Source: Paragordius varius
Lineage: Eukaryota > Animalia > Nematomorpha
NCBI GenBank assembly: GCA_964247055.1
Contig: OZ176052.1
Location: 8,060,001 to 8,124,000 of the forward strand
Length of the DNA: 64,000 bases
Direction: 5' to 3'
Shown: positions 1 through 64,000 of the stretch, one piece after another
Layout: each line of letters starts with the position of its first letter
How positions within the stretch are numbered: the stretch's first letter is position 1
Notes under the pieces: model-generated
What the model was told of the DNA's origin: nothing
Seen by the model: the letters and a program-made list of their open reading frames with translations, nothing else
Database searches by the model: none
Program-made: the position numbers and the translations under genes

Positions 1-663
1 CTCCAAAAATTTAAACCATTACATAAATTATTTCTGAAACAGCAATTTACAATGCGGTCTGTAACAAATTCAATGAATAGCAGATACCTCTGCTAATTAA
101 ATTAATTTAGCTAGTTTTAACCATTTTATTAAAAATGATTTTTATTACATAACGTTATTTTAGTGAAACCTTAAAACTTTAGTGAGACAACGAGTTTAGC
201 TCAATTTTTAATACCTGGTTAAAGCATCGGATACAAGATGCTGCATTTTTAACTTTAAAGGTTAAAGGATTATCATTTTATAAAAATTATTCTATTTGCA
301 ATTTTTTTTAAATACATCAATTTTATTTAATAACTTCAAATCAGATATTTTGTTATTTATTAATAGTCCGATTAAGTTAAAAACATATGGTACTGGCACA
401 TCTCAGAATTAATATTTTTTTTTATTTAGGTAATATTGAGTTAAAAACAAAAAATCCATATTATCCAACATTTATTTTATATGAGCATAATTACGCGCAA
501 GCAATCCTAGATATGGTTATAAACTAAGTGATTTATTAATTAAATAATAGTTTGAGTTAAGGCAGAAAACATACACATCCTTGGTTAATTTTAAAAATTT
601 ACATAAACTGAAGAAAGTGGTATCATAATAACTAAATGATTGCTCCTGTTTATAAATCTAAGC

Positions 664-770
664 CAGGTGTGTTTAACACAAATGCCTGTTCGGGCCGCAT
701 TCGAAAATATATATGGGCATTGATAAATATTATTAAATTTCAAATATACTGCATAAAGAAAACGCAATAT
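664..770 (+). mobile_element. hAT-type MITE, left-end fragment (same family as 19354, 22916, 23307, 48312)
   Basis: CAGGTGTGTTTAACACAAATGCC...GGGCCGCATTCGAAAATATATATGGGCATT matches the left part of the 19354 and 23307 copies. No right end found. Confidence 0.45.
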
Positions 771-2559
771 AGTAATGGCTTAAGGCCTTCATTTAAAATC
801 AAAAGGGGATGGAATTTTTGGTATACCGATTGCTGTTTAAATATATTAGATGGAAGTTTGGAACTTGAATGTGGGTTTTCATGACCCCATATGCTTAATT
901 GAACGTGCATATATATTTTAATCTACCATCGATAGGCCCAACTGCATTCATACTCTCATTAATTTTTCGACAAACATAATGTTTGGGTATTTGGGTATTC
1001 TCGTTTTATAATTATAATAAAAAATTATATATGAATATTATAAAATTCTTGATACCGACGATTCATTTAGCCGTATAATTGTGAATCAAATACAACCCTG
1101 TCAATATTTTATAGCCACTTTAGTCGCAAGTGCTTCGATAAAAAAGAATACACACTTCATCTTTTCCTTTTTTTGCGATGATTACATTTTGGGGGTAGTT
1201 TTAATTAGAGCTAAAATTTATTTGGTCTGAATTATACACATTGTTCTCCTCTATTATAAAAGCTTATACTTTTGCAGTTTTTAATATCTTAGCTCCAAAA
1301 CACGATTACAAACAGTGGGTGATTTAAAAATATAACGTATATAATATATTCTAACAGATAAATATAATTCTGAAAGTGCTTTTGGCCTAGGCATCACCTA
1401 AAAAATATTTCCAGCTATTACTCCCTATAGAAAATTGTCAGCCCACATGTCTTAATAATTTTCTATGTAAAATCTAAAGCCTCATATTATATCCTAAACT
1501 AAAAATAATATTTTTTTAAATTATAATTTTTAGCTGTGGGGTCTGAAAGCCTAAAACCTCTAAAATGGGCTAGTATGCTAAAATAAACGCACAATCACGA
1601 GATTGCAGGATAAAAACTTTTATTATAAGCTGGATTATGATAAAGTTAGTGAAATAATGCCATTCTTCGCTTATGAATTCAGATTTTGGAAAATTTTGTG
1701 TTATAGCGATGATTATTTTAAAACTGGAAACGGTTTTTTCAATTTGATGATCCTGATCGTTTTTATCAGCTCAGACTTTTGAAAAGAGTTGTTTAACTTT
1801 GATTTTGGTTACTTTAACTTTTCTATTTCCCAAAAATTTTACCGAACTTCGAAAACTAACATATCCTGTGATCCAAATATATGAATATAAATCTTCAAAA
1901 TCATCCAATTATACACAAAATGTCTTTGTACAATATCCTCAGACAAAACTTTACTAAAAATAAATTTTTTAGTTAAATGTGCATCTTTTAATTTTTTTGA
2001 TGACATAATCCAGCATGTAATAAATTTTACGCACAATGTTTGCTTTTAATTAAACCACACTAGCCTATTAAAAGAGGTCTAAAATTTAACACTTTCGAAG
2101 CCGACATCTAAAAATTAAAAAATATAATTATTGTTTTCTTTTTAAATACGGTTTCTATACATATATTAATGATATTTTTGGGATAGGGCATTTAGGTTTG
2201 ACCAAAAAATTTTATTCAGCATAATGTGCACTATATTGCAATTTTTTGATATGGTAGAAGAAGAACAAAAGTGAATGACTTGTACAAAACCAAAAACATC
2301 TAAGAATCCTGATACATTTCATATGAAATATATGATATTTTTTGTCTGCACTATGCACATTAATAAAAATGTTGAATGTTGGCTTTGATACAGTTTTACG
2401 GAAGACCCATTTAAATTCTCTATTTCTCTAGTTATTACGAATGGCAAAACTAGTCGGTCCAGTTTTTCCAATATCCTGTATTTCGCCGCTATGACATTTT
2501 TTGCAAAAAACTATGTCCCCAAAACTATTTTTGCGGGCAGAGTTTCACACTCTAAAAAA

Positions 2560-2900
2560 TGCGTCGCCATATAATAACGTGGCTTTGAAGCTTATCTTCG
2601 TCTAAATTGTGCATATGGGTGATTTTTCTAGTTTCAGAAAATAGGGGTTTTTAATTAGTAGCCGTGTAGGCCTCGATTCTCCTTAAAATACACCACCATA
2701 TAAAAATAACATGCTTTCGAAGCAATTTTTCGGAACACTGATGATATGGATTTAGTCATGGTTTTGATATTTTCCGTAAAAAGCAAAAAAAATTTCAAGA
2801 GCCTTTTTGGGCAGGGCACTACTTTGTTAATTTACATAGTAATAACGTAGCTTTAAATATAATTTATGTATGTAAATTAAGGTTTTACATATAAAGCAAA
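2560..2900. repeat. Degenerate ~134-bp tandem repeat, probably related to internal modules of the local Helitron family
   Basis: A TAATAACRTRGCTTT-like motif recurs at about 2572, 2704 and 2840. It resembles the reverse complement of AAAAGCACGCTATTTCGATATGACGG inside the Helitron copy at 41855-42788. Confidence 0.4.
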
Positions 2901-3444
2901 CACTTTAGTCCAGCGCCTTTTTTATATACCTGGGTCCTCCGATCGTCACATGGTTTTTTTGGTTTTCATTGAAAAATTTGTTTAACCATACATCGGCTTT
3001 TATGCTTTCAGCCTAGTTTTGGGTAATGTTAGTGTCCCATATTATTGCTGGACGACCAACACTATTTTTTAGTTTGGCTTAAAAAATAATTTTGTTTTTA
3101 CCAATTATCATTATCTACTTTGACCGTAGTAGCCAAGTCTATCTGGATGTATTTGAGATTGGTAGGGCATTTGCTTGTTATTATTATGGGAAACTGTTCG
3201 CTTAAATGTACTTATAATTGTATATTCCATATTGTCCAGCATATTCTCTTGTATTTTGTTTATTTGCCTGTTGTACTGGCTCCTTCCTTAACCCATTCCT
3301 AAACGATTTTTGATGACTACTAATAAATCCCTTGTGAATGATATCCTCAAGGTGAATAAAATTTTGTAATTTTTCGATATCGCTTAACGTAGGATTTATA
3401 TAAGTAAAATTTATTGCTTAGTAAACATATAAAGGGCTTTAATC

Positions 3445-3845
3445 ATTATTCTTCTTCTTCTTTAAACCTTCTTTAAACCCTGAACATTTATGGAACCAAA
3501 ATTTATCGTGCTGGATAGAGTTAAGTTCAAGCATCATCCGCGGCAGAAGTATTCGATTATATCCGTTTTTTGTGTCACCTATCGTCATTACTTTAGTTTT
3601 GGACAATTATTGTGAGGTCATAACGCCCAAGGTTTTTGAAGTTTAAACTTTTTACTGAGCTCTTTTAAATTTTCCGACTTTAAAAATATATCAGCGTAGA
3701 TACGCTCCCACGGAAGGCCCGTACGGATTTCATTATTGTTGGTGTCTAATATTATCGTGAATAGTAGGGGATTGAGAACAGAACCTTGGTCAGCCTAGAC
3801 GGAAATCAATTAACGCATACTATTTGTGTTAACTGTCTCTCTTAT
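3445..3845 (-). mobile_element. Non-LTR retrotransposon (RTE/RTE-X-like) reverse transcriptase relic
   Basis: The minus strand translates DQGSVLNPLLFTIILDTNNNEIRTGLPWERIYADIFLKSENLKEL, i.e. the QG-S-LSP-LF and degenerate YADD RT motifs. Stops follow, and a (GAA)n-like tail lies at about 3446-3460. Confidence 0.7.
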
Positions 3846-4546
3846 TTTTATCATAATATTAAATTTAAATTTCATAGTGTTTTCAGAGTTTATTTTGGCG
3901 TTATTATGCGCATATTAATTTATTTTTATTTATATAGATTGGAATAGTAATACTGTTTTGCTGATTGGTTGGAATCTCATTATTGCGCTTTAGTTATATA
4001 AAAACTTAAAAATTAGTCTTGAGGGTAATGAAAAGGTGCGATAAATGGTCGATAATAATTTTTGAGGTTAGTATTGGGCTACAACATCAGATCTCATTTA
4101 TGTTGGTCGAATAAAGAAAAAACTTACATGAATCCGATTCACAATATGTATGTAATTATTGCAGATAATCTAGAAGGACTTCTCTTGAAATTTTAAATTT
4201 GAATTGCTAAATAAGTTACCTGTATAATATAACACATATTAGCAGGCTCTATTGTACATTGGTGGGTTGATCTTGAACTCTTGGTTCTATATTTAAGATT
4301 TTTAACACTATTGGTTTATGAGAAAGGAGCTTTATTTTACATGCTTTACAGGTTTGCTCGTCAATACATATAAATTGAGCTACTTTCGATAGATACAAAC
4401 ACATTTTAAACGACTGTTACCCGGACAGGAATTCTCGTGGCTATCCTAACTTTTCTTTCACCCTTTTGGACTAATTCTCTACTGCAGAGCAATTTAGAAT
4501 AAAAAAAATTTGAATTTAGCGATGATATTAAGCTAATATAATATAT

Positions 4547-7121
4547 CAAAGCTTCGAATCGGTTCCTGATTTGGAACCGTACCGTTAGGGTGGAAACTCG
4601 GTTCAGGTTTTATTTACTAAAGAGTCACCCCGATTCTGATTGTTTGTAAATTCTTGGAACCAGCCCGGATTAGGTTCCACCAATATGAATAACTCCCAGA
4701 TTATTTTTAAAAAATAAAATGTACTCATTATTCATTATTGATTGTATAATAATGTTTTCCAATAAAATGGAAATACCATAATAATTTTAAAATTTGTTGT
4801 TTAAATATTATTTTTAAAAATATGATTTATGACAACATTTTTTTCGCGTATCCGATGGAAATAGAATTATAATGTTCACAATTTATTAAATTTCCTACCT
4901 TTAAAACTTGAAGAGAACCACGGTCATAATTATTTACCTAGATTATTATTATCTATAGATTAAGAATAGTTATCTTATTAATTATTGAATTTGGTAAAAA
5001 ACCATAAACTAAAGCGTCCATAGTTTCCCCCATAACGGAAAAAAATTGCCACACTATATATCAGTAGCACTCAAACTGCGGCCTACGGGCCACATGAGGC
5101 CCTCAGTTTTCGCTATATTACTTGTTGTGGAAGAGAATATTTTGAAGAGATTGAGAGAATATTTCCAGTACCTTGATTTGGGTGTTAGTGAAACGAATTT
5201 ACCCAAACCAGACTCTGTCTGCGCATATTGAAAGAATAACTTAAGAAGAAGTCCAGGTTGGTTTATAAGAGATGTCTATAAATAAAGCTGCAGGTCCATA
5301 CGATATTAACATAAACTGTTGGAAAATGGTATTGAATTTTTAAAGGATATTATTAATAATGTATTTACAACAGGTATGATACCATCCGTATGGAAGGAGA
5401 GTTTCACAGTTCTTATTATTAAAGGTAGATATAAATGATTGTAACAATTACAGAGGGATAAGATTGATGTCGCATACAATGAAGTTATTTGAGAAAATAC
5501 TAGAAAAGGGAATAAGAAAAATGGTTAGTAAAGGTAATCAATTTGGTTTTCTTCCGGGAAAGTCCACCATCGATCCGATTCACGCAGTAAGAATGCTAAT
5601 TAAAAAGCCTATAGAAATTAAAAAAGTGTTGCATTGTATTTTAATCTATATTGGAAAGGGGTTTGACAGGATACCCCGGAGTACAATATGGTGAAAAAAC
5701 GAAAAAACGTTTCTGAAAGTTACATAAAAATTATTAAAAGCATGTACGGCTCTCACTACAACAAAAAACACACCAAGTGCCAGATCCTAATGAAATAAAC
5801 CAAGGCGTCTATCAGGGATCAGCAATCAGTCCATTGGTATTTATGATATGCATGGACGAAATTTCAAAAGAAGTCAGGTATGGTGGATGGTATTTTCTTT
5901 ATGCAGACGACCTAATAGTGCTGTTAGACGAGTTGCATGAATTAAAAGAATTGGTGAGCAAATGGATTGATGCGTTACGACGATGCGGATTAAAAGTTAA
6001 TAAAAAGAGAACGGAACTTATAAATTTTGGTGGGAAAAAACGAGAAATGGAATTAGAAGAAGGTTGGGTATGAAAAGTTCAGGTGGATTGCAAATATTTA
6101 GGAGCAATTTTAGCAGCAGATGGTGCTTTAACACATGGTATAAATATAAGAATTCGAGATAGTTGGGCAAATTATATGAGATCATAAATGTTCTGTGATA
6201 TAAAAATATTGTCTAAAAGTCTATAAGATGTACAGTACTGTGTAACAGTCAACAATAATGTAAAACTCACAGACATGGACATTAAAGAAATCAGAAGAGA
6301 GGCACTTTGAGGTTACTAAAATGAGAATGCTTAGATTGATGTGCGGTGTAATGAGGAATGACAAGGTGAAGAATGTCTACATAAGAGGGTACGGAAATAA
6401 AACCGGTGACGCAAAAGATGATGGTAAATCGTTTAAGATGGTTCGGACATGTAGAAAGAGGAGATAAAAATTACATTGGTAAAACGATTGATGATTATAT
6501 TGTGAAAGGCAAGAGGGGAAAATGGCGACCTAAAACGCGATGGATAGATACAGTTAAGAGGGACATGGCAAAACTGTACCTAAAACGCGAGGACGCCATA
6601 GACAGGATTCTATGGCGAAATAGTTTACGGATATGACCGCTCGAAAGAGTGATATTATATAATGTAATTATTATTAGGCTCACAATATAAAAAGCAATTT
6701 TGCGCTAAAATGTTATATCTTAAAATCTGAGAAGTAGTTTGATGACCGAACTGCTTACAATTATTTTTTCAAGTTAATAAAGATATTCTCCATGAATGCG
6801 ATAGTTAACACAAATTTATTACTTACCTTTGTACTTATATATTTGGTTATTTAATTTTTGTAATAAATTTTGTTATATTCACAATTGTTGATATTTTGGT
6901 TTATATTTTATTAAGAATGTTGTATGGAAGTCATTTAAAGTCAGAAAACAAAATGAAACCGGTCCGAATGTAAAGAACCGATTACGAAATCATAATTTTT
7001 AATTTAATAAACTAACCCGATTTTGGTTCCTTTTGCTCAGTAACTATCCCCGTTTCGGTTTAAAAAAATTTTAATCATTCAAACTAGGTTCCACTTTTTT
7101 TCCAACCAGTTCGAAACCCTG
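4547..7121. mobile_element. hAT-like non-autonomous element containing an RTE LINE relic
   Basis: Imperfect TIRs CAAAGCTTCGAATCGG / CCAGTTCGAAACCCTG, flanking 8-mers TAATATAT / AAATATAA (6/8), and GGTTCC/GGAACC subterminal motifs at both ends. Confidence 0.5.
5118..6660 (+). mobile_element. RTE-clade (BovB-like) LINE relic: 5'-truncated, frameshifted RT and 3' end
   Basis: Fragments across frames: EENILKRLREYF; NKAAGPYDI; NNYRGIRLMSHTMKLFEKIL; QFGFLPGKSTID; QGSAISPLVFMICMD; LYADD; KYLG; NRLRWFGHVERGD; GKRGKWRPKTRWID; DRILWR. Multiple stops and frameshifts. Confidence 0.9.
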
Positions 7122-10100
7122 AAATATAAACATCAAGGCTTCAAAAATATTTTTTAAAATGTAGAATTGTCAACTCATTTTTTAAATAACTAAAAACTGA
7201 AAAATATAATTAGTGGTTTTGATTATTTAACACCAAATCGCGAATGCTGATGTTTCGATTGTATTTAAGATATATTCCAATTTTAAACTGTAGAAAATAC
7301 AAATTATTATTTATATTAAAAATAAAATAGATGTTATATTTCAGCCATAATTCTGTTATTTATTATATGACTAGAGCTGGGATAAAATACACCCGACAAT
7401 GTACTCTAAAAATAAAGAAGAAATTAATTTTTAATAATTACCTAAGAATATAAACATATTTTTCTACCATATTATTAATTTTTACCATTTCGTTCAAAAT
7501 ATATCAAAAATATAAGATATGGTATATTTTTTTACACTTTGCATCGTGTAACTGGCCACCCAAGGCCAACTTTAAGAAGTAGAAAACTAATAAAAAAGGC
7601 GGTCTTATTTAAATTTATGCCTCTATCTCAATAAAAATTGATATAAACTAGTCAAAATATGCAAATATAATTTAGTTGTGAGAAAAAAAGTTCCATAACT
7701 TATGTCATTAACCTGGTGGTTTCATACTTAAATGGATACGGCGGGTTGTTTCTCAAAAAATCATAAAAACGAATGTTTAAAAGTTGAGACCGCTGGAAAC
7801 CACATGAACTAGTTTATGTTCCCACAATCAAAGTGTTTATTCGGTAAATTCCACCGGTTCCAAACTCTGATTTTAAGTAGAATCATTTATTCAACTAGAT
7901 CTAAATTGTCAAAGATCCCTCAAATATTTAATTTTATAACCCCTTTAAAAAATCATCTCAGATAAAATGCAATACATCATACATTCTTGCAATCAGTTTT
8001 AACCTATTCCCTATATATTTTCCTATAATTTTGTAAATAATATGTCATATTAATGTTAAATCGTTCAAAATATTAATTATCTCTCATAGAAATAAGAAAT
8101 TTTAAATATTTTATTGCTATTTTTGGCTAAATTCGGTTTTGATAATAAAAAATACGACTTATAAAATTATTAAAATATTAAAAACATCTAAATTCCATTA
8201 TTACACTTAGAAGCATTCCGCAACGAAATATAGATATAAAGTTTGTTCCAATCAATGTAAATCTAAACATAATCGAATCCAAATGTTGTGTTTCCCGGAA
8301 TGTTTGAAATACAAATTTGTGAGATATCCTTTTTGTAAAATGTTTTATTTTTATAAGGGTTAACGATATTTACCGGTGATTAATATAAAGATTGCAGTTT
8401 TAAAGATAATATTCTGATAGAAAAAGTAATGAAAATATTTAATTATATTTTCTCAGAATATAGTATACTTACCGTCACATTATTATATTATAACTGATTC
8501 TCACAAATGCCAAAGATTGTTTCTCTTAGTAATGCCATTTCGTAAAAAACCGTGCGACAAAAATGGGATTCAAGAAACAACTATTTAATCAAATTACTTT
8601 TGATATATAAAATCTTCCCTATAATAAATATCGAAATGATAACACTAGACAACAAATTTTAACTTTTTTAACTGCCATTCTTGTAAATTTAAAATTTATT
8701 TCATAGTACATAATTAGTATATCTGAAAAGAAAATTGTTCTTACATGGAAGAATTTTTTTTATTAGAGTTTATCGATAATTTTTGGCCCCGATTTAACAT
8801 TAAACTCGAAATTTCGAAAATTTAAAGTTTTAGATATGAAGCCATGTATTTTATATCATTCGAAAGAGCGCAAAAAACTGCATCTTTTAAATGGTAGTAA
8901 GTCATTTAAATCCATCGGATGTAAAAGTTATTTGGATTTAAATGGTCAAAATTTTCAATCCTTAAATAAGTCAAGAATTTTCACAGACAAACTAATTTGA
9001 AAATCATATAAATTATTTTAATATAATTATTAGGGTTATATTAGTATTTAATTTAAAAAAATGTTTGGAAAAGCTTTTGGTTTGCTTTTTTAATAAAAAT
9101 TATTATTATCATAAATATTTTACCTAGTGGATACTAAAATGCATAGTTATAACTGTAAATTTATTACATAATGGCTATAAAAGATCGAAAATACCTTAAA
9201 CTTTGTTTTTATATTTAAATTTTCGAAATTATCAGCCTTGTAAAGAAAATAAATTAATATTGATGAGATGGTAATTTTTAAAAAAACAAAAAACTTAAAA
9301 ATGGCTGTTTTGAATGACATAAAAGCAATAAAAAATGTTTTAATCAAAAAAAACTTTCTTGTGTTATCTTTTTTGGACATTCACCTCCATCTAAACAGAG
9401 TTTGAGCTATTTTAATCCATTAGTTTTAAAAATATAATAATTAAAAAAATGCTCTCGCTTCGCGCGTTTGTCGCTCTCTGTGTCCAATATTAACTGTCGA
9501 TGTAATACATATTAGTATACATTTTATAGAATTTTTAATACTCTTTCGAATGATATAGTACAAATGGGCATTACTTGTATATTTTGAAAGAAAAACATTT
9601 TTTAGTAAAATTTTGATAAAGAGGGCGCATAATCAAAAATATCAAATTATACAAAATTCTTCCAACGAGTTATAATTTTTATTTCAGATTTACTGTTAAA
9701 ATGATATTAAATATCAAAAAATGCAAAAAACTCGAGTGGCAGAAAAATTTGTTGTCTAGTGTAATTATTAAAATACTAAGAAAAAGTTAGTCAAAATCAA
9801 AAAATCGCATTTTTATCATACATTCATTCGGTCGATAAAAATAAATAAAATAGAGAAAAAGGCATAAACTTTATTTGTCAAATATATCATTAAATTATCT
9901 TAAATCTAAAATAAGGTCTAACATTTTATCAGCCTGTCCTTGAAAGAATCACAAGATTTAAAACTGAAAAAATGCCATTGTGAGTTTGCCCAATATATAG
10001 TGTTTAAAAGTGATTTAATCTCTATAAATTAAGAAATTTGAATAATTGTACCAAAACGAAAAGCATATAGTATTATTTTACAAAACCTCATGTCTATAAA

Positions 10101-12561
10101 ATTTAAATAATTTGAAAAAACTTCTATTGTCTCAACTTTCTTTAAAAAATCCGAATCAATAGCAGTGTTTTGCATCAAATTGTATAAAAAAATATTATGT
10201 TGTAAATTTCTTAATCGATAGGCTACTTTCGCTTTGTTGCAAATTAAAACATTTATAAATTTCAATCATTTTTAAGCGCGATATATTAGGGAACTCTATC
10301 ATCTGAACGGCAAGTCAATACAAATTTAACACCAAACAATTTTTTTTAGCTTGACTTTGAGAAATGCTTTAATCAATAGTATTTATTTAGAATTATCATC
10401 AGGATCCATATTAATCAGTATTAGTTGACGCGTTTTCCCTACAACATTTATGTATTTTTATTCCGACTGGCGTGCGAGAAAAATGCCATTTTTTCACTAT
10501 TGTTAATGGCAGAAAAATTATTTTTAGTATTTCCGCAATTCATTGTGATATTTATATTCAATCTTTGGGTAATTGATTTATAAACATTAATATTTTGTGC
10601 GCACAGTGTAATAAAAATAATAATACCGTTTTATTGATAGAGCTTCTAGTGCTATAGTATTCGCCAAAAATTAATAATAGGGCAAAAAAAATATTTATTG
10701 TATCTTATGCTCCAAATAATTACATAAAAAAAAATAGGCCGTAAAAAACACTTTAAAGGCCGCGTCTAAGTATCCCTGTTATAAAGTCTAAAAATATATT
10801 CCAATCAGCACACCCTTTTCATTATAAAATAACCGCTAAAATAAATTATAAGTGTGTAACAAACGTGTGATAATTATATTTTATCTAATAATTATTATTA
10901 TTAATTTTATATATGCAAGCATAGTAATCATATATCATTTATTATATAATAATAAAAGTACTGTCAAAATTTCTATTGTTTATGCTTTTGTTGGAAAATT
11001 AATTTTAGTGTTTCAAACAATGTTACAAAGAAGGATCGAATTAAATTAAGAGGGAAAACAAAGTGTTCCCCATCTCTCATTTTGTTTTGATGTTGAAAAC
11101 AAAAAATGTTTGGTGGCCACACCACAACCGTTCAAGCTGACTTAGGATGTTGTAAGGAATGTTTTATATTCCATTATTTGTACATACGCAGTATTTTCCC
11201 CAGAGGTTGCAAGCTATTTCTTTGAATTTTCTTAAATTTTTTTACAACACTGTATGGATCAACGATTTTACGCTTACGCAAGTTTGTGTAAGATGAAAAC
11301 CAGAACATTTGATTCTGTCTTCCAGTTTTAAGTAGGTTTGTTTTAGGGTTTTCAAATGTTATGTTTTTAATTTTTAAAAAAATGGTTATAAAGTTTCAAT
11401 GTGTATGCAACATTTAATAGATACTACCATCTGTACCATCATAATATTACTATTATATAGTTACTTCCCCCCAAAATTTTTAAACCAACGTTTGAATGGA
11501 TCAGTTAAATAAGAAATTTCAATTAGCATACATATATATGCAAACTTGTTATATAAATCTGCGATCTTTTCGCGAAAAAAATTACGATAAAATTTTAGCT
11601 CACGCAATTTTGTCCAAAACCAATCATTTCCTATCATATATTCTGCGTTCTAACCTCGAAATCTAATATTTGCTGGCTTATTTTATTATTAATTTTGCAA
11701 AAATATAATACAGATTTCAACGTATAATAATGTGTTCGTTACAAAATAATTTGTTCTGTATTTTTTCTCTAATATCTATCCTTCCTTATTAAGGAATAAT
11801 ATTAACATCATTTAAATTTCTTCACATATTATCAAATCTATATTATGCTGAGCTGCGCGCACATTCAATTAAGGATGAAGGAATCCTATTAACTTATGGC
11901 AAATTTATAAAATACTTCTTATTTTTGCATACTGAATATGTAAATCTCGAAATAAAGGATATTTATAGTATATATTTATCTCAAGCCAAAACATTTTTGG
12001 TTGACAATATTTATTCTTTCTCAGATGGCTGGAAAAGTGAAAAAAATTTGCATTGAATAATTTAATTTTTTTTTGCTGTCCAAAGGGTATTATGGACATT
12101 TGCTCTACTACTTTGTATACTCATAAATACAGTCTTATTTTTTAACTGGTTCTAATCTGTATTTTTTGGATACCACAGAATATAAAGTTAATATATATTT
12201 CTTGATAGACCAAGTTTCTACTGTTTCCCCTTAGTAAAGGATTATTCATTCAATGGATCAAATCGCGTTTTCTGAACAAATCATTATTTATATTTCCATT
12301 TTTTTATAAAATATATTATGTTTCATATTATAAGCCATGATATACATATTATTATTTAATATCAAGTTATGGATCTTTTAAAGATATTCTAGCCACAAAC
12401 ACACCACCATAGCGCAAATTTATTAGTGTTATGATATAAATTTCTTAGTTATCCAATTCTATAGTTTTTTATACTTTAATCGAACAGAAATGTATATTTA
12501 CTCATTTTAATGAGATGTGTAATTGATTTATTGCTTTATATTTAACATCAAATTTAAACAT

Positions 12562-15500
12562 ATGAAGAAAAAGCAAAATTCAAAGTTAAAAGGTTGTCCA
12601 CCATCAGAGTATCAAAAAAATTTAACAGGTAAAATTTTATTTAAAATATGAAATGCTTCAACAATGTGATTACTTTAAATCGGTACTTTATACCAAGAAG
12701 GTTGTCACAAGTTATTTATTATATATATTTTTTTAACAACAAAAAACTAATTATATTAGCAAATGGATCAAATAGGATGGTCATTCTTGCATTTTATCAG
12801 TGCAACGAACTATTTATATTTAATCAGAATAACATTTATGCATCAACAAACAATATATTAGATAAAATTTTATTCAGATAAATTAGAGTGTAACCTAGGG
12901 TACAAGAAGTCTCAAAAGAGCGAAAACTACATTTAATTAGTTTTTTGCTTATGAAAATTCCAATAACCTTTATATATATATATATATATATATATCGGCC
13001 ATTTTGGCAATATCAACTTCGTCAAAAATAGATTTTAAAGATTTTTAAACTATCAAATAATGTGAAAAAAACATGAAACATACATAATATTAATATATTC
13101 CTAAATGTTATAGTATTTTTTTAAGTCACAACACCTTTAATTTTTTTCAAAATTTTCTCATCATTTCTGTCGTCTATCGTTCTTTTATAAAATATTAATA
13201 ATATATTTATGAATTACACCTAAATTTTAGGATTATATTACATTAGTAAATTTTAGACTCTAAAGCAAGTGGGTACAACCTGGGGCATTAAAAAATTAGG
13301 GATTTGAATAATAATATCTTAACATATTTATGCTATCAATATAAAACCATAACTTTTGGGGGAACAAATATGGGAACTGATATTAAGTTTAGATTTTAAC
13401 CTGAATATTATATTACGATTTCCTTTTAAAACCTAAAATATAATTTAACATTAGAGCCAATATCGTCAAAAAAACTTTTTTACATTCCCTGGTGAGAATA
13501 CTCTCTAACTACTAAACAAAAAAATATTTTAATTATCCTAATTGAACCTTGTTTTTATTTTTTAAAATTATTTTACCAATTAATAATATTGGTGCTTAAT
13601 TGATGACCGTTTTTCTATCTGAGCTATTATACATATAAAACCTTGTTTAATTTGGATTGATTTGGCGTATTTAACTAGTATAATGTTGATTCTTTTAATA
13701 TAGGTCAAAAATACGCCAATTGTGAATTTAGATTACATAGTTTAGTCATATATTAATACTTTTATTGTCGATTGATTAGATCTTATAAGATTTGTTTTTT
13801 GAATGTAATATTTACATTTTTATTACAATAAAATTAAAACATAAATTATCTAAAATGATTATATCCCTGTATCTAATATGGAAGTCACTTTATTGCGAGT
13901 TTTTTTTTATAAAAAACGGGAAACGGATTGCATCCGGTCCGTTTTGAAACAAATGTTCAGAGAGAATTATTGAAGCATAAAAAGAAATAAACTGTAGGAA
14001 AAGAAAATAGATAGATCTTTACCCTGTCACTGTTTCAAATTCAATATTGAAACAAAAGATTGTAAAAAATAAGTGATTATTAACAAATATCATATATAAC
14101 TGTATAAATGTAGTAAATTCATGATTTTACATGTTTGCTTATGAAATAATATTGGGTGAAAAAGGTGTAAAATGTTTGTAGCTATCAGATAAGAATTATA
14201 TTGGGCAGAGTCAGTAATCAATTTATACACAGATATGTAATTTTTAATAGTGTTGAAGATTATTTATATATTAAAAACCGTGCAAAGTGTTGGCTTTAAC
14301 ACTTGGATACAACACACTCAGTTTAGTCCTTCGATTCAAATTGGGGTAGTTGGATACCCCAGGCCTGTTTTAAATCAAATACTTTAAAGAGTATAGAAGC
14401 AATCGCAACCATGGCAAAATTTTGCACTTATATAACATTAATAAACCGAAATATATAAAAAATTTTATTCAAAAATACTTGATATTACTTATTTTGAGCT
14501 AAAACTGAAAGGTAAAAATTTAGTCAACGTGACATGTGTCAAATTGTTAAATTAAAAAATAATACAAAATAAACCGCTTTTTCCATTTCTATCAATGTTA
14601 GATGTGATTTATATAGAAAATAAGCTTTAGTTTTACCCTTAAAATTGAATGAAGACGATATTTTGCAAAATTTTTGTAAAATAAAAATGGCGTCGAAGTA
14701 GTTTGAGATGGAACTTTTTTTTCAAAACAAAATTTTATCAAAATATTTTGGCATATTTATATAATCTTTATCAGGATAGAAGCATAAATTTAAATTGGGA
14801 CCGTTTCCTGCAGTAGTTTTTTAAAAATTTTAATTTAAATTTAGTCTGGGGTATTTATACCCCAATTTGAATCGAAGTGTTAAAACAACTTGCCAAAACA
14901 TGTAGGCCGATAAAAGTTTTATTATAATCATTCATGTATTCATCGATTTTTTTTTTATTTTTTCAAATTAAACAATCACCAGGATAAAAGTTAAAAATTA
15001 AGGCCAGCGCCATATAAGAGAAATAAAAGCAAAAACTCAAAAATAAATACCGCTGTTTTCAGAATATCGGCTCTAATTTTTTAAATGAAATCCGAAATGC
15101 TCAGAGTGATTACCATATGTTTGTATAAATGTAACATATTAAAACATTTGAGATAAAATTGAATAAAACAGTAATTTTTTTGATGTTTTGGTAAATTCTA
15201 TTATGTTATTATTTAATAAATCCGGTTAGGATTTTAAAAATTAATTTAGATAAGGAAAAAATTTGTATATTTTCGAATTTTATTAAATGTAGTTTTTAAT
15301 TATAAAAATTTCATTTTAGGTCTACAGATATACTTCATAATATTAAATGAACCGGATCAATATATGCTTTTATGTTAATTCATTATAAATTTTACTTTGT
15401 GTAGTAAATTGTTTCACAGATTATAATTTTAAAAAAATAAATTAAGGGGGTACAAGCTTTGGAAATTTAAAATAGATTTGAGAAAATCTAAAATATGCAC

Positions 15501-18500
15501 TTTATTTTGACTTAATTTTATAATCTATCTTTTTAGATGATTCTAACGTTAATTCGCCAAAGAAAAATGGGGCTTTAAAAAAACTAAGTAAATTGGGCCA
15601 TTTCCTTCAACTGTCATAATATTTTAATGTTTCATATTTTAATACAAACATGGTAATATTTTGAGCGTTTTGTATTTTGAGGTATTAAATCGACACAAAT
15701 GGATGCTTAATTGAGCACCTCTATTTTTCCTACCATTTTCAGTTTATTATTAGTTATCATTTCAATATTCAGTCAGAAATATTTATGTCATTAAATTTTG
15801 GAGTTCTCTTTTATATATATTTTTGAACTCTTAAATTTTTAAATTTACAAAATATAAAGTTTTGATCCATGCTCTGCATTTGAAAATAATTATTTTTCAA
15901 TATATTATATATGTATGGTTGTTAAGGATTGTATTGTAATGCAACATGGGACAGTTTTCATTGCTGGCCAACAACGCCTGCTGGTACAACAGTGTATAAA
16001 CCATGCCCTGTTACTGATTTCACTCATAAAGGTAAAATATAAATTTTGTTTTTATCATAATATCGAATAATTTATCATCAAATCAAATCCAACCAATAAA
16101 ATGAATTATTTTTATGGTTCAGTCTAAGGTATTTTATAAAGAGTCCTTGACTTGGGAAAAAACCATACTATACCATTTACAATTCAAATTCACCCTTACT
16201 TCTATTTTTAAATATATTTGATAAATAAAATTTTGTTTTAAATTAAAATAATACTGAAAATAATAATCTATTCTATGCCATAAAGATATGTTTCATATTA
16301 ATAATGAGTTTTATTAGTTCGAAAACACATAATCTATTTTTAGGGTGAATTTGAATTGTTCAAGGGTGAATTTGAACTGTAAATGGTATATATGAGCGAA
16401 AATGTTATACCTCGGTCAAAAAATCCGTCAATAAGCTTCTTTATACAACTGGGTTGATTATATATAATGAACATCCTTTATTTTTTACTGATCGAAAATT
16501 CAGCATATCCGTACTTTACCATTATAATATATTTTGATTTAATCGATATATTTTAATCATTCGTTTGTAATAAATCTATATATTTATAAAAATGGAAAAT
16601 GCTGGCTTTGTGATCTGGTACAGGAAAACCGGTAGACCCAATCAAATCCAAATACCGAAAAAATATAATCATTAATGAATGCCCCGACAATAGCTTCGCC
16701 CTTTTTTTGAAATAGGCCCCCAGTTCGGGCCCACCCCGTATGAAAAACGGGTTTTTTTTGAAAACAGAAGTCCACAAAAATCGTGTCTTTGAGACAATTT
16801 TCCGGAGAACGTGTTGGACCATTCAATTTCAAATATGATTTTTGTTTACTTATTTTCGATTGCGCCGAACATAGCCGAGCCACTTTTTTGATTTAGGCCC
16901 TCTTTTTACCCGCTCCCCCCGTAAAATGCCACCTTTTTCAAAAAACAAAGTCCACAAAAATAATTTTTTAAATCGATTTTTCGCCCTAGGTATGAGACCG
17001 TAAAAATTCAATAAAGATTCCACGTATTCCCTGTTAAAAGGCAAAAATTTTAGTCTACCGTTTATTTGATGATAGCTGCTGGGTAAGGAGCTACCCGCTA
17101 AAAACTGATTTTTCATATAACTTTGTGATCTGTTTCCGGAAAACCGGTGTACCCAATCAAATCCAAACATCGAAAAAATTTAATCATTAATGAATGCCCC
17201 GACAATAGCTTCGCCCTTTTTTGGAATTAGGTCCCCAGTTTGGGCCCACCCCGTGTGAAAAATGGGTTAAGTCAATTTTTTGGAGAACGTGTTGGACCAT
17301 TCAATCTCAAATATGATTTTTGTTTACTTATTTTTGATCGCGCTGAACATGGTCGAGTCACTTTTTTGATTTAGGCCCTCTTTTTACCCGCTACCCCCGT
17401 AAAATGCCATTTTTTTCAAAAAAAACAAAGTCCACAAAAATATTTTTTTGATTGTATTTTTTTGTCCACGGTATGAGACCGTAAAAATTCAATAAAGATT
17501 CCACGTATTCCCTGTTAAAAGGCAAAAATTTTAGTCTACCGTTTCTTTGATGATAGATGCTGAGTAAGGAGTATCTATCATATGTATAGCATGTTAAAAG
17601 ATATATGGATATTAATACATTATTTATGGTAATCTATACATTTATAAAAATGGAAAATGCTGGCTTTGTGATCTGGTACAGGAAAACCGGTAGACCCATT
17701 CAAATCCAAACTTCGAACCCCCTCCCCCCCCCCCCCCCCCAGAAGTCCGAAGGACTTCCTCGGGCTGCGTAGCAGCACGAGATTCACGCTAGTAATTTAA
17801 TAAATGTAAATACAAGTTTTGATTATAGTATTTGAGCACAGATGTCAAAGTCTACTTATATGCTCCCTCCATCTCAAATAAGAGAACATAAGGGATCGAT
17901 GCTAGAACCAAATATATTAAAAACATATCAACTGGATATTGCAGGGCCTTTGTTGCAGTTTTTGCACATATCAAGAGTTTAAAAAAGGGTACATATCAAA
18001 AATAATTCGAAACCCGTTTTTTATTATCATCAAGTGGTTATTCCGGTTGTGTAATATAGTTGACCAATAGTAAACGGTTCTGGATTTTCAAGGATCGGTT
18101 TCTTCAAAGTCGCTTAATAATGGATGTGGAACTGGTGCTTTATAGTTTTTAGCAGGGCTTGGACGCGAGTCTAAATTTGGAACCGGTTCCAAAGTGGCTC
18201 TTAAAATTTTAACTGGTTCCGGTTCCGGTTTTTAACGTTTTTTTTCGGTTCTAGAACCGGTTATTCAAAAAGCGGAACCTGTTCCAAAAACGGCTCTTAA
18301 AATTTTAAAACTGTTCTTGGTTCTGTTCGCCCTGGTTTTATCATTAATAAAATGATGATGATATTATTAATATTAGATGCGAAAGCTTTTAGAATTTGTG
18401 AAGCTGATGGCAAATGGGCCAAAAATGGATGGACAAATTACTCAACCTGTTTGGGATGTTTGGATCCACAGTCCCCCTATTATGGGACATGTCAATCAAC

Positions 18501-21500
18501 CAAAGATTATGAGCAAGTAAACAATATTTTAACATTTTATTTTTACAACTCACTATTGGGTTTATTGATAAAATGGCAAAGGCTATATCTTTTCGTGATA
18601 TAAACCATTTTTAAACAACACTTGAAAAAAGATTTTCGAAATGTTGTTTTAAATCTGTGAATGAACAAAATTAGTTAATAAAGGCCTATAAGCAGTTATT
18701 CGATTATGCTTATACATAAAATTATTTTCAACGAGTATCAATGATTATCGCTAAAATACAATTTAAAATATATGTAATGGTGAAGTCTTTTTTAGAGCAT
18801 GTACTTCGGGGGTAATAAAATCGAAACCCTATTTGGAGCCTAAACCGTTTGGTTATTAGCAATCCTTTTACGAATCAAAAAACGGTAAATATGTTTTCCA
18901 GAACTGTTTTGGCGGTTCGAAACGGTGCAAATTTTTGTTTACCATTTTATGCAACATAATATTTAGAATTTCAGAGAAAAGGGACACACAATAAATATAT
19001 ATAGTTTATGGGTTTAGATTTGTGGAATCAGCTATACAACTATGCCATTTATTTTAAATTTTCTATTCAAATTCAATAGAGGCAAAAGAGGTAAAAGAGA
19101 AAAAGATAAATTTAAAATTTTGGGTTTTTTAGCAGGTGAGCTGTAATTAGTGGTGGTAAAAAGTTATAACCTCTAATTTTGACAAAGATGTTATATATTT
19201 ATATATCATTAATTATATTATTACATAAAATAGAGATTGTACATGACGAAAATTGTTGGGGAGATCACTTTTTATGGCAGCATCATATCATTAATCTTCC
19301 TATGTGCAGCACTATTCATCTTTGTCTATTTCAAGTATATTATTCTTAAAGATCAGGGGTACCCAACAAAAATGGCCACGAGGACCCCGTCTTAAATTCG
19401 CGGGCGTCATTTGAAAAATATATGGGCATTAATTAATATTTTATTACATTTTTAAACGGATTGTAAAAAAATGGAAAAAACAATATAATTACTATTAATT
19501 TGCCCAATTTTACCTAGTTCGTTGCCAATTTAAAAAACTTATTCATAACATTTGTCTGAGACATATGAACTAAATTTTATGCGCATACTTTTGATTATTT
19601 TCGAAATTTTTGCGGGTCGTACATAATATCTTGGAACGCCGAGAGTTGTATACCCTTGTTATAGACAGAGAGATAGTTTTTACGCTAATCTTGATATGCA
19701 AAGTATATATATTGTTCAACTTGAAATGCTAGGACTCTACGATGTGTCCGGATCTCAATCCACAAAAACTTGGTCGTGGCATTCATTCTTCGATCTCTTA
19801 TGACGATAGCTATAACAGAACCTGCCGTAGTTAAACGACAAGACTCCTACAGACAAATTGTAACATATTTGTTTGACTATTAATACGAATATTTGATAAT
19901 TTGAATTCATTCTAATTTAAATTATATGAGAATGTAATTAAAAGACAAATATTTTTTCCCAAAAGAAAGCCATACTTTTTTAAATCTGGATTTTTCAGAT
20001 ATAAACTAAAAAGTTCAATTTTAAAATATATATTGAGTAATATGCCAATTAACTCCGATTTCCTTTGCAACTAAAACGATGAGGTTATAATAAATCAACT
20101 ATTAAAAAATATGATTGTCTTTTGTCTTTTAATTTTTACTTTTGTCCGTATATTATTAATTGTATCTTTTATTAATCGTGATAGTATGGTTTAGATGTTG
20201 GTATTTTTATTAAGCGACTACTTTTGTTCAATTTTTTATCCAACACAATATGATGTCTATCAATTCGTTTACTCTAAATATTGAAGGCATTAATGATCAA
20301 AGAATTCAAAATATAAAAAATCAAGACATGTTTTATTTTATTTAATTATTATTATTATATTAATATAGGAGTGGTTGTGTAAATTAATAATTTCCGTCAA
20401 TATATATGGAACGTTAGCTAGTGTGGCATGGATGTTTAATGAGGGCCTCTATCTCCATAGTCGGCTTATTACTTCGGTCCTAACGATGGAGAATATACAT
20501 TTTAAACTATTTCACTTTGTAGGATGGAGTAATGCATGCATATTAATATTTTTCAAAAACATTAAATTACCTTATAATAAATATTAAATTATTTTTCAGG
20601 ATAAGTTTTTAATGTAAACCCAAAGTTATCTTGGGGAGTGTTTATTAATATAAAAGAGATATTGCATATAAATTATATAACTACCCAATATTTTATATTT
20701 TGCAGTCTAATTTTAAATTTTTGCATTCTTATATAATTTTATAGTTTTACCGCTCGTTTTTACTTCAATATGGGCTTATATAGTCAACACCCAAAATGAA
20801 GGAATCTGTTGGGAAAATTACAGTACATCCCCATATATCTGGATAGTTGGCGTCCCTATGATTATTGCTTTATCAGTATGACATTTTATTTTTCCATTTT
20901 GTTTTAATTATAATTTTTATTATTTTCTTTTGTTTTTAGTTAATCCATTGAAAAAGATACTACCATGTATCGAAAACTTTGGATATAGAATTTAATAAGC
21001 AATTATTATTTATCATAAAATATTCGTTCTCGTTGAAATATTTATATATTATCATGGTTATTCTTGCATAATATTAGGTAAATTTGGTGTTTCTGATTAA
21101 CATATTGCGTATCCTTGTGATCAAATTGCGAGCCTCCAATTTTGTTGAATCAACAAATATCAGGTACAGTTAATCTGTAAAATAATTAAAAAATAGATTG
21201 TATAGAAAATGTTAACTATATGACCCAAAAAATTAGTTTAGGTGAATTCCTATAGTTATAAAAAATTTAATTGATTATAATATCTAAATCATTATACAAA
21301 ATAAATGCTCGATAATAAAAACTATTCACGCTATATAAATATTGGATATGATTTTACCATTTGATTGTATATTCATTTGCTCATGATTACAGAAAAACAG
21401 TCAAAGCCACGCTAATTTTGTTTCCATTGCTTGGGCTCACAAATTTGCTATTCTTTTTTAACCCAAAGGATCAAAACATATGGGAAACGTTATATTTTTT

Positions 21501-22509
21501 GGTCAATGCCATCTTACAAAATTCTCAAGTAATAAGCCTATGAGCATAAATAACAAAATCAAATATTAGAACTAAAATCAGACCGTGCTTGAAACTGTTT
21601 TTGGGTTTCAATCATATAAACTGTTTCGGTTCCAATCCTTTGTTAAAAATTTATTTGTTAAATATCATTTTTTGTATTAGGGTATCTTTGTCTCCACCCT
21701 TTATTGCTTTCTTAATGGAGAGGTAGGTGATATCTACTTTGTAATATTATTTGTGATATGAAATTATATTTTAATTAAAAATGTAGGTGAGAAATCTAAT
21801 TTCAAAAAAATATACAAATTACCGACTTTCACAAATAAGCATAAAGTATCGAAGGAGCAGTCCTCAGGTCACCCATGATAATGCATTATCTCATTATTGC
21901 AACCATCATTCTCCCCATCATGTAGGAAATGGAATTGGGGCCGGAAATAGAAATTCATCCTCGTGTTTGCTTATACGAAATCAAAATAATCCAAACGGTG
22001 TAAAGAATGAAACGTCTGTTGCACATCAACATCATGTCTTTATTGATAATAAGGGCCTACCTCGTTGGCGGCTTGGTTTGCCCTTGAATCGAATTCAAAA
22101 AACTTTGTCAGAACCAAAAATGCCAAGCCACTCATCAGCAATCGTATCAAGTACAACACCAAACTATCCATCAAAATTGTCAACAGAATCAACCGAAATT
22201 CTTGGTCAAGAAACAGCAGTTTTAACTGAAAATAAAAATGACAAGAGTACATTCTATCAAGGCAATAAACTTCCATTAAACAAAAGAGAGAATATAATAC
22301 TGGCAACAAACAAGAACGGGTCCACAAATAATTATTTACAAGTACCTCAAACTATTGAGGGCGACAATCTTCCTCATAATCAAAAGCACAATAATAACAT
22401 TAATGGCCCATACAAAAGAATAACTTTAAAAATTGGTAATTTTAAAAAACGTTTTAATCGGAAGACATCGATGGAAAAATGTCATGAGTTAAATACTTTG
22501 GCCTCCTAA
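12562..22509 (+). CDS. Class B1 (secretin-family) peptide-hormone GPCR, ~605 aa model (CRF/DH44- or calcitonin/DH31-receptor-like; subfamily not resolvable by eye)
   Basis: Exons 12562(?)-12628, 15927-16031, 18377-18516, 19234-19334, 19733-19859, 20369-20528, 20745-20875, 21078-21163, 21393-21528, 21681-21722, 21787-22509; all GT-AG with matching phases. Hormone-receptor domain GLYCNATWDSFHCWPTTPAG..CP / RICEADGKW..WTNYSTC. TM motifs LRCVRISIHKNL, WMFNEGLYLH, KATLILFPLLG, QGIFVSTLYCFLNGEV. The signal peptide/first exon is not identified, so the 5' boundary is uncertain. Confidence 0.93.
14300..14879. mobile_element. piggyBac-like non-autonomous element with TTAA target-site duplication
   Basis: TTAA|CACTTGGATAC ... 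AATCGAAGTG|TTAA. The subterminal CTTCGATTCAAATTGGGG at about 14329 is the inverted copy of the right end. Related copies occur elsewhere in the window. Confidence 0.7.
16169..16390. mobile_element. Palindromic MITE with subterminal ~21-bp repeats
   Basis: TATACCATTTACAATTCAAATTCACCCTT / AAGGGTGAATTTGAACTGTAAATGGTATA inverted termini. Second copy at about 28785-29057. Confidence 0.7.
16575..17575 (+). mobile_element. Non-autonomous Helitron, 5' end plus internally duplicated body
   Basis: A|TCTATATATTTATAAAAATGGAAAATGCTGGC 5' end identical to the copies at 37952 and 42788. Internal units at about 16606-17121 and 17122-17575 are tandem copies. No 3' terminus of its own before the mini-element. 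Confidence 0.8.
17633..17792 (+). mobile_element. 160-bp mini-Helitron
   Basis: A|TCTATACATTTATAAAAATGG..., a C-rich tract, hairpins GAAGTCC-GAA-GGACTTC and GCTGC-GTA-GCAGC, then 12 nt, then CTAG|T. Confidence 0.85.
18153..18334. mobile_element. hAT-like MITE with AACCGGTT/GGTTCC subterminal repeats
   Basis: CAGGGCTTGGAC... / ...GTTCGCCCTG ends. Flanks GTTTTTAG / GTTTTATC match only 5/8. Confidence 0.45.
19354..19658. mobile_element. hAT-type MITE
   Basis: CAGGGGTACCCAAC / GTTGTATACCCTTG TIRs; flanks TTAAAGAT / TTATAGAC (6/8). Confidence 0.7.
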
Positions 22510-22628
22510 CAATCACGGTTTGTTGTAACTATTCGGTGATTGGTGTATCATAACAAATATGTGCAATATATTATAATATTATAATTATTATATAAAATTA
22601 AATTTATTATGTAATAAATATATTTTCA

Positions 22629-25600
22629 TCAGTATCCTTTTGATGAATATTCTTTATATTTTTCCACAGAATTCTTAAAGTTTGATTCTGTTTCTTTCGA
22701 TTGCTGCTCTAAAAACTTTTCTGGGTTTTGGAAATATTCATCTGTTCTGATGTGACTGTTGCAGATGTTCATTAAACCAAAAATTCCTAAAAAAATATAT
22801 TATAATATTTGTTCTTTCCAAACAATTTAAATTTGTTTTCCAGTGATTCGATTTATTTTGAAAATTGGCCATTTGTAAAAGAAAAGGGCAGTGATGTTTT
22901 TTAAAGGCTTTAAGGCAGGGAGATCCAACAATCGGTCCTCCCTATTTTATGCGGCCCGCAAAAAATTTGGATATGAATAATTTGCTAAATATACTCATAA
23001 AATCTTATTTAAATGGAGATTTCTTATGCAAATTTTTAGATAAATCTATCTAATTGGCAACGAACTGGAAAAAATTGTTAAATTGGGTATTCAAATGCGG
23101 CCCACTGGAATTTTCAAGTTAAAAATACGCCCGTAGAAACATTTGTGTTGGACACCCCTGCTTTAAGGTTTGGTCCTATTTAAAACAAATTTTCGAGATA
23201 ATGTGGTTATTAAATTATTACATTATATGCAGAAAATCCTACGACCATCAGATTAATAATTTGCCGATAGAGTATATTTTGTGTTGGCCAAGGCTATAGT
23301 CTAAACCAGGGATTTCCAATACAAATGGCTTCGTGGACCGCATTTTTGGAACAATAAAACCGACGGGCTGCATTCGCAAAATATATGGGCCTTAACAAAT
23401 ATTTTATTAGATTCCAAACATAAAACTGGAAAAACTACCCATTTTAACCATTTTCGCTACGCCACTCTCTAAATTCGGGAAGACTTATTCAGAAAATTTG
23501 TGTGAGAAAACATATTTAGATTCCGTAAAGTTTGTATTTAAAATTTTTCGCGGGCTGCAAAAATATTTTGAACGCCGGCCTGCTAGACACCACCTCTGGC
23601 TTAAACAATAGTATCGGTTAAAATCCTATGAAAAAGTATAAAAACCGTATCCGGAAAGGTTAAAGTAAAAACGGGCTATTATATTATAAAAATTGGAAAT
23701 ATATATTGTATGAAATTTTTTATAGAGCAACCAAAAATTTTACCCAAGTTTTCAGCTGCAGCTTTTAAACATTTAACATCCACCGTATTCATATTTATTA
23801 CTGTCGTATAAATGTAGCACAAAATGTGTCCCATAATTGTCGGTGAGATAAAGTTCAAATTTTCAGGCAAACTAATTTCAAATGCATTTGGGTTTTCTTG
23901 GAGAAACAGACGAAAAAAATCACTAAAACAATATAATTGTCTCTTGAATATTAATGCATGCTATAAATATATTAACAGTCGAATTACTAAGACCTCGTGG
24001 CAGAATTAAATCTTACGAATTGATAAATTTTTATTTATAACCTTTTGGGGATATTCCGAGAGATTTGAAAAAATAGATAAAAATCTACAAGCATAAAGTA
24101 TTATGAAATATGCATTCTATGGCCTTTAATTTCAAACTCTTCCCATTGGTTAGTTAATGACTAACTTTTTGAGTTTATTAAAAAAAAACACTGGGCCCTA
24201 ACGATTATAAAAATGACAGTTAATTTATATCTTTTATAAACATATTAATTTATTAATATTAAAATGAAATTTACAATTCGGTCAAAAAAATAAATCAAGT
24301 GTCGGGTAAATTTCTAGTTTTTTGAATAATTATTGAAATTAAAGTGGATGCAACTTTCTAAGACGGTACGTCCCTAAGTACGATACAAATTTCGATACTT
24401 TTTTATCCTACTATACAGTAGAATATTATGTAAAATTCAGCATTTATAAATTAAATTAATAAAATATATGTTAAAGTATAGGGAAAACACATTTAATTGC
24501 AACCATTTATTGTTTACGCCAGGGCTTCTTAAACTTTTGCAGTTCTCGACCCCATTTATGATTGCGAGTTTCTTAACGACCCCAACAAATATAAAAGAAA
24601 AATAATAGTTTCTTCGAAATAAAACTTAGAATGTTGATAATATTTATCAGGATTATTTCAGTTTTGAGAGATTGACAAAAATAAATCTACATTTATATAA
24701 ATTTCTATAACATTTTCTGATTCATAGTAAATTATACAAGATACTAGCTGGCCCTATCACACTTCGGTGTGGCGTAGTCTCACCGATAACTATTCTGAAT
24801 AATTTGCAATAATTAGATTTAATGGAAATATAAAATAATAATAAACATGTCTTTAATTATTTTTTTACGGGTTTTATAGGCTGAAATATTGTTTACTCTA
24901 AATTGACCATATTCAATCTGTCCCTTATTAATGTTAATATTCAACTATCATTGGATTTATTTTAAGATTTTCGTTTTACGAAATCATGGTTAAAAGTTCT
25001 AATTTGAAATTGTATTCATAAAGCTGAGATCAAGGGATATAAAAAGTAAATCATTTGTGGTCCCTTTTTGAAGGAAAGAATGATATTATACAAATTCCCC
25101 AGAAATGTGTTTAACTGAACTCGTATGGCTTCTTAAGTTTTTTGAAAATTAGCTCCAAAACTACGCCTATTTTGTATGGCGTCTCAGTTTTAAACCGGTA
25201 GACCCCTACCCATAGACCTATATGAAAAAAGCGCTGAGTTAGATTCTTTGCCTTTATAGTGCAAATATTCGGAATCATCTTTGATACTATCGTCTCATGG
25301 GTTATTCGAAAAAATACCTTAACGCTAAATAGTCGTTATATGATGGCGTTTTAGGGCATAAGGGCCCCAAATTAACGGCAAATAAAAGAACCCGACCTTA
25401 ATTTTTACCTAGATACGGGTAATATTGGATTTTAATGAGCTCATATGGCTTCATAAATTTACAGTAAATTAGCTCCAAACCAACGCAATTTCTATATAGT
25501 AGCACAGTTTTAGCGGCTATCTGTTTACTCAGCAGCCAATATTAAAAAACGTAAGACTAATTTTTTACCTTTAACCAGAGAATAACTCGAATCATCAGTG

Positions 25601-28258
25601 AATTTTAACGGTCTCATATAGATAAAAAATTATTTTTTTTTTAAATGGCATTTTACGGGGGGAAGGGGTAAAAAGAGAGTCTAAATTAAAAAGTAAGCCC
25701 CCAAGGTTCGGCGCAATAGAAAAAAAGTAAAAATAATCATATTATGGCCCAACACCGGAAAATTGTGTCAATGACACGATTTTTCTAGACTTCTGTTTTC
25801 AAAAAAACCGTTTACGGGGTGGGCCCGAACTGGGGGTCTAATTCAAAAAAGGGCGAAGCTATTGTCGGGGCATTCATTAATGATTATATTTTTTGACATT
25901 TGGATTTGAATGGGTATACCGGTTTTCCGGAAACAGATCACAAAGCCAGGATTTTCTTGTTTTATATTTATATAAATTATAATGATCGGAATAGAAATGC
26001 TGATATAAACAGTTCTTCAGAACCAGAAGTTATGATATATTTATCTACGATGAATGTTATTTTTCTTTATAGCAATAATTTTACAAGTTAAAAAACATTT
26101 TTTGTTAAATTGTTTTTTATCACTAGCGACCCCATAATTTTTCTGCGCGACCCATAGTTTAAGAAGCCCTGGTTTACGCCATACGCTACTGTATGTTTTA
26201 CTAAAAAATTATTTATATGTTGACTGTGTATTGAGGTGTTCACAAAGTAAAAAAGTATTTATATATCAACATTTCGATTGAAATTAGAGTAACCATTGTT
26301 ATTATTAAAAAACTACAGAAAGAAAGTGTTTCCATTATGCTTCTATCCTAATTTTTTTTCAAATTTTGTTTGATTATATTTTATTATTTTTATTTTCTTT
26401 TGTTTTTAGTTAATCGCCTGAAAAAGATACTACCATGTATCGAAAATTTTGGATATAGTTTACTTTAATAAATTTTACGAGAATTATTATTTTAAAAAAT
26501 TATATAAATTAGCCAAAATAAATATAATCAAGTTTTGAAAATAAACTTCCATATCAAACTACTTTGACGCCATTTTTATTTTGCAACATTTTTGCAAAAT
26601 ATCGTGCTTTTTTATTCTAATGCTTAAATTAAAGTTGTTTTTTAATAAAACCACACCTAACAATAATAAAAACCGAAATGGTTTATTTTGCATTATTATT
26701 ATATTTTCCTAAAACATGTCATGTTGGCTAAATTTTTACCTTCAGGTATATCCATAAAATAAGTAATATCAAGTGATTAATGGGTCTTTTTATGCTTCGG
26801 TGCATCAATATAATAAAGTGTAAAATTTACAATGGTTTAAATCTATCCCATTTTAAAAAAATATTTGTCAATATAATATTTCTTACCAGGTGTATATATA
26901 AGTTTTTACCGGTCTAGTAAAAAAATTTAATTTTCAGAAATCAATTATGTATTTTATTCAAAATTTGTCCATCGGCTTCTACACATTTTGCCGATCTAGG
27001 TAGTGTATAAATAATGTTCCAAAAAATGGATTGTCTCATGCAGTAAACCATTTTCCAATGTCTTGGAAAATATTTAAGTGCTGCTCTGCAAGAGTGTTTG
27101 CCCCATTGATGCAAAGTTTTATTAGTCAGGTGATGCCAGGGTGCGAAAATATTCCTATCAAAGCGATTTTTAAGGTGTCTTCCAATAATTTTGCTAAGTA
27201 GGACGAAGTAATGTCATGTAAGAGAATTTTTTTGCCATCTTTCCTGCAAAGCGATGGTGTGGATAGACTGGCTTGGAATGGCAAAAGTCACGTAGCTTTT
27301 GATATATAATAAAGCTATTTCTCATCCCCTGCAATTCGATGCATTTCTTTCGTGACGTTGAATCTATCTACTCTCTTTGCGATTCTCAATTTGACGTTCA
27401 TTAATGCATCCGCTATTTGCCCTGGGGTTTCGCCATCATTTAATGACTCTTATTTTAATCGTTGCAGTTGTGCGGTCTACCAAAATGCAGTGGTTCCAAA
27501 CCTTTTTTTTCACCCCCCCCCCCTTGATTTAAAAAATTTCTTGCCCTCCCCCCCCCCTCTCACAAAAAATAAAAAAATAATATTAAACACAATCAATGAG
27601 ATCCTTGTATCTGCGATTCCTGAAATATTTTCTGCACATCGGGGGCAAATATTGATAAATTGCACTTGAAATCCTTATTAAACTACGATTTGTGGCTATT
27701 TATATTTTATAATTTAATTTTCCAAATTTTTCGCGCTCCTCCTAGATTCTTCTACGCTCCCTTTTGAGAACCACTGATGTAATGGATAGAGCATGATATT
27801 CTAATAACAAACAATAACTTTCAACAGTCTTTTTCTTCTGATGGCAATACCTGCCGCAAATGTTCTTTTTCAGGCACAAAATCTGACACGATTATTAAAT
27901 GATAAAACTAAAGCGGAAGTTTTTGATGAACTCAAATTGTAGGCGTTTGTAATTAAATGATTCTGTATTAAATTAGTCGTCTGCAATTTTCGTTGACGGC
28001 TTCTCTTAGTTAAACTGGTAAGTACTTATGAATACACCTGATATATAATTCAAGCAATATTAATAAATAGTTGGTTACAGCATTTGTAGCTAAAATATTT
28101 TAAAACAATATTAGAAATATATCTATGTGTTTTTGATACCTGAAACAAAAGAGCATCATTTTATGGCAATTAATTTTTTCTCCATTTGTCAGGATTATTG
28201 TAAAATCGGGGTGAAGAATGTTTCCTTCATTATATAAACAATTAAATCGAGAAAACAT
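22629..28258 (-). CDS. BTB/POZ-domain-only protein, 151 aa
   Basis: Exons 28258-28140, 23922-23744, 22786-22629 (GT-AG, phases 2 and 1, 456 nt in total). Product MFSRFNCLYNEGNILHPDFTIILTNGEKINCHKMMLFCFSDFFRLFLQ...EISL...ISPTIMGHILCYIYT...LKAAAENLGIFGLMNIC...SKGY* follows the BTB consensus (D-x-T, CHK-x-x-L-x-x-x-S-x-x-F, L-x-YIYT, L-x-AA-x-x-L) along its length. Confidence 0.85.
22916..23160. mobile_element. hAT-type MITE with perfect 8-bp TSD
   Basis: CTTTAAGG|CAGGGAGATCCAAC ... GTTGGACACCCCTG|CTTTAAGG. Lies in intron 2 of the BTB gene. Confidence 0.85.
23307..23598. mobile_element. hAT-type MITE
   Basis: CAGGGATTTCCAAT start; flanks GTCTAAAC / GCTTAAAC (6/8); internal sequence shared with the 19354 copy. 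Confidence 0.7.
24520..26171. mobile_element. hAT-type element with 16-bp perfect TIRs and perfect 8-bp TSD, carrying a Helitron
   Basis: GTTTACGC|CAGGGCTTCTTAAACT ... AGTTTAAGAAGCCCTG|GTTTACGC. Confidence 0.9.
24744..25975 (-). mobile_element. Helitron copy with family 5' part and a different 3' terminus
   Basis: About 25560-25975 is homologous to the 5' half of the other Helitron copies, with a degenerate TC end. The 3' end on the minus strand reads CACAC-CGAA-GTGTG, 10 nt, CTAG|T. Confidence 0.7.
26520..26860. mobile_element. Internal fragment of the piggyBac-like family, inverted relative to 14300-14879
   Basis: Reverse complement aligns by eye with about 14410-14720 (e.g. AAAAATGGCGTC, GAAGGTAAAAATTTAG, TTGATATTACTTATTTT). 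Confidence 0.55.
26886..28041 (-). mobile_element. Mos1-like mariner relic with both TIRs; transposase is a pseudogene
   Basis: TA|CCAGGTGTATATATAAGTTTTTACCGG and inverted TA|TCAGGTGTATTCATAAGTACTTACCAG. Minus-strand fragments SDFVPEKEHLRQVL, LNDGETPGQIADAL, INERQIENRKE, IAGDEK*, LAEQHL, KCVEADGQ resemble Mos1 transposase (MSSFVPNKEQ, LNERQMERRK, IVTGDEKW). Internal deletions and stops. Confidence 0.85.
27488..27776. mobile_element. hAT-like MITE inserted in the mariner relic
   Basis: CAGTGGTTC / GAACCACTG TIRs interrupt the transposase fragments. The TSD is poorly conserved (CCAAAATG / ATGTAATG). Confidence 0.6.
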
Positions 28259-28445
28259 TTTTATTTTTATATAAATATTATTGTTGACGATTGTTGATTA
28301 TGCATAAAGCATGTCGTTTTTTAGGTTAAAAATGCAGCGATACACCTCGATTGTCGTAATAATTAATAAACTATATAATAGCGATAAAATTTATTTACAC
28401 CACATGTATAATGTTAGGATTATTCTAAGGCATTAAAATAAAATT

Positions 28446-31400
28446 TTATCTTCTCCCGCATTCTCCTTTTTTCTTGTGTCGCATGGCGAGTTTGGTTATG
28501 TGGTAAAAGGTTTTCCATTCTTTTTAAATTCCTGTAAAGATGATAAAATTTACATTATATCTAAGGTTGAGCCGATCAGATTATATATAGTTTAAAAATA
28601 TAAAGTATATACCACACAAGTCCTCCGCAAACAATACATAGATTTATCAGTTTCATTGGATTTCCGGCAACTGGTACCGTCTGGAAAAAATAAACTTGAG
28701 GGTGAAATCATGCCGCCGCTTTTCGTTCGACACCAAATGGCACATCTTAATCGATCTATATATACAGAGAGAGATAAATTTGGATACTTAATTCAAATTC
28801 ACCTTAAAATAAATTAAGTGTTTTAAGATTAAAAATTACTTATATTTTTTTATATTTTTATAAAATGAAATTTTGTTTAAAATTAAAATAATACTGAAAA
28901 AATAATAAACTATGCCATTATATTTCATATTAATGAATTATATTAGCCCGAAAACACACAATATATTTTTAGGGTGAATGTGATTGTTTAAGGGTAAATT
29001 TGAATGGTTCGAGAATGAATTTGAATTGTCAAAGGAAATTGAACTGTAAATGGTATGATATCTATCTATCTATCTATATATATATATATAAATATAACTT
29101 ACTGTTAATGTGTAGAAATTGAAGTCCTTGTCCCGTTAAAAAATTATATTGAGGCAGTTTGGATATTAAATGGCACACGTTCGACGCATATTCATTAACA
29201 GTTTTTTTGCGATTTACACAAACCTTATATATAAAATAAATAGCACAGTAAATTAAAATTATATAATTATAATATAAAAAATTTTAGGTGTTAGCCATAC
29301 TTTTTAACCATAATTTCTTAAATATCACTTAATGATTGCCAATTATATAATTAAATGTAATCAAGTTACATCTTTATTCCTCGTTTCTATAATCGACTTT
29401 ATGAAAAAATATAAGTGTTTTAGTTTTTACGTTTGTGTCTTTATTTTTCAATTTTTAATGTATATTAAATGCATAAGGTTGGATCGCACCGGTTATTTAT
29501 CCATTCATAACCGTAACTGTGACCAGTTATAAAAATGACAAATCAACCCTTAACATATGTTTTTCATGAGATAAAATTAAAATATGTAGTATAATGTTAT
29601 AGAACTTAAATATGTGAAATTTAAAATTTTTAAATTGTATGATATTTAATTATCCTATCAAAAATATAATTGGGTGCAGGTTAATTTGGTTTTTTTTATT
29701 TTTAACATATATTTCTAATGTATGTTATTCATATTCATTTCTAGGCAGTTAAATCGGTTATTTTATTAGAGTAAAAACGAATTTTAGTTAAATAATATAT
29801 AGAATTCTTACCTTTTTGTTATCACAAATTTGATATAAAAAATGGCCACCTTGACATGATTTACCACCGTTTATTGGGCTAATAAAATATTAGTATAAAT
29901 GATAATAAAAAAAGTGAATAAGGACGGTATTACTAAAATTAAGGTGTTATTATAAAAAATTTTATAGATATTTCTATTTACTATATTTGCTTAGGTAATA
30001 AGAATTATATACGGTGGATTATTGCATTTTCTTTTAAAAAGTTTTAGGTTGACACTATTTTCAAGACATTCTTTATTTTCGCAATCGCTTTCAAGTTGAA
30101 ATGGACCCCAGGATCCATCGTGAGATGTCTAAATTATAAAAATCCATTATTTGTACTAAAAAGGGAAGAAACTATAAAACTTCTATGCCTCTTTGATCCT
30201 CGTCTCACACAATCCAAAAATATGCTTAAACAAAACTAATCCGCTTTTTTAAAAAATTTTACAGTCGGTTTTAAAAAATATCCAAGTTATATTAAAACAA
30301 AAAAGCTAGCGAGAGTAGGCATTTCCAATGGATTCCACTTCTTCATTCATTTCAATTTTACTATATGGAAGATTTATTATATTAATGATAGAATAATAAT
30401 TATAGCCATACACCTGAAATTATCTTGATATAAGCGCCTACCCTCCGTTTGTAAAATACACGGTACCACATGAAAAAAGTTTTTATATAATGATTTATTT
30501 TAACCACATTTAAAGCGGTCTTGTATTTTAGCAACTTTAGAAAAAATAAAAAACATTCTCTGCTCAAAAAGGCATAAATCCATATGTATCGTAAAAATAA
30601 TTCTTTATAAAAAATCGTTTATAGCACAATAAGTATTTGTATGATAAAAATATGTACAAAATTAATATGTACAAAATTAATATGTACAAAATTATGGCAG
30701 TCCCCATCTACACAGATGCCTTGAGCCCCCCGGATATGACAAGGTGCACCATTGGGCAAATTGAATGTATGGAGTTTATCTTTTGATTCATCATAACAGT
30801 TGTATTTGCACTCTGATACTAAGTAATTGAATTAAAACGAATAAGTATACATTTTTTTAAAAGGAGAGAGGGGGGGGGGGGTAAATGATGATATACATTT
30901 CATTTCTATTACATAATTTATCGAAATCCGACAATTTTACTCCATAATAAATTTTATTTATCACCTTATTGAAAACAAATACAATTAAGATGTCTTATTG
31001 TCATCAAATATTATTTTTTACCATAGCATCACCGTCATATTGGCATCGAGCGCCTGTTAACTAATAAGCTCATTATCAGAGATTTTCCGATTTAAAGCTA
31101 TTATTTAATTAAATAGAATCACTTAAATTTATTTGTACCAAAACATTTTTTAAGCCACCATAAAGATACAAAAATTTAAAAACTTAATTTAATCATTTTT
31201 TTAGTTATTCATATAAATATTTCATTGTATTCTGAATAATTTAATACCTATACCCCCTCCCTTCCGATTAAGGTCATTATGGGAGCATCCAGTTTATTGT
31301 CTAACAATATAAAGCAAATTTATGTTTCCTAACCATTTAAATTTTTGGATATAATGAAATAAATAACTTGTGTTCGGTTGTCTGGTAAGTAAAAAATATT

Positions 31401-34400
31401 GGAGCATAGATTATATAAGGTTATTTTAAAATTTATTAATTCGAATACATTTTTAGAAAAGGGTTATATAAGGTTATTTAAAAAAAAATATTAATTTGAA
31501 TACATTCTTAGTAAAGGATCAACAAATTCTATTGTCTGATGATTTCTCTAAAAAATTAAGAAAATAAAAATATTACTTTTTACATTCAAAATAATATACA
31601 AAACAGTATTATAGATTTGAAAAAATAAAAATTTCGAATCGTGTTATGCACAACGGTTCATAATAATAATTTAGGTTATAACCCCTGGAAAATTATCATT
31701 ATTATTTAATTTTTTTGAATAACATATTTATAATTTATTGTTTGTTTTGTAATTATACCAGCTTTTGAACGTGAGTCTTCTCCTTCATTCGTTAGATCAA
31801 CGTTAATGTAAGTATCTGAAATCGATTTTTTCTTCCCATCATCGCCGATTCCATTTATTTGTCCACCAAACTTAATAATATTTCCCACAAAATTAAAATT
31901 GCTTTTTGGGGAGTTATATGGCTCTTGTGATTTTTCATGCTTGACAAAATGTTTGAAACGGTAATCTGGTTTAAAGATTGGAGTTTCAAATATATTATCA
32001 TCATCACTCCTAACGTTATCCTCTATGACCTGGTAATATCTATTATAAGTATTAGTTCTGATTTTAAGTGGATTTCTGCGCCTGAAACTATAAGGCGTTA
32101 CCATAGTGTACCTAAAGACGGGTTGTTTTTTACGGCGAAATTCATTTATTGAATTAAATGACAATATATCTGAGTGATAGCCTCCTTTCAGAGGAATATC
32201 GTATGACATATTTTTTGCCAAGCAATTGTCTTGTATATATTCAGTCCTAGAGCTTGAAATCTTATCTTTTGTATTGTTGGCGCAGGTATATAGAGATTCC
32301 TTCTGTGAGTATTGTTTAATGTTACATTTCTCAACTATTATATTTTGTCCTTTGCAATTTTTCCCATTATGTAGAGGGGTAGGATTTGAACAAGATCTCT
32401 TCCATATTTTAACACCGATAGGCATATCTCCTTTTCGATCAATGACATTTTTAGAGTTTTTGGTACTAGAGATACACTGTGAATTTTGTTTGATGACAGT
32501 ATTATTTGCAAATATGGTATTTTGATTTATACAATAGCTTTCTTCCCACAAACTCCAACCACCTGAAATGGATTCATTCAGTCCGTATAAAACACATTCT
32601 CCACTTCGACACCACTAAATACAATGTATATATATATATACATATACACAGCCAATATTTATTATGCATTGTTTAAAAAATTATGGGTATATATATAAAT
32701 TTATGATTAAAACACATTCAATAATTTTACAAATATACTTTATTTTCCCCACAGTACGTGCCCTCAAGGGCAGGGTGTATAAGTAACTCTACCACAATGT
32801 ATGAACCAAATGGTGGTGTGCACCTTATGAGCTGACATATTGTCTAATTTATATATTAATATATAAATTTTGAAATTAATTTGAAATATTTTGATGCAAG
32901 AAATCAAAAAGACCTCAATTCCCCACCAAAAAACCCATAAAGAATTTGACGATAACCACCCTTTAGGTTGGTTAATTTTATGTAAATTTAACTTAGCTCT
33001 GGGTTTACCAAAAAAGTAAGCACAGAGCCCTATGATACTGCTATATAAATAGCATTTTTTTTTAATTATTACTTCCAGCGGATATCTTGGATCAGATAAC
33101 CATCTAGAGCCTTTCCCATACGCCGCTTCACATTGACCGTCAACGGTAACCCGTTGACCTGGAAGAATGGTTGGGTGTGGATCATTAACTACTTCACCAT
33201 CTAACAGTAACTCCTTATCTTTCAAACATTCAAAGCGACTACAAAATATTATTACTTTAAATAGTGACAAACTTGTATAAAATTTTATATGATAAATAAT
33301 TGGAAGCTTAGCGAGTGCCCAATAATATATCTAATATTTTACTTACTCAATTTGTTTAAGAATCTTGGCTTTAGAACACGTAGACCATGTTGATATACCT
33401 GGAGCCAGACGAGATGCCATAATATATTTCCAATCTTCACAAGAATTATCTTTCCCGTCATGCTCTAACCCTAAAGTATGACCTAATTCATGGGTTATTG
33501 TGAAAACTGGCTTGTATCCCTTTCCCTCAGAAATGGTCACAGAATATTTGGAATCGCACATCGAACCGACATAGGCATATCCTGGAAACAAATTAATAAT
33601 GTGGTTTAGCACATAATAGTGTTGTATAATAGCCCTAGCATTTAAAGTTAGATTTTTAAAACTTTTGAGCTATTGCCCGTAATCTATAATTTTATATGAT
33701 AATTACAAAAAATAGGTTTTTATATAATATAATATATATAATAAATAATGATCATAACTCTCAAGATATTCCTTGTTCTTAGTTCATTTTTAATAAGGCA
33801 GGAATTGAAGTTTACATTAATGCAACACAATAAATGTCCTAAAAAGCAAAATATAAAAATTTTATTTAACCATTAATAATGTTTGTTTTGAGGTCTTTTA
33901 CATCACAATTTAAATTGAAAAGTTTGTAAAATGCGTTAGCGCGATTGCACTATAAATTAAATTGTTCGTTAAAATTTAAGATATTATTAATTATATCCAG
34001 AAAAAACGTATGCCCAGAATTTTTCGTTTTGAAAAAATGTTACATTAATATTATAAACTTAATTCAAAGCCGCTGAATATATCAGAATTAGTAAAAACTC
34101 ATGGTTTTAATTTTTGGGAGTTATCGGCTTAACAACACTGTTTTGATGTTAATATATTTTTAAATATCAAGATAGAATATCAATTTAAAACACAGGTTCA
34201 TCAGTAACACTTTAGCTATTTATGGATATTGTTTTATTTAATTAATAAATAACTTAAAAACCAAAGCAAGTAGAAAAATGATAACTTAGGTGGTGCAAAG
34301 CTGCTAACCTTAAACTACTTCCAAGACATGTATGTTACCTATAGGCAATGCCAATTATATATTAAAGAAAAATTATTTAATAAATATTACCAATAGCAAT

Positions 34401-37400
34401 AAAACAATTTCTATCACCCTGCCCCTACCCTCCTGTAAAATGATTATAATATGATTATTTTAACACTTTTTGGCCTGACGTTAAACATTTATACGTATAT
34501 TAGTTTGAATATTTTTATTTAACCAAAAGTATAAACCTAAAATGGCTTTTGCTATTGTAACTTTGTTGGTTGCCCCGTGTCGTTTAGCTATTGCATACAC
34601 ATCAAGACCGGTCATAAGTATTGCAGCGTCCCATGTCTTTTTGGAATTGAGCCTAAGTTGAAAATTGCCGAATGCCTCTAACAAATAAGTCACTCGTTCG
34701 TGCATTAATTCAGGCTATATAATTAAATAAAGGATTTCTCTAAAAATGAATTTTTGTTAGCCAAAAAAAATGTGTCAAATTTGGTGTCTACTTTATACCG
34801 TTTGGAGAAATAAGTTTTTAAAATAGAGGAAAAATAAGCTTGAATCCGAAAAAATTGGGGTTCAACGCCATCTAAGGAAACAAATGCAAAAGGTAAAAAC
34901 AGCTGAGCATCATAAAAAATTTTAAACGTAGTAGTTTTGATTATTTAAAAAATAATTATATTTAATCATTTATAACGTTTTTATGACAGATGAGCATCAT
35001 AAAAAATTTTAAATGTAGTAGTTTCAATTAAAAAAATAATTATATTAAATTATTTATAACGTTTTTAAGGATTTGCTTAATATCGAAATGTTGATAATCA
35101 AAAAGCTTCGGTCAAAAAATATAAATTAAATAAATCAATATTAAAACTTTTGTATTTCTAATTATTTGTTAAATGTATGTTTTTTAAAATAGCTGTCAAA
35201 CATTCTGATGTGAGTGATCAGCCTAGAAGAATGATAGTTTACCAAATGAACCAGTAATTATGATCATTATTATACGGCATTTTTAGCCCTATACTGACCT
35301 TATTTAACTAAAGCAATTAAACCTATAAAATGAACGCCATTCTTTTTATAACACATGAGGTAAGTGAGTTATCTGATACTTAAGTCAGATTTTGAATTGT
35401 TGATTTTATAAACTAATAGAATTGGAAATGCGTATTCAGTAACTATTATAAATTACATTTTTTATAGATTTACTAACACTTAAAACATGAGTTTCGTCTC
35501 TCTGAATTTTCTTTGTTAAACGTAAAAGATTAAACATATTTAAAAAATACATATATTTTAAACTCACTTTTTTGCCTTTCATAATTTCAAAATGGGTCAG
35601 AATGAGCTTGATCGAGACGCCTAAAGAATTATGGGCATATAGTAGTTGCACCTAAAAGAAAAAATATTCTATTAAATACAAAATAAATAACTACATATGT
35701 TAAAAATTCAAGCATATGCATATTCTAAATATGACTATTTAAGAGGTTTTATAAAGTTCAATAGGAATCCCACATTCATGGTACTTTGATATAAATTAAA
35801 TTTTTTACTCAATGTGCACATAAAATCCGATTTTTTGATTTTGGCTAATGGAGAAATTTTTTTAAAGCTTATATATTAATATTTTTCATTTTTTCATATT
35901 TATTTTACTGAGGCTTTATTAAGAATTATTCAGTTTGCAATTTTGTGACATAGGATATAATTAAAGAAATTCTAACAAAAAATTTAAAATGTAATTTTAA
36001 ATGAATTTGCTGTATTTATTCAGCCTATCTGATATTTATCCCCATTTTTTCCTTAATCCAAATCCATCATCCCTTTAATACCAAACTCCTTAATTAAAAT
36101 ATAGCCATGATAATTTTTTGAAATCAAATTTATGTTCCGTTAAATTTAAATTCGTTTTTCGACATTTGTTAAATCTTTTTATAACGTTATCAAAAATTAA
36201 TGACAATAGTCATATGCAATCTGTGCGACACATAGCCTTATTGCATGTCAAAATGAAAAGGCTTTAAATATTGTAAAATTGCTATTATTTGGATACATGG
36301 ATGTCTGGTAAACTTTTTATGTGAACTAAATTTTATTTTTCTCTTGCGAAAATATTTATGATAGGGAGGAGATTTAGAAAAATACATTTAATTTATCTTT
36401 TTTATATCTATTTTAATTAAACGTAAATTTAAAAAATAAAATAAAATTTATCTTAGTCATCCATCAGGTCATATTTTAAGGATATATGACATGCTTGACA
36501 TTATTGTAAAACATTAAAAATGATATATGAATGTGTTCACAGAACGTATGCTCTCATATCGTATACTAAAATGTTATTTAAGGCGGTTCGAAATTGTCAA
36601 AATTAATAAAATTATATATTATTATATATCATACCCCGTTAAAGATAGTGTATACATAATGCAAAATTTTTTCATCTGTTGTAAGTCCTTTAGCCATTAA
36701 TTGATCGTATAAGAAGGAATCAACAAATATGGCAGTTTTTATTGTGTAAGTTTTTGTCTGAACGGCTAATCTAAAACGATAATCACGATATTTTTCAACG
36801 ACATCATCTAAATCTAGTTGGAAACGTCCATTCGCTATATATATATATATATAAGTATAATATATTTGCAATCAATTATTTGATAATTAAATATCATCAT
36901 CGTTTTTTTAATTATTTTAAGGTCGTCAAACCATACAAATACACCTTTTTTATCTAAGAAGCAAACAAGCTAATTTCAATCGTCTTTATTTGACGATTTC
37001 ATCAGTATACATCAAAGTTTTAAGTTGAAACTAATTAAATAGTTTTAACTTTTTGGAAAAATACCATTTTTCGAAAAAAAGGACATTTTAGGGAAATAAA
37101 ATAAACGTGACGTCAAACATTTTATTATAATCGTTATGGTTTAATTTGTAAAAAATAAAATAACACGCTTTGATTTTTTATCGTATGATAATATAATTAG
37201 CAGTTAATACAATGATGCTTTAATTAAAATAAAAAAAACTTTTACATGTGTAAATATTTCCAAAATATGAAGTTAAATTATGCTTAAACCTTTGTAGATA
37301 GTCGGATTATGTTGAATGTTAACTACACACCTTGGAAATCATATTAATTTACATTATAAACTAGCGTAAATCTCGTGCTGCTACGCAGCCGAGGAAGTCC

Positions 37401-40400
37401 TTCGGACTTCTGGATGGGGGGGGGGGGGGCTATTTGAAATAAGGGACAATAAAATGATCCACATATGTGGATTATTTAGAATCATTATTTAATAAATATG
37501 ATCTCATAAGAAAACGGTGCATTCATACTAATATATTGTTTACTTTGGCGAAAAATAGATTAAAAAAATTATTTTTGTGGACTTTTTTTTGAAAAAAATG
37601 GCTTTTTACGGGGGGAGCGGGTAAAAAGAGGGCCTAAATTAAAAAAGCGAGCCGACTATGTTCGGCGCAATCAAAAATAAGTAAACAAAAATTATATATG
37701 AAACTGAATGGCCCATCACATTCTCCGGAAAATTGTTTCAAAGACAGGATTTTTCTGGACTTGTGTTTTCAAAAAAACTTTTTTTTACACGGGGCGGGCC
37801 CGAACTGGGGGCCTAATTCAAAAAAAGGGCGAAGCTATTTTCGGGGCATTCAATTTGATTATAATTTTTCGATATTTGGATTTGAATGGGTTTACCGGTT
37901 TTCCGGAAATAGATAACAAAGCCAGCATTTTCCATTTTTATAAATATATAGATTAGCCAAAATAAATAAATAACGTATTGATAAATCCTATAACGCCTTA
38001 CCAATTTTAAAGCCTTTAACATTTACGTGATTATTTAAATTGTCACAATGTACGATATCACAGCCAGAAAACTTAAAGAGAAATAAAATCATAAATAACT
38101 TTATTTTATCCAAAAGTTTAAGAGTATAGCATAAATATGATATTATTAATAAAGAACCACAGAAGTGCGTACATAAATAATTATATAAGCTTCGTTGGCT
38201 ATTGATTTATGCACATATTATTATTATTATTATACTATATGATAAAATTTTATGAGTAGCACTTCATACTCTAAAAATCATAGCTAAAATACTTAAAATT
38301 TGAAATGCGCATTTTTAGCCATCATTTTACTCACTATGCTATTGCCCACCGAATTCAATTCAGATTCTTCAAAAAAAATGATTCTCTCAAAATGTAGAAA
38401 CAAACCCAAAATTGGAAAATTAAATTTAAAATCTTTTTTGAAAGTGAGGTGGTGTGTCACAGCCATTTAAATGTTGATATAATAAATAAGTCTATAATAC
38501 CGGGCTTATCTGCGTTCTTTCGTCTTTTACATGGTAAAAAATTAAAAAATATAAAAATTTATATAATCATTATTGCCCAAATTTTTTCGAATTTTTTGTT
38601 AAATTTACAATGTTTGCAAATGTATTTTTGGCAGTAAATTATCTGGTTATATTTCGGATGGAAAATGTGATATAAATATTAGAGTCTGAAACCTACGAAA
38701 CTGTGCAAAATAAATGCCTAATCTAATATAGTTGTAAAATGTTTGATATGATATTAAGGTAATTGAATTCTATAATATTAGTTTATTTAAAGCTCTGGAC
38801 TTTAATCACCCCAATATGCCTTCATCATGTATTAAAATGAAAGGATAATATTAAGGAGAATTTTTTTAATTATCTTCTATAATCTGCATAATTATAAAAT
38901 TTTGTGATTTGTAAAATTTAAAATAATAAAATACATAACTTACTATAATTATCATCAATGTCTTTGATATCGATGTCGATGGAATGATTTGATTTATTGA
39001 ATATTTTTTTATGATCATATGTTTCTTGTTTATTATCTTTTCGCCGCTCGAATTTTTTAAAATTTAAAAGATTCATTGGTTTAAATAAACGTAAAAATCG
39101 ATTATAGTTGCTAGGTAGATATGATTTTTGGACTTTATCCACATTGCTTGGCAGTTGGCCATTGTTTTTATTTTCCGATTCGGCAAAATTAATTTTGTCA
39201 ATACTATGCTTAACAGTAATTTTTTGATCCCATTGATTTGTGATTGTTTGAGATAATTTATTGAAATCAGGCACCGGTTTGAGTTCATAATTAGATGTTT
39301 TGGTTTGTATAATTCCTCTCTAAATATGAATAAATATCTTTATAAATTAATGTAAATTTCTTTGGATGTTTAGCCAGTATGATATAAAATTAATTGTTTT
39401 TTTAAAAAAATGTTAAAAAAAATCCAATCACGTAGAAAAATTTTTTTTGTATAATGAGATTGTTCTATGAAAAATTCTGACCAGACTAGCTAAATATTGT
39501 CAATTTAAATGCTAGTTAATATATATATATATATATATATATTATTATACATCATGTATTACACTGCTCAACAAGGTTTTCACCCCATTATTTTTGCATT
39601 TTCTGATACCTAATGGCATGGAAAGGCCAAAACACCAATAGGATTTTTCCAAAATTTAATTTTTAAATTTGTTTTTAATTCAAAATTAACAATCATTCCT
39701 CGTGTACATATGTTTAAATATTCAAACAAGCAAGTCGATACAAGTAATATTCCATGCATGGATAACAAATTCTAGGCATTAAATAAGATACTAAACAAGC
39801 TAAGAGCCAAAGTATTAAAAATCTAAAAGGGGCTTATGTATAGTGTGATAGATATGGGCGGCTGCACAAGCTCTGCATATCCCCCAAGCGATCCTATAAT
39901 TATGCCAGATATGGCAAAGATAGCTATAAGTCATCGTAAAGCCTGATAAGAGAGACTTTCAAGCAAAATTCATGCAAATTGACATGTCAAATTAACCAAT
40001 TCACAGAATAAAATTAGATAAATTCTACAATTAAATTGAATATAAATTAGGTAAATACAAATGGTCCAACCCCATAACAGTAAATTCTACTAAAAGTGGC
40101 TACACAACATCCATCTGAAATTCAAAATACAAAACAACCAATAATTTTAAGAAAATAAGGTATATCCACTAGGTATAAATTATTTTTATAAGAACCAACT
40201 CAAGAGAAAAAGTCTAATAAGTACTCGAAAGAACGAAATCTAACAAAAAAATATAGCCTATCTGAAAGCCAGGTTTAAACCAAAGAATGCCTTTTTTAGT
40301 ATTTTTTTAAAAAATTTTTATATGTGTTAAAAATTTACTTGAAAAAAAGACTAAATTTTGACGTTTAAGTCCTTACTATTTTTTTCTCTCTGATATTTAA

Positions 40401-43400
40401 ATGACATATTTATATTCAAAAGATAGAGTTTAAAACGCTTTATTAAATGATATTAAGTTTATAATATAATAACATTTTATTATAAAGTTATATTTAATTT
40501 TCTCTCGATTTCTCTTGTTTTTGAAAAATTGAAAAACCTATAAAATTTCAAAATTCTGATTGGCGGGATCAAAATTTTTTTCAAATTCGGTTTTAAAACA
40601 CTGAAATTAGTCATAACTTAAAAAGTTTGAGTGGTGGTGCTAAAAAAGGTCCAAATTTGTCGACTAGTGTTATTTATGAAATATTTTCGCCCTTTTAAAG
40701 AACTTTTTAGATGGAATAATGTGGGCTTAAAGTAAATTTAGAAATTATAATTAACGTATGCATGCCTAGTTAAAGAGCGTAAATCAAAGGGGTATGCTTA
40801 TCAGGAGGGGCTAAACTAAATTGAATTATAAAATTAACAATAAAAGTGTTTTTACACTTACTTAAATTATTTATATATAAGTAGTTCTGATTGATTTATA
40901 CTATCTTATTTTGAAATTGTATACGTTGTACGTGATTACACATAAAGAATTATAATGTTAATTTAAAATATGATTTCATTTGAACTTAACTCCATCTATT
41001 AGCATCTTATGTACCATTTATTAAAGTTATACACCTTTTTTGGATAGTTTTAAAATTGTTAAATTTTTTTTTTAATTTTACTTCACTCCTTAGGTTAAAT
41101 CATAATAACTATGGTAAACCCTGGGCTCATCTTAATCATGTAAGTTCATCGTAAATTTTAACAAATAGCTCAACATTAAAATAATATATATATATAATAC
41201 CAAATTTAGGGTAAATTGTCATAATTATATTTTTAAAAGGACTTTCTGAATCCGAAAATGGGGGACGATTTTATATTTGGAAAATAAAGCCCAAAAGTAA
41301 TTACAGGCAATCAGCTTTTGTTGGTAAAAAATGAAACAAATAATTTATGTTAACACATCAATATGGTTCATAATTTTATATGTTTGTGTTAAAATGAGCT
41401 TAATTATTTAAAAAGTTAAGCGTCAGTACAGAATTCATTTTTTAAGTCATAGGTGTTCAGCCGGGTGCCCAATATGTGGCTTGGGAAAAATTGGGGCATC
41501 TATCATTTGCAAAAATATGCTCACAATAGTAAAATTGGTATTTCTTCAAAATATTTCAGAATAAGTCTATCCGATTGGCAATGAAACACATATATTTTGT
41601 ATTTGCATTTTACAGTCTTATGTTTGAAATCCAAAATGTTTTTAATGTTCATAGATATTTACACAGCCCGCCAATTTTTTTGTATGAAAATGGGGACCGG
41701 AAGTCATTTTTGGACACCCTTCTCTAAAGTTTCAAAAATGTATGTTGGGCAAAAACACTAAATGTACTATGGCTCTCTAACTTTTTTGTATAAAAAAGAT
41801 ATTTTTCCTTTCGGTACCTCAATAAAAGTGTTTTATTTAAAATTTATTTTTCAACTAGCGTAAATCTCGTACTGCTACGCAGCCCGAGGAAGTCCTTCGG
41901 ACTTCTGGGGGGGCGGGGACATTTTTGATTTTATAAGCAATTTTATTATGCGGCACAAAGTTTTAAAATGATTCACATAGTCTCATAAGTTTTCCGTAAT
42001 TTGGCTCCAAAGGCATGCTGTATCGATATGATGGCGCAGTTGTAGGCGGGTACGACCCACTACTCAGAGGCCAATATAAAAATGTATTAAATAAAAAAAT
42101 TTGCCTTTATACCTGGAATCATCATTCATTCCTAATAGTTTATGGAATGGCTTCAAAACCAAATAATTGTTCAATGATAGCGCATTTTTTAGGGAGTAAA
42201 GGACCTATTTAACGGCTAATTCAAAAAATCCGCTCGACTTAAATTTTTGACTTTTTACGGGTAATACTTTAAGCAGCTATTGAACTCATATGGCCTGATA
42301 GGTTTTCTGAAATTTAGCCCCAAAAGCACGCTATTTCGATATGACGGGTCACTTTTTCGCGGGTAGCTCCTAACTCAACAGCTATCATCAAAGAAACGCT
42401 AAACTAAAATTTTTGCCTTTTAACAGGGAATACGTGGAATCCTTATTGAATTTTTACGGTCTCATACCCTGGGCGAAAAATATAATCAAAAATATGTTCG
42501 GCGCAATCGAAAATAAGTTAACAAAAATCGTATTTGGAATTGAATGTTCCAACACGTTCTCCGAAAAGTTGTCTCAAAGACATGATTTTTGTGCACTTGT
42601 GTTTTCAAAAAAACCGTTTTTTACATGGGGTGGGCCCGAACTGGGGGCCTAATTAAAAAAAAGGCGAAGCTATTGTCGGGGCATTCATTAATGATTATAT
42701 TTTTTCGACATTTAGATTTGAATGGGTCTCCCGGTTTTCCGGACACCGGTCACAAAGCCAGCATTTTCCATTTTTATAAATATATAGATTACACAGCTTA
42801 TTCTAACATATATTATAACGTTTTGTTAAATATGATCCTCAAAAATCATATATTCTTTAACTCAGGTAAAGAACAACTAATCTACTTTCATATATTATAA
42901 AAGAAAATAAATACGGTATTTTATATAATTCTGATATTATAGACAGTAATATAAAAACCATAATTATAATTAGTAAAATACTTTTTTTAATAAGTAAGCG
43001 TTTCCAGATTTAAGTTTCACTTTTAAATGAAGCTCTTATAATTAATTTATCTTTTTATCCTTGCAAAGCTTTAACCATTTTTTATAAATGGAAAAATAAT
43101 TAAAAACAGCTGAGTGCTTAAAATAAGTTTTATATTTATTTTTTTACATGCAACGTAACCTCTCAAGTGTATCGGGATCTGATGAGATCTAACAGAAATA
43201 CCTTAAGATTTGGATTATCATAATATATAAACTGTATAAAAAAAAGCACACTTTGCAAACGGAAGATTCGGTCTAAAACAAAAACATGCCAATTGTATAA
43301 TTTTTTGTATAAAATTAGAACGTGTGGATAGAATTTTATTAAATGTATATACATCTATAGATACTATCCATAGCATATAATAAAAAACAGTTTCTTACAA

Positions 43401-44139
43401 AAAGATTATATGTGTAAAGACAATTTAATTATAATGAAACAGATACTGCATTAAAAGTGAAAATTTGATTGATTTATGATTTGAATTTTCGTAATTATGG
43501 TTAATATAATTTGTATTAAAAAGATTTAACTCATTTAAATACATTCTATAAGTGTATCCCATTTTTTGAATTCCCATATTTTATTTGGAAAATTATCTTG
43601 TACAACATAAAGAAGAGTAATTAATTTTAAATTTACCATTCCGTCGCAAAGTGAAACAGCTGATATGCCATAAAATTCCTGAAAATTTGCCGTGTGATTC
43701 AATGTTGGTTCAATTAATTTTCCATGGTAAAAACAATCAGGTATCCGAATACTAGAGAGCGAATTGTTTTGTGAATTATATAAAGCAAATTTAGAGCTAT
43801 TATTATATGCATTATTGTTGTTTGACTCATTTATAAGTTGCATGGTTAAATATTTATTTTTTGTAAGCGTAAGTATGTATGTATTGCCCGTATCATTTAA
43901 TTGTATGTATATATCAATAACATCAGGATAAATGAGATTATTATTATTGTTGTTAGTATCTTCAAGGGATTTTATGGTTGTACCAAAAAAATTTACTTCT
44001 TCAGACGTTGGGTTTACGTCTGTGGAAATGTCCTCAAACGATTCACCATGCAAAGAATGATGTAGATGCCCTTTAGGTTTGTATCGAACTATTTTGGGTA
44101 TAAATTCTATCCGCTCATGATCGAATATATCTGACTGAG
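28446..44139 (-). CDS. ADAMTS-like secreted M12B (reprolysin) zinc metalloprotease with two TSP1 and two Cys-rich modules, ~1,120 aa without the N-terminus
   Basis: Exons 44139(or 44134)-43637, 39319-38944, 36834-36635, 35651-35568, 34714-34537, 33581-33347, 33238-33073, 32843-32739, 32614-31759, 30818-30688 (donor ambiguous), 30128-30013, 29878-29812, 29223-29103, 28755-28613, 28532-28446; phases are consistent. Prodomain CFYHGKL..AVSLCDGMRGII; catalytic HELGHTLGLEHD with Met-turn YIMAS; disintegrin-like LPGQ..QC..HPALEGTYCGENKWCRSGEC; TSP1 GGWSLW..RSCSNPTPLHNGKNCKG and DGSWGPF..RKCNNPPPINGGKSCQG; Cys-rich PNGAPC..ICVDGDC and PDGTSC..YCLRRTC. First exon not found. Confidence 0.92.
28785..29057. 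mobile_element. Second copy of the 16169-16390 MITE, in an ADAMTS intron
   Basis: Shares AATTCAAATTCACC.., TTTTGTTTAAAATTAAAATAATACTGAAAA and the right end GAACTGTAAATGGTAT, with more copies of the AGGGTGAATTTGAATTG subrepeat. Left end degenerate. Confidence 0.65.
30649..30693. repeat. 15-bp tandem triplication (AATATGTACAAAATT)x3 at an ADAMTS exon/intron boundary
   Basis: Three exact units read directly from the sequence. Confidence 0.9.
34904..35068. repeat. ~87-bp tandem duplication in an ADAMTS intron
   Basis: TGAGCATCATAAAAAATTTTAAA(C/T)GTAGTAGTTT starts at 34904 and again at 34991. Confidence 0.8.
37361..37952 (-). mobile_element. Complete non-autonomous Helitron, 592 bp
   Basis: Minus strand A|TCTATATATTTATAAAAATGG ... 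C-tract, GAAGTCC-GAA-GGACTTC, GCTGC-GTA-GCAGC, CTAG|T. Confidence 0.88.
41461..41722. mobile_element. hAT-type MITE, degenerate
   Basis: GGGTGCCCAA... / ...TTGGACACCC ends resemble the 22916 family. No TSD recognised. Confidence 0.45.
41855..42788 (-). mobile_element. Complete non-autonomous Helitron, 934 bp
   Basis: Same 5' A|TC end and same double-hairpin CTAG|T 3' end as the 37361 and 17633 copies. Longer interior with repeated modules. Confidence 0.88.
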
Positions 44140-44539
44140 CTAAAACATAAGTAAAATAAAAAATATTAAATGCGAAAACATTGAATAGAGTCGTGTTGGG
44201 CCTCTTAACAAAACTTAATTTGACCCCTCAAATATAAATTAAAGTGATTATATATAAGGATTCGACATAGGTCAACACGTGTAGTTATCAAAGATTAAGG
44301 GCTTACAATATTACATATATGTAAAAATATGCGTCTTCACAAGTTTCGTGTTTTATTAGACTCTATATAAACCCTAAACATTTACATTAAAATCCTGATA
44401 TCAAGTTTAATTTTTAAACAGAAAAACCTGTATTTTTGGTTAAACACCTAATATTTAAGATTATAACCGATGATTACTGCTAAGTATTTGCATATATTTT
44501 GCTATATTCTGTAAAAAATAGATTATGATAATGTTTATA

Positions 44540-44585
44540 AAATATTAGTTGAATTTATACCCAAATATTAGTTGAATTTATACCC
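44540..44585. repeat. 23-bp exact tandem duplication
   Basis: (AAATATTAGTTGAATTTATACCC)x2. Confidence 0.85.
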
Positions 44586-45767
44586 AATACTTTGAATTAT
44601 TAAAATAGCTTAAAAATACCTGCACACAACTCCAATATCCATATGATAGTTAATAGATGAACGAAAAGATTATAATAGATTAACATTCTAGAATTAGGCT
44701 TCAGGAATTATGATGACACCAAGGATCATTGGATTTGATGGCTTAGAGTCCCCTTGTGATTATAATATCATTATTTTTTAATGACAATAAAAATAAATGA
44801 TTTGATAACATTTATTGTTTTTGCTTCTTGCATGAACTTCATGAATTTAGCGTACTCGTGACAAAGTGCATCGGAAGTAATTTATATATTGTAATTATAA
44901 ACTAATTTTAAATCATTAACTTTTAATTCATTTAAAAGCTTTTACTTTAAGCAAGTTCTGAGCTAAAACAATAGATACATCTCACAAATGGTATATATGA
45001 AACCGAGTTTAGCTAGCATGCTGCTAGGTAAGCTGAAAACATGTGCACACAAAATAGGAAAACATTTATAAGTAGTTCCATGATTTGTTAGTTTTTGATT
45101 GAATTAAACAGTATATTATTACAATAAATCGATGAACTTTACTACTGTATGTAGAGTTAAAGAAGGAGAATCAGAATAAAATTTGGTGTGACAGGTAGAC
45201 AATACATTTGTTTTAAAATAAAATCCTTTTTACATTAAACATTCAACAGAATAAATATTTTTATTCATACGATATCAGGGTACTTAATGATTTGGTAATA
45301 GATAGAGATATTGAATTATAAGTATGATATCTGATATCTAAGAAAACAAAAGTTGTGTTAAGAAATATAAAATAGTAGAAAAGAGGTTGACAATATTATA
45401 TTTTAGGTTCAAGTGAATTCAGTTATTGTTACTAAGATTTCCGTTTGAAATTATATAATTATGTATAATATGCTGTAACTAATACTGCTTGGATTATATA
45501 ATAAAAATAAAACAAGATAAGAAGGGGGAATTAAATAATTCATTCATTTTATTTACTAAAAGGTAAAAATTAATTTCACTTTTGATTCAATTTTTTTAAA
45601 TTATGGTATGGATTAAAAAATGAGAATATTGTGAAAATGACAAAAATGTCATAAATATACATGGTACATGCATAATATTAATGTATCTATCGTTCAAAAT
45701 GATATATTTAACAACTAAGTGTTATGATTTTTTAGAAAATATAAGTCTTAACTTAATCAATTATATA

Positions 45768-45925
45768 CAGTAGCGTATGGCATAAAACGATATTAATCCA
45801 TAAAATAAAAAAGTGTTTTTTTAAAAAAGCGAGGGAATATTATGGATATGTGTATATATACAACTACTTGTTTTAAAAAGACATTTTTTATTCTTTTATG
45901 GATTGATAAATGCCATACGCTACTG
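45768..45925. mobile_element. Tc1/mariner-type MITE, 158 bp
   Basis: TA|CAGTAGCGTATGGCA ... TGCCATACGCTACTG|TA. Confidence 0.85.
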
Positions 45926-46388
45926 TACTATGTGTATCTTACTAAAGCGGCTTAATTTAAACTCCTCTACTTTGCACCAATACAAAAAAAATAAATAAAC
46001 CAGTGAAATTAATAACGCACCGTATTTTCGTAATCTTTTTCATGACATTTTTGCGATAAAATTATGCACAAAACAGTACTCTTTATGTAAGAAAGGTCTT
46101 CAAAGAAATGATCTTTCTCTATGTGACAAAAGCGGTACAGATATTGTATCACAATATCTTTACATCGTAATAAAATTATATTTATGATGTTTTACATTTT
46201 GATTAATGGCAAACAAAAATACAAACATTCTGAGCATTGTCAAATTTAGCTACCTACAACAGAAAAAAATGTTTTCCATTAGAACAATTGGTAAATGTGG
46301 TTTTTACTTTGTATAATAATAGGTCACTCGCATTAAATTACACATCCCTTCCATAAGAGTTTAAAATTATATAAAAAAAAGGATTTTA

Positions 46389-46559
46389 CAGTAGCGTATG
46401 CAGTAAAAGATTGTTAGTGCAAAATAATCTTAATAGGGGGATATTATGGATATGTTTATAAATAGGACTGAATGATAATTAATATATGAAAATTGTCCCC
46501 CTGTTTTGTGTTCATTAAGATTATTTTGCACTAACAATCTTTTACTGCATACGCTACTG
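46389..46559. mobile_element. Tc1/mariner-type MITE, 171 bp, 46-bp perfect TIRs
   Basis: TA|CAGTAGCGTATGCAGTAAAAGATTGTTAGTGCAAAATAATCTTAAT and its exact reverse complement, followed by TA. Confidence 0.9.
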
Positions 46560-48140
46560 TATATAAATTTAATCATTTAATAAAAGCTTAACGAATAATT
46601 AATTATTACTGCATAACAATATAAATAATTGCAATAACCAATTTCTCATTAACCAGTTAAATGTTTTATATTTTTTTCGACAAAAAAAGTTTGCCTGAGA
46701 GCTTCATTTAATATTTTTAATATTTTTACACACTCATATCATGTTAAAGGACTTATGAAAAACTAATATTCGCCGGCCCAGATCTAATAATAATGGATAT
46801 GATTGGTGTTTGAATTTAACAAGAGTTGAAATGTGTTTAATATTTTGGACAACACGCTGCAAATATCAACTAAAGAAAAATTAGGCCTTAAATGTGGCTG
46901 AGAAGAGGATTAGTTGATGCAGAATAAAACTATAAAAGACGAATGTAATCATCTTATTAATTTGGTCAAGAATACCGAAATTTTTAAAAATTCATTAATA
47001 CAGCCGCCATCATTATATTTAACATGGCAAATTATTTTATCAGTACGTTATGAGATAAAAATCCTATATTAATATTGAACACTAAGGGATACCTATTAAC
47101 AATTAAATCAACAAATCAATTCGAAAATTTTTAATTAAAATAACAAAGATTATCAAATGAACGATGGCACAATATTATAAATTAAAAAATAATTTAACCT
47201 TTACCTCAATATATCAAAGCTATAAAATATACTAAGTCATGATTTTATTCAATTTTTTAAAAAATTTTACATAATACCTGTCAAATTTTTTATCTTTAAA
47301 ACAGATAAAATGAATATCAAAAGTTGGCATATATATAATTATATTTTTTTTTGCCAAAACAAAAATTTACCATTGTTATTATATATATCCTATATTAAAA
47401 ATATATTATATAAAAAAACTTATATATGTATAATAAAATTTCATGAAGAATAATTATTTTTTTGTAATTTCAAAACAAATATAATAATAAATGAACTAAT
47501 CAAATAGACGACACACATACGTAGAGATATATGATAGTAATTATAATTTTTTATTTGTTTTTACAAGTATTTTAACCTATATTTTATTCTAATGATAAGA
47601 CAGGTTGCTGGTGAAAACGCTCTAATTTAATTAATATTATTGATAAATATGATGTCTTAGATATAAGTATGTATGTTAAAACGAACCCCATATATACATA
47701 CTTTGGAAAGATGGGTATTTAATAAAATCAAGAAAATTCTCACTACTATTTCAAGGTTTTAGGGTAATTAAGTTTCGACCCATCCTATTTATTAAATATG
47801 GGCAAGGATTATGTAATTAGTCAATTTAGGTTCTATCATCGCCTGAAAAACATTTTTTAGAATTGTGTAAGATAATTATCAATAAATTATGAATAAGAAA
47901 ATAAAATGTCCCAGCAGGGGTATTAACATGAGGAATTTGTGCAGTTTATTAAATTTCCCAAATAATTACGAAATTTTTCATAATTTCGGGAAAAGGGGGC
48001 TATTACAATAAACACCCATATTATTGGTTATATGGGTTTGGTCAAATAAAAGGTAACATATGTAGAAAAATACTTTTGTTGTGTTCTGAAAAAAATGTAT
48101 TGTTTTTAAAATGGAACAATTTTTTATGTATACTATTTTT

Positions 48141-48286
48141 CAGTCAGAAGCAATTTTTCAACAAACGCAACAATTTTTCAAGCTAACACAACATTACAAG
48201 CAAACGCAGCATTTTTTCAAGCAAAGGCAACCGAAAAAATGTTGTCCTTGCTTATGCGCTTAATTAAAAATTGTTGCTTTTGATTG
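48141..48286. mobile_element. Short TIR element with internal ~20-bp tandem subrepeats
   Basis: CAGTCAGAAGCAA / TTGCTTTTGATTG ends; internal TTTTTCAAGCAAACGCAAC-like repeats. Second copy at 52461-52576. Confidence 0.6.
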
Positions 48287-48311
48287 AAAAATGATATAAT
48301 AGACTGTAAAA

Positions 48312-48921
48312 CAGTAGTTTCCAACAAAAATGGCTTTCCATACCGCATTTTCAGATGAAAAATTTCCGTCGGCCGCATTGAAAAAAATACGAATTTACAT
48401 AATATAATTTTATTATATTTAAATCTTGGAATAGAATAAAAATAATTCGACCATAATCTACTAATTATTTATTTTTTGTTTATTTCATTGGCAAATTTGG
48501 AAAGATATATTTAGATTTGTCTATTCTACAATCAAGAAGTTAGGTTAATCTTCAAAAAAATTGAATCTATTTATATTTGGGATGTTTATAAAATATGTTT
48601 GATTGTATGAATGACAATTTTTGCCATTTGATCATCTAATATTGATTCACGAAATCCAATTTATGGGTAATATGTGATACATAAAAATATTAAACGGTCT
48701 TATAACCCTTTGCCAAACAATCAATAGAATAAACAAAATAGATGCAATTTGGAATAAATTATTACTAAAAATAATTTTTAAACTAAATTATATAAATTTT
48801 ATTAATATTATATACAAAGTTATTTTGTTATATTACAAAATTTTACATTTATTTAGTATTTTTTTTCAAATTTTTCGCGGGCTGTAAAATTTTTTGGAGA
48901 GCCGCGTGTTGGACACTCCTG
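48312..48921. mobile_element. hAT-type MITE with perfect 8-bp TSD
   Basis: CTGTAAAA|CAGTAGTTTCCAAC ... GTTGGACACTCCTG|CTGTAAAA. Confidence 0.85.
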
Positions 48922-49304
48922 CTGTAAAAGAAATATTTATTTTTAATAGTACACGAGAGATTTTAATTATATCGGTATAATTGGATAAAGGTATTGAATT
49001 CACATTTCTGCTTGCATGTATGAAACTTTTATATAAATATTGTTATGTTTTTTATATGGCTTAATATATTTTATTTTTAGAATGAAGCATTTATCTTTCA
49101 CCAAAAAAATTTATTTTAATATGGAACCACAAAAATAATAAGGCCTTAAATTAAAAGCACCATTTTCCATCAGTTCATGATATATTTTGTGTGCACTGAG
49201 TTATGGTCATATCAGATGCAATAACTATTAATATATCTAATATTTTTTGGTAAATAACTTCATCATTATTATTAAATTATATTGGAATAATTTTAAAGCA
49301 AAAT

Positions 49305-49428
49305 ACCTATAAAAATAAGACCAAATTAACTGGGAGACCGAAATTGTTGATAAAGAGAAAATAACAGATTTTAGACAAACAAGGAAAAGAAAATTATGTA
49401 CAGAAAAAATAAGTATCACAAATTTCAT
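49305..49428 (-). other. Candidate first (signal-peptide) exon of the ADAMTS-like gene
   Basis: ATG-initiated hydrophobic MKFVILIFSVHNFLFLVCL on the correct strand upstream of the prodomain exon. The donor site and phase cannot be fixed, and hydrophobic ORFs arise easily in AT-rich DNA. Confidence 0.25.
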
Positions 49429-49723
49429 TCATAATATTACAAAAATGTTTTCTAATTTTATTTCCATTTAGTAATTTTAGTTTATATTTTAATATTATTA
49501 TTAAATTTGACAAATTACTTAGCGTAATCGAAAATTCAAGCTCTAAATAAATTTAATTATTTCTAAATTTTAATAACTCAAATATTAATAAAAATATATT
49601 TTGACTTGTGAGAGCCTAACATCTTAAATTTATAGACTCCGCTTAAATCTGCTAGTATTTATATAATAAAATACCCAGATTTCGCGATAACATTAATATA
49701 TAAATATGAAAATTAAATTAACT

Positions 49724-50211
49724 CACTTGGATACAACAGCATCATTTCAATCCTTCGATTCGAATTGAGGACGTTGGTGACAGGCCTATTTAAAATTATA
49801 TATTTTAAAAAATCAGAGTATAAATGGAAATTATTGCACAAGTTTGTACTTATATTAATGCACCGAAACTATTTCAAAACTTGATGTGACATCTTTTATT
49901 TAAAGTTGAAGATAAAAAATTAGTGAATACGACATGTGTACATTAGTTACATAACAGATAAAAAACCACATTTTTAAAATATTAATGTTAGTTGTAATTT
50001 TACAAAAACTTTAATTTTAGCTTTATAATTACAAAAGCACAATATGCAGAAAAAAAGTTTTTCTATAAAACTAAATTATTTGATCATTATGTTTTTATAT
50101 AATTTTTAATAGGATAAACCTAGAAAATTAAACCTAAATCCCCAGAATAGTTTTTAACTTTAATTTAAATATGTTTTGAGGTTCCTAGTTATCCCAATCT
50201 AAATCGAAGTG
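49724..50211. mobile_element. piggyBac-like non-autonomous element (family of 14300-14879)
   Basis: CACTTGGATACAAC..CCTTCGATTCGAATTG left end and CCCAATCTAAATCGAAGTG right end. TTAA flanks are degenerate. Confidence 0.65.
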
Positions 50212-50546
50212 TAAAATAATGATGCTAAATTTGTAGCAAATTTTTAAAATTATTATAGAGTCTCTGTTTATTGTAATTAAATATTAAACAACTTTGGAAG
50301 CCTTCAAATAACATTTAGAGACAAATTTTTGAGCAAGGATTTTATTATCAGCTGTTTGTTTCAAATGTATTTTAGAGCTATCCAAATCGTGACTATTGAC
50401 GTTAAAAATACTGTAATTGAGTTTAAAAATTTAATACAGGAGAAAAGGTTAAACTAAATAATTTAAGACAACTTTCAATAGTTTATATAATTAGGCTTTG
50501 TAGAAAACTGCCCCAAAGTAATAAGATAATTGCAATTAACTGTTAA

Positions 50547-51064
50547 CACTTCATTACCTTTAGGAGTAGATTTATATCCCAGAGCGATTTAAGATAATAT
50601 CTTGAAAAGTATTATTGATATTAATTCGGATTTAAAAATATGCTTTCTCCTTTTAAGCGCATTATACAAAATTTTTTTTGGAAAAATATAAAATTGTAAT
50701 AAAATTCTCATCTCAAATTTTTTCGTAGCCATAGTTTTTACATGATTTTTTAAATCGCTAATTTAATTGGCAAATACAATTCTTATGGGTAGAAAATGTG
50801 AATAATTAACTAAAAAGCTTTCACGCCATATTTTAGAAAACTTCATATATTTTGATTTTAATATCAGCGGTTTGTTTCGAACGTGTTTTGGAGCTGTCTC
50901 AATTTTAGACTCTAGAAGCCAAAAAACACAAAAAATATAACCTTTTTATCTAATACACAAGAACAAATTTTGTTAATTAACTAAAATAACTTTCAAAACA
51001 GTATTATTCACAAAATTGAGCTCTGGGATATAAAACTACCCCAAAATGTAAACTTATGAAGTCT
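50547..51064. mobile_element. piggyBac-like MITE, related subfamily
   Basis: TTAA|CACTTCATTACCTTTAGGAGTAGATTTATATCCCAGAGC and an imperfect inverted copy GCTCTGGGATATAAAACTACCCC...TATGAAGTC. Confidence 0.55.
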
Positions 51065-51110
51065 TTAATGTCATCCCTTTTTTCGATACCTGGATACTGA
51101 CATATGCTAA

Positions 51111-51678
51111 ATGCAGCAAAATTTTAATCTCAAAGGTTTGATTAACTTAATTCTTTAGAAATTGTGGGATCTAATAGCTTTAGTGAGGTTAATATAAGGG
51201 CGGCTTGTAAAAAATGTGGATTTGGTATTTTAACTTATAATAAATAGTGGGACATTTGCCTTTCCAATGCCGAAATTATTTAACACTCAATGGATCTCAA
51301 AATAAAATGATATTAGATGTTAGCAGTACATCATCGGACGATGGCGGTGCAAATTTTATATCCCCTTTATCACAATTACGCGATGGTATATATTTTAATT
51401 TATTTTCAGACGAAGCCAAAATTGCTGAGATGAAAAAAATGTTGAAAGATAGTTTTCAATTAAATAAACCTATCATTAAAGATGATGCTGTATTATCAAC
51501 TTTAAAGAAATCTATGAAGAAAAGACTAAAAAAGAAACTTAAAAAGTTGGAAGATGATTCTTCCGAATCGGATCAACCCTCAAAGAAACATAAAAAATCA
51601 CATAGACACAAAAAATCGCATAAAAAACATAAAAAACATCATTCAAAAGATTGTCGAAATAATAAAGATAGAAATTGA
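51111..51678 (+). CDS. SREK1IP1: SREK1-interacting protein 1-like (p18SRP) CCHC zinc-knuckle, Lys/His-rich protein, 165 aa model
   Basis: Exons 51111-51135, 51159-51224, 51248-51385, 51410-51678. The spliced product contains RAACKKCGFVGHLPFQCRN and ILDVSSTSSDD, matching recalled SREK1IP1 RAGCKKCGYPGHLTFECRN..VLDVSSTSSED, plus a basic KKHKK tail. The model requires 23-, 23- and optionally 24-nt introns. Confidence 0.85.
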
Positions 51679-52019
51679 TCTTTATCAATAAAAAATTTAT
51701 TTATAATAAATGGCCGTACATAACATTTATATCAAGTGTCACCAACTTTTTGGACCGCTGGCCATTTTGAAATAAAAATTTGCAGTACATATAAGGTTAT
51801 AATAATTCACCGTTTGATTATGCATCATTTTTTTGAAAACATCGACACCAATGATAAATGACAATAACTCATGGTATCCCCCATCGTATTGGTGAACCAA
51901 TTTTCAGAGTACCGTGAGCTATAGAAGTATTGGAAAAAAACTATAAAAAACTTCTGCTAAAATTTTTATGATTTCAAATTTTTGTAAGATATATAATATA
52001 TTATCCTGTTATCATCATT

Positions 52020-52235
52020 CTTAATCAGGGCACCCAATAACGAGTGGTTAATGTATTTTTTTCCATGTTTTGCGGTTCTAGACGTCCTTAACATCAATTT
52101 TTTGTTCCTCAATTTGTGTGCCATGTTTTAAAAGGACCTGGTAAATCTATTAAATTAATTTATAATGTTGCATCTTTTCTAAAATATTGTCATCATCTCT
52201 TCGCTCAATGTGTCCTAATCAGCTTAGTTTTTTGG
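52020..52235 (-). mobile_element. RTE-type LINE 3'-end relic
   Basis: Minus-strand fragments LGHIERRDDDNILEKM, KTW and NRKTWKK resemble the RTE C-terminus seen at 6410-6636. Confidence 0.55.
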
Positions 52236-52460
52236 TTTGAATTATATAATCAATTGGGTCCATTTAAAAGATTGCGTGAGTGTCAAAATTAATATTGTAA
52301 TTATATTTGGATGGGTTTAATGCATTATTCTTGGATTTTATTTTCTGTTTGTAAAATTATATTTTTATTATATATATTATTTTACTGTGAAATAGTTTTA
52401 TTAAATCTGATTACAATTTATTGTTTAGTTTTTGCACGATCAGAGAAAGATACCATTTTT

Positions 52461-52576
52461 CAGTCAAAAGCAATATTTTTTCCGAGCAAGCGCACCATTT
52501 TTTCTTCCAAACGCAACTATTTCATTTATCTTTGCTTGAATGTTGCGTTAGCCTGAAAAAATGTTGCTTTTGACTG
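52461..52576. mobile_element. Short TIR element, second copy of the 48141 family
   Basis: TT|CAGTCAAAAGCAA ... TTGCTTTTGACTG|AA. Confidence 0.6.
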
Positions 52577-52696
52577 AACCCCTAACTTAAGTTTTGAACC
52601 CAATTTTTATTAAATGATTCATTTCCGAGTTATCCTTAAATTAACTAGGTAATAAGCCTCTTTAGATCGCATTAGTCGTATATATATATATATATA

Positions 52697-53948
52697 TACT
52701 GTGTGCAAAAAAGAGGGTCATTTTGATTTAACGAAAAAATTTTTTTTTCATGAGATAGCTTATGACCAGCGTATTCATTTGCCACAAAAATTTTTATTTG
52801 TTGACAACCTAGTTTTTGAAATATTGAGAGAAAATCGAAATCGGGCAAAAAGTGAAAAATAAGGATAATCAAGGATAATTCAAAAAACAATGATAAATTT
52901 GAAATATTATGGTTTATTATCATTTTAGGAGATATTTTCAATATATAAATAGCCTAAAATCATATAGTTTGGGTTAAAATTTCAGGTCAAAAGATGGCGT
53001 TTTTTTTTATATCACACTTAAAAGACAAAATAAATTTAATGAAACTATATTAAAACAATTTTTTTTAATTATTTACTACCTAAACTCACTATTAAAATCT
53101 TAACATTTATATTTTATTCAGGAAAAACTTCTAAATCAAAACAAAACCAAAAATACTGTTTTTTATTTTTGCATTTTTTTGTCATCTGGTTTATGAGTGT
53201 ATAAAATTATTCTGTTTTATTTTGGATTCTACATGATTAGGAATTATTAAGTATAATTTATGAAAATAGGATCTAAAAGTAGAGGAATATCAACCAACAA
53301 TCCTTACAATTTCCTGTAACAAATCTGTTTTATGACAAATTAATATTTGTATTGGGATTTGTACGGATTTAGTTGATATTCATCTACTTTTAAATCCTAT
53401 TTTGCATAAATTATATATTTCCCACTCATGTAAGAATCCAAAATAAAACAGTATAAATTTTTTATACAATCATAAACCAGATGACAAAAAAATGCAAAAA
53501 TAAAAAACAATATTTTTGGTTTTACTATGATATAGAAGTTTATTTTACCAAATAAACTATGATTGTTAAAATTTTAATAGTGAATTTAGGTAGTAAATAA
53601 TTAAAAAAATTATTTTAATATAGTTTCATTAAATTTATTTTGCCTTTTAAGTCTGATATAAGAAAAAAGCCATCTTTTGACCTGAAATTTTATATAAACC
53701 CAAACTATATAATTTTAGGCTATTTATGTATTGAAAATATCTCCTAAAATGATAATAAACCATAATATTTCAAATTTTATCATTGTTTTTTGAATTACTT
53801 AATTTTTACTTTTTGCCCGATTTCGATTGTCTCTCAATATCTCAAAAACTAGGATGTCAACAAATAAAAATTTTTGCGGCAAATGAATACGCTGGTCATA
53901 AGCTATCTCATGAAAAATTTTTTGTTAAAAATTTTTTTGAATACAGTG
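52697..53948. mobile_element. ~1.25-kb foldback/palindromic element (Tc1-like ends), arms ~615 bp
   Basis: Arms are reverse complements, as the mirrored ORFs 52672..52941(-) and 53783..53989(+) show. Ends TA|TACTGTGTGCAAAA and TTTTGAATACAGTG|TA. Spacer of only about 20-40 bp near 53314-53353. Confidence 0.88.
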
Positions 53949-54269
53949 TATATTTATATATTCCTAAAGAAATAAAAAAATGTATTTGATGGCTTTGGTC
54001 TGTTCTTAAGTTTAACCTTGTAAACTACTGTTTTGAAAGTTTTGTCAAAATATAATTATAAAACTTTCTCCTTTATTAGATAAAAAATCTATACTTTTTA
54101 CAGTTTTGTGACTTCTATATTCTAAAATTAGGACAACATTCAAAACATTGTACTAAACATCTGATTTAAAAATAAATAAATATTAAGTTTTTGCTGTTGC
54201 ATGAAAGCTCATTAAAAATTAGTTATTTACATTTTCTACCATAATATGCATTAATTTGTTTGATTTATA

Positions 54270-54466
54270 AAAAATTGATGAAAAAAATGGCGGTGAAAAA
54301 GTTTGAGATGAGGACTTTTTCACAATTTTCCATTTTTAAAAAACTTGTATTATGCGCTTAGTAGGCTAAAGAAAGCATTTTAAATTCGGCCTAATACCTT
54401 AAAATTTTAGGATAATTTAATTTCAAATCGCTATGGGATATAAAAGTACCCAAAGGTTATGAAGTG
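54270..54466. mobile_element. Right-end fragment of the piggyBac-like family
   Basis: AAAAATGGCGG...GTTTGAGATG as in 14690-14710. Ends GCTATGGGATATAAAAGTACCCAAAGGTTATGAAGTG|TTAA. Confidence 0.55.
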
Positions 54467-57400
54467 TTAATAGATATTAGGTTGCTAAAACGCTGTTTGT
54501 CCTTTTAAAATTATTGAGGATGTCCGTGGAACCAGTATTATCCGTTATGTTTTTGCACCGTCATTTTTAACATATTATTTCTCTGCCACGCCTTTTCAAT
54601 GAAACATTTAATGGACCAAGTATTTGATTTGATTTTTTTCTTTAAATTGATCGGTTTCTAATTATATTGTTGCTTTCAGTAAGATAGCAAAAATTACCTT
54701 GTATGGAGACTTTCCTTTTCACCAATGTATATCTTTGATAGATGGAACTACTCTCCGTATTGGATGATTAGGTTACTACTGCCAAACTTACATGATAATT
54801 TATCAGAAAATAATTTATTAATTTTAAAATTAAATAGAGTAGGATTTGACCAATGGTGTAATGTGTTTTTAATATGTTTTTATGTTATATTGTGGATTAA
54901 GAAATTTTTAATTTTTTTTTAATTTTGCATAGTGAACCATAGATTTTTAAATTTCTAATGGTTTAATTAATCGCTGTTCTTCTCATAGTTTAATTCAAAA
55001 AAACTATAATAAATTGAAATTGCCACTTATTGCAGTGAAGGCGTACGTGTGCCTCCAAAAAAGATTGGACTCTGATAAAAGCAGTGTTTACTAGAGATTT
55101 GGGGCTTTTATTTGCACATTAATATAGATTTCCAGTGTACTAATTCTTTGTCAGCGGCCATATTTTAACCTGCTTAAGCTTTTGTTCGAGCTTATTTATT
55201 AATACTAAATTTTAAAGGGCCCCGGGTTGCCGAACCTTATACATAATACAATACATTATACAATAGTTCAAAGTTTGGTACAATTTTAATTTTACAAAAT
55301 TTAAATAAAAGAGTTTTTTTAAAAAAGATAGAAATGACCCTATAAATCCAATTTTAATCTTCAAAATGCTACTCTGCTAAATCAGGGTTAAGCCTGGTGT
55401 TAATTTTCAGTTAAAATTCAAATTTTCGGTTTAATTTTCATGAATGTCAATTAAATTTATTTAAATTCGTATAACCGACTGCATTTATACTAAAATTGAA
55501 ATGTTGAATATATATACGAATATGTTGAAACCCTAAGTCAAATAGTTGTGTCGTACTGCTGAGTGCTAACAAGCACGAACTAGTCTACGATTACTATTAA
55601 CGAAAGGCTTTCGCATATCATTTATAGTTTCAGTTTATAAATATATTTTCATTTTTTCTATTTAATTTTCGTTTATCATTATCTTACGGATTTAACAACT
55701 GTTATTACAAAACATAATCAATCCGTCATTTACCATTACAAAGATAATTTTTATTGGCAAGGTGGATAATTTTTTGCGATCTCTTTTAATTCACTGTAAA
55801 AGGCGGGACCTTACAACATTTTAAATCTTATATTCCAAAATAAAATTTCTACTAGTTACGTTAATCGGGTATTCATGTTCTAAATCAATATTTTAGCCTT
55901 GAAACTAATCCGGAATCGGTGATTGTGTTTGAGTGTAACCTACCTTTAAATGCGCGCGTTTTCTAATGTTTAAGAAATTACAAAAATAATTTATTAGGGT
56001 TAATCTAATTCCAAATAGGAACCGTTTAGTTTGTCATCGCTGCCCTTTAAGCAAAATTTCTAATAATAAAAAAGTATCAGGTGTGTATATGGATGCGGCC
56101 CTAAAACTGCCTTTTCTTCCTGATTTCATAGGTACTTAATTAAAGTATATAGTGCACATGTTTTTAATGCAACGCAATGTGTGTGTGCGTATTGTGCTAG
56201 GCCCTTGAGGCAAGAAAAATTCGATTCCTTTCAATTTTTTGATGAGTACAACTAATATATTTATAAATGTTTTTCAAACAAATGCATTACGAGACCTATA
56301 GACTAGTATTTTTATGACATACCATGTATGTAATTTTTCATTTTTTGTTGTATATAATTCGTTCGAACACTGTATTTTTTCTCCACAAGTTTTAGAATAG
56401 ATAACTAATTAAATTCAAATACCCAATACATGCTAACCAATATATAATTTTTTCCATTTAAAATACTGAATCGACCAATAATATAGAGACTAAAATGTCG
56501 GATATAAAGTTTACTTTTTCTCATTATATGACAAATTTTCTCTAAAAATTCCAATAATAATGCTTTTAATTGTATACGTTTTCCTATGGGCGTTGCATTT
56601 TGATTGTTAAAGCATTATGGTCATTACTATAACCGCTATTAAAATTAATTAATCCAATTTTTTTACATTTGTTGCGACGTTATATAAAATAATTATAAAT
56701 ACAATAGATAGTGCTAAAAGTATATTTTATGTCAAATAATTATTTTTTGATTGTTTTGCTTAAATATTTAATTTAAGACCAATTTAAATAATTATTGGAT
56801 TTTATTTTCTTTATTACAACCTATAAATATTGTTGTGGTAACTTGGTTGGTATTGACCGGTTAGATATTTTTGGCCTCGTAATAACTTAATCATTCCCTT
56901 ACATGTTTATTTATTTCATGGGTGGAGGAAGTGCTTGTTTCAAGTTTAAAAAATTATTGGCCCAAATGAGCTAAAAAAATTTTGATTAGTGAATGTGATA
57001 TTTGCAGAAAATATTTTATTAGGAAAAAAATTCCCGAGTAACATATCTACAGAATAATTTACAAGTTTAAAATAATAAGCGGATTAGTATGAATATAAAA
57101 AAAGTACAATGGTTTACCTTTTTATGATTTACATGAGTTTGGGAATTCATATTTTAAAATTATGCTGTAAATTCCACTCGCATTTTATCCTCGTTCTATG
57201 CAAAAAATTAATCCATTACGATTACATGATAATGGAATCAGTTAATTTTACCTAAGGAATTATCTTACTTCCCTTTTTTATTTCTTTATTTATTAGTTAG
57301 TATGTGTCAAATTCTTAGAATATTTTTAAAATAAATAACTATGTATTAAATTTTGTATGCAAGAGTGAATATTTAGTAACACATTTATTATAACATAATT

Positions 57401-57752
57401 AAAAAATAATTTATAGGAGGTAGGCGGTTTAATTTTTGGTTGTTATTTAAAGAAATTTAAAATTTTTAATATGTATATGTATATATACTATATATGATAA
57501 AATAAGTTTTTTGAGCATTTTATGGTTTATTTATATTTTGCAATTCATTGTCGATTGATAGCCTCAGGCGCTTTCATATTAATAATTTAAAAACTACGTT
57601 CATATCAAAATCATCAAAAATTGTTGAATTAATATGACTTAACAAATTAGATACCCGGCAAGCATGGTTATAGCATGCTTATATATATACATACATATAT
57701 TTAAATCGGTTAAATGATTTAATATAATTTTTTATTAAAATTACATCACATT

Positions 57753-60700
57753 ATGAAGAAAACTTTACGTTGTCCATCAAGCCATAAACTAAGGCTATTC
57801 CTTATAATTATTTCATGTTTGATATTATTCTCCACCATTGTTGAAACACAAAGACAATTTGGTTATAACGTTAAGCATAAATGTCCAAAGTTTCCCGTTA
57901 ATCGAGAATGTACATGTCAAGCAGGTATATCTGTTTTTACAGGAGATGATGTCTATGATGTAATTTGTTTCGACATTAAAAGTGGGGAAGAATTTAATGA
58001 AATCATTGATGCATTTGAAAATGATGCTCAGGCACACAAATATCCGATTCTCCTTTCATTTCATCGGAGTAAATTCGATCACGTAGATGTGCTTGGTAAG
58101 CCACATTCGACGATTCAGATTCAGGAACTTCATTTCTTACACACTCAATTTGCCAATATGAGTGAAAGTGCTTTGAAACATTTAAGCCCTAACCTGCAAA
58201 TCCTAACTATCATAGATAACTCATTGTCTCCAAAACTTCAAACAAATAATATACGAGCACTCTTTCGAGCCATCGGATTCTTAAACAATCTACAACAAAT
58301 CGAAATTTCACTACCTGATCTCTTAGATATTGATATGTCATTCTTCAACAATTTTCCTCGCCTCGAAAAATTGTTACTTATATTTCCCAGTTTACGCATA
58401 GTTCATCATAATCGTATGATTGATTTGCCCAAATTGAAAATGTTCTCACTAGTTAGTAAATTGCCATATGTTTTGAGGGGATTTGTGAGTCTGCCAAAAC
58501 TCTCGTACTTCTCATATACGTCTAATATGTTACGTGGCTTAGGGAGGGAAACTCTTGTAAATGCATCAGCTCTGGAAGAGCTTGATTTAAGTAATTGTCA
58601 ACTTGAATACATAGCTTCAGGTGCATTTGATTCAAATCATAAAATATCTCATTTGGATTTATCGAATAATCATTTGAAATGGTTGCCGCCTCTGTGTACA
58701 AAACATTCGTCAACGGAAAAAAATGAAAAAAATGAGAAGCGGGCCGCCACCGGATCTTCAGTAGGACGACGCCAATCAAAGACAAGCCTCACGTCAGAAA
58801 CAATAGATGAATCTGATGTGGAAACTGAGACTCCAGAAGAAAAAGCTGAAGAGATTTTAGATTTAAAAGAGTCGGTCACAGACAATGAGGGCGGCACTAA
58901 TGACGAGAGTGACAATGATGTCGATAGGGGATCAAACACCGTGTCTTTGCATTTGACAGTGCTAAATTTGGGTAAAAACTTCTTTACTGGTCATACCCTA
59001 AATGAATCTACCTTAGCACATTGCAATCATATTAAAACTTTATATTTAAGTGATAATTTATTAAGCCATATACATGCGGATTTTCTTAATTCTGCTCGTC
59101 ATACCTTACGAAATTTGCATCTTGAAAGAAATAAAATAAAGCATATACCATTAGATGTTTTGTCAAAGTTAACTAATTTATCCAATCTAAACATGGCAGG
59201 AAATTATATAACTCGAGTTCCCCATTTTGCATTTCGCAATAATCCTAATCTTAAAATATTGGATCTTACATCTAACCGAATTTCTGAATTTCCTTTGAGC
59301 TCCATTGAAAAATCTCAGCAAACCATAATGGAAATACGACTAGCCCATAATCAATTGACAGAATTTAAATTTGAAGATCTTGAATTCTTTAATAATATAA
59401 CATCACTGGATTTAAGCTTCAATAAAATCACCAGTGTCAAAGGAATTGTTGATCTATCATTGGTTACACACCACATCTTTAATATCAATTTGGTTGGTAA
59501 GTAATTAATTTTTAATTAATTTTTGGTATATTAACATAGTGGATAAAATTGAGGCCCAAATAAATATAGCGATTAAAATATAATCAAATAAATATATTAG
59601 GATCTCATGGTGCCTTTGATTTTGGGCCTTACAAGTCATTTAAGAAAAAAATGGGCTTTTGTTGAATTTGCACCATATTAAAAATACGCAAAATCAGCTC
59701 TTATTGTGCTGAATATAATTTTTAAAATATATATTTGGGCAAAAAAATATTTCTATCAAATTATTTACATGTAGGCTTCCCTAGTCTCAAATTTTCCTCT
59801 AAGGGTTAGTTTTTAAATACACGTAAAAATGCCGTAATTGCGCGATTTTTTAAATATGCTAGAAAGATATCAAAATAAGTTATTTTGGAAAAAATGCATA
59901 TTTTGCTTCAAATTTAGAATTTGGTGAAGCGTATTTTATGGTTTTTTGAAGCATTATGGAAACCATTTACAATTTAAATAACATATTTGTGTGCTCTCAA
60001 ATTTAATATAATCTTTAACAAAAGGTGATTGATATTTCGATAGCATTGAAATATATAGACAAAGTTTTTTTTATATCTTTAACAATGTTTACATTTCCAC
60101 CATGCTTGAAAATACCATAAAATACGCTTCAATAATATTTCACTAAACTTAAATTTGTGATCAAAACATGATTCTTTCTAAAATAACTTAATCAAATGCT
60201 GTTAACATATAATAACTACTGTTATCGCGCAATATGGCCTTCTTAAGTTGATTATTTTGAGTCCAAAATTTTGAAACTTATCGTGCCTCTATCATAAATT
60301 TAATAATGTTTGCTTTTGAATTATAGTTTATAATATAATCGTATGATGTTTTCTGGAATTAATCATTCAACTATCACCAAATAAATTTATTTGGCCAATT
60401 GAATTTGGTGATTTTTGATATCGAGCAATTACCACAATAAATGACTCGTAAATCCCAAAAGCACCATGGAAACCCTAATACATTTTCAATCTGAATAAAT
60501 ATAATTTCTACATTATATGTGCATTAATAGTCATCATTCTTTTTATTTTTTTAGCGAAAAGATAAAAATATTGTTTATAATTGATAATAATAATAAATGT
60601 TTTTTGTTTCCATTTAAGCATTAAATAATTCTAAATGATTAGCCTCTAAAACCTAATTAGCTATATATTTTTGAAATTATTATTGTATTTTTAACAATAT

Positions 60701-63700
60701 AAAAATGTTTTAAAGGTTTATGCAAAGATTAAAAAACTAGGTTATATGGCAAGATCAACTTTTAATCATCAGAACCCTAAAAAGCACATATTTGTTTAAA
60801 TATTGTTTTATCAATTTTAATTAAATATTACTTTGTACCTTGATAAATAGTAAAAAATCAACTTATTTATCTGATATAATTGACGGAATACATAATAAAA
60901 ACATTTAATAAATTAAAATTTGATAGGAGGCGCTTTATATTTTTACATATGTCTATAAAAAAATATTATAATTTAAACACTTGTGTGATATGTTCACGAT
61001 CGATATTCCATTTGTTTTATTTGCTTACAAATTACATCAACTAAATTTCCAAATAATCTATTATAATTCTACAAGGCTTGGAACCGAAACTATAGCTTGT
61101 ATGGAACTATAAAATTGAAAAAACCGAACATTAGGGATCTCAGATGGGATCATTTAATTTATAAGTGATTGTTATAGCAGATCGCAATTAAAAATTGGTG
61201 ACAAGGTGGGAATAAAGAAAAAATAATTTTAGAAACCACAGATAATGGTGTATAACTGTAGTTTATAATACAAAAAATTGTTTTTATTTTCTCAAATGGA
61301 AAGAATTAATCTGCCAGGAGGCACCTTTTAACATTTACTAAAAATATCAGATAACTTATAATTTAGCATAATGATCCAAACCCGCCCACTAGCCGCATGT
61401 GTCCCTAAAAATGCTTTTTATGGCCCTAAATTAAATTTTTCTATTTTTTTGCTTAAACTATTAAATTCAAAAAATTTAGGCGCGACGATATTTATTCATA
61501 TTTCGGTATTAAAACGATTTCAGATTCTGTAATTTTTCAATTGTATAAATAATAATATTTTATGAGAAGAATTTCCGACTTTTTTCTTTGAAACTTATGC
61601 TTCAATTTTGATCATACACATCTTGTTGAAGAATATAAATGATTCCGTTCAAAAAACATTAGTTTGCAAATAGGGTTGGTTATGTTAAGTTTTGGCATGC
61701 CAACTAAATATTCATAGATAAAATGTGGTGAAGTTATTATTGTTTTGTCTAACTTTCATCGGGGCGGCACGTATATAAATAAAATATGTTAAAATAGGGA
61801 TATGACGTTATAGCCTGTTATGATACCAGATTTGTCAAAACTATTGGTTAACATTAAATACGTCCATTTAAGATGTTATTTTCGAAATAATTGTGTATAA
61901 CCCGCAAAAAAATTTGATATACTGATTCAATCTTTAAGTATTTGCATATTAAGCGAACTATGCAATATTTGTCGGTATTATATTGTGGCCCTTTTATTTA
62001 AAAAAAAAATTTATTCGGCCGGTCATACCACTGCGTTATTATATAAGTTGCTTTTTAAAAAAATATTTTTTAATCTTAGATAAATTAACATTAGATATGA
62101 AACCATAATTATTGCTTGAGTCAGCACCCTCAATATTATAAAATTTTAAAATGAATATTTATTTGGAAACGTAAGAAAAATAAACAAAATACACCAAGTT
62201 GGCGGTTTAGTTTGTTAAATGTAGGATGCGAATTACAATGCATCCCAGCAATCAAAAATATTTATATATGTTGAGAACAAATAATACATTTTTGTGGTAT
62301 ATACGTTTTGTTTTTGTTAAACACAGGTAACCCTATAACTTGTGATTGTGATGTTTACAAACTTATTAAATGGTATTATTATGAATCAAATTTGGTGGAT
62401 GTCCCTATTATTCAATTGGAAGCGACTTGTTCGAATCCCAAACATGGTATAAGGGAACATTCATTGCTTAGCCATCGTCTCATGCTAAAGCTTCAGCAAC
62501 TTTGTGGTGAACCTGACGAAAATTTTGAGAATCAAACATCACCTTCGTTGATTGCCGACATCTTTGGAATAAATAAGGCGAAAAAGGTATTTATAACACG
62601 GTAGCATAAATAATAAATATATATATATATATATATATATTTCATGTGTCATTTAAATGCAGATAATATCTCACCCAAAAACAGTAAAAATAAAGCGGGG
62701 TGAGACAAAAAAGAATTAATTGCATTTTATATTTTATCACATATGGACTTTAACATTATGTAGGAAATATTTTTTTAAACTTTATCAATTATATTTTTAT
62801 TTAAAAAAAACTCTTTATCAATTATATTTTTTTAAAAAAAAACTCTAAAGTTGGCATCAATGGGTTCCAAAGCACAAATCGATATATGGGAGCACCGAAT
62901 AACCTAAAAAATATTTTAGTTTTTTATTGAAACTACATAACACCATACACCGAATGAATACTTAGCTAGTTTTAATAATATAAATTTTTATCAAAGCCGT
63001 GTCAGGGCCGTTTGCAGTATCCAGAATAAAGCGGAAATTTAGAGAAAGACTTGAAAAAAATTGTAAAATAAGTTGACATTGCAATGTAGAAAAAGATATC
63101 TTTCGCCTGATTTGATATAAAAATTTATTAAATTACAAAATTTGATTTAACTATTAAATAAAAATTTATAATTAATTTGACAATAAATATTTCAATGTAA
63201 AAATCAGAGCCCATAGATACATATGTTCAAAAATGTCTAAGCATGCAACTTTCCAACGATCATCTCCTTTCAAAATTTTATATAATCCCAAAATTATGAG
63301 TCTCGAAACTAATATTATTTTAAAATGTATATTGAGTGTTGCTACATTTAATTAAGTAACGATGTAATATGAAGTGCAAAAGTAATAGCACATTATTTTT
63401 CTATTCTTTGATTTATAAAAAACATTTGACTACAAATTTAAGCTAAAATTTTTTTGGTAGTAATAATTTTTTTATCAAAAATTCTGAGTTATTAGAAATC
63501 TTAAGCAGCATTTATTGTACAAAAATTATAAACATTTATACCTTTTGCAGCATCCTAAGATATCTAATTATATTATATTGCTCTTTGCATATATGAAGCT
63601 AAGTTGCAGATTTCAATTTATTTTATGCACCATATACATCAAAACGTGTTGTTAAAGCATTTTAAAACATAAATTAACACAACATTTATTATAATGAATA

Positions 63701-64000
63701 GGCCAAACAGTTTCCCGGTGATAATAAATCCCATGCTCTCTCTCCATATCGTTCGGGTGACAAAGCTACCTATACGCCGAAAAATTCTCAACAGTGGAAA
63801 GGACATTTAGTAATTGTCACACTTAGTATTTTGTTTGCCATATCTGTACTCATGCTATTTGCCTTATTTGTTAACCGTTATGGCTTAACGAAACGCACCC
63901 TGAGCAATAAAACAAATTTCCTACTTTCCAAATTCCATCTTGGAAATGCGTCGAATTCATCATCTGGCCATCGAGCGGTATGGGGTTCTGGTATGGGATC
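57753..64000 (+). CDS. Single-pass leucine-rich-repeat membrane protein (signal peptide, LRRNT, LRR array, LRRCT, TM); 3'-partial
   Basis: Exons 57753-59496, 62327-62586, 63702->64000 (phases 1, 0). N-terminal hydrophobic LFLIIISCLILFSTIV; Cys cap CPKFPVNRECTC; many LxxLxLxxN repeats (LEELDLSNCQL, LKILDLTSNRI); GNPITCDC..ATC LRRCT. TM HLVIVTLSILFAISVLMLFALFV in the last exon, which stays open to the window end. Confidence 0.9.

What the first reader, a model, noticed from the sequence alone, without database searches (positions are those of the whole stretch)
51111..51409. Ultrashort 23-, 23- and 24-nt GT-AG introns in a conserved animal gene
Seen directly: GTTTGATTAACTTAATTCTTTAG (51136-51158, 23 nt), GTATTTTAACTTATAATAAATAG (51225-51247, 23 nt) and GTATATATTTTAATTTATTTTCAG (51386-51409, 24 nt), all phase 1, each with a central TTAAC/TTAAT branch-like motif. 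The first two end in an in-frame TAG if unspliced. Removing exactly 23 nt at the second restores the canonical CX2CX4HX4C knuckle (CKKCGF-V-GHLPFQC). From memory, human SREK1IP1 has a phase-1 intron at this same codon, which needs checking. Most animal spliceosomes need introns of roughly 40-70 nt or more; introns in the 20s are known mainly from ciliates, nucleomorphs, microsporidia and dicyemids. Neighbouring genes here have introns of 64 nt to over 4 kb, so this lineage may run a spliceosome that handles both a ~23-nt class and long introns. The third intron is in frame and could be retained.
Basis: partly seen in the sequence, partly recalled or inferred. Interest (0 to 1): 0.8.

Follow-up and report, generated by a model that had tools for sequence, protein, structure and literature searches.

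The report
Three tiny introns in hairworm SREK1IP1
A small conserved gene (SREK1IP1) of what is almost certainly a horsehair worm is split by three very probably real introns of only 23, 23 and 24 bases, at the same codons where a mussel has 0.5-1.3 kb introns. This adds a third animal group to the two published as having introns under 30 bases, though the cutting was not seen in RNA here.

Summary
A SREK1IP1-like gene lies at 51111-51678 (+). It reads as one 165-codon frame only if GT..AG segments at 51136-51158 (23 nt), 51225-51247 (23 nt) and 51386-51409 (24 nt), all phase 1, are removed.

- **Same sites in other animals.** The hairworm Gordionus has introns at the same three codons and phase (38, 43, 46 nt). 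So do a tapeworm (35, 38, 162 nt) and a mussel (1347, 1110, 488 nt).
- **Not an assembly fault.** Contigs from four DNA runs (two studies) cross the three segments. No length change was listed there.
- **Variants.** Variants are denser in the segments than in the exons. Four of five in exons 1-3 are synonymous.
- **A class, not a one-off.** In the same genome I found 24 more GT..AG introns of 21-31 nt in 11 GTPase and kinase genes. One Rab gene has introns of 23, 26, 1391 and 31 nt.
- **Splicing machinery.** U1 and U2 look canonical.

No RNA holding the gene could be reached, so splicing is inferred. I found no paper in the held library reporting such introns in Nematomorpha. This scan had already flagged the same class elsewhere in this genome.

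Verdict: real, and a new member of a known kind.

The parts
51111..51135 (+). Exon 1 (start codon plus 7 codons plus the first base of a split codon)
   Evidence: Translation. 6 of 8 residues match the N-terminus of Gordionus P0001. The variant at 51131 is synonymous in this frame.
51136..51158 (+). Intron 1: 23 nt, GT..AG, phase 1
   Evidence: The Gordionus intron at the same site is 38 nt and starts with the same five bases. A phase-1 intron also lies near the N-terminus in Mytilus (1347 nt) and Hymenolepis (35 nt). DNA contigs of three runs cross it with no gaps.
51159..51224 (+). Exon 2 (66 nt): first half of the CCHC knuckle
   Evidence: Translation. 60% identity to P0001 residues 6-30.
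51225..51247 (+). Intron 2: 23 nt, GT..AG, phase 1, in the codon after CKKCGF
   Evidence: A phase-1 intron sits in the same codon in Gordionus (43 nt), Hymenolepis (38 nt) and Mytilus (1110 nt). Gap-free DNA contigs of X2 and X5 cross it.
51248..51385 (+). Exon 3 (138 nt): second half of the knuckle and the DVSSTSSD block
   Evidence: Translation. Matches P0001. The variants at 51279, 51312 and 51327 are all synonymous.
51386..51409 (+). Intron 3: 24 nt, GT..AG, phase 1, in frame and free of stops
   Evidence: A phase-1 intron sits at the same codon in Gordionus (46 nt) and Mytilus (488 nt). After removal the junction reads LRD-D-E, as in Gordionus. The variants at 51406 and 51407 keep the AG.
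51410..51678 (+). Exon 4: lysine/serine/histidine-rich tail, ending in stop TGA at 51676-51678
   Evidence: Translation. Aligned to P0001 up to residue 160. It lacks the fourth, phase-2 intron present in Gordionus (3448 nt) and Mytilus (15185 nt).
51687..51692 (+). AATAAA, a likely polyadenylation signal
   Evidence: Read directly, 9 nt after the stop. Its function is inferred.

Best explanation
These are three genuine, constitutively spliced U2-type (GT-AG) introns of 23, 23 and 24 nt in the single-copy SREK1IP1 orthologue of a horsehair worm. They are ancient bilaterian introns that have shrunk to near the smallest size I saw in this genome (21 nt). Removing them gives an mRNA for a 165-residue protein with one CCHC zinc knuckle, an acidic serine block and a basic tail. 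They belong to a genome-wide class of 21-31-nt introns with minimal signals: GT then A/T then mostly T at the 5' end, a T-rich 3' end with T at -3, and about 80% A+T. This class is handled by an apparently ordinary spliceosome that also removes kb-sized introns from the same genes. Shown here: the sequence anatomy, the shared intron sites, the DNA confirmation, the existence of the class, and canonical U1 and U2 genes. Inferred: actual excision from RNA, where the branch point lies, and recognition of the whole tiny intron as one unit (intron definition).
For: - **Frame and homology.** They are restored only by removing the three segments.
- **Shared sites.** Introns of the same phase sit at the same codons in Gordionus (38/43/46 nt), Hymenolepis (35/38/162 nt) and Mytilus (1347/1110/488 nt). 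The Gordionus annotation pipeline used RNA-seq.
- **DNA support.** Contigs of four DNA runs (three samples, two studies) cover the segments, and gap-free pieces cross each one.
- **Variants.** There are 5 in 70 intron bases against 5 in 229 bases of exons 1-3. Four of those five exon variants are synonymous. All GT and AG ends are kept.
- **Copy number.** The gene is single copy in the 110.6-Mb assembly.
- **The class.** 24 further GT..AG introns of 21-31 nt lie in 9 small-GTPase and 2 kinase genes. Each restores near-invariant motifs. One Rab gene has introns of 23, 26, 1391 and 31 nt.
- **snRNAs.** U1 has the canonical 5' end and U2 has GUAGUA intact.
Against: - No RNA was seen. No run on record as RNA holds the gene, and the laid runs are DNA.
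- No transcript-derived protein of this species is in the protein collection, for this gene or for RhoA.
- Intron 3 is in frame and free of stops, so the frame alone does not force its removal.
- The single exons are too short to hit Pfam.
- The species was not identified. The assignment to Nematomorpha rests on one best protein hit and on palindromes in the mitochondrial DNA.
Confidence: 0.9

Rival explanations
1. The locus is a decaying pseudogene. The three segments would be chance insertions or frameshifts, not introns.
For: No expression data could be found. The single exons give no Pfam hit.
Against: The 'frameshifts' sit exactly at introns shared with three other animals, with the same phase and GT..AG ends. 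The split codons encode the same residues as in Gordionus. It is the only copy in the genome. Four of five variants in exons 1-3 are synonymous. The same kind of segment interrupts RhoA, Rab11, Ral, PLK and other essential genes.
Confidence: 0.03
2. This is an assembly artefact. The introns would really be longer and were collapsed or deleted in the assembly.
For: None found. The window is flanked by very high-copy repeats at 50836-51103 and 51841-51974.
Against: Independently assembled contigs of four DNA runs from two studies cover the region. Gap-free pieces span 51067-51296, 51328-51626, 51048-51214 and 51048-51297, and no length change between 51111 and 51680 appears among the listed ones (25 rows were not shown).
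Confidence: 0.01
3. Introns 1 and 2 are spliced, but the 24-nt intron 3 is often or always kept. That would give a protein with eight extra residues.
For: It is in frame and free of stops, so a retained form would escape nonsense surveillance.
Against: The Gordionus intron at the same site is 46 nt and must be spliced, and the spliced junction here reproduces the Gordionus sequence. Two other 24-nt stop-free in-frame introns lie inside the invariant cores of RhoA and Ral, where eight extra residues are absent from the orthologue compared. Its variants keep GT and AG.
Confidence: 0.15
4. The segments are removed or skipped by something other than the spliceosome, such as DNA elimination in somatic cells as in ciliates, or ribosomes bypassing them.
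For: The size is like that of the smallest ciliate eliminated sequences (from memory). No RNA data are available.
Against: All 27 segments checked start with GT and end with AG. They sit at sites where other animals have ordinary introns. No joint that removes one of the three segments is among those listed in the four DNA runs (159 joints were not shown).
Confidence: 0.01

Closest known systems
Ultra-short introns of myxobolid Myxozoa and of Dicyema japonicum (Hadjez et al., Mol Biol Evol 2026, PMC13644364)
   Same: Spliceosomal GT-AG introns under 30 nt in animals, at conserved positions between conserved exons, clustered with other tiny introns in the same gene. Splice signals are reduced and U2 is conventional. 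All are parasitic lineages.
   Different: This is another phylum (Nematomorpha, Ecdysozoa), which that paper does not mention. Tiny introns here share genes with introns of 1.4 kb. The genome-wide median is unknown and probably not under 30 nt, since many introns of 43 nt to 3 kb were seen. A T-rich 3' end with T at -3 is kept, whereas that paper reports only 'AG' for D. japonicum and the non-myxobolid myxozoans.
Tiny introns of ciliates (Paramecium about 25 nt, Stentor 15-16 nt) and nucleomorphs
   Same: The size range, GT..AG ends and high A+T content (Paramecium and Stentor sizes from PMC5014332 abstract and from PMC13644364; the rest from memory).
   Different: In those organisms nearly all introns are tiny. 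From memory, Paramecium avoids introns of length 3n that lack a stop. Here 4 of 7 such introns have no in-frame stop, though the sample is small.
Short introns at the same sites in relatives and other parasites: Gordionus (38-46 nt) and the tapeworm Hymenolepis diminuta (35-38 nt)
   Same: The same three intron sites and phases in the same gene.
   Different: These introns stay above the roughly 30-nt limit cited for animals in PMC13644364. The window's species has 23-24 nt.
SREK1IP1 / P18SRP protein family (Pfam PF13917, zf-CCHC_3)
   Same: N-terminal CCHC knuckle, DVSSTSSD block and a basic K/S/H-rich tail. E = 1.4e-22 and 51% identity to Gordionus 'SREK1IP1-like'. Searching with that Gordionus protein finds SREK1IP1 of insects, a mussel and tapeworms.
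   Different: It lacks the fourth ancestral intron. Function was not tested. The human protein's link to the splicing regulator SREK1 is from memory.

Membership tests
U2-type (GT-AG) spliceosomal intron | GT at the 5' end and AG at the 3' end | tested here: met
   All three segments, and all 24 further tiny introns.
U2-type (GT-AG) spliceosomal intron | Removal restores one reading frame and collinear homology | tested here: met
   The split codons give E, V and D, as in Gordionus.
U2-type (GT-AG) spliceosomal intron | Same position and phase as introns in orthologues | tested here: met
   Gordionus, Hymenolepis and Mytilus. Vanessa and Megachile have lost these introns.
U2-type (GT-AG) spliceosomal intron | Absent from mature RNA | not testable with these tools
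   No run on record as RNA holds the gene. The only read-laying run returned DNA contigs. No transcript-derived protein is in the collection.
U2-type (GT-AG) spliceosomal intron | Branch-point adenosine recognised by U2 snRNA | tested here: inconclusive
   U2 with GUAGUA intact is present. No localised branch motif was found: TTAAY is at chance level, and A is spread over positions 6-16 from the 3' end.
Animal ultra-short intron class as defined in PMC13644364 | Length of 30 nt or less | tested here: met
   23, 23 and 24 nt here. 22 of the 24 others are 21-29 nt and two are 31 nt.
Animal ultra-short intron class as defined in PMC13644364 | Reduced splice-site motifs (5' 'GTa'; for the 3' end the paper reports only 'AG' in D. 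japonicum and the non-myxobolid myxozoans) | tested here: inconclusive
   5' end: GT, then A 15 / T 9, then T 19 of 24, and G at +5 in only 5 of 24. 3' end: T at -3 in 18 of 24 and T at -5 in 17 of 24. So the 5' end is reduced but the 3' end keeps a short T-rich tract.
Animal ultra-short intron class as defined in PMC13644364 | Genome-wide median intron length under 30 nt | not tested
   No annotation is available. Many introns of 43 nt to 3 kb were seen among kinase and Ras genes, so the median is probably higher.
SREK1IP1 (PF13917 zf-CCHC_3) | C-x2-C-x4-H-x4-C knuckle followed by the DVSSTSSD block | tested here: met
   Present once intron 2 is removed. Conserved in P0001, P0005, P0010, P0025 and P0028.
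SREK1IP1 (PF13917 zf-CCHC_3) | Score above the Pfam cut-off | tested here: inconclusive
The exons scanned singly give no PF13917 hit, because the knuckle is split by intron 2. The orthologues carry PF13917 in the precomputed column.
Nematomorpha (source organism) | Closest proteins from a hairworm; mitochondrial genes with long coding palindromes | tested here: met
   The best hit is Gordionus sp.. Mitochondrial contig C44 has palindromes of 2x131 nt and 2x97 nt inside open frames, the trait described for Nematomorpha in the PMC6649704 abstract. The species was not identified.

The most novel reading that the evidence does not exclude
Horsehair worms, or at least this species, are a third independent animal lineage with a discrete class of 21-31-nt spliceosomal introns. 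The class would have arisen by shrinkage of ancient bilaterian introns: 0.5-1.3 kb in a mussel, 38-46 nt in Gordionus, 23-24 nt here. Unlike a simple picture of genome compaction, the tiny introns share genes with kb-sized introns in a repeat-rich genome of 110 Mb or more. They include stop-free introns of length 3n that would have to be spliced faithfully, all with canonical U1 and U2. The lower size limit of the animal spliceosome would then be set by the lineage rather than by the machinery.
Probability: 0.75. Interest if true: 0.75.

Novelty: new member of a known kind. Interest (0 to 1): 0.65.

Why it matters
A 2026 survey of 51 animal genomes concluded that introns under 30 nt occur only in myxobolid cnidarians and one dicyemid (PMC13644364). 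A hairworm would be a third, ecdysozoan and again parasitic, lineage.

It would also offer a useful contrast, because the same genes hold introns of 23 nt and 1.4 kb. That lets one ask what sets the minimum intron size and how the branch point fits into about 20 nt.

There is a practical side too. Gene finders and read mappers whose minimum intron length is set above about 20-25 nt would truncate or frameshift such genes. Hairworm gene catalogues and reports of gene loss may therefore be affected (inference).

Tried and rejected
- **RNA evidence.** The look-up of sequencing runs listed no holder on record as RNA.
- **Transcript-derived proteins.** I looked for same-species transcripts in the protein collection using exon 3-4 of this gene and exon 2 of RhoA. 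There were none; the best RhoA identity was 88%.
- **Pfam on single exons.** No zf-CCHC_3 hit.
- **Synteny with Gordionus.** Nothing matches beyond the gene itself.
- **P0002.** This 89-aa gene call looks as if it starts and ends inside introns at sites 2 and 3, but no DNA was served for its contigs.
- **Retrocopy.** A processed copy lacking the introns would have shown splicing. There is none, as the gene is single copy.
- **TTAAC/TTAAT as a branch signal.** Rejected as a class feature.
- **'Kinase genes lack tiny introns'.** This was my first reading. I rejected it after finding in-frame introns of 21 and 24 nt hidden inside kinase hits. The exon-by-exon table under-detects them.
- **Species identification.** Not achieved, because no named DNA collection for animals was available.
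- **Literature.** Six searches, and reading of the Gordionus genome preprint and a Nematomorpha comparative-genomics preprint, found no mention of hairworm intron sizes.

Full report
**What is in the sequence**

The window is AT-rich, at 23-33% G+C. At 51111-51678 on the + strand lies a small gene whose coding sequence is broken into four pieces:
- 51111-51135 (25 nt)
- 51159-51224 (66 nt)
- 51248-51385 (138 nt)
- 51410-51678 (269 nt, ending in stop TGA at 51676-51678)

Between them lie segments of 23, 23 and 24 nt. Each starts with GT and ends with AG, and each is in phase 1. Left in place, the first two run into an in-frame TAG. The third is in frame and has no stop. With all three removed, the frame is 165 codons. 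The zinc knuckle C-x2-C-x4-H-x4-C is then formed across the second junction.

**What the gene is**

The joined, spliced protein was not sent to any search tool and that step was left out. My scripts only formed junction peptides of about 12 codons on each side to check frames.

- The single exons are too short for Pfam.
- The open frame over exons 3-4 finds 'SREK1IP1-like' of the hairworm Gordionus sp. m RMFG-2023 (P0001, E = 1.4e-22, 51% identity).
- tblastn of P0001 against the window matches exon 1 (6 of 8 residues), exon 2 (60%) and exons 3-4 (52%). Exons 1, 2 and 3 lie in three different frames.
- A search with P0001 returns SREK1IP1 of insects, a mussel and tapeworms.
- The gene is single copy in the 110.6-Mb assembly, where the window is C3:8060001-8124000.

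**The source organism**

The best protein hit is a hairworm. The mitochondrial contig C44 carries loop-less palindromes of 2x131 nt and 2x97 nt inside open reading frames. This is the trait described for Nematomorpha mitochondria (PMC6649704 abstract). The species itself was not identified.

**Are the three segments introns?**

Five lines of evidence say yes.

1. *Shared intron sites.* I mapped the exact exon structure of orthologues on their own contigs:

| Species | Intron lengths (nt) | Phases |
|---|---|---|
| This window | 23 / 23 / 24 | 1, 1, 1 |
| Gordionus | 38 / 43 / 46 / 3448 | 1, 1, 1, 2 |
| Tapeworm Hymenolepis diminuta | 35 / 38 / 162 | 1, 1, 1 |
| Mussel Mytilus coruscus | 1347 / 1110 / 488 / 15185 | 1, 1, 1, 2 |

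The second intron lies in the codon right after CKKCG[F/Y] in all of them. The third lies in the codon after the SPL..... block in the window, Gordionus and the mussel. The tapeworm's third intron, also phase 1, lies in a region that does not align well. Gordionus intron 1 even starts with the same five bases as the window's. A butterfly has other introns and a bee has none. These are therefore ancient bilaterian introns.

2. *Split codons.* G|AA, G|TG and G|AC encode E, V and D, the residues at the same places in Gordionus.

3. *Independent DNA.* The four runs that hold the stretch are DNA. They come from three samples and two studies, one under a second organism label. Their contigs cover the flanks and the segments. 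Gap-free pieces span 51067-51296, 51328-51626, 51048-51214 and 51048-51297, and none of the listed length changes falls inside the gene (25 rows were not shown). Collapsed longer introns are therefore ruled out.

4. *Variants.* There are five in the 70 intron bases and five in the 229 bases of exons 1-3. Four of those five exon variants are synonymous in the proposed frames and the fifth is V to L. Every GT and AG is kept.

5. *The gene model in the relative.* The Gordionus annotation came from a pipeline that used RNA-seq. I cannot say that reads support these particular introns.

**Is there a class of such introns?**

I tested this myself rather than lean on earlier notes.

- A six-frame search of the genome with the Ras family showed many collinear exon hits only 1-26 nt apart.
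- I fetched 16 loci. By frame, GT..AG ends and restoration of near-invariant GTPase motifs, I fixed 21 introns of 21-31 nt in nine genes, including Rab11-, Rab8/10-, Rab18-, Rab1-, Rab6-, RhoA- and Ral-like genes.
- One Rab18-like gene has five in a row (21, 21, 22, 22, 22 nt).
- One Rab gene has introns of 23, 26, 1391 and 31 nt. Tiny and kb-sized introns therefore share a gene, and tiny ones are not confined to the 5' side of long ones.
- The RhoA 24-nt intron is in frame and stop-free. BLASTP against Tribolium Rho1 shows exactly an 8-residue gap there.
- Kinase domains at first seemed to lack the class. Looking inside hits with internal stops revealed in-frame introns of 24 nt (CHK1-like) and of 21 and 24 nt (PLK-like), so the hit table under-detects them.
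- Other introns seen measure 43-90 nt and 130 nt to 3 kb.
- In the 24-intron set (21 Ras-family plus the three here), lengths run from 21 to 31 nt with most at 21-26 nt.

**Signals and machinery (for the intron statistics)**

- The 5' end is GT, then A (15) or T (9), then T (19 of 24). G at +5 is rare (5 of 24).
- The 3' end has T at -3 (18 of 24) and T at -5 (17 of 24).
- A+T content is 81.5%.
Composition-matched shuffles give 5.7 +/- 2.0 (P = 0.18), so it is not a class signal.
- Adenines are spread over positions 6-16 from the 3' end, with no sharp branch site.
- The genome has canonical U1 (ACUUACCUG) and U2 (GUAGUA intact) genes.
- It also has a sub-threshold U12 candidate with an intact 5' end.
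- This fits conventional U2-dependent splicing, as argued for myxozoans in PMC13644364.
- Seven of the 24 introns have a length divisible by three, and four of those seven have no in-frame stop.

**What is missing**

RNA is missing. No run on record as RNA holds the gene. No transcript-derived protein of this species exists in the protein collection for this gene or for RhoA. Splicing is therefore inferred, strongly, from comparative anatomy.

**Comparison with what is known**

Hadjez et al. (Mol Biol Evol 2026, PMC13644364) state that introns under about 30 bp were thought absent from animals. Among 51 genomes they found them only in myxobolid Myxozoa and Dicyema japonicum. Nematomorpha are not mentioned. 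The Gordionus genome preprint and a Nematomorpha/Mermithidae comparative preprint never mention introns. Further full-text searches found nothing on hairworm intron sizes. The case here is therefore a new member of a known kind.

Earlier notes of this scan had already flagged the same class at many other places in this genome. One note claims RNA support at another locus, which I did not test.

**Verdict**

I put 0.9 on genuine ultrashort introns. The pseudogene, assembly-artefact and non-spliceosomal readings are each at 3% or below. Frequent retention of intron 3 remains an open side question, at about 15%.

Noticed in passing
window 50836-51103 and 51841-51974: These stretches are very high-copy repeats, judged by summed contig depth in four DNA runs, with many loose ends at 51004-51054. 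The first repeat ends about 57 nt before the start codon of the gene.
   Followed up: no
G000 C3:257000-527000; contig ends C4:7260, C6:8570, C8:6857, C6:10107039 (loci L034-L048): At least 15 U2-like copies lack the first ~40 nt (no stem I, no GUAGUA branch-binding site) and instead begin in AT-rich sequence. Many lie at contig ends. This may be a U2-derived repeat family.
   Followed up: partly
G000 C2:11982449-11982646 and C2:11950601-11950798 (L031, L032): Two full-length U2 variants (154-155 bits) keep GUAGUA but have a changed stem I and changes just upstream of GUAGUA. The two canonical copies score 178 bits.
   Followed up: no
L026:3077-3165 (G000 C6, about 606254): A U1 copy next to the canonical one reads ACUUACUUG instead of ACUUACCUG at the end that binds the 5' splice site.
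   Followed up: no
G000 C5:10606517-10606667 (-), L028: The only U12 candidate scores 34 bits (cut-off 53), but its first ~30 nt match the U12 consensus almost perfectly. The minor spliceosome may be present but divergent.
   Followed up: partly
G000 C44 (L049 = C44:5980-10320): This is the mitochondrial contig. Loop-less palindromes of 2x131 nt and 2x97 nt lie inside open frames (genetic code 5). About ten tandem 72-nt palindromic units sit in the same open frame upstream of cox1.
   Followed up: partly
L006 (G000 C5:5361184-5361601): A Rab18-like gene has five consecutive introns of 21, 21, 22, 22 and 22 nt within about 420 nt.
   Followed up: yes
L007, L018, L006 and window 51386-51409: Four of the seven tiny introns whose length is a multiple of three have no in-frame stop. 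These are the RhoA 24-nt, Ral 24-nt, Rab18-like 21-nt and SREK1IP1 24-nt introns. That is unlike what I recall for Paramecium, though the sample is small.
   Followed up: partly
window 51410-51678 compared with L001:4502-7949 and L020: The window's gene has lost the fourth ancestral, phase-2 intron. It is 3448 nt in Gordionus and 15185 nt in Mytilus.
   Followed up: yes
window 5777-6073 (+) and 57753-59504 (+): A reverse-transcriptase fragment (PF00078, E = 2.4e-15) and a 583-codon open frame of a leucine-rich-repeat protein (LRR_8, E = 8e-32). The other long open frames in the window have no Pfam hit.
   Followed up: no
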